Virus record (IMG/VR): IMGVR_UViG_3300034135_000005
Span: 1 to 40,667 of that record
Origin: a virus
Strand: one strand, 5' to 3'
Length of the DNA stretch: 40,667 nt
Below, in pieces: positions 1-40,667 of this stretch (within the stretch, counting starts at the first letter, position 1; every line of letters begins with the position of its first letter). A model generated the notes under the pieces. The model made no database searches and was not told the origin of the DNA. It saw only the letters and a list, made by a program, of their open reading frames with translations. Both the position numbers and the translations under genes were made by a program.

Positions 1-127
1 TTGGAATGCGCGATGCCCTTCGGCCACGCACAAGTTGGTCCTGATATTTCTCGCGAACGGCACGCCGCAGCTCGGCTATGCCGCGAACCTCGAATGGATC
101 GGCATGTGCGAGTTCGCCGGCTATGAC
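1..127 (+). repeat. Terminal overlap, identical to 40541-40667 (circular closure)
   Basis: Base-by-base comparison of the first and last 127 nt shows no mismatch. Confidence 0.95.
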
Positions 128-487
128 GACTATCAAGATGGGCCGCGCTACGTTGGCGAGCTAGCCGATGCGGGGCTGCTACACTGGCCCGACGGTGTTC
201 AGTGCTATGTCGCTTACAGCGGGGTCTATCATCCGCACGTCGATTGGGACGAGCCGAAGACGCTTCGCAAGCGTGTACGCGCCCTGATAGATCGCGATGG
301 CGACGGCTGCCGATACTGCAAGAAGATATTTCCCCACTATCACGTCGATCACGTAATTCCGCGCTCACGCGGCGGGCCGGATGAAATGGACAACCTCGTT
401 TTGGCTTGTCCCGCCTGCAACATGGCGAAGGGCGCTCAGACGCCTACGGAGTGGCTTGGGAAGCCGCCATGGAGGACGGCTCCATGA
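2..487 (+). CDS. HNH endonuclease with N-terminal HTH-like domain (3' part; the gene starts at 40515 and wraps the junction)
   Basis: No stop upstream to the window edge. The same frame continues from the GTG at 40515. HNH motif CRYCKKIF..HVDHVIPRSRGGPDEMDNLVLACPACNMAKG. Confidence 0.85.
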   Translation, partial: WNARCPSATHKLVLIFLANGTPQLGYAANLEWIGMCEFAGYDDYQDGPRYVGELADAGLLHWPDGVQCYVAYSGVYHPHVDWDEPKTLRKRVRALIDRDGDGCRYCKKIFPHYHVDHVIPRSRGGPDEMDNLVLACPACNMAKGAQTPTEWLGKPPWRTAP

Positions 488-1353
488 GCGGTTATGCCTG
501 CCTCCACCGCAGCCTGATCGGCCACCCCGCGTTCCGCAACGACGCGGAGGCCATGGCGTTCGGCTACATGGTGCTGCGCGCCTCATGGAAGCCCACCCGC
601 GTGCGCTACAAGGGCAAGGCGATCACCCTCGCCCGTGGACAGTTCGCCATGTCCATACGGGACCTCGCTGAAGCGATGGATCGCGACAAGGGTTGGGTTG
701 AGAGGCTCCTAAAGCGCCTCAAAGCCGAGACGATGTGCGAGACACGTACCGAGACAGGCGTGATGGTGATAACCATCTGCAATTACGACAAGTTTCAGGT
801 CAAAGAGGCAGAGGCCAAGACACCGCGCGAGACGCCCGCAAGACAGCCGCAAGACACAGAACAAGAAGGGGAAGAACTTAAGAAGGAAGAGACCCCCCCT
901 AACCCCCCTGCCGGGGGGAGAAGAGGGAAAACCCGTCTTCCTTCAGATTGGCGGCTTCCTCCGATCAGCGACCTTGGGCCGAAGGCGAGGGCGTGTGCCG
1001 AGCAGTGGACAGCCGCCTGCTACGAGACGCACGGCGAGGCTTTCGTCGCGTACTGGTCGGGCAACGGCAAGATGATGGCGAGCTGGGAAGCCACTTGGGC
1101 GAACCGCGTAATCGCCCTGCACAGCACCGTCATGCGGGACCAGAAGTTCGGCAACGCGCCCACCGGCCCAAGCGGCACGGCGCCTGTTGTCAGCATGGAA
1201 GCCTACAACGCCGCCGCCGCGCGGCTCGCTGCGAAAGGCTTCGACGCCAACAGCGGCACCCGCGCCGAGCAGCCTCGCAACGGAGCCACCGGCCCGCCGC
1301 GATCGGTCGGAGCCCTGATCCCTGACCTCGCTCGAATGGCTGGCAACGCATGA
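484..1353 (+). CDS. Putative replication initiator / replisome organizer
   Basis: ATG 484 overlaps the upstream TGA (ATGA), with GGAGGA 7 nt upstream. Winged-helix-like N-terminus (ITLARGQFAMSIRDLAEAMDRDKGWVERLLKRL), low-complexity linker, W-rich C-terminus (ASWEATWANRV). Family assigned from memory only. Confidence 0.6.
   Translation: MSGYACLHRSLIGHPAFRNDAEAMAFGYMVLRASWKPTRVRYKGKAITLARGQFAMSIRDLAEAMDRDKGWVERLLKRLKAETMCETRTETGVMVITICNYDKFQVKEAEAKTPRETPARQPQDTEQEGEELKKEETPPNPPAGGRRGKTRLPSDWRLPPISDLGPKARACAEQWTAACYETHGEAFVAYWSGNGKMMASWEATWANRVIALHSTVMRDQKFGNAPTGPSGTAPVVSMEAYNAAAARLAAKGFDANSGTRAEQPRNGATGPPRSVGALIPDLARMAGNA
815..918 (+). repeat. Iteron-like repeats, polypurine tract and C/G homopolymer runs inside the replication gene (candidate origin)
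   Basis: CAAGACA at 816, 839 and 850 (GCAAGACA twice, 11 bp apart). About 40 nt of nearly pure purine at 851-893. C7 (893-899), C6 (903-908), G6 (913-918). Confidence 0.3.
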
Positions 1354-1456
1354 CCTTCCGGCCCGTCACCGCCCGCAAGTGGGAATGGAGCTGCGCTTAC
1401 TGCTCAGCCCGTAGTCCTAATCCTGAGAATATATGTTGGAAGTGTGAGAGGAAGGC

Positions 1457-2050
1457 ATGAGCGATATGGCGCGTCCTAAGGACCGGGCTGGCGGGCTTCG
1501 CCCTGAGCCTGCTGCGCAGTCTCAGCCTGCCGGCGCTCATCCCTCGCGCAAGCTGCAAGCAGCGATCGACGCAGGGCGTGAGCAGGGGAGGCTAGCCCTG
1601 TTCTTCGGTGCGAACCCAATGGGCCACTACCTCCACCACCCAAGCGGTCAGAAGATTTGGAATAACTGCGATGTGCCCGCTTTGCCGTGGAACGTAGGTC
1701 TTATGGACGGGGGCTTGCTCAAGAACGGCAAGCGGCCGGACGTGTACGATGGCAAAGTCTATTGGACTGTGGGCGGCCTATCGCTTTGGTATGCATTCTT
1801 CTGGTGGGATAGATCCGGCGACACACGCCGAGCTTCCAACTCCGGGTTCTATGTGCGCGGTTTCGGTTGGCCTGAAACCACGGCGGCGTTCGAGTACGCC
1901 TGCTCGCAATTCCCTCGCATAGTCGCAAGGCAGCATCACCCGCTGGTCCTCCAGGCTCCCCGCGATAGCGACGGAAGCCCGCAGGGCGGAGACGGCGAAG
2001 CTGGCTCCGTGCGTAGCACGACGGCGCGGGCCGAAGGCATCGCCCAATGA
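1457..2050 (+). CDS. Hypothetical protein; last ~30 codons are repeat element copy A
   Basis: RBS GAGAGGAAGG before the ATG and high third-position GC. The N-terminal MSDMAR leader resembles that of the PAPS-reductase-like gene at 38443. Confidence 0.7.
   Translation: MSDMARPKDRAGGLRPEPAAQSQPAGAHPSRKLQAAIDAGREQGRLALFFGANPMGHYLHHPSGQKIWNNCDVPALPWNVGLMDGGLLKNGKRPDVYDGKVYWTVGGLSLWYAFFWWDRSGDTRRASNSGFYVRGFGWPETTAAFEYACSQFPRIVARQHHPLVLQAPRDSDGSPQGGDGEAGSVRSTTARAEGIAQ
1961..2045 (+). repeat. Mini-hairpin repeat element, copy A
   Basis: CGCGATAGCGA...GGCATCGCCC. Shares a perfect 28-nt block (2018-2045) with copy B. Contains CGC-GATA-GCG, GCCC-GCA-GGGC, GGC-GAA-GCT and GCC-GAA-GGC stems. Confidence 0.8.
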
Positions 2051-2084
2051 CGCTCGCGGATCACATACAGGTAAAGGGGAAGGG

Positions 2085-2669
2085 ATGATGGCGAAAGGAA
2101 GTAGGAGCCGCAGGGCGCTTACGCCGGCAGAGGTCGAGACGCGGCGCGCTGCCAAGGCGCAGGCTGAGCTTCACGCAAAGGCCGTGACGATCGGCATCCC
2201 GCTTGAGCAGCTCGCGCGCGGCGACTTTGTCGAGGTGGACGTGAAGCTGAGCACCGGGGAGAAGGTGACGAGCTACAAGACGCTAGCCAACCGCGGCGGC
2301 ACACCGATCGCACGGTGGAAGGCTGCCAAGCTGCTGAGCGAGACACAGCTTGCGGCGATCACCTACTGCGAGAACCTGTGGGGACAGCTCAACGGCAAGT
2401 CGCTGGTGATGGACTACGGCAAGGTCATCGGCGGCACTGGCGGCAACGGGTGGGCAGAGCAGGAAGCCCTCGACGATCTGCACCGCATCAAGGGCTATAT
2501 CCCGATGAAGTGGTGGTCGATCTTCGAGAGCGTGTGCCGCTTCGACGAGCCCGCCGGCTTCGCCGGTTCGCGCATCACGGACTGCGCCAACGATCAGGTC
2601 TCTGCCGCCCGCACGACGGTCCAGTTCGTTGCGGACGTAATCGCGATGAAGGAACGCCTAAGTGGTTGA
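2085..2669 (+). CDS. Hypothetical protein, last gene of the rightward early operon (possible late-gene regulator)
   Basis: RBS AGGGGAAGGG before ATGATG. Coding-like GC3. Followed 45 nt later by a strong terminator. Confidence 0.7.
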   Translation: MMAKGSRSRRALTPAEVETRRAAKAQAELHAKAVTIGIPLEQLARGDFVEVDVKLSTGEKVTSYKTLANRGGTPIARWKAAKLLSETQLAAITYCENLWGQLNGKSLVMDYGKVIGGTGGNGWAEQEALDDLHRIKGYIPMKWWSIFESVCRFDEPAGFAGSRITDCANDQVSAARTTVQFVADVIAMKERLSG

Positions 2670-2714
2670 CTTGCGCACCCCCCGCATGTTACGGGCGGCG
2701 TCATAGTTATAGGT

Positions 2715-2753
2715 GCGCCCGGAGCCGTAAGGTTCGCGGGCGCTTTTGCGTTT
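2715..2753 (+). terminator. Rho-independent terminator
   Basis: GCGCCCGGAGCC-GTAA-GGTTCGCGGGCGC: about 12-bp stem with one bulge and a GNRA loop, followed by TTTTGCGTTT. Confidence 0.7.
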
Positions 2754-2894
2754 GGGCCTGCAACCGCTGTTCTCCCCTGGTGGCGAGTGCAGGTCCAAGC
2801 CCGCCAGCACCGATCATCCGACGCGATCAACGCAAGCAAGCTGGCATAAGCGTTCGGCACTGGCTGAGCGCTGGCGGGATATATCGGAGCACGC

Positions 2895-3092
2895 ATGGCC
2901 AACCCGCAATTCAGAGTCGTGCTCCCGCCTAAGGGATCAAGCTTCGGCACGCGCCTGTTCGTCAACGACACCGAGATAACGAACTTAGTGTCCGTGGATG
3001 TCAGCAACAGCGCAGCGGTCGATGATCTAGTAAGCGCCGCGATCACGATCCGCTTGGTGGGCGAGCCTGTGCCGGTGTCAGTCACCGCATAG
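2895..3092 (+). CDS. Small hypothetical protein (65 aa), first ORF of the late region
   Basis: ATG ORF with coding-like composition. No recognisable motif. Confidence 0.5.
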   Translation: MANPQFRVVLPPKGSSFGTRLFVNDTEITNLVSVDVSNSAAVDDLVSAAITIRLVGEPVPVSVTA

Positions 3093-3106
3093 CTCCTGAG
3101 TTCGGC

Positions 3107-3370
3107 ATGGCAGAGCGCCTTCGAGGCAGGGCAGGCGTAGCACAACGCAAGCGCCGCCTAGCCGCAGAGCCTCTGTGCCGAGACTGTAGGGCCAAGGGAC
3201 TAACAACCGAGGCGCAGGTGATTGATCACATCGTCCCGCTCGCATTGGGTGGGGACGATGCGGACGCTAATTGCCGAGCGCTCTGCCATCCATGCCACGA
3301 TGCTCGCACCCGTGAGCAGTTCGGACACCGCGAGCGGGTCAGCTTCGGTGAGGACGGGTGGCCCCTGTAG
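3107..3370 (+). CDS. HNH endonuclease (terminase-associated type)
   Basis: CRDC..HIVPLALGGDDADANCRALCHPCHDARTREQFG. Sits immediately upstream of the cos-like gap and TerS, as in HK97-type cos phages. Confidence 0.85.
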   Translation: MAERLRGRAGVAQRKRRLAAEPLCRDCRAKGLTTEAQVIDHIVPLALGGDDADANCRALCHPCHDARTREQFGHRERVSFGEDGWPL

Positions 3371-3613
3371 CAACGATATGCCGTGGAACGGTTCGAAAAC
3401 AACAAGCCGGCGCACAATAACTGCTTTTCGTAGGCTATTTGCGCAACGCAAATCGGGAGGGGGGAGGCGGAAACTCCCGAGCTGAGCGCTAGGACACCGG
3501 CGTCGGATGTTCCTGTTGATTTCCACGCATTATAATTCGAGCTTCAGCACCTAATGAGCAACAATAGTGCGTGAAACAGTACGGATCATGCGCAACTAAA
3601 TTACAGAGGTTTT
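3371..3613 (+). promoter_or_regulatory. Candidate cos / packaging-recognition region
   Basis: Largest non-coding and least GC-rich gap of the late region, between HNH and TerS. Palindrome ATTTGCG-CAA-CGCAAAT (3437-3453). Inverted repeat TCGGGAG..CTCCCGA (3453-3480) around a G-rich run. Confidence 0.4.
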
Positions 3614-3991
3614 ATGCCTGCTCACAGGCTTCCCACGGCAAAGGCTCGCGCTACCGGCGCTGCCGAAAAGAACCCGCAGCGCCATCGCGGCAGGGTTGCG
3701 CCGACCGTTGCCGATCTCGGGCCTGCCTCTACCTTTCTCGACGTGAACGGCAGGGCCGCTTGGGAGTCGTTCAAGCGCGAGTTGCCGTGGCTGGCGGAGA
3801 GCGACCGGGCGCTGGTCGAGATCGCATCGCACGTTCGCGGGCGGCTGATCGGCGGCGAGGATGTCGGCGTTACGGCACTGAGCATGTTGCAATCGGTGCT
3901 GAGCAAGATGGGCGCGAGCCCTGCGGATCGAAGCAAGGTGACGGTGCCTGATGGCGAAGAAGCCGAAGACGAGTTCTTCGGCCCCAACTGA
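3614..3991 (+). CDS. terS: Terminase small subunit (P27 family-like)
   Basis: Size, position and sequence (AWESFKRELPWL..DRALVE..) are typical of P27-type TerS. Overlaps TerL. Confidence 0.8.
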   Translation: MPAHRLPTAKARATGAAEKNPQRHRGRVAPTVADLGPASTFLDVNGRAAWESFKRELPWLAESDRALVEIASHVRGRLIGGEDVGVTALSMLQSVLSKMGASPADRSKVTVPDGEEAEDEFFGPN

Positions 3992-5759
3992 TCGTGCCAC
4001 GGCCTATGCGCTGGCGGTCGTATCGGGCGAGATCGTCGCGGGGCCACACGTTCGGAACGCTTGCCGGCGTCACCTGAAGGATCTGGAAGACGGTCACCTT
4101 CGCGGCCTGAGCTATGACGAAGCGGACGCGGCGAAGGTCATCCGGTTCTTTGAGACGAAGCTGCGGCTGAACGGCGGCCAATTCGAGGGGCTGCCGTTCC
4201 TCCTGCACCCGAGCCAGGCTTTTAAGATCGGGTCGCTGTTCGGGTGGAAGCGGTCGGACGGCACGCGGCGGTTCCGCCGAGCCTACATCGAAGAGGGCAA
4301 GGGCAACGGCAAGTCGCCAACCGCGGCGGGTATCGGGCTCTACGGCATGACGGCGGACGGCGAGGCTGGGGCGGAGATTTACCCGGTCGCCTCGCACCGC
4401 GATCAGGCGATGGTCCTGTTCCGCGACGCGGTTTCCATGGTGAAGAAGTCGCCGGACCTCGCCAAGCGGCTGACGTTCAGCGGCGGCGCTGGGCGCGAAT
4501 ACAACATCGCGTGGCTTCAGAACGGAAGTTTCATGCGCCCGCTGAGCCGGGACGCCGGGCGCACTGGTTCGGGGCCGCGCCCGCACTTCGGCCTGGCGGA
4601 CGAGGTTCACGAGCTGACCGATCGCGCGGCGATGGAGATGGTCGAGCGCGGCTTTAAGTTTCGCCGCCAGCCGCTCATGCTGATGATCACGAACAGCGGC
4701 ACCGATCGCAATTCGGTGGCGTGGGAAGAACACGAGCACGCGATTAAGGTGGCCGCGGGCAACATCGACGCGGTGACGGACCCGACGTTCATCGGGGCGC
4801 CACTCGACGACACTACGTTCAGCTACGTGTGCTCGCTTGATGAGGGGGATGATCCTCTCTCGGACCCGAGTTGCTGGCCGAAGGCGAACCCGCTGCTCGG
4901 CGTTACGATCACGGAGGAATACCTAGCCGGTGTCGTCGCGCAGGCGAAAGCGATGCCGGGCAAGCTCAACGCGATCCTGCGGCTTCACTTCTGCGTCTGG
5001 ACCGACGCGGAAACGGCATGGATGACTCGCTCGACGCTGGAGCCGGCAATTGCTGACTTCCACCCGTCCGAGCACGCCGGCAAGCCGATCTTCCTCGGGC
5101 TCGACCTTTCGCAGAATCGCGACATTACGGCTCTCGGCGCCGTGGTGCAGACCGGCACGAACGACGACGGCAAGCCTACCTTCGACGCATGGGTGGAGGC
5201 CTGGACGCCGCGGGACACGATGGGCGCGCGGGAGCTGCGCGATAAACTGCCCTACGCGGTGTGGGAGCGGGAGGGCCACCTTCACGCGCCGGCCGGGGAG
5301 AGCATCAGCTACCTGCACGTTGCGCAGACGCTGGCGGAATATGCCCGCGACTTCGACGTGCAGATGGTCGCTTACGACCGGTTCGCGTTCAGGCGTTTCG
5401 AGGAAGACGCGCAGGAAGTCGGGCTGTCGCTGACGTTCGTGGAACACCCGCAAGGCGGGCTCAAGAAGGGCAAGGCGCTCGACGGCATGGGCGAGGGGCT
5501 ATGGATGCCCGGCTCGGTTCGGCTGCTCGAGGATGCGTTGCTGGAGCGACGGATCAGGCTGCGGCGCAATCCGGTGCTGATCTCGGCGATGATGTCGGCT
5601 GTCGCGGAAGAAGACAAATGGGGCAACCACTGGCTCGCGAAAACGCGGTCGGTGAACAAGATCGACGCGGCGGTGGCGCTGTGCATGGCGATGGGGGCGG
5701 CGATGGCATCTGACACGACCGTCTCCACCGACGACTGGCTTGCGAGCCTCGCCGCGTGA
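3951..5759 (+). CDS. terL: Terminase large subunit
   Basis: 602 aa. Walker A-like EEGKGNGKSPTAAG. Typical Terminase_1 N-terminus (ATAYALAVVSGEIVAG). Confidence 0.9.
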   Translation: MAKKPKTSSSAPTDRATAYALAVVSGEIVAGPHVRNACRRHLKDLEDGHLRGLSYDEADAAKVIRFFETKLRLNGGQFEGLPFLLHPSQAFKIGSLFGWKRSDGTRRFRRAYIEEGKGNGKSPTAAGIGLYGMTADGEAGAEIYPVASHRDQAMVLFRDAVSMVKKSPDLAKRLTFSGGAGREYNIAWLQNGSFMRPLSRDAGRTGSGPRPHFGLADEVHELTDRAAMEMVERGFKFRRQPLMLMITNSGTDRNSVAWEEHEHAIKVAAGNIDAVTDPTFIGAPLDDTTFSYVCSLDEGDDPLSDPSCWPKANPLLGVTITEEYLAGVVAQAKAMPGKLNAILRLHFCVWTDAETAWMTRSTLEPAIADFHPSEHAGKPIFLGLDLSQNRDITALGAVVQTGTNDDGKPTFDAWVEAWTPRDTMGARELRDKLPYAVWEREGHLHAPAGESISYLHVAQTLAEYARDFDVQMVAYDRFAFRRFEEDAQEVGLSLTFVEHPQGGLKKGKALDGMGEGLWMPGSVRLLEDALLERRIRLRRNPVLISAMMSAVAEEDKWGNHWLAKTRSVNKIDAAVALCMAMGAAMASDTTVSTDDWLASLAA

Positions 5760-7054
5760 ATCCTCTCGCGAAGGCGCTTGAATGGCTCCTGCCGAGTCCG
5801 GTTGAGCAGAAGGCGATCATAGGGCTTGGGGATGGTCTGCCGCTGTGGGCTGGTTCAGCGTCGCGCCAGGACGGCACAAACTTCCGCACCAACATGGTGA
5901 CGCTGGCGGAATACCAGGACAGTACCGGGACGGCTGGCACGCTCGGCATGACGGCGACGTGGGCTTGCATAAACCTGCTGGCGGGCACGATCGCGAGCTT
6001 GCCGTTGATGGTCTATCGCACGGTGGGGAGTGCGCGGGAGGTTGCCCGCGATCACCCGCTCTACCGCCTGCTTCATGACCGCCCCAACTTCGATCAGACA
6101 GCAGTCGACTTTCTCGAGTTCATGTGCGCAGCACTAGAGCTGCACGGCAACGCCTATGCCGAGAAGCGACGCACGGGCGCGCGGATCACGTCGCTGGTGC
6201 CGATCCGGCCCGATCTTGTGGTGGTGCGGCGCGTAGGCGCGGGTCTGGTCTACACCTGGACCGACGGCGGCGTACGCCGTGAGCTTGGGCAGGAGGACAT
6301 GCTTCACGTCCGCGGCTTCGGCGGCGGGCCGCTTGGCGGGGCGTCTGCGCTGTCCGTGTGCCGAGCTGCCTTCGCGTCGGCGAGCGCGGTGGAGCGATCG
6401 GCGCGGGCGATGTTCGCCAATGGCGTGCGACCTTCAGGCATCATGACGAAGGACGGCCCCCCCTTCACCGCCGAGCAGCGGAAAACAGCGGAAGGACTTC
6501 TTCAAGAGAAGTTCGTCGGGGCGATGAACGACGGTCGGCCGATGCTGCTCGACAACGGGCTGAAGTGGCAGCAGCTCACGATCAACCCCGAAGACGCGCA
6601 GATGTTGGAATCGCGCAAGTTCAGCGTGGAAGAGATTTGCCGCGTGTTCGGCGTGCCGCCGCACATGATCGGCCACACGGAGAACAGCACGTCCTGGGGA
6701 ACGGGGCTCGAGCAGCAAACGCTCGGCTTCCAGAAGTTCACCCTTCGGCGACGGCTGAAGCGCATCGAACAGGCGTTTGAGCAGCAGCTGTTGACCGAGG
6801 TCGAGCGGCGCGCCGGCATCACGGTCGAGTTCAACCTTGAAGGCTTGTTGCGGGCCGACAGCAAGGCACGCGCGGAGTTCTATAAGTCGGCACTCGGCAA
6901 CACGCAGGAGCCGGGTTGGATGACCCGCAACGAGGTTCGGCGACTAGAGAACCTGCCACCGGTCGATGGTTGGGACGACCCGATCCCCCTGATCACGGAC
7001 AACTCTGGCGACGGCGGCGGTTCGGCTCCGCCCGCCCTGCCGGCCAGGGCGTAG
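5756..7054 (+). CDS. Portal protein (HK97 family)
   Basis: 432 aa immediately after TerL (ATGA-type overlap). Phage_portal-like motifs (FGVPPHMIGH, ESRKFSVEEI). Confidence 0.9.
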   Translation: MNPLAKALEWLLPSPVEQKAIIGLGDGLPLWAGSASRQDGTNFRTNMVTLAEYQDSTGTAGTLGMTATWACINLLAGTIASLPLMVYRTVGSAREVARDHPLYRLLHDRPNFDQTAVDFLEFMCAALELHGNAYAEKRRTGARITSLVPIRPDLVVVRRVGAGLVYTWTDGGVRRELGQEDMLHVRGFGGGPLGGASALSVCRAAFASASAVERSARAMFANGVRPSGIMTKDGPPFTAEQRKTAEGLLQEKFVGAMNDGRPMLLDNGLKWQQLTINPEDAQMLESRKFSVEEICRVFGVPPHMIGHTENSTSWGTGLEQQTLGFQKFTLRRRLKRIEQAFEQQLLTEVERRAGITVEFNLEGLLRADSKARAEFYKSALGNTQEPGWMTRNEVRRLENLPPVDGWDDPIPLITDNSGDGGGSAPPALPARA

Positions 7055-7063
7055 GAGAATAGC

Positions 7064-7759
7064 ATGGCAGAGCGCCTAGAGTGCAAGTTCGCGTCCGAAG
7101 GCGTGGACGCCAAGACAGGGCAGTTCGCTGGCTACGGCGCAATCTTTGGTAACGTAGACACGCACGGCGATGTCATCGTTCCAGGCGCGTTCAAGGAGAC
7201 CTTGGTCGATTGGGCGCAGCGCGGCGGCTTGCCAGCGATGAAGCTGATGCACGGCAGTGTCGCGAACCCCTTCACCGGGTCCGATCTGCCGATCGGGCGG
7301 TGGACCGCGATGCGAGAGGATAGCCGCGGGCTGTACGTCGAAGGCAAGTTGTCCGGTCTCGACACTGATCGAGGCCGCTTCAACTATGCGCTCATGCAGG
7401 ACGGCGCCCTGAACGCGCTCAGCATCGGCTTCAAGGCTTTGCGGTTCACTCGATCGCCCACGGCACAGATCAAGCGCAGCCTCGAAAGCGTCAAGCTGGT
7501 CGAAGTGTCGTTGGTACCTGAGGGGTCAAACGATCAAGCGCTGATCACCGATGTGAAATCGTGGAGCGACGGCGAATTGCCGACGCTCCCTCAATTTGAG
7601 GACTGGCTGCGTGAGGCAGGACGGTTCTCGAAGACGCAGGCCACGGCAATCGCCGGCAAGGGTCTGTCGCAGCTGCTCCGGAGCGAGTCCGGCAGTGCAT
7701 CCGACGATGTCGCGGCCTTCCTGGCCGCGCTTGGGGCGCATTCGCCCGCTCAATCCTGA
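7064..7759 (+). CDS. Prohead protease (HK97 family, S78)
   Basis: FAGYGAIFGNVDTHGDVIVPGAFKETL..MHG motif. Lies between the portal and capsid genes. Confidence 0.85.
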   Translation: MAERLECKFASEGVDAKTGQFAGYGAIFGNVDTHGDVIVPGAFKETLVDWAQRGGLPAMKLMHGSVANPFTGSDLPIGRWTAMREDSRGLYVEGKLSGLDTDRGRFNYALMQDGALNALSIGFKALRFTRSPTAQIKRSLESVKLVEVSLVPEGSNDQALITDVKSWSDGELPTLPQFEDWLREAGRFSKTQATAIAGKGLSQLLRSESGSASDDVAAFLAALGAHSPAQS

Positions 7760-7770
7760 AGGAAACTGAC

Positions 7771-8997
7771 ATGACCACCGAGACAAAGACGGTCGCCGAG
7801 CAGGCGGCTGAGTTCAAGGCTGCGTTCGACAAGCGCTTCGACGAGCTGAAGGGCATCGCGACCGACGCGATCGGCAAGGCCGAGAAGGGCGAGCCCCTGA
7901 CCGCCGAAGCCAAGCAGAAGGCCGATGAGGCACTGACGACTGCCAACGAGGCGAAGGCTCGCCTGGATGAGGTCGAGCAGAAGCTCGATCGGCAGGTCGA
8001 GGGCGTCGTGCAGCGCGCCAAGTCGGCGGGCTATCAGATGATCGAGAGCGAAGAGGTCAAGTCGTTCATGGCGAACCCGACTTCGGGCAAGCGCGTGGGC
8101 GTCGAGGTCAAGGCGATCATCTCTGGCCTCACCACGGACGCCAACGGTTCGGCGGGCGATCTCGTCGATCCGCAGTTCCTGCCGGTTGTGCAGGCGGTCG
8201 AGCGTCGCATGACGATCCGCGACCTGCTGACGCCGGGCCGCACCAACAGCAGCTCGATCCAGTACCCGAAGGAGACTGGCTTCACCAACTCGGCGGCGAC
8301 GCACACGGAGACGGCGGGCACCGCGAAGCCTCAGTCGGAGATCAAGTTCGACATCGTGACTTCGGCGGTGACGACGATCGCGCATTGGGTTCTGGCAACG
8401 CGCCAGATCCTCGACGATGCACCGATGCTCCAGAGCTACATCGACGGGCGCCTGCGCTATGGCTTGGCCTATGCCGAAGAGCTTCAGCTGCTCAACGGCG
8501 ACGGCACGGGCACGAACCTGAACGGCGTTTACACGCAGGCGACCGCCATGTCGGCGAACCCGGCTGTCGTGGCATCGCCGCAAAAGATGGACGTGATCCG
8601 CTATGCGATGTTGCAGGCGGCTCTGGCGGAGTTCCCGCCGACCGGCATCGTCCTGCACCCGACCGATTGGGCGGGCATCGAGACGACCAAGGACAGCGCC
8701 GGCAACTACATCATCGGCGACCCTGCCGGCACGCTTTCGCCGCGCCTGTGGGGTCTGCCGGTGGTCGCTACGCAGGCGATGACGGTGGACAAGTTCCTGG
8801 TCGGCGCGTTCATGATGGGCGCGCAGATCTTCGACCGGCAGGACGCGCGGGTCGAGGTCTCGACCGAGGACAGCGACAACTTCCGCAAGAACCTGGTCAC
8901 GATCCTCGCCGAGGAGCGTCTGGCGCTGGCGGTGTATCGCCCCGAGGCGTTCATCAAGGGCGACTTCAGCGACGCCATCACCGACCTGACGTCGTAA
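7771..8997 (+). CDS. Major capsid protein (HK97 fold) with coiled-coil delta domain
   Basis: 408 aa with a K/E-rich N-terminal ~100 aa, then typical HK97 MCP sequence (IAHWVLATRQILDDAP, PTDWAGIE). Confidence 0.9.
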   Translation: MTTETKTVAEQAAEFKAAFDKRFDELKGIATDAIGKAEKGEPLTAEAKQKADEALTTANEAKARLDEVEQKLDRQVEGVVQRAKSAGYQMIESEEVKSFMANPTSGKRVGVEVKAIISGLTTDANGSAGDLVDPQFLPVVQAVERRMTIRDLLTPGRTNSSSIQYPKETGFTNSAATHTETAGTAKPQSEIKFDIVTSAVTTIAHWVLATRQILDDAPMLQSYIDGRLRYGLAYAEELQLLNGDGTGTNLNGVYTQATAMSANPAVVASPQKMDVIRYAMLQAALAEFPPTGIVLHPTDWAGIETTKDSAGNYIIGDPAGTLSPRLWGLPVVATQAMTVDKFLVGAFMMGAQIFDRQDARVEVSTEDSDNFRKNLVTILAEERLALAVYRPEAFIKGDFSDAITDLTS

Positions 8998-9004
8998 GCG
9001 GGAT

Positions 9005-9029
9005 GGGGCGGGCTGTAGCGGTCCGCCCC
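9005..9029 (+). terminator. Stem-loop just downstream of the capsid gene (attenuator or mRNA stabiliser; no clear U-tract)
   Basis: GGGGCGG..CCGCCCC 7-bp G/C stem, extendable by wobble pairs, followed by TCCTTGC. Confidence 0.3.
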
Positions 9030-9071
9030 TCCTTGCATCGACGTGAGCGACGATCACGGAAGGAACAGCAC

Positions 9072-9239
9072 ATGAGCGACGGCAAGGGTGCTTACGGCAC
9101 CGTCCACGTCATGGAAGACGAGATGCGCGCTGCCGAGCAGGGCGTATTCGAGCCGAAGTCGGGAGAGCCCGAGAAGAAGGCCGAACCCAAGCCCGCCAAC
9201 AAGATGGCGAAGGCACCAGCCAACAAGGGGGCCAAGTAG
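9072..9239 (+). CDS. Small K/P/E-rich protein (55 aa)
   Basis: ATG with GGAAGGA upstream. Only the last 56 codons of track ORF 8385-9239 lie outside the capsid gene. Confidence 0.5.
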   Translation: MSDGKGAYGTVHVMEDEMRAAEQGVFEPKSGEPEKKAEPKPANKMAKAPANKGAK

Positions 9240-9565
9240 TGGCCCGCACCTCAGCACGCTCCAAGCAGTCGGCCGGCGCGTTCGCCGCGACCAACATGCC
9301 GGTCAACTCGGTCCTGCCGGCGATCACCGGCACGGCTACGGTAGGGCAGACCCTGACCTGTTCGTCCGGCACATGGTCGAAGTCGCCGACGTACGCCTAC
9401 CAGTGGCAGCGCGGCGGCAACCCGATCATCGGCGCCACTGCTTCAACCCGTGTTCTTGCGGGAGCGGACGAAGGTGCGCTGATGACCTGCACCGTCAAGG
9501 CGACCAACTCGGGCGTCTCGGCTGTCGCCACCAGCGCGGCCACGGCAGCCATCGCGGCGGCGTGA
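9239..9565 (+). CDS. Ig-like domain protein (possible capsid decoration)
   Basis: Ig-like repeat signature ITGTATVGQTLTCSSGTWSKSPTYAYQWQRGGNPIIGAT..TCTVKATN. The start is uncertain (GTG 9239 or ATG 9296). Confidence 0.55.
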   Translation: MARTSARSKQSAGAFAATNMPVNSVLPAITGTATVGQTLTCSSGTWSKSPTYAYQWQRGGNPIIGATASTRVLAGADEGALMTCTVKATNSGVSAVATSAATAAIAAA

Positions 9566-10122
9566 CCCTCACCTCGGTCACGCCGGCAGACGGCGAAGCC
9601 ATCCTCCCGCTCGCGTTGCTCAAGAAGCGCATCCGCGTGAAAGCGACGGACGAAGACACGGACATCGAGCGGATGCGAGCGCAGGCGATAGATTTCGTCG
9701 AGCGGCACAGCGGGGTCGCATTGCAGCGGCGCGCGTTCGTGCAGACCGACAAGCAGTTCTGCCGTTCGATGCGGCTTCTGGTCGGGCCGGTGGCGAGCGT
9801 CGAGGGCGTAACCTATCGCGACACGGACGGCACTGACACCGCATTGGATGACGCCGCCTGGTTCCTTGGTGGCGGCTACCTGTCCGCGGCGGCTGGCACG
9901 TCGTGGCCCTACGCCAGCGGGCAAGAGGGCGCGGTCAGCATTGAGTTCACCGCGGGGCTTGAGGATGCCGAGGCGCAAGCGCCGTCTTTGATTGCTGCCG
10001 TAGAGCTCATGGTTGGGCACCTTTTTGCCAATCGCGAGGGCGTGAACGTCGGTAACATTGTGACGCCGATGCCGTTCGGGATCAGCGCGCTTTGTGATCA
10101 GTATCGGACGCCGGGCATATGA
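9562..10122 (+). CDS. Head-tail connector (gp6-like)
   Basis: GTGA overlap at 9562. C-terminal LIAAVELMVGHLFANRE is typical of gp6-like connector proteins. Confidence 0.7.
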   Translation: MTLTSVTPADGEAILPLALLKKRIRVKATDEDTDIERMRAQAIDFVERHSGVALQRRAFVQTDKQFCRSMRLLVGPVASVEGVTYRDTDGTDTALDDAAWFLGGGYLSAAAGTSWPYASGQEGAVSIEFTAGLEDAEAQAPSLIAAVELMVGHLFANREGVNVGNIVTPMPFGISALCDQYRTPGI

Positions 10123-10451
10123 GAGCCGGTGAGCGCAACTACCTGATCGTCATCGAGCGCGCCGGTACACCCGTTGACGACGGCTATACGACGCAGCCGG
10201 GGGCATGGGCGACGTGGTGCGAGGAATACGCCGCGGTTCGGTTCAACCCCGGCACTGAGCGTCGCGAGGCGGCACAGGAGCGGGCTTCTGCGGTCGCAAC
10301 CTTCACGGTGCTGGCGAACGACAAGACCCGCGCAGTGGTGCCGACCGATCGCATTCAGTTCGACTCAATTACTTGGGATATCACGTCGAACATTCCGGGG
10401 CGGGACTACAACGCCGAGCGCGATCTCGAAGCAATTCGGGCGGACGCATGA
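10119..10451 (+). CDS. Head-tail adaptor / head closure protein (SPP1 gp16-like)
   Basis: 110 aa. Position and sequence pattern (RNYLIVIER...ATFTV) fit the family. Confidence 0.7.
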   Translation: MRAGERNYLIVIERAGTPVDDGYTTQPGAWATWCEEYAAVRFNPGTERREAAQERASAVATFTVLANDKTRAVVPTDRIQFDSITWDITSNIPGRDYNAERDLEAIRADA

Positions 10452-10888
10452 CGGTCAAGATGGAGGGCTTCAGAGAGCTGGAGCGCTCCCTGGCGGAACT
10501 GCCCAAGGCAGCCGCCAAAGCGACGTTGCAGCGGGTGCTCAAGAAGGCTGCCGCCCCGGTGCAGGCTGCCATGCGTGAGAAGGCTCCTAAGCTTACCGGC
10601 CAACTGGAACGCTCGATCGTCACTGGAACGAGACTGACGCGGCGGCAGGCTCAGGCGGCAAAGAAAGAAGGCAAAGCCTTCTCAGAGATCTACATCGGCA
10701 CGGCAAACCCGGCTGGCGTGCCGCAGGAGTTCGGGACGGTAAAAGCCCAAGCGCAGCCCTTCGCGCGCCCAGCCTGGGAAGAGACGCAAGACGAGGCCTT
10801 GGCGATCATCTCGACCGAACTCGGCGCGGAGATTGAGAAGTCAGCGGTTCGCCTAGGGCGCAAGACGGCCGGGCTGGCGAGGGGCTAA
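10448..10888 (+). CDS. HK97 gp10-like tail completion protein
   Basis: ATGA overlap at 10448. ELPKAAAKATLQRVLKKAAAPV..AQPFARPAWEE pattern. Confidence 0.7.
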   Translation: MTVKMEGFRELERSLAELPKAAAKATLQRVLKKAAAPVQAAMREKAPKLTGQLERSIVTGTRLTRRQAQAAKKEGKAFSEIYIGTANPAGVPQEFGTVKAQAQPFARPAWEETQDEALAIISTELGAEIEKSAVRLGRKTAGLARG

Positions 10889-10891
10889 CCG

Positions 10892-11284
10892 ATGGACATG
10901 GAAAGTGCCCTGCGCGCGCGGCTACTCGCTGCGTCGCCCGTCACCGCGCTTGTCGCGCAGCGGGTCTATTGGGTTGACCGACCACAGGCATCGGCGCTGC
11001 CATCGATTACGCTTCAGCACGTCACCGACGAGCGGGTGCAGCACTACACCGGCTTCAACGATCTTCAGCCCGGTTACGTCCAAGTGGACTGTTGGGCTGC
11101 AACCTATGCGCAAGGCAAGTCTCTCAAGGAGGCGGTCATCGCGGCCCTGACGCCGGCGGTCACCGCTAACGGCTTCAGCTTCACCCGAGCCTTCGTCACT
11201 GCCCGCGACCTGAGCGAGCGCACCGACACTCAGTTCATTCACCGTCCAAGCATGGACTTCACCTTCCACTACGCGAACGCCTGA
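10892..11284 (+). CDS. DUF3168-like tail terminator
   Basis: LRARLLA..VTALVAQRVYW..LPSITLQHV pattern. Position is immediately before the major tail gene. Confidence 0.65.
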   Translation: MDMESALRARLLAASPVTALVAQRVYWVDRPQASALPSITLQHVTDERVQHYTGFNDLQPGYVQVDCWAATYAQGKSLKEAVIAALTPAVTANGFSFTRAFVTARDLSERTDTQFIHRPSMDFTFHYANA

Positions 11285-11295
11285 AGGAGGCTTAA

Positions 11296-11730
11296 ATGGC
11301 TGACGAATACACGGGCTTCGGCTCGACCTTTAGCATCGGCAACCCGACCACCCTGCTCGAGCTGGCGAACATCGAGGAGTGGCCCGACCTTCCTTCGTTC
11401 ACCCGCGATCTGCTCGACACGACCAACTTCAAGACGACCGGCGGGTTCATGACCTACATCGGCAGTCCGCTGAAGGACGGTGCCGAAAGCGACTTGGTGA
11501 TGAAGATCGCGCTTGGCTCCGCCAGCGATACGGCGTGCCGCACCGCCATGGCAGACGGCAATGCCCGTCCGTACAAGATGGTTCTGCCGCTGGCGGACGG
11601 TGAGACGTGGGAGATCACGGGCAACCTGATCGTGCGCAACTACATCCGCACCAATCCCAAGGCAGACCTGCGGCTCGCCACCCTCACTGTGAAGTGGACG
11701 GGCGAGGCGACCGAGGCGGCAGGCGCCTAA
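11296..11730 (+). CDS. Major tail (tube) protein, TP901-1/RcGTA type
   Basis: 144 aa with RBS GAAGGAGG. Gene order matches a major tail protein. Confidence 0.75.
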   Translation: MADEYTGFGSTFSIGNPTTLLELANIEEWPDLPSFTRDLLDTTNFKTTGGFMTYIGSPLKDGAESDLVMKIALGSASDTACRTAMADGNARPYKMVLPLADGETWEITGNLIVRNYIRTNPKADLRLATLTVKWTGEATEAAGA

Positions 11731-12125
11731 TGGTCGCGGCCTTCTACCACGAGCAGACCGTCGATATTGAGGGCGAGCCTATCCGCTTCGTTCTCGACTT
11801 CGCAGCGATCGACGCCACGGAGAGCCTGCTCGGCGGGCGCGGCTACGACACCATCCTAGCGGACATGATGGATGGAACCGCGCCACTAGCGGTGCAGGCC
11901 AAGGTGCTGTGGGGCTTGCTCCGCCGGCATCACCCGGAACTGAGCCTGGACCAAGCCACCACGCTCCTGTTCGGGCGCACCGGACTAATCGTGGGGGCTT
12001 CGCTCGGCACGCTCATCAACGCGGCGTTCCCGACAGCGGACCCGGAGAAAGCGAAGGGCGAAAACCCTCGCAAGCCGCGTGGTGCCTCGCCGACTTCTTC
12101 ACCGCGTGGTGCGCGGAAAGCCTGA
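11730..12125 (+). CDS. Tail assembly chaperone (G-like, RcGTA type)
   Basis: TAATG overlap at 11730. Position between tube and tape measure. The 0-frame tail after ~12070 is low-complexity. Confidence 0.75.
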   Translation: MVAAFYHEQTVDIEGEPIRFVLDFAAIDATESLLGGRGYDTILADMMDGTAPLAVQAKVLWGLLRRHHPELSLDQATTLLFGRTGLIVGASLGTLINAAFPTADPEKAKGENPRKPRGASPTSSPRGARKA

Positions 12126-12427
12126 ACCCGGACGATTTTTGGGGGCAGACGCCGCGAACGTTCGTCGCGGTGATGAAGGGGCGAGCCCACGCGGCTGAAC
12201 AGCGCGACCTTGAGAACCACCTACAGGCGTGGCGCACCGCCAACTATGTGCAGGCGAGCAAGCTGAAGAACTTCGCCGAGTACCTGCCCAAGCCGGCGGA
12301 CGCCCCGGCGGTGCAGCCCGAGGTCATCCTCGACGCGATGCTTACGATGCAGGCGCATGGCGTGGCGATGAACGTTCGGCGGGTGGATTCGCCAACGGCG
12401 CTAACGGTTGATAAGAAGCGGGAATGA
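12071..12427 (+). CDS. Tail assembly chaperone -1-frame segment (T-like), probably made as a G-T fusion by frameshifting
   Basis: -1 frame, open from 11909. The conserved-looking domain starts at AAWCLADFF..LNPDDFWGQTPRTF with no ATG/GTG/TTG before 12170. Confidence 0.55.
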   Translation, partial: QAAWCLADFFTAWCAESLNPDDFWGQTPRTFVAVMKGRAHAAEQRDLENHLQAWRTANYVQASKLKNFAEYLPKPADAPAVQPEVILDAMLTMQAHGVAMNVRRVDSPTALTVDKKRE

Positions 12428-12837
12428 AAGCCATTATCATGCTTGCCGCGTTTGTTGGAGCGTCCGCGCCAGCAACTCAGTTCGACCTCACCTGCAAGGG
12501 GACGCTGACGGCAATCAGCCTGGTCAGCGGGAAAACGACCGAACCGTATGAGCGGCGGTTGCGGGTCGACCTGACCCGCAAGAAGTATTGCGAGGATCAG
12601 TGCAAGGCGCTCTTCGAAATAGCGGATGTCGGGCCGACACAAATCACGTTCCAAGACAAAGATAGCGGACCTGGGCGCGAGCGTGAGATGACAAAGAGCT
12701 ACGTCAATCGCGAGACGGGCGAGCACCGGTCGCTATCGAGTTCGGAGGGCTTCGGTGGCGGCCTAACGATGAGCTGGGTGGGAGCCTGCGAAAAGCGGCC
12801 GTTCAGCGGGTTTCCGAGCTTTGAAACCAAGTTCTGA
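12424..12837 (+). CDS. Small secreted protein (moron inside the tail module)
   Basis: ATGA-coupled start. Signal peptide MKAIIMLAAFVGASAPA. Four Cys. Lower GC3 than flanking genes. Confidence 0.75.
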   Translation: MKAIIMLAAFVGASAPATQFDLTCKGTLTAISLVSGKTTEPYERRLRVDLTRKKYCEDQCKALFEIADVGPTQITFQDKDSGPGREREMTKSYVNRETGEHRSLSSSEGFGGGLTMSWVGACEKRPFSGFPSFETKF

Positions 12838-12916
12838 CGTAGTAAGCTGATCGGACCGAGGCGGCGCGCCAACGCCAGCCCCGGCCCTAACCACCACCGA
12901 TCGAGAAGGGATCGAG

Positions 12917-13711
12917 ATGGCTGAAGCCGCCATAGGCGCGCTGAAGGCGTGCACCAAGTGCGGGGCTGAGAAGCCTGCTGACCGGCACCATTTCCCGCCA
13001 GTCGGTAAGGGCTTAAGGCCTCGGTGCCGACCGTGTTGGCAAGAGCATGAGCGCGAGTATTTCTGGGCCAATCGCGAGCGAAAGCGCGAAATAGCGACGG
13101 GCGTCCGCCAGCGTGCCGATAAAGCCCGCCGCAAAGAAAAACTTGATGCTTGGCGTGCGGCGAACCCCGACAAGGTTCGGTTCAACGATCTGCGCCGTTC
13201 TGCGAGGATAAAGACTGACCCTACGGAGCGGGCAAAGGCCAGCGAACGACAGCGACGGTGGCGGGAGAATAACCCGGATAAGGTTCGCTCCCAGCGGCGC
13301 GAGAGATACAAAGACCCTGAGGTCGCGCAGCGCTCCCGAGAAGCAACCCGCCGCTGGCGGCAAGCCAACGCAGAGACGGCGCGCGAAAAAGACCGGCAGT
13401 ATCGCGCTGCGCACCCGGAATACGTGATCGAACACGCCGAAAGACGCCGCGCTCGGCTTCTTCGTGCTGAGGGTGACTTCACCGGAAATGACGTGATTGC
13501 CTTGATCAAATCATACGGGCGTGTTTGCTACTACTGCTCCACGAAGCTCAAGAAGTTTCAGGTAGACCATTTCATTCCGCTATCTCGCGGCGGATCGAAC
13601 TGGCCGAATAATCTCGTTATCGCTTGTCAACCCTGCAACGGGAGTAAGGCCGCGAAGATGCCATGGGAATGGAAGCCAGAACGCTTCCTGCCCGGTGCCG
13701 CGCCATACTAG
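12917..13711 (+). CDS. HNH endonuclease with N-terminal Zn-ribbon and basic W/Y-R-x-x-N-x-E/D repeats
   Basis: CTKCG..CRPC; repeats RRWRENNPDKV and RRWRQANAET; HNH core CYYCSTKLKKFQVDHFIPLSRGGSNWPNNLVIACQPCNGSK. Confidence 0.85.
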   Translation: MAEAAIGALKACTKCGAEKPADRHHFPPVGKGLRPRCRPCWQEHEREYFWANRERKREIATGVRQRADKARRKEKLDAWRAANPDKVRFNDLRRSARIKTDPTERAKASERQRRWRENNPDKVRSQRRERYKDPEVAQRSREATRRWRQANAETAREKDRQYRAAHPEYVIEHAERRRARLLRAEGDFTGNDVIALIKSYGRVCYYCSTKLKKFQVDHFIPLSRGGSNWPNNLVIACQPCNGSKAAKMPWEWKPERFLPGAAPY

Positions 13712-13727
13712 AAAATAGGAGACTCCG

Positions 13728-16040
13728 GTGGCAGGTGAATTGATTGGAGCGTTGCGGGTCACGTTGGGAATTGACCCGGCTGAGTTTTCCAAAGGCTTAT
13801 CGCAGGCAGAAAGCCGGGCGGAGCGTGCCGGCTTGGCTATTGGTAGGTCGCTTCGGACTATCGGCACAGCAGTTGGGGCACTTGCGGCGGGCTTGAGCGC
13901 AGGTGTGATGTTGAAGGTTGCAGGCGATGCGCTCGAATATGCGGCATCACTAGGCGAGGTGGCGCAGCAGCTGGGCGTCACCACCCGAGACCTTCAGGTG
14001 TTCCGCTACGCCGCTACGCAGGTAGGGATCAGCCAGGATGAAATGGACAAAGGTCTGGGTAAGCTAACCCAGACGATGGGAAAGGCAGCTGCCGGCGCGA
14101 AAGCTCCTGCGGCCGCGTTTGGAGCCATCGGTATCTCGCTTGCCGAACTACGCGGCAAGACAGCCGGCGATGTCCTGCCAATGATTGCAGATGGGCTAAA
14201 GAAGATTGAGAGCCCAGCGCAGCGGGCGGCGGTTGAGGTGGCACTGTTCGGGAAGGTTGGTCAGAAACTCGACACGCTTCTTAAAGACGGCTCAAGCGGC
14301 ATCAACGAACTCACTCAAGCCGCAGAATCACTCGGCATCGTCTTAAGCGACCGACAAATTCAAGATGCGAACGCAACGGCAAGCAAGCTGTCCCAATTGC
14401 AGACTGTTTTGTCAGCGAACATCGCCGGAGCCGTCGCTGATAACGCGCGTTCAATCTATGGGTTTGTTGACTCCCTGACTAAGCTTGTGGCCAAGATTCC
14501 AGAAGCAATTCGCGCGATGCAGAACTTCCGAGATAGGATCGGCGTCGCGGAAGGATTGGGCCGGACCGCGCTCGGTGTGGTCACTGGCAACGAAGCGACG
14601 ATGAACGACGGGCTGTATAACGCTCGCCAAGCCGGGGCTAGGATCAAGAACCGTAACGCTCAGGCTAAACTCAATGCTGCGGCAGCCAAGCTTGAGCGAA
14701 AAGGCTTTATTGTTCCACGAAACGCAGACGGCACCGTGTACGCGATGGGAGTTCGGCGCGCGCCAAAGCGGCCGACCGGCGGGGGCGACGGTGCTCAGTT
14801 CCTCGCTGGCGGCGGAGGTGGGCGCAAGAAGGGCGGCGGCGGGGCGGGCGATGCCGAGCGCCAGCGCAAGGATGCCCTACGCGACGCCTTCCGCGCCGAT
14901 TCTGACGAGCGCCGTGCGCGCATGGAGATACTGCGCGCGCAGCAAGACCTCGCCCATGACGTAAAGGATCGAGGCGTGATTGCCGAGCAGCTGCTTGCGC
15001 TTGAGAAGCAGGACGAGCAGGCGCAGATCGCGCAGAACGTGGCCATGGGCGACTTGACCAAGGCGCAGGCCGACAAGCAGCTCGCGCTTCTGGACACCGT
15101 TTCGGGGCTTCAACTCGAGCGCCAGAAGCAAGACGAGGCTTACGAGATCCAGCGCGCCATGATCGAGCGCCAGCGGGCTATCGCGGACTCTGCGATCGAA
15201 GTGCAGGAGATGGAGGCTTCACTTGCCGAGACGGCAGCGGAGCGGCGCACCCTTGAACTTCGGATTGTCCAGGCGAAGTTTGCTCAGCTGCGTCAAATCC
15301 AACAGGATGTCATTGACGACCAGCGGAGCAGCCAAGAGCAGAAGGATGCGGCTGGCAGACGCCTGATCGACCTCGACAAGCTCCAGGGTGGCGCGACGGA
15401 GCAGACGTTGCGCGGCACGCGCGGCCCGTTCGAAGAGTTCCTGAACACCCTCCCAAATACGGCGGCGCAGGCAAACGAGGCGCTAGAAGCTGTAGCGACG
15501 GGCGGGATCGCCAGCCTAGTCGATGGGCTCACCGACGCTATGAGCGGCGCTCGCTCGCTTGGCGATGTGTTCTCGTCGGTCACGAAGGGCATCATTGCCG
15601 ACCTGATCAAGATCCAAATCCAGAAGGCTATCGTGGGCGCGCTCGGCAAGGCGATGAGCTTGTTCGGCGGCGGCGGCGGGAGCGAGGCTGGGCTTTTCGG
15701 CAAGCAGTACGGGGGCGGGGGAGGTCTCGCGGGTGGGCTAGACCTGTCTAAGGTGCAGTTCGGGGGCCTCCCCAAGCTCGCCGGCGGCGGCGTCATCAAG
15801 GTTGGCGGTCGCGGCGGCGTCGATACCAACCTGCTGAGCATCAACGGACGCCCGGCGGCGATGGTCAATCGCGGTGAGAATATCCGTGTCGATCCGACCA
15901 ACGACAACGCTCGAGGCAGTATCGTCCGGGTGATCGTGGAGGAGAACCCGATGTTCGCCGCGCGAGTGCAGACGATCGCGGGCGGGCAGGTTGAGGCCTA
16001 CGCCAGCAGCCAAGCCCGCGTGCGGCGCTACACCAAATGA
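13728..16040 (+). CDS. Tail tape measure protein
   Basis: 770 aa with RBS TAGGAGA before the GTG. Long coiled-coil core and Gly-rich tracts. Canonical position. Confidence 0.9.
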   Translation: MAGELIGALRVTLGIDPAEFSKGLSQAESRAERAGLAIGRSLRTIGTAVGALAAGLSAGVMLKVAGDALEYAASLGEVAQQLGVTTRDLQVFRYAATQVGISQDEMDKGLGKLTQTMGKAAAGAKAPAAAFGAIGISLAELRGKTAGDVLPMIADGLKKIESPAQRAAVEVALFGKVGQKLDTLLKDGSSGINELTQAAESLGIVLSDRQIQDANATASKLSQLQTVLSANIAGAVADNARSIYGFVDSLTKLVAKIPEAIRAMQNFRDRIGVAEGLGRTALGVVTGNEATMNDGLYNARQAGARIKNRNAQAKLNAAAAKLERKGFIVPRNADGTVYAMGVRRAPKRPTGGGDGAQFLAGGGGGRKKGGGGAGDAERQRKDALRDAFRADSDERRARMEILRAQQDLAHDVKDRGVIAEQLLALEKQDEQAQIAQNVAMGDLTKAQADKQLALLDTVSGLQLERQKQDEAYEIQRAMIERQRAIADSAIEVQEMEASLAETAAERRTLELRIVQAKFAQLRQIQQDVIDDQRSSQEQKDAAGRRLIDLDKLQGGATEQTLRGTRGPFEEFLNTLPNTAAQANEALEAVATGGIASLVDGLTDAMSGARSLGDVFSSVTKGIIADLIKIQIQKAIVGALGKAMSLFGGGGGSEAGLFGKQYGGGGGLAGGLDLSKVQFGGLPKLAGGGVIKVGGRGGVDTNLLSINGRPAAMVNRGENIRVDPTNDNARGSIVRVIVEENPMFAARVQTIAGGQVEAYASSQARVRRYTK

Positions 16041-16627
16041 GCATCGACCTCACCGGCATCCCCATCCGCATGATGCAGCCGGCGGCGCTGCGCTTTGGCG
16101 GGGTGATCACACCGGGAACGGGCGGGCCGACGCAGCGTGTCGATCGCATCGGTTCGCGGTGGGCGTTCGGCTTTGAAACGTCAGCCATGCGGATCGAGCC
16201 GGACGGGCGGCGGTGGGGTGCATTGCTTGATCGGGCAGACCGCGACGGCGTGCTGATTGCGATCGAGCAGCCGGACTTCGATCCCGGTGCGCCTGGCAGC
16301 CCTACGGTGACGAGCAATACCGCATCGGGGCGTAGCGTGCCGATCACGGGCGCGACGCCGCGCTATGCGGTGCGGCCGGGGCAGTGGGTGTCATTCGTCC
16401 ACGGCGGGCGGCGCTACCTCGACCGGGTGAGCGAGCAGGTGATCCTCGACGGCAGCGGCGCGGGGACGCTGGTGCTGCTGAACCTGATCCGCACGCCGCT
16501 CACTGCTGGCGATGTGGTGGAGCTTGGGCGCCCGATGATTGAGGGCAGCCTAGAGGGCTATCAGCCGGGGGCGTGGGAGCTTGAGCGGGTGACCGCGTTC
16601 AGCTTCACGGTTCGGGAGGACGCATGA
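16037..16627 (+). CDS. Distal tail / minor tail protein
   Basis: ATGA overlap with the tape measure gene. 196 aa. Assigned by gene order in the RcGTA-type tail module. Confidence 0.6.
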   Translation: MSIDLTGIPIRMMQPAALRFGGVITPGTGGPTQRVDRIGSRWAFGFETSAMRIEPDGRRWGALLDRADRDGVLIAIEQPDFDPGAPGSPTVTSNTASGRSVPITGATPRYAVRPGQWVSFVHGGRRYLDRVSEQVILDGSGAGTLVLLNLIRTPLTAGDVVELGRPMIEGSLEGYQPGAWELERVTAFSFTVREDA

Positions 16628-17268
16628 CACCCGGCATGACAACGGCGCTATCGCAGCGCCGCGTCACCATCGCCGGACTAATCAAGATCGTGCTGCCGGG
16701 TCACACCGTGCGGCTTTGCGACGGCTCGGCTTCCATCGTGTTCGACGGGGAGACGTACACCGGCAAGGACGATGTGTTCGGTGTGATTGAAAGCATCGAC
16801 GCAATCGGTGAGGCTGTCGGCGACACGATGCCGGCGCTGGCGCTGACGGTCATTCCTCCGCCTGATGTGGCAGCGGCCGATTGCTGCAACGCGGCGATGC
16901 AGGGTTCGCAGGTGCGGGTGTGGATGGCTGCCGTCGATGCCGACACCGGGTTGGTGGTGCCGGACCCGGAACTGCTGTTCGCCGGGGAACTCGACACCGC
17001 CTCGCTCGAGACCGAGGGCGCGACACGGCGGATCAACCTTGAGGTGGTGAGCGTGTTCGAGCGGCTGTTTGAGCCCGACGAAGGCGCGCGGCTTGCGGAC
17101 AGCTTCCACCAGTGGGTGCATCCGGGGGAGCTGGGCTTCGATCAGATGACGGGAACGCCGGTCGATCGGCTGTGGGGGCCGGGTGAGCGCAACGGCGGGG
17201 CTACGGTTGTGGGTACTGGCGGCGGCGGTTCGGGCGGTGGCTTCAACGAGCGGCAGGCCGAACTCTAA
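16624..17268 (+). CDS. Minor tail / hub protein (DUF2163/BR0599-like)
   Basis: Pattern VRLCDGSASIVFDGETYTG. Position after the distal tail protein. Confidence 0.6.
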   Translation: MTPGMTTALSQRRVTIAGLIKIVLPGHTVRLCDGSASIVFDGETYTGKDDVFGVIESIDAIGEAVGDTMPALALTVIPPPDVAAADCCNAAMQGSQVRVWMAAVDADTGLVVPDPELLFAGELDTASLETEGATRRINLEVVSVFERLFEPDEGARLADSFHQWVHPGELGFDQMTGTPVDRLWGPGERNGGATVVGTGGGGSGGGFNERQAEL

Positions 17269-17570
17269 GGCTGGGTGCAGCCCGTCACCTGCTTGCTGCT
17301 CAGCCACGACCTGACGCGGGTTCCTCCCGCGACAGTTTCGAGGTCGATCCGGGACTTGGCGGTGTTGTCCACCACCCATAGCAGCGTGACCGAACCGGGC
17401 CGATCCGGCTGGCGATAGACGTTGGGGGCGGGGTGGCCGTCCATATCGACCAAGCACCTTTCAATGTCGCCTAGCGCGCGCGCCGAGACCATCTCGGCGT
17501 CGATGGACTTGCGATCGAACTTCGAAATCGGGCCGTCGAGCAACGCGGCGAACGTCAACAGAATGAACAC
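17265..17570 (-). CDS. Reverse-strand small protein embedded in the tail operon (hydrophobic N-terminus; moron)
   Basis: Very high GC3 in the minus frame. GTG preceded by GAGGTG. Its stop codon overlaps the stop of the convergent upstream tail gene. Confidence 0.65.
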   Translation of the reverse strand: MFILLTFAALLDGPISKFDRKSIDAEMVSARALGDIERCLVDMDGHPAPNVYRQPDRPGSVTLLWVVDNTAKSRIDLETVAGGTRVRSWLSSKQVTGCTQP

Positions 17571-17604
17571 GCGAACACCTCGCTTCAGTGAGTCGGAGAA
17601 CCGT

Positions 17605-18072
17605 ATGCCAAAAGGAAGGGGATTGGCAGCGGTGAAGAAGCCGGTCTCTGACCTTGAGCGGCGCATCGCGGCTGTGAACGCGACGCGCTCGCACTTCGGT
17701 GGCAGGCCTTTTGAGTGGGGGAAGACCGACTGCGCCAAGGTGGCCTCGTTCCACCTCCGTCAGATGGGGCACCACAAACCACTCGGGATCGAGAAGGCGG
17801 GCACGTATCGCACCGCGCTAAAGGCCAAGCGCGCGTTGACCAAGGCCGGCTTCGTCAGCCTTGGCGATGCGCTCGACGGCGCGGGGCTGCTCCGCATTCC
17901 GCCCGCGGCCGCTTTGCCCGGCGATCTGATCATCACACCTGGGACCGACGATTGGGAGGCGCTCACGATCGTCGCCGGCAACATGGCGATCCTCGGCTTC
18001 CACGAAGACGTGGAGGGCTTGCAGGTCATCCGGCTCACCGCGCCTTCGCTTGGCCAAGGCTGGCGCGCATGA
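17605..18072 (+). CDS. Tail-associated NlpC/P60-like (DUF6950-like) protein
   Basis: RBS GGAGA before the ATG. GRPFEWGKTDCAKV..LPGDLII pattern. Confidence 0.6.
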   Translation: MPKGRGLAAVKKPVSDLERRIAAVNATRSHFGGRPFEWGKTDCAKVASFHLRQMGHHKPLGIEKAGTYRTALKAKRALTKAGFVSLGDALDGAGLLRIPPAAALPGDLIITPGTDDWEALTIVAGNMAILGFHEDVEGLQVIRLTAPSLGQGWRA

Positions 18073-19973
18073 GCAAGGTTCTGCGCACCGTAGGGCAGGT
18101 GGCCGGCGTGGTCGCGGCGGTGGCCTCGGTAGCTGCGCTGGTGACAGGAAATCCCGCGCTGGCTGCCACGCTGGCGAAGGTGTCGAAGATCGCCTTCGCG
18201 GTGGCTGCCGTCGCCACTGTCGGGGCGCAGCTGACCGCCAAAAGACCCTCGAGCGAGAGGGGCGGGTTGCAGCTCAGTTTCAAGATCGATCCTGGGGGAC
18301 CGATTCCCTACGCGATGGGCCGGACGGCGGTGGGCGGCACGGTGGTGCATCGCGAGACCTATGGCACCGACAATCATTACGAGACGTGGTTCGTCGTGCT
18401 CAGCCATGCCGGCGGTGCGAAGAACGGCATCGAAGGCTTCGACGACTTCACCGCCGATCGCGTAAGCGTGCCGTTCAGCGGCACCGCAGCAACCGGCTAT
18501 TTCAGCAACTGGATGTGGCAAGACCGTCAGCTCGGCGCGTCGCCAGAAGCGGATGCGCTCGGGCATGGCGTCGTCAGCCCGCCATTCGGCAGCGTTCCGG
18601 GGGTCGTTCCCGGCTGGTCAACTGCGCACAAGCTGTCGGGCTATGCGGCGTCATCGTGGACGCTGCTGTTCGACACCAAGGCGCGACGGTATCAGAACGG
18701 CGAGCCGGACCCGGCGTGGATCATCAAGGGCGTGAAGGTCTACGACCCGCGCCTTGATAGTACCTATCCGGGTGGCGCTGGTTCCTGTCGCTGGGCCGAT
18801 CCTTCGGACACGGTGGCACATGAAGCGGCGCGCGCGACGTGGGTCGATTCAGAGACGCCCGCGCTTCACGAACTGAAGTGGGCGCTCGGCATTTGGGGCA
18901 CGGCAGCGGGGCAGTCGTTCCGCAAGATCATGGGCGTGGGTGCGCCGATCGATCTGGTCGATGTCGCCGCGTATGTCGAGGCTGCCAACGTCCAAGAGGC
19001 GAACGGGTGGAAGGTCGGCGGGCAGATCGACAGCGCCGGGGACAAGTGGGAGAACTTGAAGCTGATCGGGCAGGCTGGCGGATCAGAGCCCATCGCCAAC
19101 GGTGCGCGGCTCTCGACGATGGTCAAGGCACCCCGCGTATCGCTTGGCACGATCACACGCGACGACCTCGCCGATGGCACGATCACGGTGCCGGCGATGC
19201 AGCCGCGGCGCGAGCGGATCAACGGCTTCCGCCCCCGCTTCCGTAGCGAGGCGCACGGGTGGGAGATGGTCAGCACCAACCTGGTGCAGATCGCGGACGC
19301 GCTGGCGGAGGACGGCGCACCACGGACGGCAAGCGGTGAGTACGCGCTGGTTCAGGATGCCGATCAGGCGGTGCAGCTTGGCGCTTACGAGATCCTCGAA
19401 GCGCGCGAGCGCAAGCCGATCACGCTGCCGCTCAAGCCGCGGTTCGCAGCGTATCGCATTGGGGACTGTCTGACGCTCGAGCTTGAAGAGTACGGCATCG
19501 ACGGGATCGATGCGGTGGTGCGGGGGAGGTCGATCGATCCCATGACCGGCATCGTCACGCTCACCTTCGCGACCGAGACGGCGGGCAAGCACGCAATTGC
19601 GCTGGCGCAGGCTGGTGTGGTCGATCCCGTGCCGGACACACCCGATCCGCAGGCGGGGGTTCCGGCCCCCGACGGTGCCGACTGGACGCTCGACGCTTCG
19701 ACCGATCAGGTGGGGATCGTCTTCACTGGCGCAGTCGGGAACACGAACGCGACGCAGGTTGTGTTCAGCTATCGCGTGGACGGCGAGACCGAGTGGATGG
19801 GCGCGGGCAGCGACGACGTTGCGGTCACGGCGAAGGCGGTGGGCGGGCTGGCGGCTAACACTGCCTACGAGGGCTCCGTTCAATACATGGTGCGGGGGCA
19901 GCTTTCCGAGCGGCTGATCCTCGGGCCGGTGACGACCGAGACAGAGCTGATCCTCGACGGGAACTTCTTCTGA
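18069..19973 (+). CDS. Host specificity / central tail fibre protein (lambda J-like)
   Basis: ATGA overlap at 18069. 634 aa. Hydrophobic N-terminal segment, IKGVKVYDPR motif. Confidence 0.8.
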   Translation: MSKVLRTVGQVAGVVAAVASVAALVTGNPALAATLAKVSKIAFAVAAVATVGAQLTAKRPSSERGGLQLSFKIDPGGPIPYAMGRTAVGGTVVHRETYGTDNHYETWFVVLSHAGGAKNGIEGFDDFTADRVSVPFSGTAATGYFSNWMWQDRQLGASPEADALGHGVVSPPFGSVPGVVPGWSTAHKLSGYAASSWTLLFDTKARRYQNGEPDPAWIIKGVKVYDPRLDSTYPGGAGSCRWADPSDTVAHEAARATWVDSETPALHELKWALGIWGTAAGQSFRKIMGVGAPIDLVDVAAYVEAANVQEANGWKVGGQIDSAGDKWENLKLIGQAGGSEPIANGARLSTMVKAPRVSLGTITRDDLADGTITVPAMQPRRERINGFRPRFRSEAHGWEMVSTNLVQIADALAEDGAPRTASGEYALVQDADQAVQLGAYEILEARERKPITLPLKPRFAAYRIGDCLTLELEEYGIDGIDAVVRGRSIDPMTGIVTLTFATETAGKHAIALAQAGVVDPVPDTPDPQAGVPAPDGADWTLDASTDQVGIVFTGAVGNTNATQVVFSYRVDGETEWMGAGSDDVAVTAKAVGGLAANTAYEGSVQYMVRGQLSERLILGPVTTETELILDGNFF

Positions 19974-20992
19974 TGGCCGTCACGATCACCTATCGGCTGA
20001 AGCACGCCTACAAGACCGCGGCGGAGTGGACCGCGGCGGACCCGGTGTTGCTTGCCGGTGAGTATGGCATCGAGAGCGACACCAAGAAGCGCAAGCTCGG
20101 CGACGGCGTGACGGCTTGGACCGCGCTCGACTACGACGGCGCGTTAGGTGCTGCGCTGACGGCGTTGAACGGGCTCACCCCGGCGGCGGATCGTGTGCCG
20201 TATTTCACCGGGGCGAGTTCGGCTGCGCTGGCGACGTTCACGGCGTTCGGTCGGTCGCTGATCGACGACGCCGACGCCGCGGCGGGCCGAGCGACTTTGG
20301 GGGCTGCCGGTCTGGCCGGTGGCAATTCCTTCACCGGCAACCAAGGGGTCACCAACAACCAAGCCGGCAATACTGCGCTCGACGTGACCAACACCAGCGC
20401 ATCGGGGTTCGGGCTGTACCTACAGGGCGGCGGCGTCAGCAACTACATCGCCAATTTCTGCGACTACACCGGCGCATCGGTGTTGCAGATCACCTCCACC
20501 TTTTTCCGGCCGGGGACCGACAACACGGTCAACCTGGGCTCGGGCAGCAACCGCCTCGCGCTGGTCGTTTCGGCGGGTGGCGTGGTGACCACCTCGGACG
20601 AGACGCACAAGGCCGAGATCGGGCCAATCCCCGATGCCGTGCTTGATGCTTGGGCGGATGTCGAATGGCTGCGCTTCAAGGTAGACGGTGGCATCCGATG
20701 GCACACGGGTGTCGTGGCGCAGCGGATCATCCGCGTGTTCAAGCGCCACAGCCTCGACGCCACGGAATACGGCCTGCTGTGCCGGGAGTCGTGGGGAGCG
20801 ACCCGCGCCCGCAAAGCGCAACTAGACAAAGAGGGAAGGGTGGTTCGCCCTGCCGTTGCGAAGCGATCTGCAGGCTCCATCTGGATGGTTCGCTACGATG
20901 AGGCGAGCGCGATGGAGCACGCCCTGAACCGCCGTGAGCGCGCGCGGATGCGGGCTGAGATCGACGAACTTCGCCGGCTTCTTGCCGGCTAA
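19973..20992 (+). CDS. Tail fibre with Mtd-N-like N-terminus and C-terminal S74 intramolecular chaperone
   Basis: N-terminus TAAEWTAADPVLLAGEYGIESDTKKRKLGDGVTAWTAL. S74 signature TTSDETHKAEIGPIP..VEWLRFKV. Confidence 0.85.
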   Translation: MAVTITYRLKHAYKTAAEWTAADPVLLAGEYGIESDTKKRKLGDGVTAWTALDYDGALGAALTALNGLTPAADRVPYFTGASSAALATFTAFGRSLIDDADAAAGRATLGAAGLAGGNSFTGNQGVTNNQAGNTALDVTNTSASGFGLYLQGGGVSNYIANFCDYTGASVLQITSTFFRPGTDNTVNLGSGSNRLALVVSAGGVVTTSDETHKAEIGPIPDAVLDAWADVEWLRFKVDGGIRWHTGVVAQRIIRVFKRHSLDATEYGLLCRESWGATRARKAQLDKEGRVVRPAVAKRSAGSIWMVRYDEASAMEHALNRRERARMRAEIDELRRLLAG

Positions 20993-21009
20993 CCCGACCG
21001 GAGAATCCC

Positions 21010-21396
21010 ATGCCAGGAAGTGATTACCGCGCGGCGCTCGCCGCGGCGGGGGTCGGCTATTTGCCGCTCTCCTGCGGACGGTTCGTGCCGTTCGACCGCA
21101 CGCTCGTATTCGAGGACGTGGACTACTCGGGAGCGACCTTCCTCGGGCAAGTGCGGCTGAAGCCTGATGCCAGCGGTTCGGCAGTCGCAAGCTTCACGGT
21201 CACGCCCAGCTTCGCCACCCCGAACACACTGGTGCGTCTTCAGATCGCAGAGGCGACGATGGAAGCCATGCCGGCCGCGGCGGAGCAGGGCGCGAACCTG
21301 ACGCTTTATTGGGATCTGCACGTCACCCCATCGGGCTCGTCCAAGCAGATGATGCTGGCGGGCGAGTTCACCGTTCTGGCGGGAGTTACGCAATGA
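21010..21396 (+). CDS. Hypothetical protein (tail-fibre region)
   Basis: ATG ORF coupled to the next gene. No recognisable motif. Confidence 0.6.
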   Translation: MPGSDYRAALAAAGVGYLPLSCGRFVPFDRTLVFEDVDYSGATFLGQVRLKPDASGSAVASFTVTPSFATPNTLVRLQIAEATMEAMPAAAEQGANLTLYWDLHVTPSGSSKQMMLAGEFTVLAGVTQ

Positions 21397-22937
21397 GCGA
21401 CACGATCGTCCGCGTCGGTTCGTCCGATGTCGTGGTGCGGCTTTACGATCCCGGCGCGCTGGCAATCCTTGGCGAGATCAACGCTGCTGCCGATGCGGTT
21501 AGCGACCTGATCGAGGATGCCGAAGCGGCGGCAGGAACGGCAACAGCAGCGGCAGCCGAGCTATTCAGCCCATGGGGGCCGAAGGCGGTGTCGGTCCCTG
21601 CCTACGCCAACGCGATCACCAAGAAGATCGTCCTGTGGAGCGCAAAGAGCCGCGATCTCTACGTGTCGCTGGTGCAGACCTCGACCACGCAAATCCGGGT
21701 TATCGTAAGCGACCCCGCATTGAACGACGATCAGGTGGGCGTGTTTCAGCTCGCCTCACCCGATTACTCTGCCGGGGGCGTGAACCTGCCCGATCGCATC
21801 CTGTTTCTTGGACAGGACCCGCTTGCCGGTGTGCCGGGGGGCGATCCGGACGGCGCTAACTACACGGGCCTTGAAGGCTACCTGGAGCTTCACAAAGGCG
21901 CAGTGGTCGAGGGTCCGGCGGCTATTCAGCCAACGGGTGTAACCGAGACCCAGATCAACCCGCTCAACATCCACACGACCTATTCAGTCCCGGCGACGGT
22001 GCGCGACAATCGCCTATGGCGCTATCGCGATGTGATCGAAGCGGGGCCGGGCCGGGCATTCGCCACCCCGCGCGAGGCCGTCGAAGCGCTCTACACGCCC
22101 GACTCGCTTGCCCAGCTCGCAGCGGCTCCGCTGGGCGTGGCGGTGCAGCCCGAGAGCTTCCGCGCGACAGCGATCAATCCGGTGCTGATCGTCATCGACG
22201 TGCCGGACGCCGGCAGCCCGTTGGAGCCTTGGCAGGATCAGAACCTGCACCTGCCCAACTACGTGTCGATGATGGCGCGCTACCCCGGCGCGGTGTGGTT
22301 CGAGCATTCGCCCGGCGCGACGCGGCCGATCTTGCAGGCGCATCTCACCCACCAGCTCATCGATATCAACTGGCGCAACACCGTGCCCGAGGGAACGGAT
22401 TACGGCACGTCACCCACGACCAGCAGCGCACGCTACGCCGTTCACCGCGATTATTTCCACCTGTTCCAAGGCCCGGATGCGGAAGGTGACTTCGCGCGCG
22501 CCGCGCTGTTGCAGATCATCGGCGGGTCCATGGTGGTCGGACCCAGCGCAAACATTCAGCCGTTCGGCTCGGCGATCACCGTTCAGGACACCGTCGAAAT
22601 CCTCGACACCGTGCTTGACGTTGAGAACGCTGCCTACGGCGGATCACTCGCATCGGCGAACAACTCAAGCCTCGCATTCGGTGGCGGGCGCTTCACCTTC
22701 CGCAATTGCTGGGACCGTTCGGGCCGCGTGGACACTCCTACCGTCGCGGTGCAGACCAAGACCAACGCGGCCTATCCCAACATCCTCAACATCGACGGGT
22801 GCCGCGGCTTTGAGAAGGTCTCGCTTTCGCCGGGCTCGGGCGGCTCGTTCGTCGGCAAGTGGGTCCTGATCGGCAACAACACGATCACGGCTGGCGACGT
22901 GGAGAGCACGATCGTCGGCGACACGCTGGGGCTGTGA
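21393..22937 (+). CDS. Putative second receptor-binding / tail spike-like protein
   Basis: ATGA overlap at 21393. 514 aa, Ala-rich coiled N-terminus then a large beta-rich-looking domain. Function inferred from position only. Confidence 0.5.
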   Translation: MSDTIVRVGSSDVVVRLYDPGALAILGEINAAADAVSDLIEDAEAAAGTATAAAAELFSPWGPKAVSVPAYANAITKKIVLWSAKSRDLYVSLVQTSTTQIRVIVSDPALNDDQVGVFQLASPDYSAGGVNLPDRILFLGQDPLAGVPGGDPDGANYTGLEGYLELHKGAVVEGPAAIQPTGVTETQINPLNIHTTYSVPATVRDNRLWRYRDVIEAGPGRAFATPREAVEALYTPDSLAQLAAAPLGVAVQPESFRATAINPVLIVIDVPDAGSPLEPWQDQNLHLPNYVSMMARYPGAVWFEHSPGATRPILQAHLTHQLIDINWRNTVPEGTDYGTSPTTSSARYAVHRDYFHLFQGPDAEGDFARAALLQIIGGSMVVGPSANIQPFGSAITVQDTVEILDTVLDVENAAYGGSLASANNSSLAFGGGRFTFRNCWDRSGRVDTPTVAVQTKTNAAYPNILNIDGCRGFEKVSLSPGSGGSFVGKWVLIGNNTITAGDVESTIVGDTLGL

Positions 22938-23284
22938 TGATCGACCCCCGCTATCTGCTTGGCCCTGCGCTGATCGTGGCGGGGGGTGTGGTGCTGTTCA
23001 CGGCGTTCCGGCTGTGGATGGTCAACCCGCTGAACCGCGTCTTCCGGCTCGGCCCGTTGGTGACATTGGGCGGCATGGAGGCACTGCTGCGGCTCCGCCT
23101 CACCCTGTTCGCGTTCGGGCTGATGACCGTGGTCAGCGGCATTTACCGCATTGCCGTTTGGCAGTTCGGGCAGGGTCTTGATGCCCCGGTTTCGCAATTC
23201 CTCGGGTCCGCGGAAACGGTCCTGGCAATCTGGGCAGCGTATCTCGCCAGTAGAGCGGCGGTGCGGCTGTGGCTCGTAGGGTGA
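22937..23284 (+). CDS. Membrane protein, about 3-4 TM (holin candidate)
   Basis: Hydrophobic segments LGPALIVAGGVVLFTAF, LTLFAFGLMTVVSGIY, VLAIWAAYLA. First gene of the lysis block. Confidence 0.6.
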   Translation: MIDPRYLLGPALIVAGGVVLFTAFRLWMVNPLNRVFRLGPLVTLGGMEALLRLRLTLFAFGLMTVVSGIYRIAVWQFGQGLDAPVSQFLGSAETVLAIWAAYLASRAAVRLWLVG

Positions 23285-23676
23285 TCGCCTCTATGCTCGA
23301 CAATCCGGCGTCGCTGATCGGCTATCTGATCGCGTTCGCAACCTTGCTGGGTACGTGGTTCTTCAATCACCGCAAAGCGGACATCGACGCAAGCGGGCAG
23401 GCGCTCACCGCGTGGCAGGACCTCGTTAAGAGCCACAAGGAAGACATGAAGTCTCTCCGCGAGGAGCTGATCGCCTACAAGACGAGCGCCACCAAAGAGA
23501 TCAGCGATCTTCGCCAGCGGGTTACGGACCTGGAAGGGCTGGTTCGTCACAAGGACGACGAGATCGCCGGCCTAAAGCGAACGATCGCGCAGCACAGTCA
23601 GAGCAACGCGGTGATGCTCGGCGACATCAACGCGCCGGGCCGGACGGGCGACAACTCACGGGGGCGGAAGCCATGA
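23281..23676 (+). CDS. Single-TM coiled-coil protein (lysis-associated)
   Basis: GTGA overlap at 23281. TM segment LIGYLIAFATLLGTWFF followed by a coiled coil. Confidence 0.55.
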   Translation: MIASMLDNPASLIGYLIAFATLLGTWFFNHRKADIDASGQALTAWQDLVKSHKEDMKSLREELIAYKTSATKEISDLRQRVTDLEGLVRHKDDEIAGLKRTIAQHSQSNAVMLGDINAPGRTGDNSRGRKP

Positions 23677-24068
23677 ACGCATTGAAGATGCCTGACGCGC
23701 GCGGGTGGATCGGCATCGGCGTGTTCGCGCTGTCCGTCATGCTGCTGTGGATGATGAAAGACCCGGCGCTTCGGGGCGACGAGTTCTTTCAGACCATCGC
23801 GACGGTCATCATCGCGAACGGGCTTATGGCCGTCATTTCGTGGGCGTACGCGGCAACTAAGAACGGCGGCGAGCTGGCGGAGAAGAACGCCGCGATCGTC
23901 GCTGAAAGCGCCACCGCCAGCGTCGCCATAGCCGCAGCGCTGCCGACCCCCGACAGGCCGCAGCCAGTGGAGGTGGTAAACACGCCCGCCGCGCCAGTGC
24001 CGACAGAGGCTGTTGCGGCTGCTGCGGAGCCTACGGACGCCGCTGATCTACCGGATTACGCCAAGTGA
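23673..24068 (+). CDS. Two-TM membrane protein (holin candidate)
   Basis: TM segments WIGIGVFALSVMLLWMM and TVIIANGLMAVISWAYA. Immediately upstream of the endolysin gene. Confidence 0.6.
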   Translation: MNALKMPDARGWIGIGVFALSVMLLWMMKDPALRGDEFFQTIATVIIANGLMAVISWAYAATKNGGELAEKNAAIVAESATASVAIAAALPTPDRPQPVEVVNTPAAPVPTEAVAAAAEPTDAADLPDYAK

Positions 24069-24658
24069 CCGCGGTCAACCGCAAGCCAGTCTTTCAGGCC
24101 GTGCGCGCGCTTCGGAACGGGCAGGTCTTCACGCTAGCCGAGGTGAAGCTGCTAGACGCTGCGATCGACGAGGCGATGGGGGGTGACACCCGCGTCGATA
24201 CCCCACCGACCGGACGGCAGGTGAGCAAGCGCGGCATCGATTTGATGCACGCCTTTGAGGGGTGCCGCCTTGATGCGTACCCGGACCCGGGCAGCAGCGA
24301 CGGCAACCCTTGGACGATTGGCTGGGGCAGCACCGGCCCCGGCATCGCTAAGGGCGTACGGTGGACGCAGGCGCAAGCTGACGAGCGGTTCGCGCGGGAT
24401 CTGCGAAAGTATGCGGACGAGGTGAGCAAGGCGATCGGCAGCGCGCCGACTGACCAAAGCCAGTTCGATGCCCTAGTCGCATTCCATTACAACACCGGCA
24501 AGATCGCCAGCGCCACGCTCACCAAGAAGCACAAGGCGGGCGACTACGCGGGTGCGGCTGCCGAGTTCGCCCGGTGGGTCCGAAACGACGGCAAGGTGAT
24601 GAAAGGCCTTGTCCGCCGCCGCGCCGCCGAGGCCGCGCTTTATCTGGCAGACGGCTGA
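24065..24658 (+). CDS. Endolysin, GH24 phage lysozyme
   Basis: E-D-T triad context HAFEGCRLDAYPDPG..WTIGWG, plus ALVAFHYNTG and GLVRRRAAE. Confidence 0.9.
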   Translation: MTAVNRKPVFQAVRALRNGQVFTLAEVKLLDAAIDEAMGGDTRVDTPPTGRQVSKRGIDLMHAFEGCRLDAYPDPGSSDGNPWTIGWGSTGPGIAKGVRWTQAQADERFARDLRKYADEVSKAIGSAPTDQSQFDALVAFHYNTGKIASATLTKKHKAGDYAGAAAEFARWVRNDGKVMKGLVRRRAAEAALYLADG

Positions 24659-25029
24659 TGCCCCTAGGAAGCCTCTGGAGCAGCATCGTCGCCGCCAAGG
24701 CCGCAATCCTCACCGGATGCGCTGTTGCCGCTGTGTGTCTCCCGCTGGGCTACTGCAAAGGCCATGACGCTGCCACGGACAAGGCTGCTCTGTCGATCGA
24801 GCGGGCGACCACCGCCGCGCTGCGCATCGTGGGCGCCGCCAACGAGATCGCCGCCGCAACTCGCATTCGCGACACGGTGCGGATCACCACTCAGGACAAG
24901 GACCGAACCGATGCGATCACCGCTGCCCCGCAGTCGCGCACTGGCGCTGCTACTCGCCAGCTTGGCTGTGTCCGCTTGCGACAAGCAGGTCAGGATCGAG
25001 CAGCCGACGCCGCCGGTTGCCGACGTTAG
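24658..25029 (+). CDS. i-spanin (Rz-like)
   Basis: TGATG overlap. N-terminal TM segment IVAAKAAILTGCAVAAVCL, then a helical periplasmic domain. Confidence 0.75.
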   Translation: MPLGSLWSSIVAAKAAILTGCAVAAVCLPLGYCKGHDAATDKAALSIERATTAALRIVGAANEIAAATRIRDTVRITTQDKDRTDAITAAPQSRTGAATRQLGCVRLRQAGQDRAADAAGCRR

Positions 25030-25210
25030 GGCGCTAGTCGAACCGAAGCCGGCGATCGTTGGCGACATCGTGAACGACGACACCGCAGCGGCGCTGCACT
25101 CGTCGAAGGTCGAGACGTGGGGCGATGGGCTGTCTGCGGCCGGCGCTCGTATGTGCCGCTGGTTCGCGGAGACGGGTGCCAAGCTGCCGTTCGATTGCCC
25201 GAAGCCCTAG
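24911..25210 (+). CDS. o-spanin (Rz1-like lipoprotein), overlapping the i-spanin in another frame
   Basis: MRSPLPRSRALALLLASLAVSAC lipobox. Pro-rich mature part. Confidence 0.75.
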   Translation: MRSPLPRSRALALLLASLAVSACDKQVRIEQPTPPVADVRALVEPKPAIVGDIVNDDTAAALHSSKVETWGDGLSAAGARMCRWFAETGAKLPFDCPKP

Positions 25211-25527
25211 GGCCTCCACGGCTCCCGCGCACCCAACCGCCGCTCGTCTATCCGCCAGTGCATCGCCAGCTTTAGCCGGTCATCCTCCGATAACCGCTCT
25301 GGCGTCCCCCTGCGTAGGTATTGCTGCATCCAGGCTACGTTGCGACCCAACAGGCGGGAGAGGTACACGAGGCTGTCACCGTGCGCCTCGATCAGCCGCT
25401 CGACCTCTGCGCGCACGTCCTCATGATCCATCGCCAGCGCGGCGGCTTCGGTGTCGTGGCAGGTGGTGGTGAGCTTCAGGCCCCATCCGCGCAACGCATC
25501 GTCCGGCAGTTCGCCCGTCGTCAGCAA
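25207..25527 (-). CDS. XRE-type HTH regulator of the accessory island (start uncertain: TTG 25527 or ATG 25431)
   Basis: HTH-like LVYLSRLLGRNVAWMQQYLRRGTPERLSEDDRLKLA. High GC3 continues upstream of ATG 25431 and across a TAG at 25537-25539. Confidence 0.6.
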   Translation of the reverse strand: MLTTGELPDDALRGWGLKLTTTCHDTEAAALAMDHEDVRAEVERLIEAHGDSLVYLSRLLGRNVAWMQQYLRRGTPERLSEDDRLKLAMHWRIDERRLGAREPWRP

Positions 25528-25536
25528 ATGCTCGAG

Positions 25537-25632
25537 CTAGCGGCCTAACCCTCCGGGGGAGATGATCGCGCGAGACTGCACATGGCTGGTGTCGCCGGAT
25601 ATGGTGAGGGTGAAGCGATCGGGGAGGTTCAT
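25537..25632 (-). pseudogene. 31-codon coding-like segment in frame with the HTH gene, separated from it by one TAG
   Basis: MNLPDRFTLTISGDTSHVQSRAIISPGGLGR-TAG-LEH-(TTG). High GC3 but no RBS. Confidence 0.35.
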
Positions 25633-25716
25633 GCGGAAGAACGTTGCAGGAACGCGGGCGATTCGCTAGGGTGCGATTGCTGCGGCGGCTTTTCACGACA
25701 GGCACCCACCGACGCC

Positions 25717-25899
25717 CTAGTGATAAGCTCGCCATCGGTGGTGGAGAGGCGTCAGCGCGCCGCCGCAGCACCTAGTCTTCCATATCGCGCCGCTCGGGCT
25801 CGCCCACGACCTCGCAGCTACCAGCGCCGTATCGCGGTCGATCTGCAGGACTTGGACGAGCGGGAGAGGTTCGATTTCTGGTGCGCCGAATTCTGTCAT
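25717..25899 (-). CDS. Small hypothetical protein (60 aa)
   Basis: Good RBS AGGAGACGAAGG before the ATG. Moderate GC3. The C-terminal half looks non-coding-like. Confidence 0.4.
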   Translation of the reverse strand: MTEFGAPEIEPLPLVQVLQIDRDTALVAARSWASPSGAIWKTRCCGGALTPLHHRWRAYH

Positions 25900-25934
25900 C
25901 CTTCGTCTCCTATGCTATCGGGTGGTGTCGCTAA

Positions 25935-26342
25935 CTAGGTGTGGGCGATGCCGTTCCGGCCCGCGCTGTCGCCCTTCGGGTCGAGCCCTACGGTCTCGCC
26001 GGCTTCGCCGCTTCCATCGCTATCGCGGGGTGCGAACATAACCGTGTTCCAAAGCGCGTTGCCGCAGCCCGCGAACCGGTAACTGCTACTCCACCCACCG
26101 ATGACGACGTCGGTAACTGTCAGTTCTTGCCCCGGTTCGAAGCATAGCTTCGCCTCGTTGAGTTCGAAGGCGTAGCCGTTTGCCGCTAGGAAGATGACGG
26201 CCTCGCCCACGCACGCCATACCAAGGGCGCGCGGGTCCATGCGCGAGGGATCGAAACCCGAAGGGCGACGATCCGTAGGAGCGTCGTGCGTAAAAAGAGA
26301 GCCCGGTGCCAACGGCACGCGCCCATCCTGATTATCGCTCAT
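25935..26342 (-). CDS. Hypothetical protein; last ~30 codons are repeat element copy C
   Basis: ATG 26342 (MSDNQDG) with GGAGATGGAAG upstream. No recognisable domain. Confidence 0.65.
   Translation of the reverse strand: MSDNQDGRVPLAPGSLFTHDAPTDRRPSGFDPSRMDPRALGMACVGEAVIFLAANGYAFELNEAKLCFEPGQELTVTDVVIGGWSSSYRFAGCGNALWNTVMFAPRDSDGSGEAGETVGLDPKGDSAGRNGIAHT
25943..26027 (-). repeat. Mini-hairpin repeat element, copy C (module order permuted)
   Basis: Reverse complement reads CGCGATAGCGATGGAAGC GGCGAAGCC.. CCCGAAGGG ..GCGCGGGCCGGAACGGCATCGCCC. Confidence 0.75.
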
Positions 26343-26396
26343 CTTCCATCTCCATAACACTGTCGCGCATCTCAAACTCAATTACAGGGGAGGGGG

Positions 26397-27038
26397 TCAT
26401 GCTGCCTCTAGCTGCGGGCGAGCGGAACGAGCTATGCTCAGCAGCAGGTCGCGGAACGCGGGCGGAGTGCCAATGCGCGGGGAGCTATCCGAGCCGCCGC
26501 CCTTGGACGCCACCTCGCCGCGGCGCTTGGCCCGAGCAATGCCGATCCGGGCGACGACTTCAGGGTCGAGCCTCATTTCGCTCTTGCCCCAAAGCAGCTC
26601 CGGTAGATCAACACCGGACGCATAAAGCCACGTCGGCTTGCGAGCGTGATGCCCGTACCGCCCTTGTTCGACGCAGCACGTCCACCCGCCGAAGAAGTCG
26701 GCCGTGATCCATCCGCCCGCGCGCGGTGGCTTGTTCAGGCCGAAGTGAGCCCACGCGTGCGACTGATCCGGGTGTTCCAGGATGCCGCCGAACTGCCGAA
26801 CCGCGGCGAGTGCGGCAGCGAAACAGCCGTCGTCGTTGCCCTTGACCTTGCGGACACCCGTCAGCTTGATCGAGAGCGGCTGTCCGGCCCAGAGCTTGCC
26901 CCAGCGTTGGCAAGGCGGGTGCGCCACGACCGGATGCGGACCCGCGTAAAGGCGAGCATCGCGCGCTTCGTCCCAAGGATCGACGCCGGGTAAGCCGAAG
27001 TAGCAGCCGCCCGATTCGACGTAGAGCGCAGCGACCAT
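26397..27038 (-). CDS. Compact C5-cytosine-methyltransferase-like protein (213 aa; alternative start 27107)
   Basis: LYVESGGCYFG (motif I-like), HPPCQRW (motif IV PCQ), GGILEHP (ENV-like), QGRYGHHARKPTWLY (motif VIII-like), GTPPAF (motif X-like). No room for a normal target-recognition domain. Confidence 0.55.
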   Translation of the reverse strand: MVAALYVESGGCYFGLPGVDPWDEARDARLYAGPHPVVAHPPCQRWGKLWAGQPLSIKLTGVRKVKGNDDGCFAAALAAVRQFGGILEHPDQSHAWAHFGLNKPPRAGGWITADFFGGWTCCVEQGRYGHHARKPTWLYASGVDLPELLWGKSEMRLDPEVVARIGIARAKRRGEVASKGGGSDSSPRIGTPPAFRDLLLSIARSARPQLEAA

Positions 27039-27065
27039 GCGGGACGAGAACGCCGCGCGAACATC

Positions 27066-27082
27066 GTTCGGGACTATTCCGG
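27066..27082 (+). repeat. attP arm-type repeat (P arm)
   Basis: GTTCGGGACTATTCCGG, identical to 27289-27305. A third partial copy CGGGACT lies at 27080-27086. Confidence 0.65.
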
Positions 27083-27183
27083 GACTCGCCGCGCCGGTTC
27101 CTGCCATGTTCCGCCGCGCATCGCCGCTCGCGATGGTATCGCTTGCGCTTCGGCAGCGGGTTCCCCTAAGGGCGAGCGGGCGT

Positions 27184-27227
27184 CGGGGAGTGGCGCAGTC
27201 CGGTAGCGCGCCTGCTTTGGGAGCCGG
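27184..27227 (+). other. attP core: 5' half of tRNA-Pro(UGG), not a complete tRNA
   Basis: CGGGGAG-TG-GCGC-AGTCCGGTA-GCGC-G-CCTGC-TTTGGGA-GC.. covers the acceptor 5' strand, D arm and anticodon arm (anticodon TGG at 27218-27220). No T arm or CTCCCCG 3' strand follows. Confidence 0.75.
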
Positions 27228-27241
27228 TTGCATACTCACTC

Positions 27242-28333
27242 CTAACGCCTTGCTCTAGAACGGGAAACAGCATCCGCGCTGCTGGTCGGTTCGGGACTAT
27301 TCCGGTGATTGCCTGCAACCAGCGCGGCGCGCACGTCATCCTCGAGCGCATGGGCGTACCGAGCAGTCGTCTTCAGGTCGGTGTGGTTGAGAAGCTTCTG
27401 GACGGCGCGAAGATTGCCGCTGCCGCGCAGGGTGCGCGTCGCGCGCGTGTGACGCAGATCGTGGAAGCGGAACGCCTCTATCCCCGCGACCTCAAGCGCG
27501 CGCATCCAGTGCCGCCGCCAACCGTCACGGCTGAACGGATACCGCTCCCCCTTCAGCCGCCGCGCTTGGCCGGCTTTGGCGGGGGCGGGGCGGAGACAGA
27601 CGTAGGTGAATACCTGCGGGCAAACCTTGGGCTGGTTGGCGATCAGCGCCACAGCGTCCGGCAGGAGCGGGATGGTGTGCTTCCCGCCACCCTTGACGCT
27701 TAGCGTCGCGCGGCCGGCTCCGAGATCCACGTCGGCCCAGCGCAGCAAACGGACTTCGCTAAGCCGCTGCCCGGTCATCAGGGCGAACGACACCAGCGGG
27801 AGAAGATTGTCGGGCAGGGCGTCGAAGAGCCGCGACTCTTCAGCCTCAGACAGCTCACGGACGTGTTCCGGCTTCTCCGGCAGGAAGAGCGACTTCCACT
27901 CGATTGGCGCAACGTCGAAGTCACGGGCGGCAATGTAGCGCCACACAGTGCGGGCAACCTGCACCTCCCGGTTCACGCTGGCGTTCGCGCGCCCATTGCG
28001 GCGCCGCGCCACATGCCGATCGAAGTCGCGCAAGGTTACGTCGCCAAGCAGCACGTTCTTGCCGAGCCCCTTGATGAGAGCGGCGAGCTGATAGTCGAGG
28101 GTGCCGGCGTCGCGGCGATACTGCCCGCGCTCGGTCCACCACGTTCCGCACGCGTCGTTGACGGTGATCGCTGGCTTCGTGTCATCGCCTAGTGCGACCT
28201 TCCGCCGCTCTTCAGCTTCGAAGCGCTGTGCGTCGCGCTTCGACGTGCAGCTCGTGCTTCCATGAAACCGACGACCTTTGAACTGGAAGTCGTACTGGAA
28301 GAACGGGCTTTTGGCGTGCTTGTAGACGGACAT
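27242..28333 (-). CDS. int: Tyrosine integrase
   Basis: MSVYKHAKSPFFQYDF..; catalytic region HDLRHTRATR..LLNHTDLKTTARYAH. Adjacent to attP. Confidence 0.95.
   Translation of the reverse strand: MSVYKHAKSPFFQYDFQFKGRRFHGSTSCTSKRDAQRFEAEERRKVALGDDTKPAITVNDACGTWWTERGQYRRDAGTLDYQLAALIKGLGKNVLLGDVTLRDFDRHVARRRNGRANASVNREVQVARTVWRYIAARDFDVAPIEWKSLFLPEKPEHVRELSEAEESRLFDALPDNLLPLVSFALMTGQRLSEVRLLRWADVDLGAGRATLSVKGGGKHTIPLLPDAVALIANQPKVCPQVFTYVCLRPAPAKAGQARRLKGERYPFSRDGWRRHWMRALEVAGIEAFRFHDLRHTRATRTLRGSGNLRAVQKLLNHTDLKTTARYAHALEDDVRAALVAGNHRNSPEPTSSADAVSRSRARR
27289..27305 (+). repeat. attP arm-type repeat (P' arm, inside the 3' end of int)
   Basis: GTTCGGGACTATTCCGG, identical to 27066-27082. Confidence 0.65.
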
Positions 28334-28518
28334 GGTGGGTTGTCCTGGCGGAGACGATCATAGACGTAGGCGTCACAGTCGTCGGGGCGGTACGCGACAA
28401 TTCGGGCGGTGAGCGCGACGTAGCGGATTAGGCCATGCCGCTTCAGGTCGCGCAAGGTTCGCTCGGAGACGTGGAGGCGGGCCGCGGCCTGTGCCGGCGT
28501 GAGCAGATGGTCACCCAT
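28189..28518 (-). CDS. xis: Excisionase-type (MerR/AlpA-like) HTH protein
   Basis: RBS GAGGTGGGGG. LLTPAQAAARLHVSERTLRDLKRHGLIRYV. The ORF runs 145 nt into int in another frame, giving an S/T-rich tail. Confidence 0.7.
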   Translation of the reverse strand: MGDHLLTPAQAAARLHVSERTLRDLKRHGLIRYVALTARIVAYRPDDCDAYVYDRLRQDNPPCPSTSTPKARSSSTTSSSKVVGFMEARAARRSATHSASKLKSGGRSH

Positions 28519-28858
28519 CCCCCACCTCGCTAGAACAGTCAGAGAGGGTGGCGAGGATAGCGTCGGCCAGGGTGTGAGCCCGCTCGACCCACGGGCTTTC
28601 CTCGCGAACGCCGTCCGCCCACTTTTCAGGTCCTTGGGCGTTGAAGTCGGCGGCTTCGGCAATCTCCGCGTGCGCCAGACGGGCAATCGTTTCCCGCAGC
28701 CTCTCGTTCTCGGAGCGCCGCTTCGCCAGTTCATCGGCGCGCTGTTGGTCGAAGGCGAGCATGGCTAGCACGATGCCCTGCTTCTCGCTTTCGGCGAATG
28801 GCCCGCCGGGTAGAACCCGCGCCAGCACCTCCCGCGCCATCTGTTCACGGTCAGACAT
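28511..28858 (-). CDS. Hypothetical protein
   Basis: ATG 28858 (MSDREQ) overlaps the upstream stop. Coupled to xis by an ATGGGTGA overlap. Confidence 0.6.
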   Translation of the reverse strand: MSDREQMAREVLARVLPGGPFAESEKQGIVLAMLAFDQQRADELAKRRSENERLRETIARLAHAEIAEAADFNAQGPEKWADGVREESPWVERAHTLADAILATLSDCSSEVGDG

Positions 28859-29357
28859 GATCGGGTCCAAGTGCGGTGCGGGCGCGAATGGCGGCGGCAA
28901 TGTCGTTGCAGGCATCGACGTAAGCGTCCTTGGGCGAGAATACGTCGTGGAAGTCCTTGCTTTGCGTGTCGCGCTCATCCTCTGCGATCAGGGCGCACGC
29001 CTCACGCTCGGAATCGGCTGCTGCGTTGCGGTGGGCGGCAGCGCGCGCCATGATATGCCGGTGCATGTATTCAGGGATCGACGCCCATGTGTCCTCGTCG
29101 AGCCAGTCGCGGTCGGATTGCTGGGCGCGGCCGATCCAGTGGCGTGCGCCATTGCTATCGGGGCGAGAAATGATCCCCTCCGCTTCCATACGCTCAATGT
29201 ATCGGCAGGCCTGATTGTAGCCGACGCCCATCTTGCGCTGAAGGTGGGACGTGGAGCCGCTACGACCGATCTCTGCGATGCTGACGGCCTTGGCATACCG
29301 CACCATTGCCCAGTCGTGCTTGTCCCGCTGTTCTACAGTCAGTGTATTGTTGGTCAT
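28851..29357 (-). CDS. FtsK-gamma (KOPS-binding winged-helix) domain protein
   Basis: YAKAVSIAEIGRSGSTSHLQRKMGVGYNQACRYIERMEAEGIISRPDSNGARHW matches the FtsK gamma signature (StS.lQR...iGYnrAarlie.mE..Giv). Confidence 0.75.
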   Translation of the reverse strand: MTNNTLTVEQRDKHDWAMVRYAKAVSIAEIGRSGSTSHLQRKMGVGYNQACRYIERMEAEGIISRPDSNGARHWIGRAQQSDRDWLDEDTWASIPEYMHRHIMARAAAHRNAAADSEREACALIAEDERDTQSKDFHDVFSPKDAYVDACNDIAAAIRARTALGPDHV

Positions 29358-29947
29358 TGGCTGGACCCGGAATTAGAGGGGGCGATGCCTTCGGCCCGCG
29401 CCGTCGTGAACGAAGCCGCATTCGCGTCTTCGCCCTTCGGGTGCTCATCGCTATCGCGAAGCATACGGTGCAGCTTGATCTGAAGGACTTTGGCTTCGGC
29501 CAAGTCTTCAGGAATGTCGCGGATGGGAATGCCAACCGCTTCATTCAAAAGGCGCTTGGCGTGATAAAGCAGTTCGCGCTCAGGGTTATCGCGACGCCAT
29601 CTCTGGATACGCGCGTAGATCGCGGCATAATGCTTGGAGCGGTAGCCCTTGCGGCGCGCATTAATCACCGCCTTGTTCGCTATGTAGCGATCCTTCGCTC
29701 GCGCGCTTATCTGTTCGGCGTTGTTCTGACGATATGCACGGGCAGCAGCGACGCGCGAATCCTTGTGCTTGGCGTAGTCGGCGCGAATGCGGGCGCGCGC
29801 CTCATCTGGCGCAGCATCGTAAGCCGCTTTTTTGGCAGCCAACCTAGCTGCCCTGTGCCGGGCGTAAGCAGCCCTTTGCCGTGCTTTGTTGCGCTCGGCG
29901 TTCTTGTGCCAATTCGCACGGCGAGCTTCCGGGTCGCGATAGGGCAT
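29354..29947 (-). CDS. Basic repeat protein related to the N-terminal half of the 12917 HNH but lacking an HNH core; ends in repeat element copy B
   Basis: Repeats ARAYRQNNAEQ, IQRWRRDNPERE, RRANWHKNAERN. No HNH motif. C-terminus RDSDEHPKGEDANAASFTTARAEGIAPSNSGSSQ. Confidence 0.7.
   Translation of the reverse strand: MPYRDPEARRANWHKNAERNKARQRAAYARHRAARLAAKKAAYDAAPDEARARIRADYAKHKDSRVAAARAYRQNNAEQISARAKDRYIANKAVINARRKGYRSKHYAAIYARIQRWRRDNPERELLYHAKRLLNEAVGIPIRDIPEDLAEAKVLQIKLHRMLRDSDEHPKGEDANAASFTTARAEGIAPSNSGSSQ
29380..29458 (-). repeat. Mini-hairpin repeat element, copy B
   Basis: Reverse complement reads CGCGATAGCGATGAGCACCCGAAGGGCGAAGACGCGAATGCGG..ACGACGGCGCGGGCCGAAGGCATCGCCC. Confidence 0.8.
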
Positions 29948-29950
29948 GTC

Positions 29951-30298
29951 CTAAGCCTTGACCTTGCAATGGGGGGACTTGCACCCGAGAGCGTCAGCCT
30001 CAGTGACGCGCTCGTCGCACTGATCGCACCAGATCAGGCCATCCGCGTCGGGGGCGGGAAGCGCATTGCGGGGGTCGTCTGCCGCACCGATGAGCATAGC
30101 GCCAGCAATAGGCTGGTCCTTACCCATTTGCGCCAAGCGCAAAGCGGTATTCACCTCAACCGCCAGAGAATTGTTGATCTGCGCCGCCACCTTTGAGATC
30201 GCGTTAGCCTGGTCGGCCTCAATGTTGCCGCGCCGGATGTCTTGCATGACCTCCGCAAGAAAGCCGCGCAGATCGCCAGCGGTCTTGATCCGCGTCAC
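29951..30298 (-). CDS. Hypothetical protein with C-terminal Cys cluster
   Basis: GTGA-coupled start. CDQCDERV..CKSPHC motif. Confidence 0.6.
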   Translation of the reverse strand: MTRIKTAGDLRGFLAEVMQDIRRGNIEADQANAISKVAAQINNSLAVEVNTALRLAQMGKDQPIAGAMLIGAADDPRNALPAPDADGLIWCDQCDERVTEADALGCKSPHCKVKA

Positions 30299-30504
30299 GA
30301 CGCGTTCTCCTGCGAAAGTCGATTGAAGCCCGAAGGGTGAAGACCGGAACGGGCTTCATCGCGAAGCGACGAAAGCGCGGTGCCGAAGGCATTCGCCATG
30401 ACTTCGGATCGCCACAAAGGATCAACCCTATCCCTCCTCATCCTCTCCACGAGGACTCGAGCGACATGCTCATCATTGGCAATGGTTCTGATGGTAGCCA
30501 TCAT
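30295..30504 (-). CDS. Small hypothetical protein (69 aa)
   Basis: ATG 30504 with AAGGA upstream. Confidence 0.5.
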   Translation of the reverse strand: MMATIRTIANDEHVARVLVERMRRDRVDPLWRSEVMANAFGTALSSLRDEARSGLHPSGFNRLSQENAS

Positions 30505-30520
30505 GCTCAAATCCTTTAGT

Positions 30521-30576
30521 GGAGCGGGTAGAAGAGGGAGGGCTCCCACCCGCTCCGGTGGCCCGGTCGTGCCGGG
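30521..30576 (-). other. Two adjacent G/C hairpins in an intergenic gap of the early-left operon
   Basis: On the transcript: CCCGG-CACGA-CCGGG, then GGAGCGGGT..(18 nt)..ACCCGCTCC (perfect 9-bp stem). No U-tract follows. Confidence 0.5.
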
Positions 30577-30580
30577 AAGC

Positions 30581-31018
30581 TCATGCGGCCTCGGCTTCGC
30601 GACGAAGGTCCGTCACGTCACACCCGAGGCGGGCTGAAAGCTTGTGGATCGTCCAGTCGATGAATGCGGCGCGATCAGGCTCCGTCATCTTCGCGAAGGA
30701 CACGCTGTCGTAATCGTAGTCGATCACCTCGCCGGTCTTGCGCGACACGATCGGCTTCGCCAGGCCGTACTCGCGCTTGAGCCAACGGTGCAGCGCGCGG
30801 GTTGAGAGCACGCCATCGACGGCATCCGAAAGCTGCTCGGCGGCGACGCGAAGCACGACCCAATAGAGCGCCATGCGCTTCACGTTGCCCGCCGCGCGCT
30901 TGATCTCGACGCGCACCACAGTGCCGTTGCACGCCTTGGCGGCATCTTCGGCAGCGGCTGTAACAGGGCGAAGCGTTCCGAACACCGAACGGAACAGCAG
31001 CGGTTCGCTATCGGCCAT
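30581..31018 (-). CDS. Hypothetical protein (DUF1367-like by recollection)
   Basis: RBS GGGAGG. KRMALYWVVLRVAAEQ and DSVSFAKMTEPDRAAFIDW resemble nin-region DUF1367 proteins. Confidence 0.5.
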   Translation of the reverse strand: MADSEPLLFRSVFGTLRPVTAAAEDAAKACNGTVVRVEIKRAAGNVKRMALYWVVLRVAAEQLSDAVDGVLSTRALHRWLKREYGLAKPIVSRKTGEVIDYDYDSVSFAKMTEPDRAAFIDWTIHKLSARLGCDVTDLRREAEAA

Positions 31019-31385
31019 TTTCAGCCTCCCACTTTCCGCGCCCCGGCCATGCTCGCCAGTATTCCTGAGAGAGCATCAGGCCGCGCGACACGCCGCCAAG
31101 AATGTGCAGGTCAAACCACTTCCAGCCCTTCTGGTGCTGAAGTTGGTGGCAGAGGTCAGATAGTGGGATGCAGTGCCGATCCGACACCTTGGACCCCATC
31201 CCCTTGTCGCCTGCGTAATCGACGTGCGCGGAACGCATCGGCCCGCCGCAATGCGGGTTGCGCCCAGCGCACGCACAAGGGCGCCCGCGAAGCCACTGGC
31301 GGAAAGCGTCGGCAACCTTCCACGCCGGACGCGGCGCGTTCTGGTGGCGGGGCTTGAAAGCAGAGGGGCCTAGCAAGCCGCGCAT
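31008..31385 (-). CDS. DUF968-like putative nuclease (Cys/His-rich)
   Basis: CACAGRNPHCGG..SAHVDYAGDKGMGSKVSDRHCIPLSDLCHQLQHQKGWKWF. Confidence 0.6.
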   Translation of the reverse strand: MRGLLGPSAFKPRHQNAPRPAWKVADAFRQWLRGRPCACAGRNPHCGGPMRSAHVDYAGDKGMGSKVSDRHCIPLSDLCHQLQHQKGWKWFDLHILGGVSRGLMLSQEYWRAWPGRGKWEAENGR

Positions 31386-31588
31386 CAGATCCTCACGAAC
31401 TTGCCGGCGGCGTCGCGGGGTAGCGCAGACGCCACCTCGCCACTCGTCGGTATCTCGTCGAGCGAGGCGCGTTCCGGCTGCCCCCGACGACGGCGCTTGT
31501 AGTTCGTCTTGGCAAGGCGGACGCTAGGGTCCGACCAATAGCGGTCGGCCTTCTGCATTAGCCTGTGCCGGGGCGTCTTGGCGGTCAT
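31385..31588 (-). CDS. Small basic hypothetical protein
   Basis: Start and stop both overlap neighbouring genes (TGATG). Confidence 0.5.
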   Translation of the reverse strand: MTAKTPRHRLMQKADRYWSDPSVRLAKTNYKRRRRGQPERASLDEIPTSGEVASALPRDAAGKFVRI

Positions 31589-32253
31589 CAGCCGGCCCTC
31601 AGCACGTTGGGCGCGGTGTTCTCATTCGCCGGCACGTAAAGGGCGCGCAGCCGATCGCAGGTGCGGTCAACGTCGGCGATGAATGACGTGACCTCACGCT
31701 CAAGCTCGGCGATGCGCTCGGCGTCGCGAGGCACGCGCTGAACGAACAGCCGCAGTTCTTCCGGCATCCGCGGATCGTAGGACACGAAGTCGCACCATGT
31801 CCGACCGGTGCAAGCGAGCTGCCACTGCATCTGGACGTGGTATTTGTCCGCGATGGTGCCGCTCAGCAGCGTTTCGATGTGTGTGGCGGTGTTGGGGCAC
31901 TTGATCTCAAGCAGCCCGTCCGCGCCGATCAGCCCGTCCGGCGAAGCGCCCGACAGGACGACGCTTGGGTGATCGACAAAGCCGACTTCCTCAACGTCCA
32001 CGTCCTTCATGAAGCTATATGCGGCGCGAGCGTCCGGCTCGTGATCCGTGCCCCACTGCATCGCGGCGTTGCTGAAGCTGTCCGCCCGCTGCCCGGTCAG
32101 GCGCTCGCATACCAACTGCGCCGCGTAGTTCGCCCTGGAGGCGCTGTAGCCGCTCTTCGTGCGCGCCACGATGTCAGACACCCGCGAAGCCGTGGCCTTG
32201 CCTAGACGGGCCTGAAACCACGCCTCCGTGCCCTGCTCGACAACGGCACTCAC
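31588..32253 (-). CDS. YqaJ-type (lambda Exo-like) recombination exonuclease
   Basis: GTEAWFQARLGKATASRVSD..WGTDHEPDARAAY..ASPDGLI..LLEIKCP..QMQWQLACTG. Confidence 0.85.
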   Translation of the reverse strand: MSAVVEQGTEAWFQARLGKATASRVSDIVARTKSGYSASRANYAAQLVCERLTGQRADSFSNAAMQWGTDHEPDARAAYSFMKDVDVEEVGFVDHPSVVLSGASPDGLIGADGLLEIKCPNTATHIETLLSGTIADKYHVQMQWQLACTGRTWCDFVSYDPRMPEELRLFVQRVPRDAERIAELEREVTSFIADVDRTCDRLRALYVPANENTAPNVLRAG

Positions 32254-32993
32254 TTGCTCGACGCCTTCTTGTCGAGCAGCCGCATTGCTTCAGTGAAGCG
32301 CGACGCCGGGAGGGCGGCGAGGGCGGTGACCTTCAGCGCTCCGCAGAACCGCGGCACGTTCGCCCCCACCTCGCTCGCGCGACGCTGCAACTCGTCAAGC
32401 TGCTCCATCGAAACGAGGTCAGGCGAGCCGCCGCGAAAACCGTCATCATCCTCGCCCTGCGTGGTGAGGTTGAGCAACGCGAAAGCCGTGTACCGCTTGC
32501 CGTAAGACGTGCTTGACCCGACCGCCTGAACGGCGTTCTTCGATCCACTGGTGTCGCTCGGCAGAGACAGTTCCGTCTCTTCGCTGTGCCCGTCGCGGTG
32601 CGAGAGGATGCCAGTGACAGCGATCTCGTTTTCGGTTCGGCGCGTCTTGAAGGTGAGCGCAAAGCCATGCTCGGCCAGGATCGGCCGGATTGCCTCGTTC
32701 ACGTCCTCCCACAACGCGTAGGTGGACTGCACCTTGCCCGCGCGATCCTTGATGCCCCCGCGCTCCGTGATGACGGGCAGGTTCGGTTGCATTGACGCCA
32801 GAGCCGCGTAGTATGCGCCCTTGGCGTTGCGAGCGTGAACGCGCTCCTGCATCTCGAGAAGCCGCTCCATCTTGTCGATGTCCACGGACGGATCGCGCGC
32901 CGCCCGCTCGATCACAGCGAGCAGTCCGCCTGAGTAGTCGGCGACCTCCGCGGTCTGCATCTCCATCCGCTCGGCTTTGGCAAGTGCGGTCAT
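32250..32993 (-). CDS. erf: ERF-family single-strand annealing protein
   Basis: STYALWEDVNEAIRPILAEHGFALTF..GILSHRDGHSEE..AVGSSTSYGKRYTAFALLNL. Confidence 0.8.
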   Translation of the reverse strand: MTALAKAERMEMQTAEVADYSGGLLAVIERAARDPSVDIDKMERLLEMQERVHARNAKGAYYAALASMQPNLPVITERGGIKDRAGKVQSTYALWEDVNEAIRPILAEHGFALTFKTRRTENEIAVTGILSHRDGHSEETELSLPSDTSGSKNAVQAVGSSTSYGKRYTAFALLNLTTQGEDDDGFRGGSPDLVSMEQLDELQRRASEVGANVPRFCGALKVTALAALPASRFTEAMRLLDKKASSK

Positions 32994-33127
32994 TACTGCG
33001 TCCTCATGTTTGCAAGCAGCCCAGGAAGGCGCTCAATAGCTTCACGAAACCCGTTGAAGATGGTGGGCAACGACACGGCAAAGCCGATCGCGAAGATGGC
33101 GGTGGGAAGGGCTTCATGGACGGTCAT
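32993..33127 (-). CDS. Small membrane protein (44 aa)
   Basis: ATGA-coupled start. TM segment LPTAIFAIGFAVSLPTIF. Confidence 0.45.
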   Translation of the reverse strand: MTVHEALPTAIFAIGFAVSLPTIFNGFREAIERLPGLLANMRTQ

Positions 33128-33477
33128 GCGCCGTCCCCGGTGCGCTCTTCGTCCCACTCGCGGTGCATGGCGATCATGGCCATCAGCAAGGGACGCATCC
33201 GCCAGTTGATGTCGTTCCGGATGGTGTTGACCAACGACAGCTCCCAATTTCGCGAGCGACGCGCGTCCTCGGACAGCTTCTGCGGGTACATCGTCTTGAG
33301 GTGATTGACCGCCTCTCGCCCGATGTTGCGCGCCATCTCGTCAAACAGGCGTCGAGCGCGCTGCTCCTGCGTCTCGCGCGAAGGATCGAAGCCCATCGGG
33401 GCGAGACCCGGAACGGGGCTCGACGGCGAAGCCGCGAGAGCCTGGCCCGTAGGGCGCGCCATATCGTGATCTACCAC
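33124..33477 (-). CDS. Hypothetical protein
   Basis: GTG start with GGGGAGA upstream. Coding-like composition. Confidence 0.55.
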   Translation of the reverse strand: MVDHDMARPTGQALAASPSSPVPGLAPMGFDPSRETQEQRARRLFDEMARNIGREAVNHLKTMYPQKLSEDARRSRNWELSLVNTIRNDINWRMRPLLMAMIAMHREWDEERTGDGA

Positions 33478-33674
33478 GGTGCTTTCTCCCCAAACCGGCG
33501 CTGGTAATCGGCACGATCTCGCTGGCGGGCAGCGGCGGCGAACGCATCACGCTCGGCAGCCGTCGCCGGATCGCGCGCTATGCTCTCCATGCGGTCGATG
33601 ATCTGACCCACCGTGCGGCGGTCGCTGTCCACGTCCGCAATGCAGGATGCGAGCTGGCGGGTGCGGGCGCTCAT
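33471..33674 (-). CDS. Hypothetical protein
   Basis: ATGA-coupled ORF in the early-left operon. Confidence 0.55.
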   Translation of the reverse strand: MSARTRQLASCIADVDSDRRTVGQIIDRMESIARDPATAAERDAFAAAARQRDRADYQRRFGEKAPW

Positions 33675-33934
33675 GCGTCCTGCTCCTCAATGTAGGCGTC
33701 GATCTCCTCAACCAGCGCGGCGCGGGTGGGCGCATTGACGTGACCGCCGCTGGCGACCCATCCGTCTTCCTCGCCTTCCCATGATGCGTCGTAATCGGGC
33801 GAGGTGGCGGACCATGCCGGTTCCGGCCAGCGTCCTTGATTGATGCTCCACCCACGATGGGTGACAGCTTCTGTCGCCCTGATCTGCGATGCTGCATGAT
33901 CGGCGATGACGCCGTTCCAGAAAGCCGCGCTCAC
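33671..33934 (-). CDS. Hypothetical protein
   Basis: GTGA-coupled ORF in the early-left operon. Confidence 0.55.
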   Translation of the reverse strand: MSAAFWNGVIADHAASQIRATEAVTHRGWSINQGRWPEPAWSATSPDYDASWEGEEDGWVASGGHVNAPTRAALVEEIDAYIEEQDA

Positions 33935-34242
33935 GAGTGGAACTCCCGCTCGTCGGCGCGCAGCCCCTCACGCATAGCCTCAAGCTCGCGACGTACGAGG
34001 CGATCCCATGCACACCCGGCAGCATCAGAAGCGAGCGATGCAGAGAAGCGCGCTACAGCGTCCGACGTGGCAGGGGTGCGGTTGTTGCCGTTGCCCGGGA
34101 GCCGCACGGATGCGGGGCGGGGTCCATGCTTCACCGTGACGCGGGCAACGGCCTCGGCGTACACGACAGCACCAGCAGGAGCCGAACGGTAGCGCTGTAC
34201 CTTCGCCAGATCGGCGGGGTCGATGCGGGCGGGGGCGTTCAT
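33931..34242 (-). CDS. Hypothetical protein
   Basis: ATGA-coupled ORF in the early-left operon. Confidence 0.55.
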   Translation of the reverse strand: MNAPARIDPADLAKVQRYRSAPAGAVVYAEAVARVTVKHGPRPASVRLPGNGNNRTPATSDAVARFSASLASDAAGCAWDRLVRRELEAMREGLRADEREFHS

Positions 34243-34421
34243 GCCGACAACCTCCCGATCAGCGCATCAATCATGGCGATCCGCCGCTCGCGGCTGTCGG
34301 GCGCAACCGGATAGGTCAGGTCATCCCTATACTGACGCAGAGCGGTCATCAGCTCGTCGTCGGAGGGCGGGGTCTCCAATGCGGCGGCGGTTGCCATCGT
34401 GGGGGTGAGAGGCGCGTTCAT
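34239..34421 (-). CDS. Small hypothetical protein (60 aa)
   Basis: ATG 34421 overlaps the upstream stop (ATGA). Confidence 0.5.
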   Translation of the reverse strand: MNAPLTPTMATAAALETPPSDDELMTALRQYRDDLTYPVAPDSRERRIAMIDALIGRLSA

Positions 34422-34744
34422 GCGTCCAACCCCATCAGGCGGTCGTCGCGACGCTGCTCGGCGCGGCATTCCTCCGCATCGGCAATGTCGGCGTCCCACT
34501 GCTCCATCAGTTCGGGCTGCAAGCCGTCCTGCAACTCAGCCACGATCAGGTCGTCGAGCGCGATGCGGCGCGTCGGCGTGAAGTCGAGCGTGATGCCCTC
34601 GACCTCGCAATGCGCGTCAGAGCTGGGCTCGTCGCGCCCACCGTTGAAAGCCTTGTGGCGGAAATAGGTGACGGTCGCGGCGTACTCTGCCTCGGCATCG
34701 CCAACGCGCAGCACCAGCGTCGTGGGGAAGGTGTGGCGCCCCAT
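34418..34744 (-). CDS. Hypothetical protein
   Basis: ATG 34744 overlaps the upstream stop (TGATG). Confidence 0.55.
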   Translation of the reverse strand: MGRHTFPTTLVLRVGDAEAEYAATVTYFRHKAFNGGRDEPSSDAHCEVEGITLDFTPTRRIALDDLIVAELQDGLQPELMEQWDADIADAEECRAEQRRDDRLMGLDA

Positions 34745-34986
34745 CAGAAGTTCCACACAATGGCGTTGCGCTGACCGGCGATGCGGCGGGCCTCAGCCTT
34801 GCCAGCAACCGCAATCGTGAGCGCGTAGATGTCGAGCTTCGGGGTCTCGGTGAGCGAGAGCGTGGCCGGACGGCGCTTACCGCCGTTGGTGTAGTGCGCG
34901 TACTGGCGCGGCAGGGGAACGTCGGTGCCGTAATCCTCGGCGACCAGCTCAACCAGTTCGTCGTCGTGTGCGGGGGAACCAACCAT
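34744..34986 (-). CDS. First gene of the early-left operon, hypothetical
   Basis: RBS GGAGATGG. Preceded by the promoter/operator region. Confidence 0.6.
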   Translation of the reverse strand: MVGSPAHDDELVELVAEDYGTDVPLPRQYAHYTNGGKRRPATLSLTETPKLDIYALTIAVAGKAEARRIAGQRNAIVWNF

Positions 34987-35017
34987 CGTCCATCTCCACT
35001 CGGCATCGGTGCCGTCT

Positions 35018-35070
35018 GGAGAGTGGTATAAACGCGCCGTTTATGTTATGTCAACAGCGCCGTTTATGTT
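35018..35070 (-). promoter_or_regulatory. Early-left promoter with operators (PL/OL-like)
   Basis: On the minus strand: TTGACA (35054-35049), 17-18 nt spacer, TTATAC/TATACC. Perfect 7-3-7 palindrome ATAAACG-CGC-CGTTTAT (35028-35044). Exact 14-nt direct repeat GCGCCGTTTATGTT at 35034 and 35057. Confidence 0.55.
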
Positions 35071-35091
35071 TTTTGCGCGCAGCCGGTCCCC

Positions 35092-35119
35092 GTTGGAAAA
35101 GTCCTATCTTTGTTGGAAA
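35092..35119 (+). repeat. Direct repeat GTTGGAAA x2, 20 bp apart, between repressor stop and OL
   Basis: GTTGGAAA at 35092-35099 and 35112-35119, flanked by CCCC and GGGG. Confidence 0.5.
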
Positions 35120-35199
35120 GGGGATGCGAGAACAAGACACGAACGGATTCGGAGTCGCAGCCGTGCATACACCGCCACCCTCGCTACGCACGCCCTCGG

Positions 35200-35679
35200 T
35201 TAGTGGGCGGGAGTCTCTGCTAACTTGTCTGGCGCTGGGCTCTGTTGTTGAAGCCAGGCTGCGCGAGCTGCATACTTCGCCCGCGTCGGCAAAGGCTCGT
35301 CATCGGGAAACGCTCGGAGCAGCCGTTGAGCTGCAAGCGAAGCACTGGCAATCGTGTCGGCTTTGTCGGGCTCAATGCCCTCTAGCGAAAGCAGATGCCG
35401 CAGGATGCCTCGCATCCCCTCATCAGAGGCCGAACTGACCTGATCGAGCCCTAGCAAGCTGCCGACAGTGCTGTTCAGAGCCTCGGCAATTCCCACCAGC
35501 GTTTCTACGTCGGGGATGCGCCCTTTGAGGTAGGCGTTGAGCCGCTGCGGCCCGCCCTCGGTCGGCCAGCCCATCCCGTCGATGGCGAACCGGCGCGGGT
35601 TTTTGAAGCCCGCGAGGGTGATCATCGCCCGTAAGCGCGCACCAAATTCAGGATCGTTCGCCACGCTGAGCTTGTGCAT
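35200..35679 (-). CDS. CI-like repressor (XRE HTH, no S24 peptidase domain)
   Basis: FGARLRAMITLAGFKNPRRFAIDG..LNAYLKGRIPDVETLVGIAEALNSTVGSLLG. GC3 collapses upstream of ATG 35679, so the longer track ORF is rejected. Confidence 0.7.
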   Translation of the reverse strand: MHKLSVANDPEFGARLRAMITLAGFKNPRRFAIDGMGWPTEGGPQRLNAYLKGRIPDVETLVGIAEALNSTVGSLLGLDQVSSASDEGMRGILRHLLSLEGIEPDKADTIASASLAAQRLLRAFPDDEPLPTRAKYAARAAWLQQQSPAPDKLAETPAH

Positions 35680-35748
35680 CAGCGCGGCGGCGACGCCTAT
35701 AAACGTTTGACCGCTTGCAATGTAAACGCTGTGTTGATATTCGGGGCT
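35680..35748. promoter_or_regulatory. Divergent promoter/operator region (OR-like)
   Basis: 69-bp AT-richer gap. Half-sites ATAAACG (35698), GTAAACG-CTG-TGTTGAT (35722-35738). TTGACC/TTGCAA and GATATT on the + strand; TTTACA-17 nt-TTTATA on the - strand. Confidence 0.5.
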
Positions 35749-35964
35749 ATGCCAACCCGACTTCATAGCCACGACGCACTTATCCAGTCCATCGGTCTGG
35801 ACGTGGTGCGGACCCACTTCGGTCATACGCCGCAGGGGCTCTACGCTTGGCGGACGCGGGGCATCCCGTACACGCACCGAGGCGCGTTCGCTCAGCTCGC
35901 AAGCATTCATGGCGTCGCGATCCCGACCGACTTCTTCGCTCCACCAGCGCGGGTGGCGGCATGA
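35749..35964 (+). CDS. Cro-like / YdaS-type HTH protein
   Basis: ALIQSIGLDVVRTHFGHTPQGLYAWRTRGIPYTHRGAFAQLASIHGVAIP. Divergent from the repressor gene. Confidence 0.6.
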   Translation: MPTRLHSHDALIQSIGLDVVRTHFGHTPQGLYAWRTRGIPYTHRGAFAQLASIHGVAIPTDFFAPPARVAA

Positions 35965-36752
35965 GCCTCGTTTATTTCATGCGCCGTGCAGATGGTGTCG
36001 GCCCGATCAAGATCGGCTGCTCCAAGTGGCCGGTAGAACGTATCACCGCCTTCCAGCATTGGTCGCCGGAAATCCTCGGCCTCGCGGCGTCCGCCCCCGG
36101 CGACTTCCGCGACGAGCAGCGCCTTCATCGGCAGTTCGCCAGCACGAGGCTGCACGGCGAGTGGTTCGAGGCTACGCCCGAGTTGCTTTCGGTGGTCGCC
36201 AAGGTGCACGCCAGTGGCAAGCTGCCGCCCGCGCCCGCTGACGACCGTGCCGTGCGCATCATTGCGGCTTATGGCGGTGGTGCGACCCTTCAGCAGATTG
36301 GTGACGACTTCGGCATCACTCGCGAGCGGGTCCGTCAGATCCTGCGTCGCCACGACGTGCCGTCGCTGGGCTGGCGTCCCGACCTTCTGCAGACGAGCGT
36401 CGCGGCCAAGAGCAAGGCGCGCGTGCTCGCGCTGGCCGGGCAGGGCCACACCGTTCCTGCAATCGCGGTTGCGGTAGGCGACAGTCGCCAGAACGTCCTG
36501 AATGTTCTTCGGAGGGAGGGCGTTACCGCCGTCCATGCCAAGAAGGGCAGGGCGCAAAAGACGCTGGCGAAAGCCGACGTTGTTGCTCGCATGTATCGAG
36601 ATGGCGAGCGCATCGGCGACATCGCCAAGACGCTCGGCACCTACGGCCCGAGCATCTATCGCCTGCTTCGGATCGCGGGTTGCGAGCCCGACCGCAAGCC
36701 TAGCTGTGGCAATCGCCGCGGTCATGCGCAGCCCGAAAGCGCAGCCGCATGA
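35961..36752 (+). CDS. T5orf172/GIY-YIG-like N-terminal domain fused to three HTH modules
   Basis: VYFMRRADGVGPIKIGCSKWPVERITAFQ..EQRLHRQFASTRLHGEWFE. HTHs: ATLQQIGDDFGITRERVRQILRR, HTVPAIAVAVGDSRQNVLNVLRR, ERIGDIAKTLGTYGPSIYRLLR. Confidence 0.7.
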   Translation: MSLVYFMRRADGVGPIKIGCSKWPVERITAFQHWSPEILGLAASAPGDFRDEQRLHRQFASTRLHGEWFEATPELLSVVAKVHASGKLPPAPADDRAVRIIAAYGGGATLQQIGDDFGITRERVRQILRRHDVPSLGWRPDLLQTSVAAKSKARVLALAGQGHTVPAIAVAVGDSRQNVLNVLRREGVTAVHAKKGRAQKTLAKADVVARMYRDGERIGDIAKTLGTYGPSIYRLLRIAGCEPDRKPSCGNRRGHAQPESAAA

Positions 36753-37204
36753 CCGCGCCCTACGTCCACACCGGCAAGCAGGTTTTGCGCGCTTCCGAGC
36801 ACGTATGCGACGCCTCTGATCCCGAGACAGCCGCGATGATCGTCGAGGCGCTGAACGGAACCGTCGCGCCGCTCGACGTGGACCCGCTTGAAGCGGTGGT
36901 GCGCCCGATTGTTGAAGGGCAGCTTCTGAGCTTCCTGCACGATCACCCGAGCGTGCTTGATGCTGTTGATTGGTACAAGAAGCGCGACGACCGCGCCCTG
37001 ACCTTCATCAACAGTATCGCCAAGCGAATTGTTGGGGACCTGCTGTGCGCGGAAACCCGCGTGCGGTTGGTATCGGCCTTGGTGGCACGCACCACTGCCG
37101 AGCCGATCGACGGCGAGCGTGGCATTTGCACATGCGCTGCCGCTGGCGGGGGTGGCACTACTACTGCCCCCGCCAGTCACGCCGCTGCCCCGGTGACGGC
37201 ATGA
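36749..37204 (+). CDS. Hypothetical protein
   Basis: ATGA-coupled ORF with coding-like GC3. Confidence 0.6.
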   Translation: MTAPYVHTGKQVLRASEHVCDASDPETAAMIVEALNGTVAPLDVDPLEAVVRPIVEGQLLSFLHDHPSVLDAVDWYKKRDDRALTFINSIAKRIVGDLLCAETRVRLVSALVARTTAEPIDGERGICTCAAAGGGGTTTAPASHAAAPVTA

Positions 37205-37407
37205 ACACGCTCACCATCTTCGCAGAGATCACCGCCCCCTCGCTCGCCCTGCTGCCCGTAGACGGCCTTGGCGCCGGTCAGCACGACCTTTGCCGCGACC
37301 TCGCAGAACGGCCTCACGATCAGGCCGCACTCGTCCTCGGCACGCGCGAGCTGAACGACGGGGTTGAGCGGACTTTCCATGCATTCGGAGATACCCATGC
37401 CTGCTAG
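37201..37407 (+). CDS. Small hypothetical protein (68 aa)
   Basis: ATGA-coupled start. GC3 near 80 percent in this frame, clearly higher than in the antisense ORF 37177-37398. Confidence 0.5.
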   Translation: MNTLTIFAEITAPSLALLPVDGLGAGQHDLCRDLAERPHDQAALVLGTRELNDGVERTFHAFGDTHAC

Positions 37408-37855
37408 TCAAGTCTGTCGGGGCGAGCCGCTGTCGAAGGACAAGTTTCAGCGGCTGCTGGCTTCGGCCTGGGGCCGCGTGTGGCCGAAGATCGGCAAGGG
37501 TCCGATGGCCGACCGCATGGGCCTGAACGACACGAAAACGATCGACCGCGCCGTTACTGGAAGCAATCTGCCCGAAGCGCACACGCTGTTCAACTCGCTT
37601 CTCGCGGACGAAACCGCGCTTGACGAGGTGCTGGCGGAGTACGGTTTCCGGCTCTCTCGCATCCGCGCCGACGCCGCGAACGACATGACAACGCTCTCGG
37701 GGCTTTGCGACGTGGCGGCGACCTACGCCGACGCGCTGCGCGACGGTCGCCGGGTGCATCCCGAGACGCTGCTCATCGCCGACAAGCTCCGCCCGCATAT
37801 GCCGGCGCTGGCGAGCCTGCTGCGCGAAGCTGAAGACCTGCGGAGGATGGCATGA
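37397..37855 (+). CDS. Hypothetical protein with HTH-like segment
   Basis: RBS GGAGA before ATG 37397. MADRMGLNDTKTIDRAVTG segment. Confidence 0.6.
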   Translation: MPASQVCRGEPLSKDKFQRLLASAWGRVWPKIGKGPMADRMGLNDTKTIDRAVTGSNLPEAHTLFNSLLADETALDEVLAEYGFRLSRIRADAANDMTTLSGLCDVAATYADALRDGRRVHPETLLIADKLRPHMPALASLLREAEDLRRMA

Positions 37856-38133
37856 GCGACGACTTTCAGGTGGGCGATGTGGTCGTGTGCGTAGGTCCAT
37901 TGGAGCCGGGCGACGACAGGTTCGGCATACATGAGACGCGCCTCTATCGCATTAGGGCGGTCGGCACCTCCACCGTTGAGCGCATGCCCATTCTCAACTT
38001 CGTTGGCTTGCTGGAGCCTGCGCCGTGGGAGGGGTGGCTATTCCATTGCTTCCGCAAACTGCCCCGCGCCGACGAACAGTTCACCGAGCAGATGCGCGCT
38101 TGCAAGCCGGTTCGCGTGAGTGAGCCCGCATGA
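37852..38133 (+). CDS. Hypothetical protein
   Basis: ATGA-coupled ORF (MSDDFQ). Confidence 0.6.
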   Translation: MSDDFQVGDVVVCVGPLEPGDDRFGIHETRLYRIRAVGTSTVERMPILNFVGLLEPAPWEGWLFHCFRKLPRADEQFTEQMRACKPVRVSEPA

Positions 38134-38254
38134 CCTGCTTTACGTTAGCCACCGCTTTCACAGGCACGCAATCCGACCCCGCGCACTTTCTAGCCGTGGT
38201 GTCCCCCGCCTGCATTCAAGGCGATCAGCAACGCAAATCGAGTGGAGGGGTGGA

Positions 38255-38446
38255 ATGATCCCGCTGCTATCCCGCATCTTGCGTAGGCGCAACGAACAGC
38301 CGGTGGATCCGATCGCAGAGGCATCACGCCGCCTCGACGCACACCGCGCCGCCAACATCGCCAAGCTCGACGAACCCTACCGCAAAGCCGGTCGCAAGGG
38401 CGCTGAAACCCGTCGCCTGCGCTTCATGGGGGAGGGGCGGTCATGA
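38255..38446 (+). CDS. Small basic hypothetical protein (63 aa)
   Basis: RBS GGAGGGG before ATG 38255. The track ORF upstream of it looks non-coding. Confidence 0.5.
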   Translation: MIPLLSRILRRRNEQPVDPIAEASRRLDAHRAANIAKLDEPYRKAGRKGAETRRLRFMGEGRS

Positions 38447-39369
38447 GCGACATGGCGCGTCGGCAAGCCGACCAGGCTCTTGCCCTACGGGCCGAGCCCG
38501 CAAGCGGTCTCGACGCTTCGCGCTTCAATCCTTCGCGCGACGACGACATTCAATTCGAGATGTTCGCCGTCGAGCGTCCGAGCATCGAGCAGATCGTCGC
38601 GGCGGGCCTCGCTCACAACCCGGTCGCTAAGTTCGCCATGTTCTCCAGCGGCGACGGCAGCTTGGCGGCAACTCATTGGGCGATGAACAACGTTCCCGGG
38701 TGCGAGGTGCTGCACATAAACACCGGCATCGGCATTGAGCGCAGCCGCCTGTTCGTGCGTGAGACTTGCGCGCGCGAAGGTTGGAAGCTGACCGAGGTGC
38801 GCGCCAAGGAGGACTGCGGTCAGGATTACGAGGAGATCGTCGCAGAGCACGGCTTCCCCGGCCCCGGCTCCCACGGCCTTATGTATCGCCGCCTGAAGGA
38901 GCGTTGCGTTGAGCTTGTAGTGCGCCAGCGCAAGACGGCCCGATCGGACAAGGTGATGCTGCTAACCGGCATCTGTCACGACGATAGCTATCGGCGCAGC
39001 GGCTACGGCGGGCGCGAGATCACCTTCAAGGGCGCGCAGATGTGGGTGAACCACCTCTATTGGGCGGGCCAGTCGTGGCGCGAACGATACGTCGCGAGCG
39101 TGAGCATCCCGCGCAACCCGGTGGCCGTAGAACTCGGCATGTCGGGTGAGTGCCTGTGCGGGGCGTTCGCCGGCAAGGGCGAGTTGCGCATCGTTCGCCG
39201 CGTCTGCCCCGCCACAGCCGATCGAATCCAGGCTTTGCAGCACCGCATCTCCAACCGGCACCCGTGGGGATGGGAGGACCGCCCGCCGCGCGATCGCGAC
39301 CTCGCCACCCCCGACTTCTTCGCTCCAATGTGCGTGAACTGCTTCAAATCCGAGAGGTTAGCTGCATGA
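38443..39369 (+). CDS. PAPS reductase / DndC-like ATP-pyrophosphatase family protein
   Basis: PP-loop-like FAMFSSGDGSLAATHW (compare SGGKDS). Family-typical length and Cys-rich C-terminus. Confidence 0.7.
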   Translation: MSDMARRQADQALALRAEPASGLDASRFNPSRDDDIQFEMFAVERPSIEQIVAAGLAHNPVAKFAMFSSGDGSLAATHWAMNNVPGCEVLHINTGIGIERSRLFVRETCAREGWKLTEVRAKEDCGQDYEEIVAEHGFPGPGSHGLMYRRLKERCVELVVRQRKTARSDKVMLLTGICHDDSYRRSGYGGREITFKGAQMWVNHLYWAGQSWRERYVASVSIPRNPVAVELGMSGECLCGAFAGKGELRIVRRVCPATADRIQALQHRISNRHPWGWEDRPPRDRDLATPDFFAPMCVNCFKSERLAA

Positions 39370-39599
39370 CCGATATCGAGCGAACGCAACGCATCGTTGC
39401 GCAGTATATCGAGCAGCAGCAAGCCAAACAGTCTGGACGCGGCTCCATCGTGGACGGGTGCGTGCGTCTTCAGATCGAGGCCGCGCAGGAACTCGCTGCA
39501 CGGATTGCCGGAGTCCGGCAGGACGATGAACGGCAGATCACGCTCTATTGGGCGGAAGCGTTGGGCAAGTGGGTGACGTGCCCGGGTGACGCCGCATGA
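39366..39599 (+). CDS. Hypothetical protein (77 aa)
   Basis: ATGA-coupled ORF. Confidence 0.55.
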   Translation: MTDIERTQRIVAQYIEQQQAKQSGRGSIVDGCVRLQIEAAQELAARIAGVRQDDERQITLYWAEALGKWVTCPGDAA

Positions 39600-40162
39600 A
39601 CACCTCAACGGGTCTAAACACCACAGAGTGGACCGCAAGGGACGCGCGCGTGCTCGGCAATGCGCTGCTCGGCGAAACCGTGCTGCGCCAGCGGGCGGCG
39701 GAGGGCTGCCGCAAGCTCCTTCGCGCTCAGCTCTGCACCGGTCAGCACCTGTTAGGAGAGAACCATGACCGCATCCGGGCCGCGTGGGCGCTACTCGGCG
39801 AAGATGCGCGCCCCGAGCCGGCCAAGGCCCGCATCACCGCCGCGCCCCGTCCCGTCGCCAGCGCTGCCCGAGTGGAACTACCGGCTCGCGCTGCTCCTAA
39901 ACCGCGACCGATAGGCTACCACCAGCGCCGCAAGCCGTTGGCGTCCGACACCACCTTGATCGTGTTCGGCCATGTCTGCCGGCGCACAGGGGTAAGCCTG
40001 CGCGACCTGCTGAGCGATGGCCGGACTGACCCGCAAGCCGATGCTCGCCGCCGCGCTGCGCGCATCTTCTACCGCCTCGGCTATGGCGTCCAGCAGATCG
40101 CCTACGCGCTCGGCCGCAACCACTCGACCGTATGCCACATGCTCGGGCGGCTCGCGAAGTGA
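39596..40162 (+). CDS. Protein with C-terminal DnaA domain IV-like HTH
   Basis: IVFGHVCRRTGVSLRDLLSDGRTDPQADARRRAARIFYRLGYGVQQIAYALGRNHSTVCHMLGRL resembles DnaA-C (..R....aR.iamyl.r......IG..fgrdHsTV.h). Confidence 0.7.
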   Translation: MNTSTGLNTTEWTARDARVLGNALLGETVLRQRAAEGCRKLLRAQLCTGQHLLGENHDRIRAAWALLGEDARPEPAKARITAAPRPVASAARVELPARAAPKPRPIGYHQRRKPLASDTTLIVFGHVCRRTGVSLRDLLSDGRTDPQADARRRAARIFYRLGYGVQQIAYALGRNHSTVCHMLGRLAK

Positions 40163-40518
40163 CGTTCGACCTCCCCATGCCCCCCAGCGTGAACGCCATG
40201 TTTGCGACCGACTGGAAGACGAAGCGCCGCTTCAAGACGAAGGCCTATGCCGTGTGGCAGCAGGCCGCTGGCGAGGCCCTGGGCGCTCAATACGCGGCAA
40301 TGGGCGCACCTTCCGTGCATCGCCCCGTCGAGCTGAGCATTCGCCTCGGGCTGAACTACCAGAGCGACATCTCGAACCGCGAGAAGGCGATCACCGACTT
40401 GCTGGTGGCGACCCTCGACATGCCGGACGATCGCTACATCGAGCGCATCGAGATCGCGCGTGATCCGAGCATCACCGGCGCCGTCGTAACTGTCCGCGGA
40501 TCGGCGGTGGCAGCGTGA
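40159..40518 (+). CDS. rusA: RusA-type Holliday junction resolvase
   Basis: GTGA overlap at 40159. FDLPMPPSVNAMF..; DISNREKAITDLL..DDRYI. Confidence 0.75.
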   Translation: MTFDLPMPPSVNAMFATDWKTKRRFKTKAYAVWQQAAGEALGAQYAAMGAPSVHRPVELSIRLGLNYQSDISNREKAITDLLVATLDMPDDRYIERIEIARDPSITGAVVTVRGSAVAA

Positions 40519-40667
40519 GCACTGACGCACTGGCGCATGTTTGGAATGCGCGATGCCCTTCGGCCACGCACAAGTTGGTCCTGATATTTCTCGCGAACGG
40601 CACGCCGCAGCTCGGCTATGCCGCGAACCTCGAATGGATCGGCATGTGCGAGTTCGCCGGCTATGAC
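40515..40667 (+). CDS. 5' part of the HTH-HNH endonuclease gene (continues at 2-487 across the circular junction)
   Basis: GTG 40515 overlaps the rusA stop (GTGA). The frame is continuous with position 2 once 40541 is mapped onto position 1. Confidence 0.8.
   Translation, partial: MSTDALAHVWNARCPSATHKLVLIFLANGTPQLGYAANLEWIGMCEFAGYD
40541..40667 (+). repeat. Terminal overlap, identical to 1-127
   Basis: Exact 127/127 identity. Confidence 0.95.

Follow-up and report, generated by a model that had tools for sequence, protein, structure and literature searches.

The DNA examined here, referred to as the window, is the whole 40,667-nt stretch of virus record IMGVR_UViG_3300034135_000005, and the phage it represents encodes Erf, a RecE-like exonuclease and NinB. 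ORF A (1457-2050, +; 197 aa) has a core at about 1553-1958 which belongs to a family of proteins of 140-155 aa, and it is lengthened at both ends by copies of a short repeated element. Copy E (1462-1552, -; nhmmer E=2e-5, covariance model 72.5 bits, and the alignment) is antisense to ORF A and encodes its N-terminal ~32 residues (MSDMARPKDR...AHPSR). Copy A (1959-2050, +; 86.8 bits), the feature under study, encodes the last 29 residues, with the stop codon directly adjoining. These two copies are the left and right brackets of cassette 1. Cassette 2 contains ORF C (25935-26381, -; probably beginning with the ATG at 26342, MSDNQ...). Its 3' bracket, copy C (25938-26029, -; 77.2 bits), lies sense in the ORF, and its 5' bracket, copy F (26238-26329, +; 81.6 bits), is antisense to the ORF and translates as ...GRVPLAPGS...GFDPSR. 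The cargo of cassette 3 (29354-30298, -) consists of ORF B (29354-29947, 197 aa) and an ORF of 115 aa (29951-30298). Copy B (29375-29460, -; 67.3 bits), sense in ORF B, is the 3' bracket, and copy D (30309-30403, +; nhmmer E=7e-7, 81.6 bits, and the ORF table) is the 5' bracket, its 5' end preceding the GTG start of ORF 29951-30298(-) by 11 nt. Two further copies are unpaired, and each overlaps the 5' end of an ORF in antisense: copy H (33373-33466, +; 76.9 bits) in ORF 33124-33477(-) and copy G (38448-38541, -; 79.1 bits) in ORF 38443-39369(+), which is PAPS-reductase-like and begins MSDMARR.

In total, a search of the window by profile (nhmmer) and then by covariance model gave eight copies, four per strand, with covariance-model scores of 67-87 bits. 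An initial annotation, made from the letters alone, had described three of them, A, B and C. All three were found where it had placed them, each sense to its own ORF and in the RDSD frame. The block shared by A and B is perfect, as described, and is 29 nt long (2017-2045 and 29380-29408) rather than 28. The motif CGCGATAGCGA has three matches in the window, at 1961, 26017-26027(-) and 29448-29458(-), compared with 0.02 expected, and three or more were reached in none of 100 shuffles; GGCATCGCCC has four matches compared with 0.33 expected, and copies A, B and C account for three. The ORFs do end soon after the element, at a distance of 0-21 nt and not 5-30 nt. Of the five new copies, four run antisense to an ORF at its 5' end. 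Six of the eight copies make up three inverted pairs with their 5' ends inward, each enclosing one or two small ORFs, and the common orientation of A, B and C, which had been taken for a rule, is a consequence of this inverted-pair geometry. The accompanying rule of a common frame fails in other genomes, where two or more frames through the element are in use.

Searches of Pfam and PHROGs with ORFs A, B and C gave a sole match, that of the ORF C core to phrog_8472, and this match stops short of the tail. ORF B and ORF 29951-30298 had no family match. Neither the window nor the cassette had a close relative among GenBank phages by BLAST, BLAST with the beta-proteobacterial variant of the element was likewise without a match, and plasmids gave no tblastn match to the ORF A core. 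A coding-frame call based on GC3 was too noisy at the G+C content found here.

Conservation of the fold

Measured from closing stem to closing stem, the element has a median length of 82 nt. It folds into a 5-bp closing stem, P1 (GCGNN...NNCGC), a stem P2 of six positions, one of them an invariant A·G, and a set of four small hairpins that for the most part are capped by C-GNA-G mini-hairpin loops. The complementarity of the 5' and 3' ends, previously called TIR-like, is real and is the closing stem of one folded unit. In 72 diverse copies, standard pairs occupy 91.4% of pair cells compared with 68.2% in shuffles, and 408 cells are changed on both sides compared with 136. Compensatory covariation is strong, with a score of 0.503 compared with 0.130 in shuffles; none of 500 shuffles reaches 0.503, and the score drops to 0.04-0.09 when the partners are slid. 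The folding energies of single copies were not significantly better than those of shuffles (z -0.5 to -2.6), and the case for the fold is therefore made by covariation alone. Two A·G mismatches and the unpaired bases of the junction do not vary among elements from alpha-, beta- and gamma-proteobacteria, and the 3' CCA of the element is conserved. A tRNA-like reading, considered on account of this CCA, was rejected: the fold is no cloverleaf, and ARAGORN gave no match at the elements.

The fold is conserved at the nucleotide and not at the peptide level. The extensions of ORF A carry 4 synonymous compared with 19-20 non-synonymous codon changes, whereas its core carries 58 and 36, respectively. 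ORF A orthologues occur with and without extensions, and most have neither. Of 542 homologues, most stop where the core stops and lack an element within 3 kb.

The 72 copies contain 1766 Watson-Crick pairs, 27 G·T pairs and 29 A·C pairs, and the two A·G positions are kept in 72 of 72 and 69 of 72 copies. C-GNA-G occurs 613 times on the sense strand, where 181 are expected, and 77 times on the complement, where 77 are expected. The RNA counterparts of such stable loops are GNRA and UNCG, unlike GNA triloops. C-G-closed GNA triloops are a class with exceptional stability in DNA (review PMC13037366). Covariation, the lack of a G·T excess, the invariant A·G and the one-strand excess of C-GNA-G together point to folded DNA rather than RNA or protein. 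No Rfam family matched the window elements, at the gathering score or at E up to 10, or the 18 bacterial loci carrying the element.

Plasmids and microviruses

The element is carried in the leading regions of conjugative plasmids. In F and in eight of the nine plasmid regions inspected via BLAST all copies are on the template strand of leading-region genes; the one ambiguous context among the nine is that of Xanthobacter. The template strand of these genes is the transferred strand (Samuel et al., PMC11541004). With the same ambiguity for Xanthobacter, plasmids have one to three copies each, on one strand and at a constant place relative to the leading-region genes. The F plasmid has two copies only, 58086-58175(-) and 63474-63563(-); Frpo2 and Frpo1 are contained in ~550-nt repeats, and each copy marks the 3' edge of one of these (PMC9849209). 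Of 5426 complete E. coli genomes, 2264 (42%) have the element, which is unannotated there, in 4828 plasmid and 60 chromosomal places. Plasmids of Klebsiella, Enterobacter, Pseudomonas and Xanthomonas are further carriers, and among the alpha-proteobacterial elements there are copies that adjoin ArdC. In multi-copy bacterial loci 10 of 11 neighbour pairs are co-oriented.

The Frpo/ssi signals are the subject of Masai and Arai 1997, Couturier 2023 (PMC9849209), Samuel 2024 (PMC11541004) and Wen 2025 (PMC12672017). The core of the element does not occur in the known Frpo/ssi sequences (Samuel et al., PMC11541004, supplementary file 4), and a single intergenic candidate in that file clips its 5' half. 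Sigma-70-like boxes are rare, TTGACA (at most one mismatch) being present in 12 of 111 copies and TATAAT (at most one mismatch) in one of 111.

Only three microvirus records have the element. Two annotated genomes place it between genes on the + strand, which is the coding strand and also the viral one: microvirus KT264808 in the VP1-VP2 spacer and MH572438 in the scaffold-Rep spacer. The strand that bears the element in gokushoviruses and in plasmid leading regions is the one that enters the cell single-stranded. The covariance model had no match in the G4 origin, and a CTG, the primase start known from G4, was present within 12 nt 3' of the element at 17 of 111 copies, compared with 19 in a control window.

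Copies in phages

In viral loci we found 209 copies in 95 loci, and 65 of 102 neighbour pairs within 2.5 kb face inward. Unpaired copies show no orientation bias relative to long ORFs (19 sense, 18 antisense). A pattern search of genome contigs was too loose, with true copies in only 67 of 120 loci. Loci encoding the gene downstream of cassette 1 (2085-2669) had neither shared upstream synteny nor an element. Cassette 1 recurs as a unit: window positions 1460-2050 are homologous to 4759-5350 of another viral locus (L024), whereas the flanks are unrelated. The cargo of one cassette elsewhere is the CBASS inhibitor Acb3.

Discussion

The fold and its placement suggest that the element is a strand-specific structured DNA signal that acts when its strand is single-stranded, a reading to which we give an even chance; the role of such a single-strand DNA signal would probably be in priming. 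The initial annotation had offered a structured RNA or ssDNA signal. Covariation, strand-specific loops and presence on the strand entering the cell single-stranded favour ssDNA, and RNA is disfavoured by G·T pairs that are no commoner than A·C. The compact, G+C-rich junction would keep its fold under a coat of single-strand binding protein, where a host factor, primase or RNA polymerase, may recognise it and start or organise complementary-strand synthesis, a job comparable to that of the G4 complementary-strand origin and of the Frpo/ssi signals of F. Both this priming or initiation activity and the host partner are inferred. In this double-stranded temperate phage, the inverted pairs with inward 5' ends around accessory genes give either strand of a cassette a foldable copy 3' of the gene, and the polarity of the upstream copy to its gene is that seen in the plasmid copies. 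Because the genomes are tightly packed, ORFs would read through the elements and so acquire N- and C-terminal peptide extensions. The shared brackets may let cassettes, some with anti-defence genes, move as units between unrelated genomes.

The closest known systems are the Frpo/ssi signals of F and ColIb-P9, which, as proposed for the element, are DNA signals that have to fold on the transferred single strand to be active. They share its leading regions, are physically joined to the element at both Frpo repeats of F, and, like it, are tied to anti-defence and establishment genes. Frpo, however, is a ~330-nt, A+T-richer hairpin that rebuilds sigma-70 -35/-10 boxes, whereas the element is an 82-nt G+C-rich multi-hairpin junction in which such boxes are rare; the plasmid homologues, in F and eight of the nine contexts, have the site of Frpo on the transferred strand of leading regions, upstream of leading genes; the window copies are in a phage and on both strands. 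The complementary-strand origins of Microviridae (G4-/phiX-type ssi) resemble the microvirus copies of the element in being clusters of hairpins that are intergenic on the viral strand next to the capsid gene, and the G4 origin holds a related GCGAAAGC mini-hairpin. It is nevertheless unlike the element in sequence and model, and the element has no conserved CTG start. Dependence on a host factor, as in these origins, would explain the spread of the element across unrelated replicons.

Several observations count against the ssDNA-signal proposal. A single-stranded stage is not obligatory for a double-stranded temperate phage, and the window copies are split evenly between the strands. The microvirus records with the element are few. 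The unremarkable folding energies of single copies, the lack of CTG enrichment, the absence of a model match in the G4 origin and the ambiguous Xanthobacter context belong here too. The F copies lie upstream of Frpo relative to transcription, and the published 329-nt Frpo/ssi sequences function without the element. With regard to the first of these points, promoters of the phage N4 virion RNA polymerase are small DNA hairpins, with loops of 3 nt, that act as recognition signals and can be extruded when the double-stranded phage DNA is supercoiled, and such extrusion suggests how the element could act in a double-stranded phage; the N4 promoters, however, consist of one hairpin each and are recognised by the phage's own dedicated polymerase, and the window phage has no such polymerase. 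A broader version, in which one host-read ssDNA signal is common to conjugative plasmids, ICEs, gokushoviruses and temperate phages of Proteobacteria and the phage pairs form a strand-symmetric portable cassette without an integrase, is tentative and rather doubtful. If it is true, conversion to duplex or expression would be open to both strands of a cassette, and accessory and anti-defence genes, Acb3 among them, could pass between phages and plasmids by way of the shared brackets.

It is unlikely, though worth weighing, that recombination is the primary function and priming secondary, that is, that the folded strand (as in integron attC) or the ~80 nt of shared sequence is the site at which cassettes are cut, inserted and swapped. 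In its favour, the homology between the window and L024 starts and stops at the outer ends of both elements. The high diversity of the cargo ORFs, the predominance of inward-facing inverted pairs in phages and the Erf, RecE-like exonuclease and NinB of this phage agree with it. The element also shares with attC the conservation of structure over sequence, a (here proposed) activity as a folded single strand and diverse, promoterless-looking cassettes alongside. However, attC has R''/R' core sites (RYYYAAC / GTTRRRY) and is in direct orientation 3' of its cassette, whereas core sites occur in none of 111 copies of the element, its pairs are inverted and it has no integrase partner. Between inverted sites a site-specific recombinase would invert and not excise, no recombinase co-occurs with the element, and gokushoviruses encode none. 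No empty site or swapped cassette was found between close relatives; when the flanks of 54 cassettes were compared with one another by BLAST, only identical duplicates or complex cases emerged. The single-strand rule of the plasmids would also be left unexplained.

We consider it similarly improbable that the element is a selfish, palindromic mobile element of the MITE or Rickettsia kind, spreading by itself, tolerated at gene boundaries since it can be translated, and keeping its fold for transposition. Its copy number in phages is high, both in the window and among the viral loci, it is translated in frame at gene ends, orthologues exist with and without it, and its ends are self-complementary. 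Yet direct repeats at the element ends were no commoner than in an offset control (4-mers, 11 compared with 7), so the target-site duplications expected of MITEs are lacking, and there was no transposase candidate among the scanned window ORFs. Few plasmid copies at a constant strand and place by leading-region genes, and junction bases and A·G mismatches invariant across three proteobacterial classes, are also at odds with selfish spread, and it is the whole cassette, not the single element, that was seen to differ between genomes. The label MITE/REP-like in the initial annotation therefore holds loosely, for a short, repeated, self-complementary sequence often in inverted doublets, as in REP/BIME/REPIN and MITEs; it fails for the missing duplications and for the few, one-stranded plasmid copies. 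REP sequences are simple hairpins of 20-40 nt, chromosomal, intergenic and RAYT-dependent, in contrast to an 82-nt branched fold on mobile elements whose pairs enclose genes. Rickettsia palindromic elements, reportedly described by Ogata et al. in 2000, are likewise palindromic repeats in coding genes with an in-frame peptide missing from orthologues, a functional resemblance only. They are chromosomal, whereas the element lies at ORF termini only, usually in inverted pairs, in phages and plasmids, and they have no sequence relationship to its conserved, branched fold. CUP repeats of IncN plasmids and Aca-bound RNA hairpins were also considered and are unrelated.

An RNA function has a lower probability, and we regard it as decidedly unlikely: a multi-hairpin at the 5' or 3' ends of accessory transcripts would block RNases, direct processing or terminate transcription, in either orientation. 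Copies do lie exactly at the starts and ends of ORFs, and purely Watson-Crick pairing would allow folding in both orientations. The gokushovirus element comes after the capsid gene, where phages of the phiX174 type have terminator or stabiliser hairpins. However, the lack of any excess of G·U (27) over A·C (29) is unusual for a selected RNA fold, and the loops are of the C-G-closed GNA class that is exceptionally stable in DNA (review noted above). Loops and A·G mismatches are strand-specific, and yet plasmid leading-gene mRNAs would contain the antisense form and those of microviruses the sense form. Ribosomes would unfold an element within a translated ORF, and no Rfam family matches it.

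Finally, an ordinary conserved protein module at the C-terminus is an extremely improbable identity for the tail and is already refuted by frame, orthologue and divergence tests, since the RDSD...GIA frame common to three window ORFs gives way elsewhere to at least two frames, the N-termini encoded by antisense copies are unrelated, most orthologues have no tail, divergence is mainly non-synonymous where a conserved domain would show synonymous bias, and no Pfam or PHROG family covers the tail, and on the same grounds of frame, absence from most of the 542 homologues and divergence the portable C-terminal peptide cassette of the initial annotation is abandoned.

No account of the element was found in the literature, which was searched by sequence fragment and by topic, and the element appears to be previously undescribed. 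If it acts on single-stranded DNA, it would be a missing component of plasmid establishment, situated at the edge of both F Frpo modules. For annotation, it accounts for spurious-looking terminal extensions on small phage proteins (RDSDGSPEG..., AIEARRAET..., ...GFDPSR). In phages, an inverted pair of the 82-nt fold is a physical marker for accessory and candidate anti-defence genes and for the boundaries of mosaic exchange.

Copies of the element in the phage genome

The initial annotation described three copies, A, B and C, of an element of about 80-85 nt, each read by the 3' end of an ORF. All three were placed correctly, their full extents being 1959-2050(+) for A, 29375-29460(-) for B and 25938-26029(-) for C, with CGCGATAGCGA occurring three times against 0.02 expected and GGCATCGCCC four times against 0.33, and the perfect block shared by A and B is present and measures 29 nt. 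The set was incomplete, however. A profile built from A, B and C found five further copies, and a covariance model, whose E-values are rough, returned exactly eight in the window at 67-87 bits, four on each strand. Six of the eight form three inverted pairs, 1462-1552(-) with 1959-2050(+), 25938-26029(-) with 26238-26329(+), and 29375-29460(-) with 30309-30403(+), and every pair has its GCG... 5' ends ("heads") on the inside and its ...CGCC 3' ends ("tails") on the outside. Any bracketed ORF, on either strand, therefore enters an antisense copy where it starts and a sense copy where it ends, so the sense orientation noted for ORF A (1457-2050(+)), ORF B (29354-29947(-)) and ORF C (25935-26381(-)) is real and follows automatically from pair geometry. 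The unpaired copies, H at 33373-33466(+) and G at 38448-38541(-), lie antisense at the 5' ends of ORFs at 33124-33477(-) and 38443-39369(+) respectively. The latter ORF, which is PAPS-reductase-like (phrog_424), starts within copy G. A PAPS reductase gene also lies near an element copy in the leading region of a Massilia plasmid (L246), and phage PAPS reductase has been reported to counter Dnd defence (PMC13551039).

The window is a complete temperate siphovirus of ~40.54 kb in a circularly closed assembly, with an identical terminal direct repeat of 127 nt (1-127 and 40541-40667), and it encodes an integrase, Erf, a RecE-like exonuclease, NinB and a DnaD-like replication protein. Its capsid gene has 74% nucleotide identity to that of Mesorhizobium phage vB_MseS-P1. 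ARAGORN called an 83-nt tRNA-Gln(CTG) at 22187-22269(-), within a long plus-strand ORF (21309-22937), and this call is probably spurious. Two sub-threshold Rfam matches within the structural-gene region, R1162 antisense RNA at 12852-12924(+) (E=2.2) and RtT at 13245-13362(+) (E=1.8), are most likely due to chance.

Fold and DNA signature

Two pattern scans of IMG/VR gave 102 viral loci, and a profile search found 209 copies across 95 of them. An alignment of 72 diverse copies supports a fold in which P1 (GCGNN...NNCGC) closes the element with 5 bp, followed by a stem P2 in which xxG-A-T-N is paired with N'-A-G-Cyy, and the hairpins H1, a longer H2 (GAGAC...GGCTC), an optional H3, and H4. The stems covary: 91.4% of pair cells are paired against 68.2% in shuffles, changes on both sides are seen at 22 of the 28 pairs (408 cells against 136 expected), and the covariation score of 0.503, against 0.130, was reached in none of 500 shuffles and fell to 0.04-0.09 when partners were slid by 1-3 columns. 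Folding energies of single copies did not differ significantly from shuffles (z -0.5 to -2.6), so it is covariation that supports the fold.

Either a structured RNA or a single-stranded DNA signal had been suggested at the outset, and the data favor DNA over RNA. Selected RNA folds normally have many more G·U than A·C pairs; the paired cells of the 72 copies comprise 1766 Watson-Crick, 27 G·T and 29 A·C. The signature is also strand-specific, C-GNA-G occurring 613 times in the 209 copies against 181 expected and its complement C-TNC-G 77 times against 77. GNA triloops closed by C-G form the hyperstable class of DNA mini-hairpins (review, PMC13037366), and the G4 complementary-strand origin holds the related GCGAAAGC. 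Two A·G mismatches are invariant (72 and 69 of the 72 copies). Unpaired junction bases and a 3' CCA are conserved besides the stems, which suggests that a protein recognizes the element, rather than stability alone being selected.

Across all loci the three bases past the closing stem are C (94%), C (78%) and A (61%), and many copies continue as CCAATGA, giving an overlapping stop/start (ATGA) junction for neighboring genes. A variant element shares the core hairpins; its 5' part (TCAGCCGAGCGGAGCGAGGGAAC...) is distinct and strongly conserved, and its last hairpin is longer. It is found mainly in beta-proteobacterial and in a few gamma-proteobacterial loci (L110, L124, L138, L148, L178, L180, L202, L211, L213, L216, L221 and similar bacterial loci).

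Peptide tails and cassettes

ORFs A, B and C stop no more than about 21 nt past the element and, as first noted, enter it in the same RDSD frame. Elsewhere this does not hold, with at least two frames in use (RDSDGSPEG... 29 times and AIEARRAET...GSVHES 15 times in other genomes). Pfam gave no family for any of the three ORFs, and the one PHROG match among them covers the core of ORF C and ends before its tail. Most of the 542 homologues of ORF A are 140-155 aa long and end at the core; they begin M-x-x-LQAAI and finish LVLQxP, exactly where the two window elements start, and at six loci with short homologues no element lies within 3 kb. Compared with its orthologue in another locus, L024, the window cassette differs in the core by 58 synonymous and 36 non-synonymous codons and in the extensions by 4 and 19-20. 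The frames, homologue ends, element-free loci and codon changes led us to reject a protein domain as the identity of the tail, and with it the earlier suggestion of a portable C-terminal peptide cassette. The tails are instead by-products of translation. The ORF A family is very tryptophan-rich (motif WYAFFWWDRSGD) and lies among early genes in other phages; in a Mesorhizobium chromosomal prophage (L251:3001-3465) a short homologue is directly 3' of the tape-measure gene.

Inward-facing inverted pairs predominate in viral loci, where neighbors within 2.5 kb are arranged in this way 65 times against 19, 10 and 8 for the other three arrangements. The whole interior of a small cassette is usually spanned by one ORF. 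Its start lies 0-30 nt beyond one tail, and its stop either 0-48 nt beyond the opposite tail or at the TAG of GATAGC. Cargo ORFs vary greatly, and most have no family; among them are Acb3 (a CBASS inhibitor), a Fic protein, a methyltransferase, DUF1643 and a YspA-type SLOG protein. Acb3 is full-length (Pfam PF25187, E=2.8e-89) in a cassette of IMG/VR 3300021061_000068 (L043:2835-4052), and the same cassette occurs in a further locus, L064. The brackets may flag anti-defence genes. Window positions 1460-2050 are homologous to L024:4759-5350, with the homology bounded by the element tails and the flanks unrelated, which argues that the bracketed unit was moved, or exchanged, as a whole. A search for an empty site found none.

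Plasmids and microviruses

In bacterial genomes, a permissive pattern search led to 67 loci with true copies, spread over alpha-, beta- and gamma-proteobacteria, and in multi-copy loci 10 of 11 neighbor pairs were co-oriented. BLAST with a consensus copy matched 665 plasmid records, mostly conjugative, from Klebsiella (338), Enterobacter (92) and Pseudomonas (65), then Citrobacter, Xanthomonas, Bradyrhizobium and others. Of nine plasmid regions inspected, one, from Xanthobacter, is ambiguous. In the other eight the element is surrounded by genes typical of leading regions or of establishment (ArdA or KlcA antirestriction, ArdC-like metallopeptidase, PsiB, SSB, ParB-like, methylases, DUF932, DUF3560 and anti-CRISPRs), and every copy is on the strand opposite the coding one, with the next gene beginning 320-760 nt downstream. 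The template strand of leading-region genes is the transferred strand (Samuel et al., PMC11541004). This strand rule is based on F, the nine BLAST-derived regions and co-orientation in the genome loci.

The F plasmid (NC_002483) carries exactly two copies, 58086-58175(-) and 63474-63563(-), each lying, as read on the transferred strand, at the 3' end of one of the two ~550-nt repeats (58070-58621 and 63458-64011; 89% identity) in which Frpo2 and Frpo1 reside, the former upstream of ssb and the latter upstream of ygeA (PMC9849209). The element is absent from the published 329-nt Frpo/ssi sequences. The stretch that separates the element from the long Frpo hairpin contains further small G+C-rich hairpins, such as GCGACCGGAACGGTCGC. 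Of 5426 complete E. coli genomes, 2264 have an F-type copy, at 4828 plasmid and 60 chromosomal places, and it is never annotated there as a feature. In a Pseudomonas monteilii plasmid (L245:7434-8095) the 560 nt between the element and the next leading gene, DUF932, are predicted to form a very long hairpin when single-stranded (z = -5.6), which on this prediction looks like an undescribed Frpo-like promoter outside Enterobacteria. The equivalent stretch beside ArdC in a Bradyrhizobium locus (L256) shows no such folding (z = -1.5).

The element is also present in the small genomes of three microviruses. Both annotated ones have it between genes on the coding (viral) strand, Gokushovirus KT264808 in its VP1-VP2 spacer and MH572438 in its scaffold-Rep spacer.

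Proposed function

In both plasmids and microviruses the strand with the GNA loops is the one that enters the cell single-stranded, whatever the direction of transcription. Plasmid genes have this strand as their template and microvirus genes as their coding strand, so an RNA function would need opposite orientations and a single-stranded DNA function only one. Because of this shared placement we propose a folded single-stranded DNA signal acting like an ssi or Frpo-type signal, its function being read from position and sequence statistics. The folded, SSB-resistant element would start or organize complementary-strand synthesis, like the G4 origin and Frpo. DNA to be copied would always have the element on its 3' side, in the order 5'-gene complement, Frpo, element-3' on the plasmid strand and 5'-capsid gene, element-3' in the microvirus. 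The upstream copy of each phage cassette has the polarity towards its gene that is seen in plasmids and the downstream copy that of the microvirus, and thus each cassette strand has a foldable copy 3' of the gene. Gokushoviruses encode almost nothing, and the reader of the signal must therefore be a host factor.

In the double-stranded phage it is possible that the element acts on lagging-strand or recombination intermediates, given that the phage has Erf and an exonuclease; that small hairpins are extruded from supercoiled DNA, as in N4 promoters; or that the copies serve mainly as shared brackets for cassette exchange. Leading-region hairpins can also block complementary-strand synthesis (10.64898/2026.01.09.698686, which does not mention the element), and service as a roadblock or insulator would be another version of the single-stranded DNA signal hypothesis.

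Among known classes, Frpo differs from the element, which has no promoter boxes, a quarter of the length and no shared sequence, and membership failed on these points. Membership also failed for the G4 origin and attC sites, and Rfam has no matching family. A MITE or REP-like element, as first suggested, fails as well, with no target-site duplications flanking the elements and, for REP, the predominance of plasmid over chromosomal places in E. coli. Rickettsia palindromic elements resemble the element in being translated in frame. We found no description of it in the literature covered, older subscription papers on the F leading region lying outside that coverage. We rate the element as probably belonging among single-strand DNA signals, a known kind; what is new is its use in phages as inverted pairs that bracket accessory genes and are translated into them.

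Follow-up and report, generated by a model that had tools for sequence, protein, structure and literature searches.

The closest described counterparts of the element analyzed in this work are the ssi and Frpo sequences and the minus-strand origins of filamentous phages. Frpo is a long imperfect hairpin, the stem of which presents a -35 box (TTGACA) and a -10 box (TATAAT) at promoter spacing (PMC11541004). The element, which we found in eight copies in the window (the whole stretch of 40,667 nt analyzed here, corresponding to the IMG/VR record IMGVR_UViG_3300034135_000005), shares with these signals the strand-specific folding and the position: in leading regions it lies on the transferred strand, in inoviruses on the packaged one. 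As in the case of ssi and Frpo, it is found upstream of ssb and ard-type genes, with synthesis that would run into the adjacent genes. On the other hand, it is an 85-nt GC-rich multi-branched junction and not a long hairpin that mimics a sigma-70 promoter; its GC-rich helices comprise 3-7 bp and no copy contains -35 or -10 boxes, and a Frpo-type ssDNA promoter was therefore rejected. As far as the sequences could be compared, the element has no sequence in common with the known ssi set, and unlike ssi and Frpo it also occurs in inverted pairs within the coding regions of a dsDNA phage.

Likeness of a different kind exists to the attC sites of integrons, which, as the element does, resemble recombination-type sites defined by the structure of ssDNA and made strand-selective by unpaired bases, with a variable terminal structure and a position at the 3' terminus of small cassette ORFs that lack a promoter. 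However, the R''(RYYYAAC)/R'(GTTRRRY) core sites and an integron integrase are absent and the element ends with (C/U)GCGAU... and ...AUCGCC, which led us to reject this candidate; moreover, its cassettes are bounded by two inverted non-identical copies instead of one direct copy, and its conserved core amounts to about 30 nt of sequence. REP/REPIN sequences, BIMEs, MITEs and RPEs are likewise short GC-rich palindromic repeats with compensatory evolution and alternating orientation, and proteins tolerate RPEs, like the element, when these are inserted in frame and add stretches of peptide. The element differs from all of them in the apparent lack of a consistent target-site duplication, in not being a high-copy chromosomal repeat, in its branched junction and in its conservation across phyla on mobile elements. 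REP/REPIN was rejected as a candidate because the fold is branched, there is no GTAG/RAYT signature, the window encodes no Y1 transposase and the Bradyrhizobium copies are not scattered.

Short conserved repeats that bound exchangeable gene modules are also known from the PeSL cassettes of T4-type phages and from the pdif modules of Acinetobacter plasmids, and pdif sites, like the copies of the element, alternate in orientation. However, PeSL consists of a promoter and a stem-loop in direct orientation and pdif of 28-bp XerC/D sites, and neither has a covarying multi-helix fold. Finally, the ITRs of parvoviruses and AAV fold into three-way-junction hairpins, T- or Y-shaped, in which each strand of a short gene-carrying unit terminates on its 3' side; their paired 3' terminus points outward, as in the cassettes described below. 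This likeness is geometric only; there is no Rep/HUH gene, and the cassettes are seen here only as parts of larger DNA molecules. Taken together, these comparisons make it plausible that the element belongs with the strand-specific structured DNA signals of mobile elements, in a function that is putative.

The element represents a structured family of 78-100 nt (roughly 85 bases). The initial annotation had divided it into four modules, X, Y, Z and W, and on the strand that runs from X to W a structure-aware alignment gives the order P1-P2-H1-H2-H3-P2'-H4-P1', or, in sequence, 5' (C/U)-GCGAU-A-GCGAU-N-[GAAG or helix]-H1-H2-H3-[CGA or helix]-N'-AGCGC-GG-H4-AUCGC-C 3'. The 5-bp helix P1 closes the structure by uniting its ends (the first GCGAU with AUCGC), the termini being inverted repeats of 5-6 bp. 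In P2a the second GCGAU pairs with AGCGC, which leaves a conserved A.G mismatch; it is followed by the Watson-Crick pair N-N', for which all four combinations are observed, and above that by either a regular helix of 3-5 bp or a tandem sheared G.A motif (GA/GA). P2 bears the hairpins H1-H3, of which H2 has a conserved GAGAC...GGCUC frame with an additional A.G, while the fourth hairpin, H4, stacks beside P1. In copy C (25944-26027, minus strand), the structural alignment places P1 at 26026-26022 (GCGAU) and 25949-25945 (AUCGC) and P2a at 26020-26016 (GCGAU) and 25967-25963 (AGCGC), with G26015 paired to C25968; H1, H2 and H3 correspond to 26010-26000, 25998-25982 and 25980-25972, and H4 (GCCG-GAA-CGGC) to 25960-25950.

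Two subtypes can be distinguished in the window. Subtype I comprises copies A, B and C, with the P1 helix GCGAU/AUCGC, and subtype II comprises copies 5, 7, 8 and D, with P1 GCGCG/CGCGC and P2a (A/G)GGAU/AGCC(U/C), so that the helices which do not vary inside subtype I are exactly those in which the two subtypes differ, and they do so in a compensatory manner. The covariation of P1 extends to GCGAA/UUCGC and, in IncW plasmids, to GCGUG/CACGC. The window and 99 further loci yielded 152 hits, and in the 143 distinct rows used for the pair counts double-sided changes occur at 25 of the 27 pairs (856 cells). Because the alignment had been fitted to the model, the share of pair cells that are paired is inflated: 97.3%, versus 69.2% in shuffled alignments (none of 500 reached the observed value) and 35-41% in slid controls. 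Even so, the fold is hardly in doubt, given the slid controls and how many types of pair occur.

The fold would not have been flagged by the energies of single sequences, which are unremarkable: with RNA and DNA parameters alike, the folding of either strand is not significant (z about -0.9 to -2.6). The folding that the initial annotation had proposed as a check thus lends no support with either parameter set, whereas the covariation supports the structure. Single-sequence folding could not separate the strands or the types of molecule either. On a plain MAFFT alignment RNAalifold recovered only the invariant pairs, because the variable hairpins were misaligned. Across the whole window, no family of Rfam 15 matches at the gathering threshold, the hammerhead, twister, pistol, hatchet and HDV-like ribozymes and the phage and MGE motifs included, and at E<=10 there was only noise on copies A and C and nothing on a Bradyrhizobium copy; a full-text literature search with the core sequences of the element returned only chance matches. 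The element is a robust and apparently undescribed structured family, without an Rfam entry.

Three copies at the 3' ends of ORFs had been reported in the initial annotation, and all three exist as described, copy C lying inside the interval 25935-26030 given for it; five others had been missed. Of our two covariance models, R1 finds eight copies on both strands of the window at E-values from 1e-7 to 1e-18, the next best match scoring 17 bits, and R2, built from 150 hits, finds the identical eight at 64-86 bits and nothing further at E<=0.05 (the seed was annotated by hand). Copy C, of 84 nt, scores 95 bits with R1 (E 1.7e-18) and 86 bits with R2. A ninth copy, hinted at by a repeat family at 38771-38797, proved to be ordinary coding sequence with no R2 match.

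The X motif recurs exactly in copies A and C, while copy B agrees with it only up to CGCGATAGCGATGA; none of 100 shuffles gave three matches at up to three mismatches. The W module was correctly described as GCC-GAA-GGC in copies A and B and GCCG-GAA-CGGC in copy C, which adds one base pair to H4. In other loci H4 varies from 3 to 6 bp, always with full compensation, so the pairing pattern behind this +2 change is a general one and the change itself is not a one-off. It is equally true that GCGCGGGCC is read as A-R-A in copy A and as S-A-G in copy C, and that the frame is restored later, GGCATCGCC being in the G-I-A frame in both. The slip arises because the internal hairpins differ in length while the total is 84 nt in each copy. 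On the other hand, the permutation proposed for copy C (X-Z-Y-W instead of X-Y-Z-W) disappears in the structure-aware alignment, in which the helices follow one another identically in copies A and C. The string Y (CCCGMAGGGCG) corresponds to H1 in copy A and to H3 in copy C, and the string Z (GGCGAAGCYGG) to the inner H2 hairpin in copy A and to H1 in copy C. All these hairpins are of the generic C-GNA-G type, and covariation of their stems produces similar strings in different hairpins; Y and Z are therefore generic mini-hairpins, not homologous modules that moved, and the permutation is not real. The argument that selection acts on DNA or RNA structure rather than on the peptide is strongly upheld by the covariation, by the use of three reading frames and by the existence of homologous genes without the tail.

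The carrier is a phage-like contig of about 40.5 kb. Because its first 127 bases recur at its end, we take it to be either terminally redundant or circularly permuted. Genes for an integrase, Erf, a YqaJ exonuclease, a large terminase and an O/DnaD-like replication protein mark it as a temperate tailed phage (siphophage). Its capsid gene is 74% identical at the DNA level to that of a Mesorhizobium phage, and this gene is all that the window has in common with the nearest isolated phage; a blastn search of isolated phages with copy A gave nothing relevant.

Six of the eight copies form head-to-head pairs, i.e. copies 7 and A (1468-2044), C and 8 (25944-26323) and B and 4 (29381-30397), each with its X ends turned toward the gene and its W ends away from it. 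The pair that surrounds the gene at 25935-26342 (minus strand) consists of copy C, which makes up its last codons, and copy 8 (26240-26323, plus strand; P1 GCGCG/CGCGC, P2a GGGAU/AGCCC), the reverse complement of which encodes the N-terminal part of the ORF; the core of the protein, extended at both ends by element sequence, matches phrog_8472, of unknown function. The gene at 1457-2050 (plus strand) has copy 7 (1468-1550, minus strand) as an N-terminal extension, read in frame from the reverse complement, and copy A (1961-2044, plus strand) as an exact in-frame insertion of 84 nt, one codon before the stop. Copy B (29381-29458, minus strand) lacks H3, is 78 nt long and encodes the C-terminal tail of the ORF at 29354-29947 (minus strand). 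Its partner, copy 4 (30311-30397, plus strand), has P1 GCGAA/UUCGC and is similar to subtype I; 13 nt separate its X end from the start of the ORF at 29951-30298 (minus strand). The two remaining copies are of subtype II: copy 5 (33375-33460, plus strand), where the minus-strand ATG at 33462-33460 abuts the W end and the ORF at 33124-33462 (minus strand) reads through, and copy D (38454-38539, minus strand), the reverse complement of which is read through by the ORF at 38443-39369 (plus strand) after its beginning, ATGAGCGACATG. In all four copies of subtype II an ATG on the opposite strand abuts the W end, and the ORF starts in frame with MAR...(D/N)PSR. The proteins that end in copies A, B and C are mutually unrelated and belong to no Pfam family, and protein C alone has a PHROG match, limited to its core.

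The arrangement is not peculiar to the window. Adjacent copies in the 100 sources are head-to-head in 45 cases, tail-to-tail in 19 and in tandem in 18, where random orientation predicts about 20, 20 and 41, respectively. Where the copies of a head-to-head pair are close together (196-1000 bp apart), the segment between them almost always contains a single uninterrupted reading frame, and such pairs join a GCGAU-type copy to one with a different type of P1, a combination biased by the use of GCGAU-type patterns to collect the loci. The unit formed by element, gene A and element (1460-2005) is the only part of the window similar to one other locus, L328, with unrelated flanks, and a copy is present in only one of the 80 TerL-related loci, which argues that the copies delimit exchangeable accessory-gene cassettes. 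The same 80 loci were scanned for empty sites and turned out to be too divergent upstream of TerL. In the flanks of copies from distant phyla no common protein partner was found. The covariance model may thus be used to mark the borders of such cassettes in temperate phages, where anti-defence or moron-type genes may lie.

Beyond the window, the family is widespread, with hundreds of copies in several phyla, including genomes of 39% GC. A search of plasmids revealed full-length, compensated members in the Pf-type filamentous phages of P. aeruginosa. There the element occupies the 3' end of PA0719, directly upstream of the gene for the ssDNA-binding protein, and it lies on the coding strand, which we take to be the packaged one from the biology of Inoviridae. 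PA0719 has been described as having a conserved N-terminus and divergent C-termini (PMC12328805). The element accounts for this divergence.

The IncW plasmid pMAK3 contains two copies on the plus strand, at 20085-20192 and 24091-24198. With oriT at about 16.0-16.5 kb and the ssb, DUF3560 and ArdC-like genes encoded by the minus strand, both copies are antisense to this gene block; their strand is the one that, followed 5' to 3' from oriT, passes stbABC before it reaches the block. This is presumably the transferred strand, according to the accepted polarity of R388 transfer, and with the direction assumed from R388 it is the template of the downstream genes for both copies. In plasmids of Roseomonas and Methylocystis the element is also antisense to ssb/DUF3560/DUF932 genes, with weaker scores (E 1e-3). 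In the ICEs of Bradyrhizobium and in Afipia one copy, or two in tandem, resides between the genes for an SLT transglycosylase and a MobA/VirD2-DUF3363 relaxase, on the template strand of the latter; the Bradyrhizobium copies have conserved ICE flanks and are not scattered, and on the strand of the element they are preceded, at about 40 nt, by a conserved sigma-54-like motif, TTGGCAG-N5-TTGCG. Thus the element is found on replicons of medical relevance (the Pf phages of P. aeruginosa and IncW plasmids of the R388 family), as well as on many environmental ICEs and prophages.

The alignment also indicates which strand folds. Among the cells that are not Watson-Crick pairs, G.A and A.G (55) far outnumber pyrimidine-pyrimidine combinations (10), and G.U (42) outnumbers A.C (22); the loops are GAA, GCA, GGA or GUA (GNA) on one strand only. 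Owing to this asymmetry and to the loops, which are specific to a single strand, we assign the fold to the strand that runs from X to W. GNA triloops closed by C-G dominate all four hairpins. Such triloops form exceptionally stable mini-hairpins in DNA, e.g. d(GCGAAGC), and are not known to confer special stability on RNA. G.U pairs make up only about 1.2% of the pair cells.

Because of the strand logic in mobile elements, the GNA triloops and the scarcity of G.U pairs, we favor a function in ssDNA. Judging by these sequence features, we put at roughly 50% the probability that the element functions as folded single-stranded DNA, possibly as a signal for priming or for expression from ssDNA. 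Its orientation relative to transcription is not fixed: of the copies in the window, three are sense and five antisense relative to the operons around them, and many IMG/VR copies adjoin the start of a gene on the opposite strand. A crude gene caller based on GC3 was too insensitive for determining orientation and served only to flag antisense cases. Its occurrence in Pf phages, IncW plasmids and Bradyrhizobium ICEs places it where one strand exists alone, and the lack of any Rfam match points in the same direction. However, a tailed dsDNA phage has no obligatory ssDNA stage, a priming function alone does not explain why the eight copies of the window are arranged in inverted pairs, and the short GC-rich helices could not mimic a sigma-70 promoter in the manner of Frpo. 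The context in Pf, on the sense strand, is equally compatible with an element of mRNA, the sigma-54-like motif of Bradyrhizobium would suit an independently transcribed small RNA, and the folding energies are as insignificant with DNA as with RNA parameters.

If the element acts as ssDNA, one may imagine the following scenario. It would fold on the strand that mobile elements expose, i.e. the strand that filamentous phages package, the one that conjugative plasmids and ICEs transfer, and the ssDNA intermediates of phage replication or recombination. There it would serve as a single-strand initiation signal, recruiting a putative conserved priming or transcription enzyme of the host, and synthesis would proceed from the element back over the adjacent gene. 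On each strand of a cassette the foldable copy lies on the 3' side of the gene, hence synthesis started at the element would run across that gene; the geometry of subtype II, on the template strand upstream of the gene, is that of the leading-region copies. In the temperate siphophage the copies mark where small accessory genes begin and end: at the 5' end the template strand carries a copy of subtype II, at the 3' end the coding strand carries one of subtype I, and the X ends of both face the gene. The conserved cores would also act as module boundaries for the exchange of gene cassettes. As the genome is tightly packed, the copies lie inside the first and last codons, where they are translated as harmless variable N- and C-terminal extensions. 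Such an ssDNA-active element would constitute a second class beside Frpo and ssi, structurally unrelated to them, and would provide a testable handle on how incoming single strands are converted to duplex and on their early expression.

Alternatively, the element could be a structured non-coding RNA, namely a cis element of mRNA (a 3' stabilizer or processing site), an independent small or antisense RNA, or possibly a new ribozyme or protein-binding RNA; we regard this as possible and hold it only tentatively. The multi-helix junction with its many invariant unpaired bases, the tandem G.A motif and the GNRA-like tetraloops of H4 would be at home in RNA, where the two-to-one ratio of G.U to A.C would also be expected, and copies A, B and C as well as the Pf copy are sense-oriented inside transcripts. 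The conserved sigma-54-like promoter motif on the same strand upstream of the Bradyrhizobium copies also speaks for RNA, but the known RpoN-dependent multicopy sRNAs of Bradyrhizobium, BjsR5 and BjsR6, were rejected as candidates, their probe sequences being unrelated to the element (PMC5082802). What weighs against RNA is above all the orientation of five of the eight copies in the window and of the leading-region copies of IncW, Roseomonas and Methylocystis, which are antisense, so that each would need its own promoter within a coding region. Furthermore, triloops rather than tetraloops predominate, G.U pairs are unusually rare, and Rfam contains no match. Should the element nevertheless act as RNA, it would be a well-supported and widespread structured family absent from Rfam.

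It is unlikely, in our opinion, that we are dealing with a purely selfish miniature mobile element, comparable to MITEs, PATEs or the Rickettsia palindromic elements, which inserts at gene termini, folds only for its own ssDNA transposition by an enzyme supplied in trans, and keeps the reading frame owing to purifying selection on the host gene. The presence of the element does vary between homologous genes and it is sporadic among related phages, as in the TerL-related loci, its termini (P1) are inverted repeats, and it is found in several phyla, also in genomes of 39% GC; copy A is a precise in-frame insertion, and more copies than expected have a length divisible by three (64 of 143, p=0.003). 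However, the only recombinase encoded in the window is a phage-type integrase (27242-28333), and a search for genes of a transposase, HUH enzyme, Y1 transposase or Rep in the window found none. There is also no consistent target-site duplication at the junctions of copies A, B, C, 7 and 8. A MITE would be expected to scatter, whereas the element has fixed backbone positions and conserved flanks in IncW plasmids, Pf phages and Bradyrhizobium ICEs, and the regular pairing of a 5' copy of subtype II with a 3' copy of subtype I would not be expected from independent insertions.

It is tantalizing to consider the inverted pairs of non-identical copies as the ends of a hitherto unrecognized mobile gene cassette, in which the 3' end of each strand would carry a folded, self-paired ssDNA structure that primes the conversion to duplex, and which would carry small genes back and forth between ICEs, plasmids and both tailed and filamentous phages across bacterial phyla. 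This scenario, suggested by the geometry of the pairs, is quite doubtful, and the ssDNA signal discussed above remains our preferred reading.

The weakest explanation is that the element encodes peptide tags common to unrelated phage proteins (N-terminal MAR...DPSR and C-terminal RDSDGS...EGIAQ), e.g. for targeting or degradation: although ORFs read through all eight copies or terminate inside them, the first codons of subtype I mostly encode R-D-S-D and the four copies of subtype II are all in frame from the abutting ATG, this reading is already effectively refuted, and hardly deserves further credit, given that the conserved 3' core is translated in three frames, that many copies are intergenic (in Bradyrhizobium and IncW plasmids), that substitutions are explained by nucleotide pairing and not by codon usage, and that homologues without tails are the rule, the tails lying outside any Pfam or PHROG family. 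The use of the frames is illustrated by the 33 IMG/VR loci retrieved with the pattern CGCGATAGCGAYG...GGCATCGCC, where the core, with the frame anchored on the first codon, is read as EGIA, RHRP or ASP, so that no C-terminal peptide motif is conserved in one frame; statistics on the frames near the copies are confounded, as antisense frames also stay open in high-GC DNA. The tails are by-products of the element, which explains an annotation artefact, i.e. unrelated hypothetical proteins with similar low-complexity tails, including the C-termini of PA0719. In-frame insertion within ORFs, with homologues that lack the insert, is what is seen in RPEs and also here. Homologues of the protein A core were found in 13 loci, and only the closest carries the element; the other 12 end with ...PLVLQ(D/E)P followed by zero to few residues. 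Since these element-free homologues end at the same point, the tail of protein A is an in-frame insertion and not an ancestral domain, and removal of the 84 nt of copy A indeed restores the ending ...LQAPQ*, as in those 12. Some of the IMG/VR copies are found in tiny ORFs.

The copies of subtype II, which lie at the 5' ends of genes and whose reverse complement is read as an N-terminal extension, for the most part resemble each other also in what precedes them. Three of the four in the window have ahead of them, on the coding strand, the same leader ATGAGCGA(Y), which encodes M-S-D (1457-1468, 26342-26324 and 38443-38454), and each of these three is likewise preceded by a Shine-Dalgarno sequence, GGAAG or GGAGG. 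It is possible that the 5' copy and a portable translation start travel as one. As for a possible means of exchange, the phage encodes a recombination system that both produces and anneals single-stranded DNA, with the gene for an Erf single-strand annealing protein adjoining that for a YqaJ exonuclease (31588-32993). This system could use the conserved cores of the element as short homologies in cassette exchange.

Outside the window, the element forms the 3' part of PA0719, an annotated ORF labeled "putative toxin" in some records, at the PA0719/PA0720 junction of the Pseudomonas aeruginosa Pf prophage RF (locus L341, 589-680). The element probably explains the divergent C-termini of PA0719, part of which may be an annotation artefact. 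In about 60 loci from Bradyrhizobium and Afipia, where the element resides on ICEs, a conserved TTGGCAG-N5-TTGCG is found approximately 40 nt upstream of the element and on the same strand (in locus L147, 5215-5260, minus strand; at equivalent positions in the others). Its spacing is that of the sigma-54 -24/-12 promoter elements, and its reverse complement, CAACTGCCAA, is similar to the nick core ATCCTG/CCA of the VirD2/RP4-type oriT. The motif could be a promoter, or it could be the ICE's nic site.

GC-rich copies of the element occur also in low-GC genomes (39-48% GC) from other phyla, including Saprospiraceae (loci L166, L220 and L243), which suggests strong constraint or recent horizontal transfer. 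Their invariant core is unchanged; the inner domain differs, H1 being replaced by a long hairpin, GGCUC...GAGCC. Six IMG/VR loci (L037, L043, L051, L054, L057 and L058) match GATAGCGATG...AGCGCGGGCC, but what follows the match is another conserved sequence (GTGCNGCNTAYTATACCAGCGCGCT...); they look like a protein-coding region with a chance match to the pattern, or a distant relative.

Protein B (29354-29947), whose C-terminal tail is encoded by copy B, has no match in Pfam or PHROG and consists mostly of repeats of a basic motif of the (A/R)xxY...N.E type (RAAYARHRAARLAAKKAAYDA..., AAARAYRQNNAEQISARAKDRYIANKA...). Finally, an exact direct repeat of 127 nt is present at both ends of the window (1-127 and 40541-40667). 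The contig, a genome of 40,540 bp, is either closed into a circle or terminally redundant.
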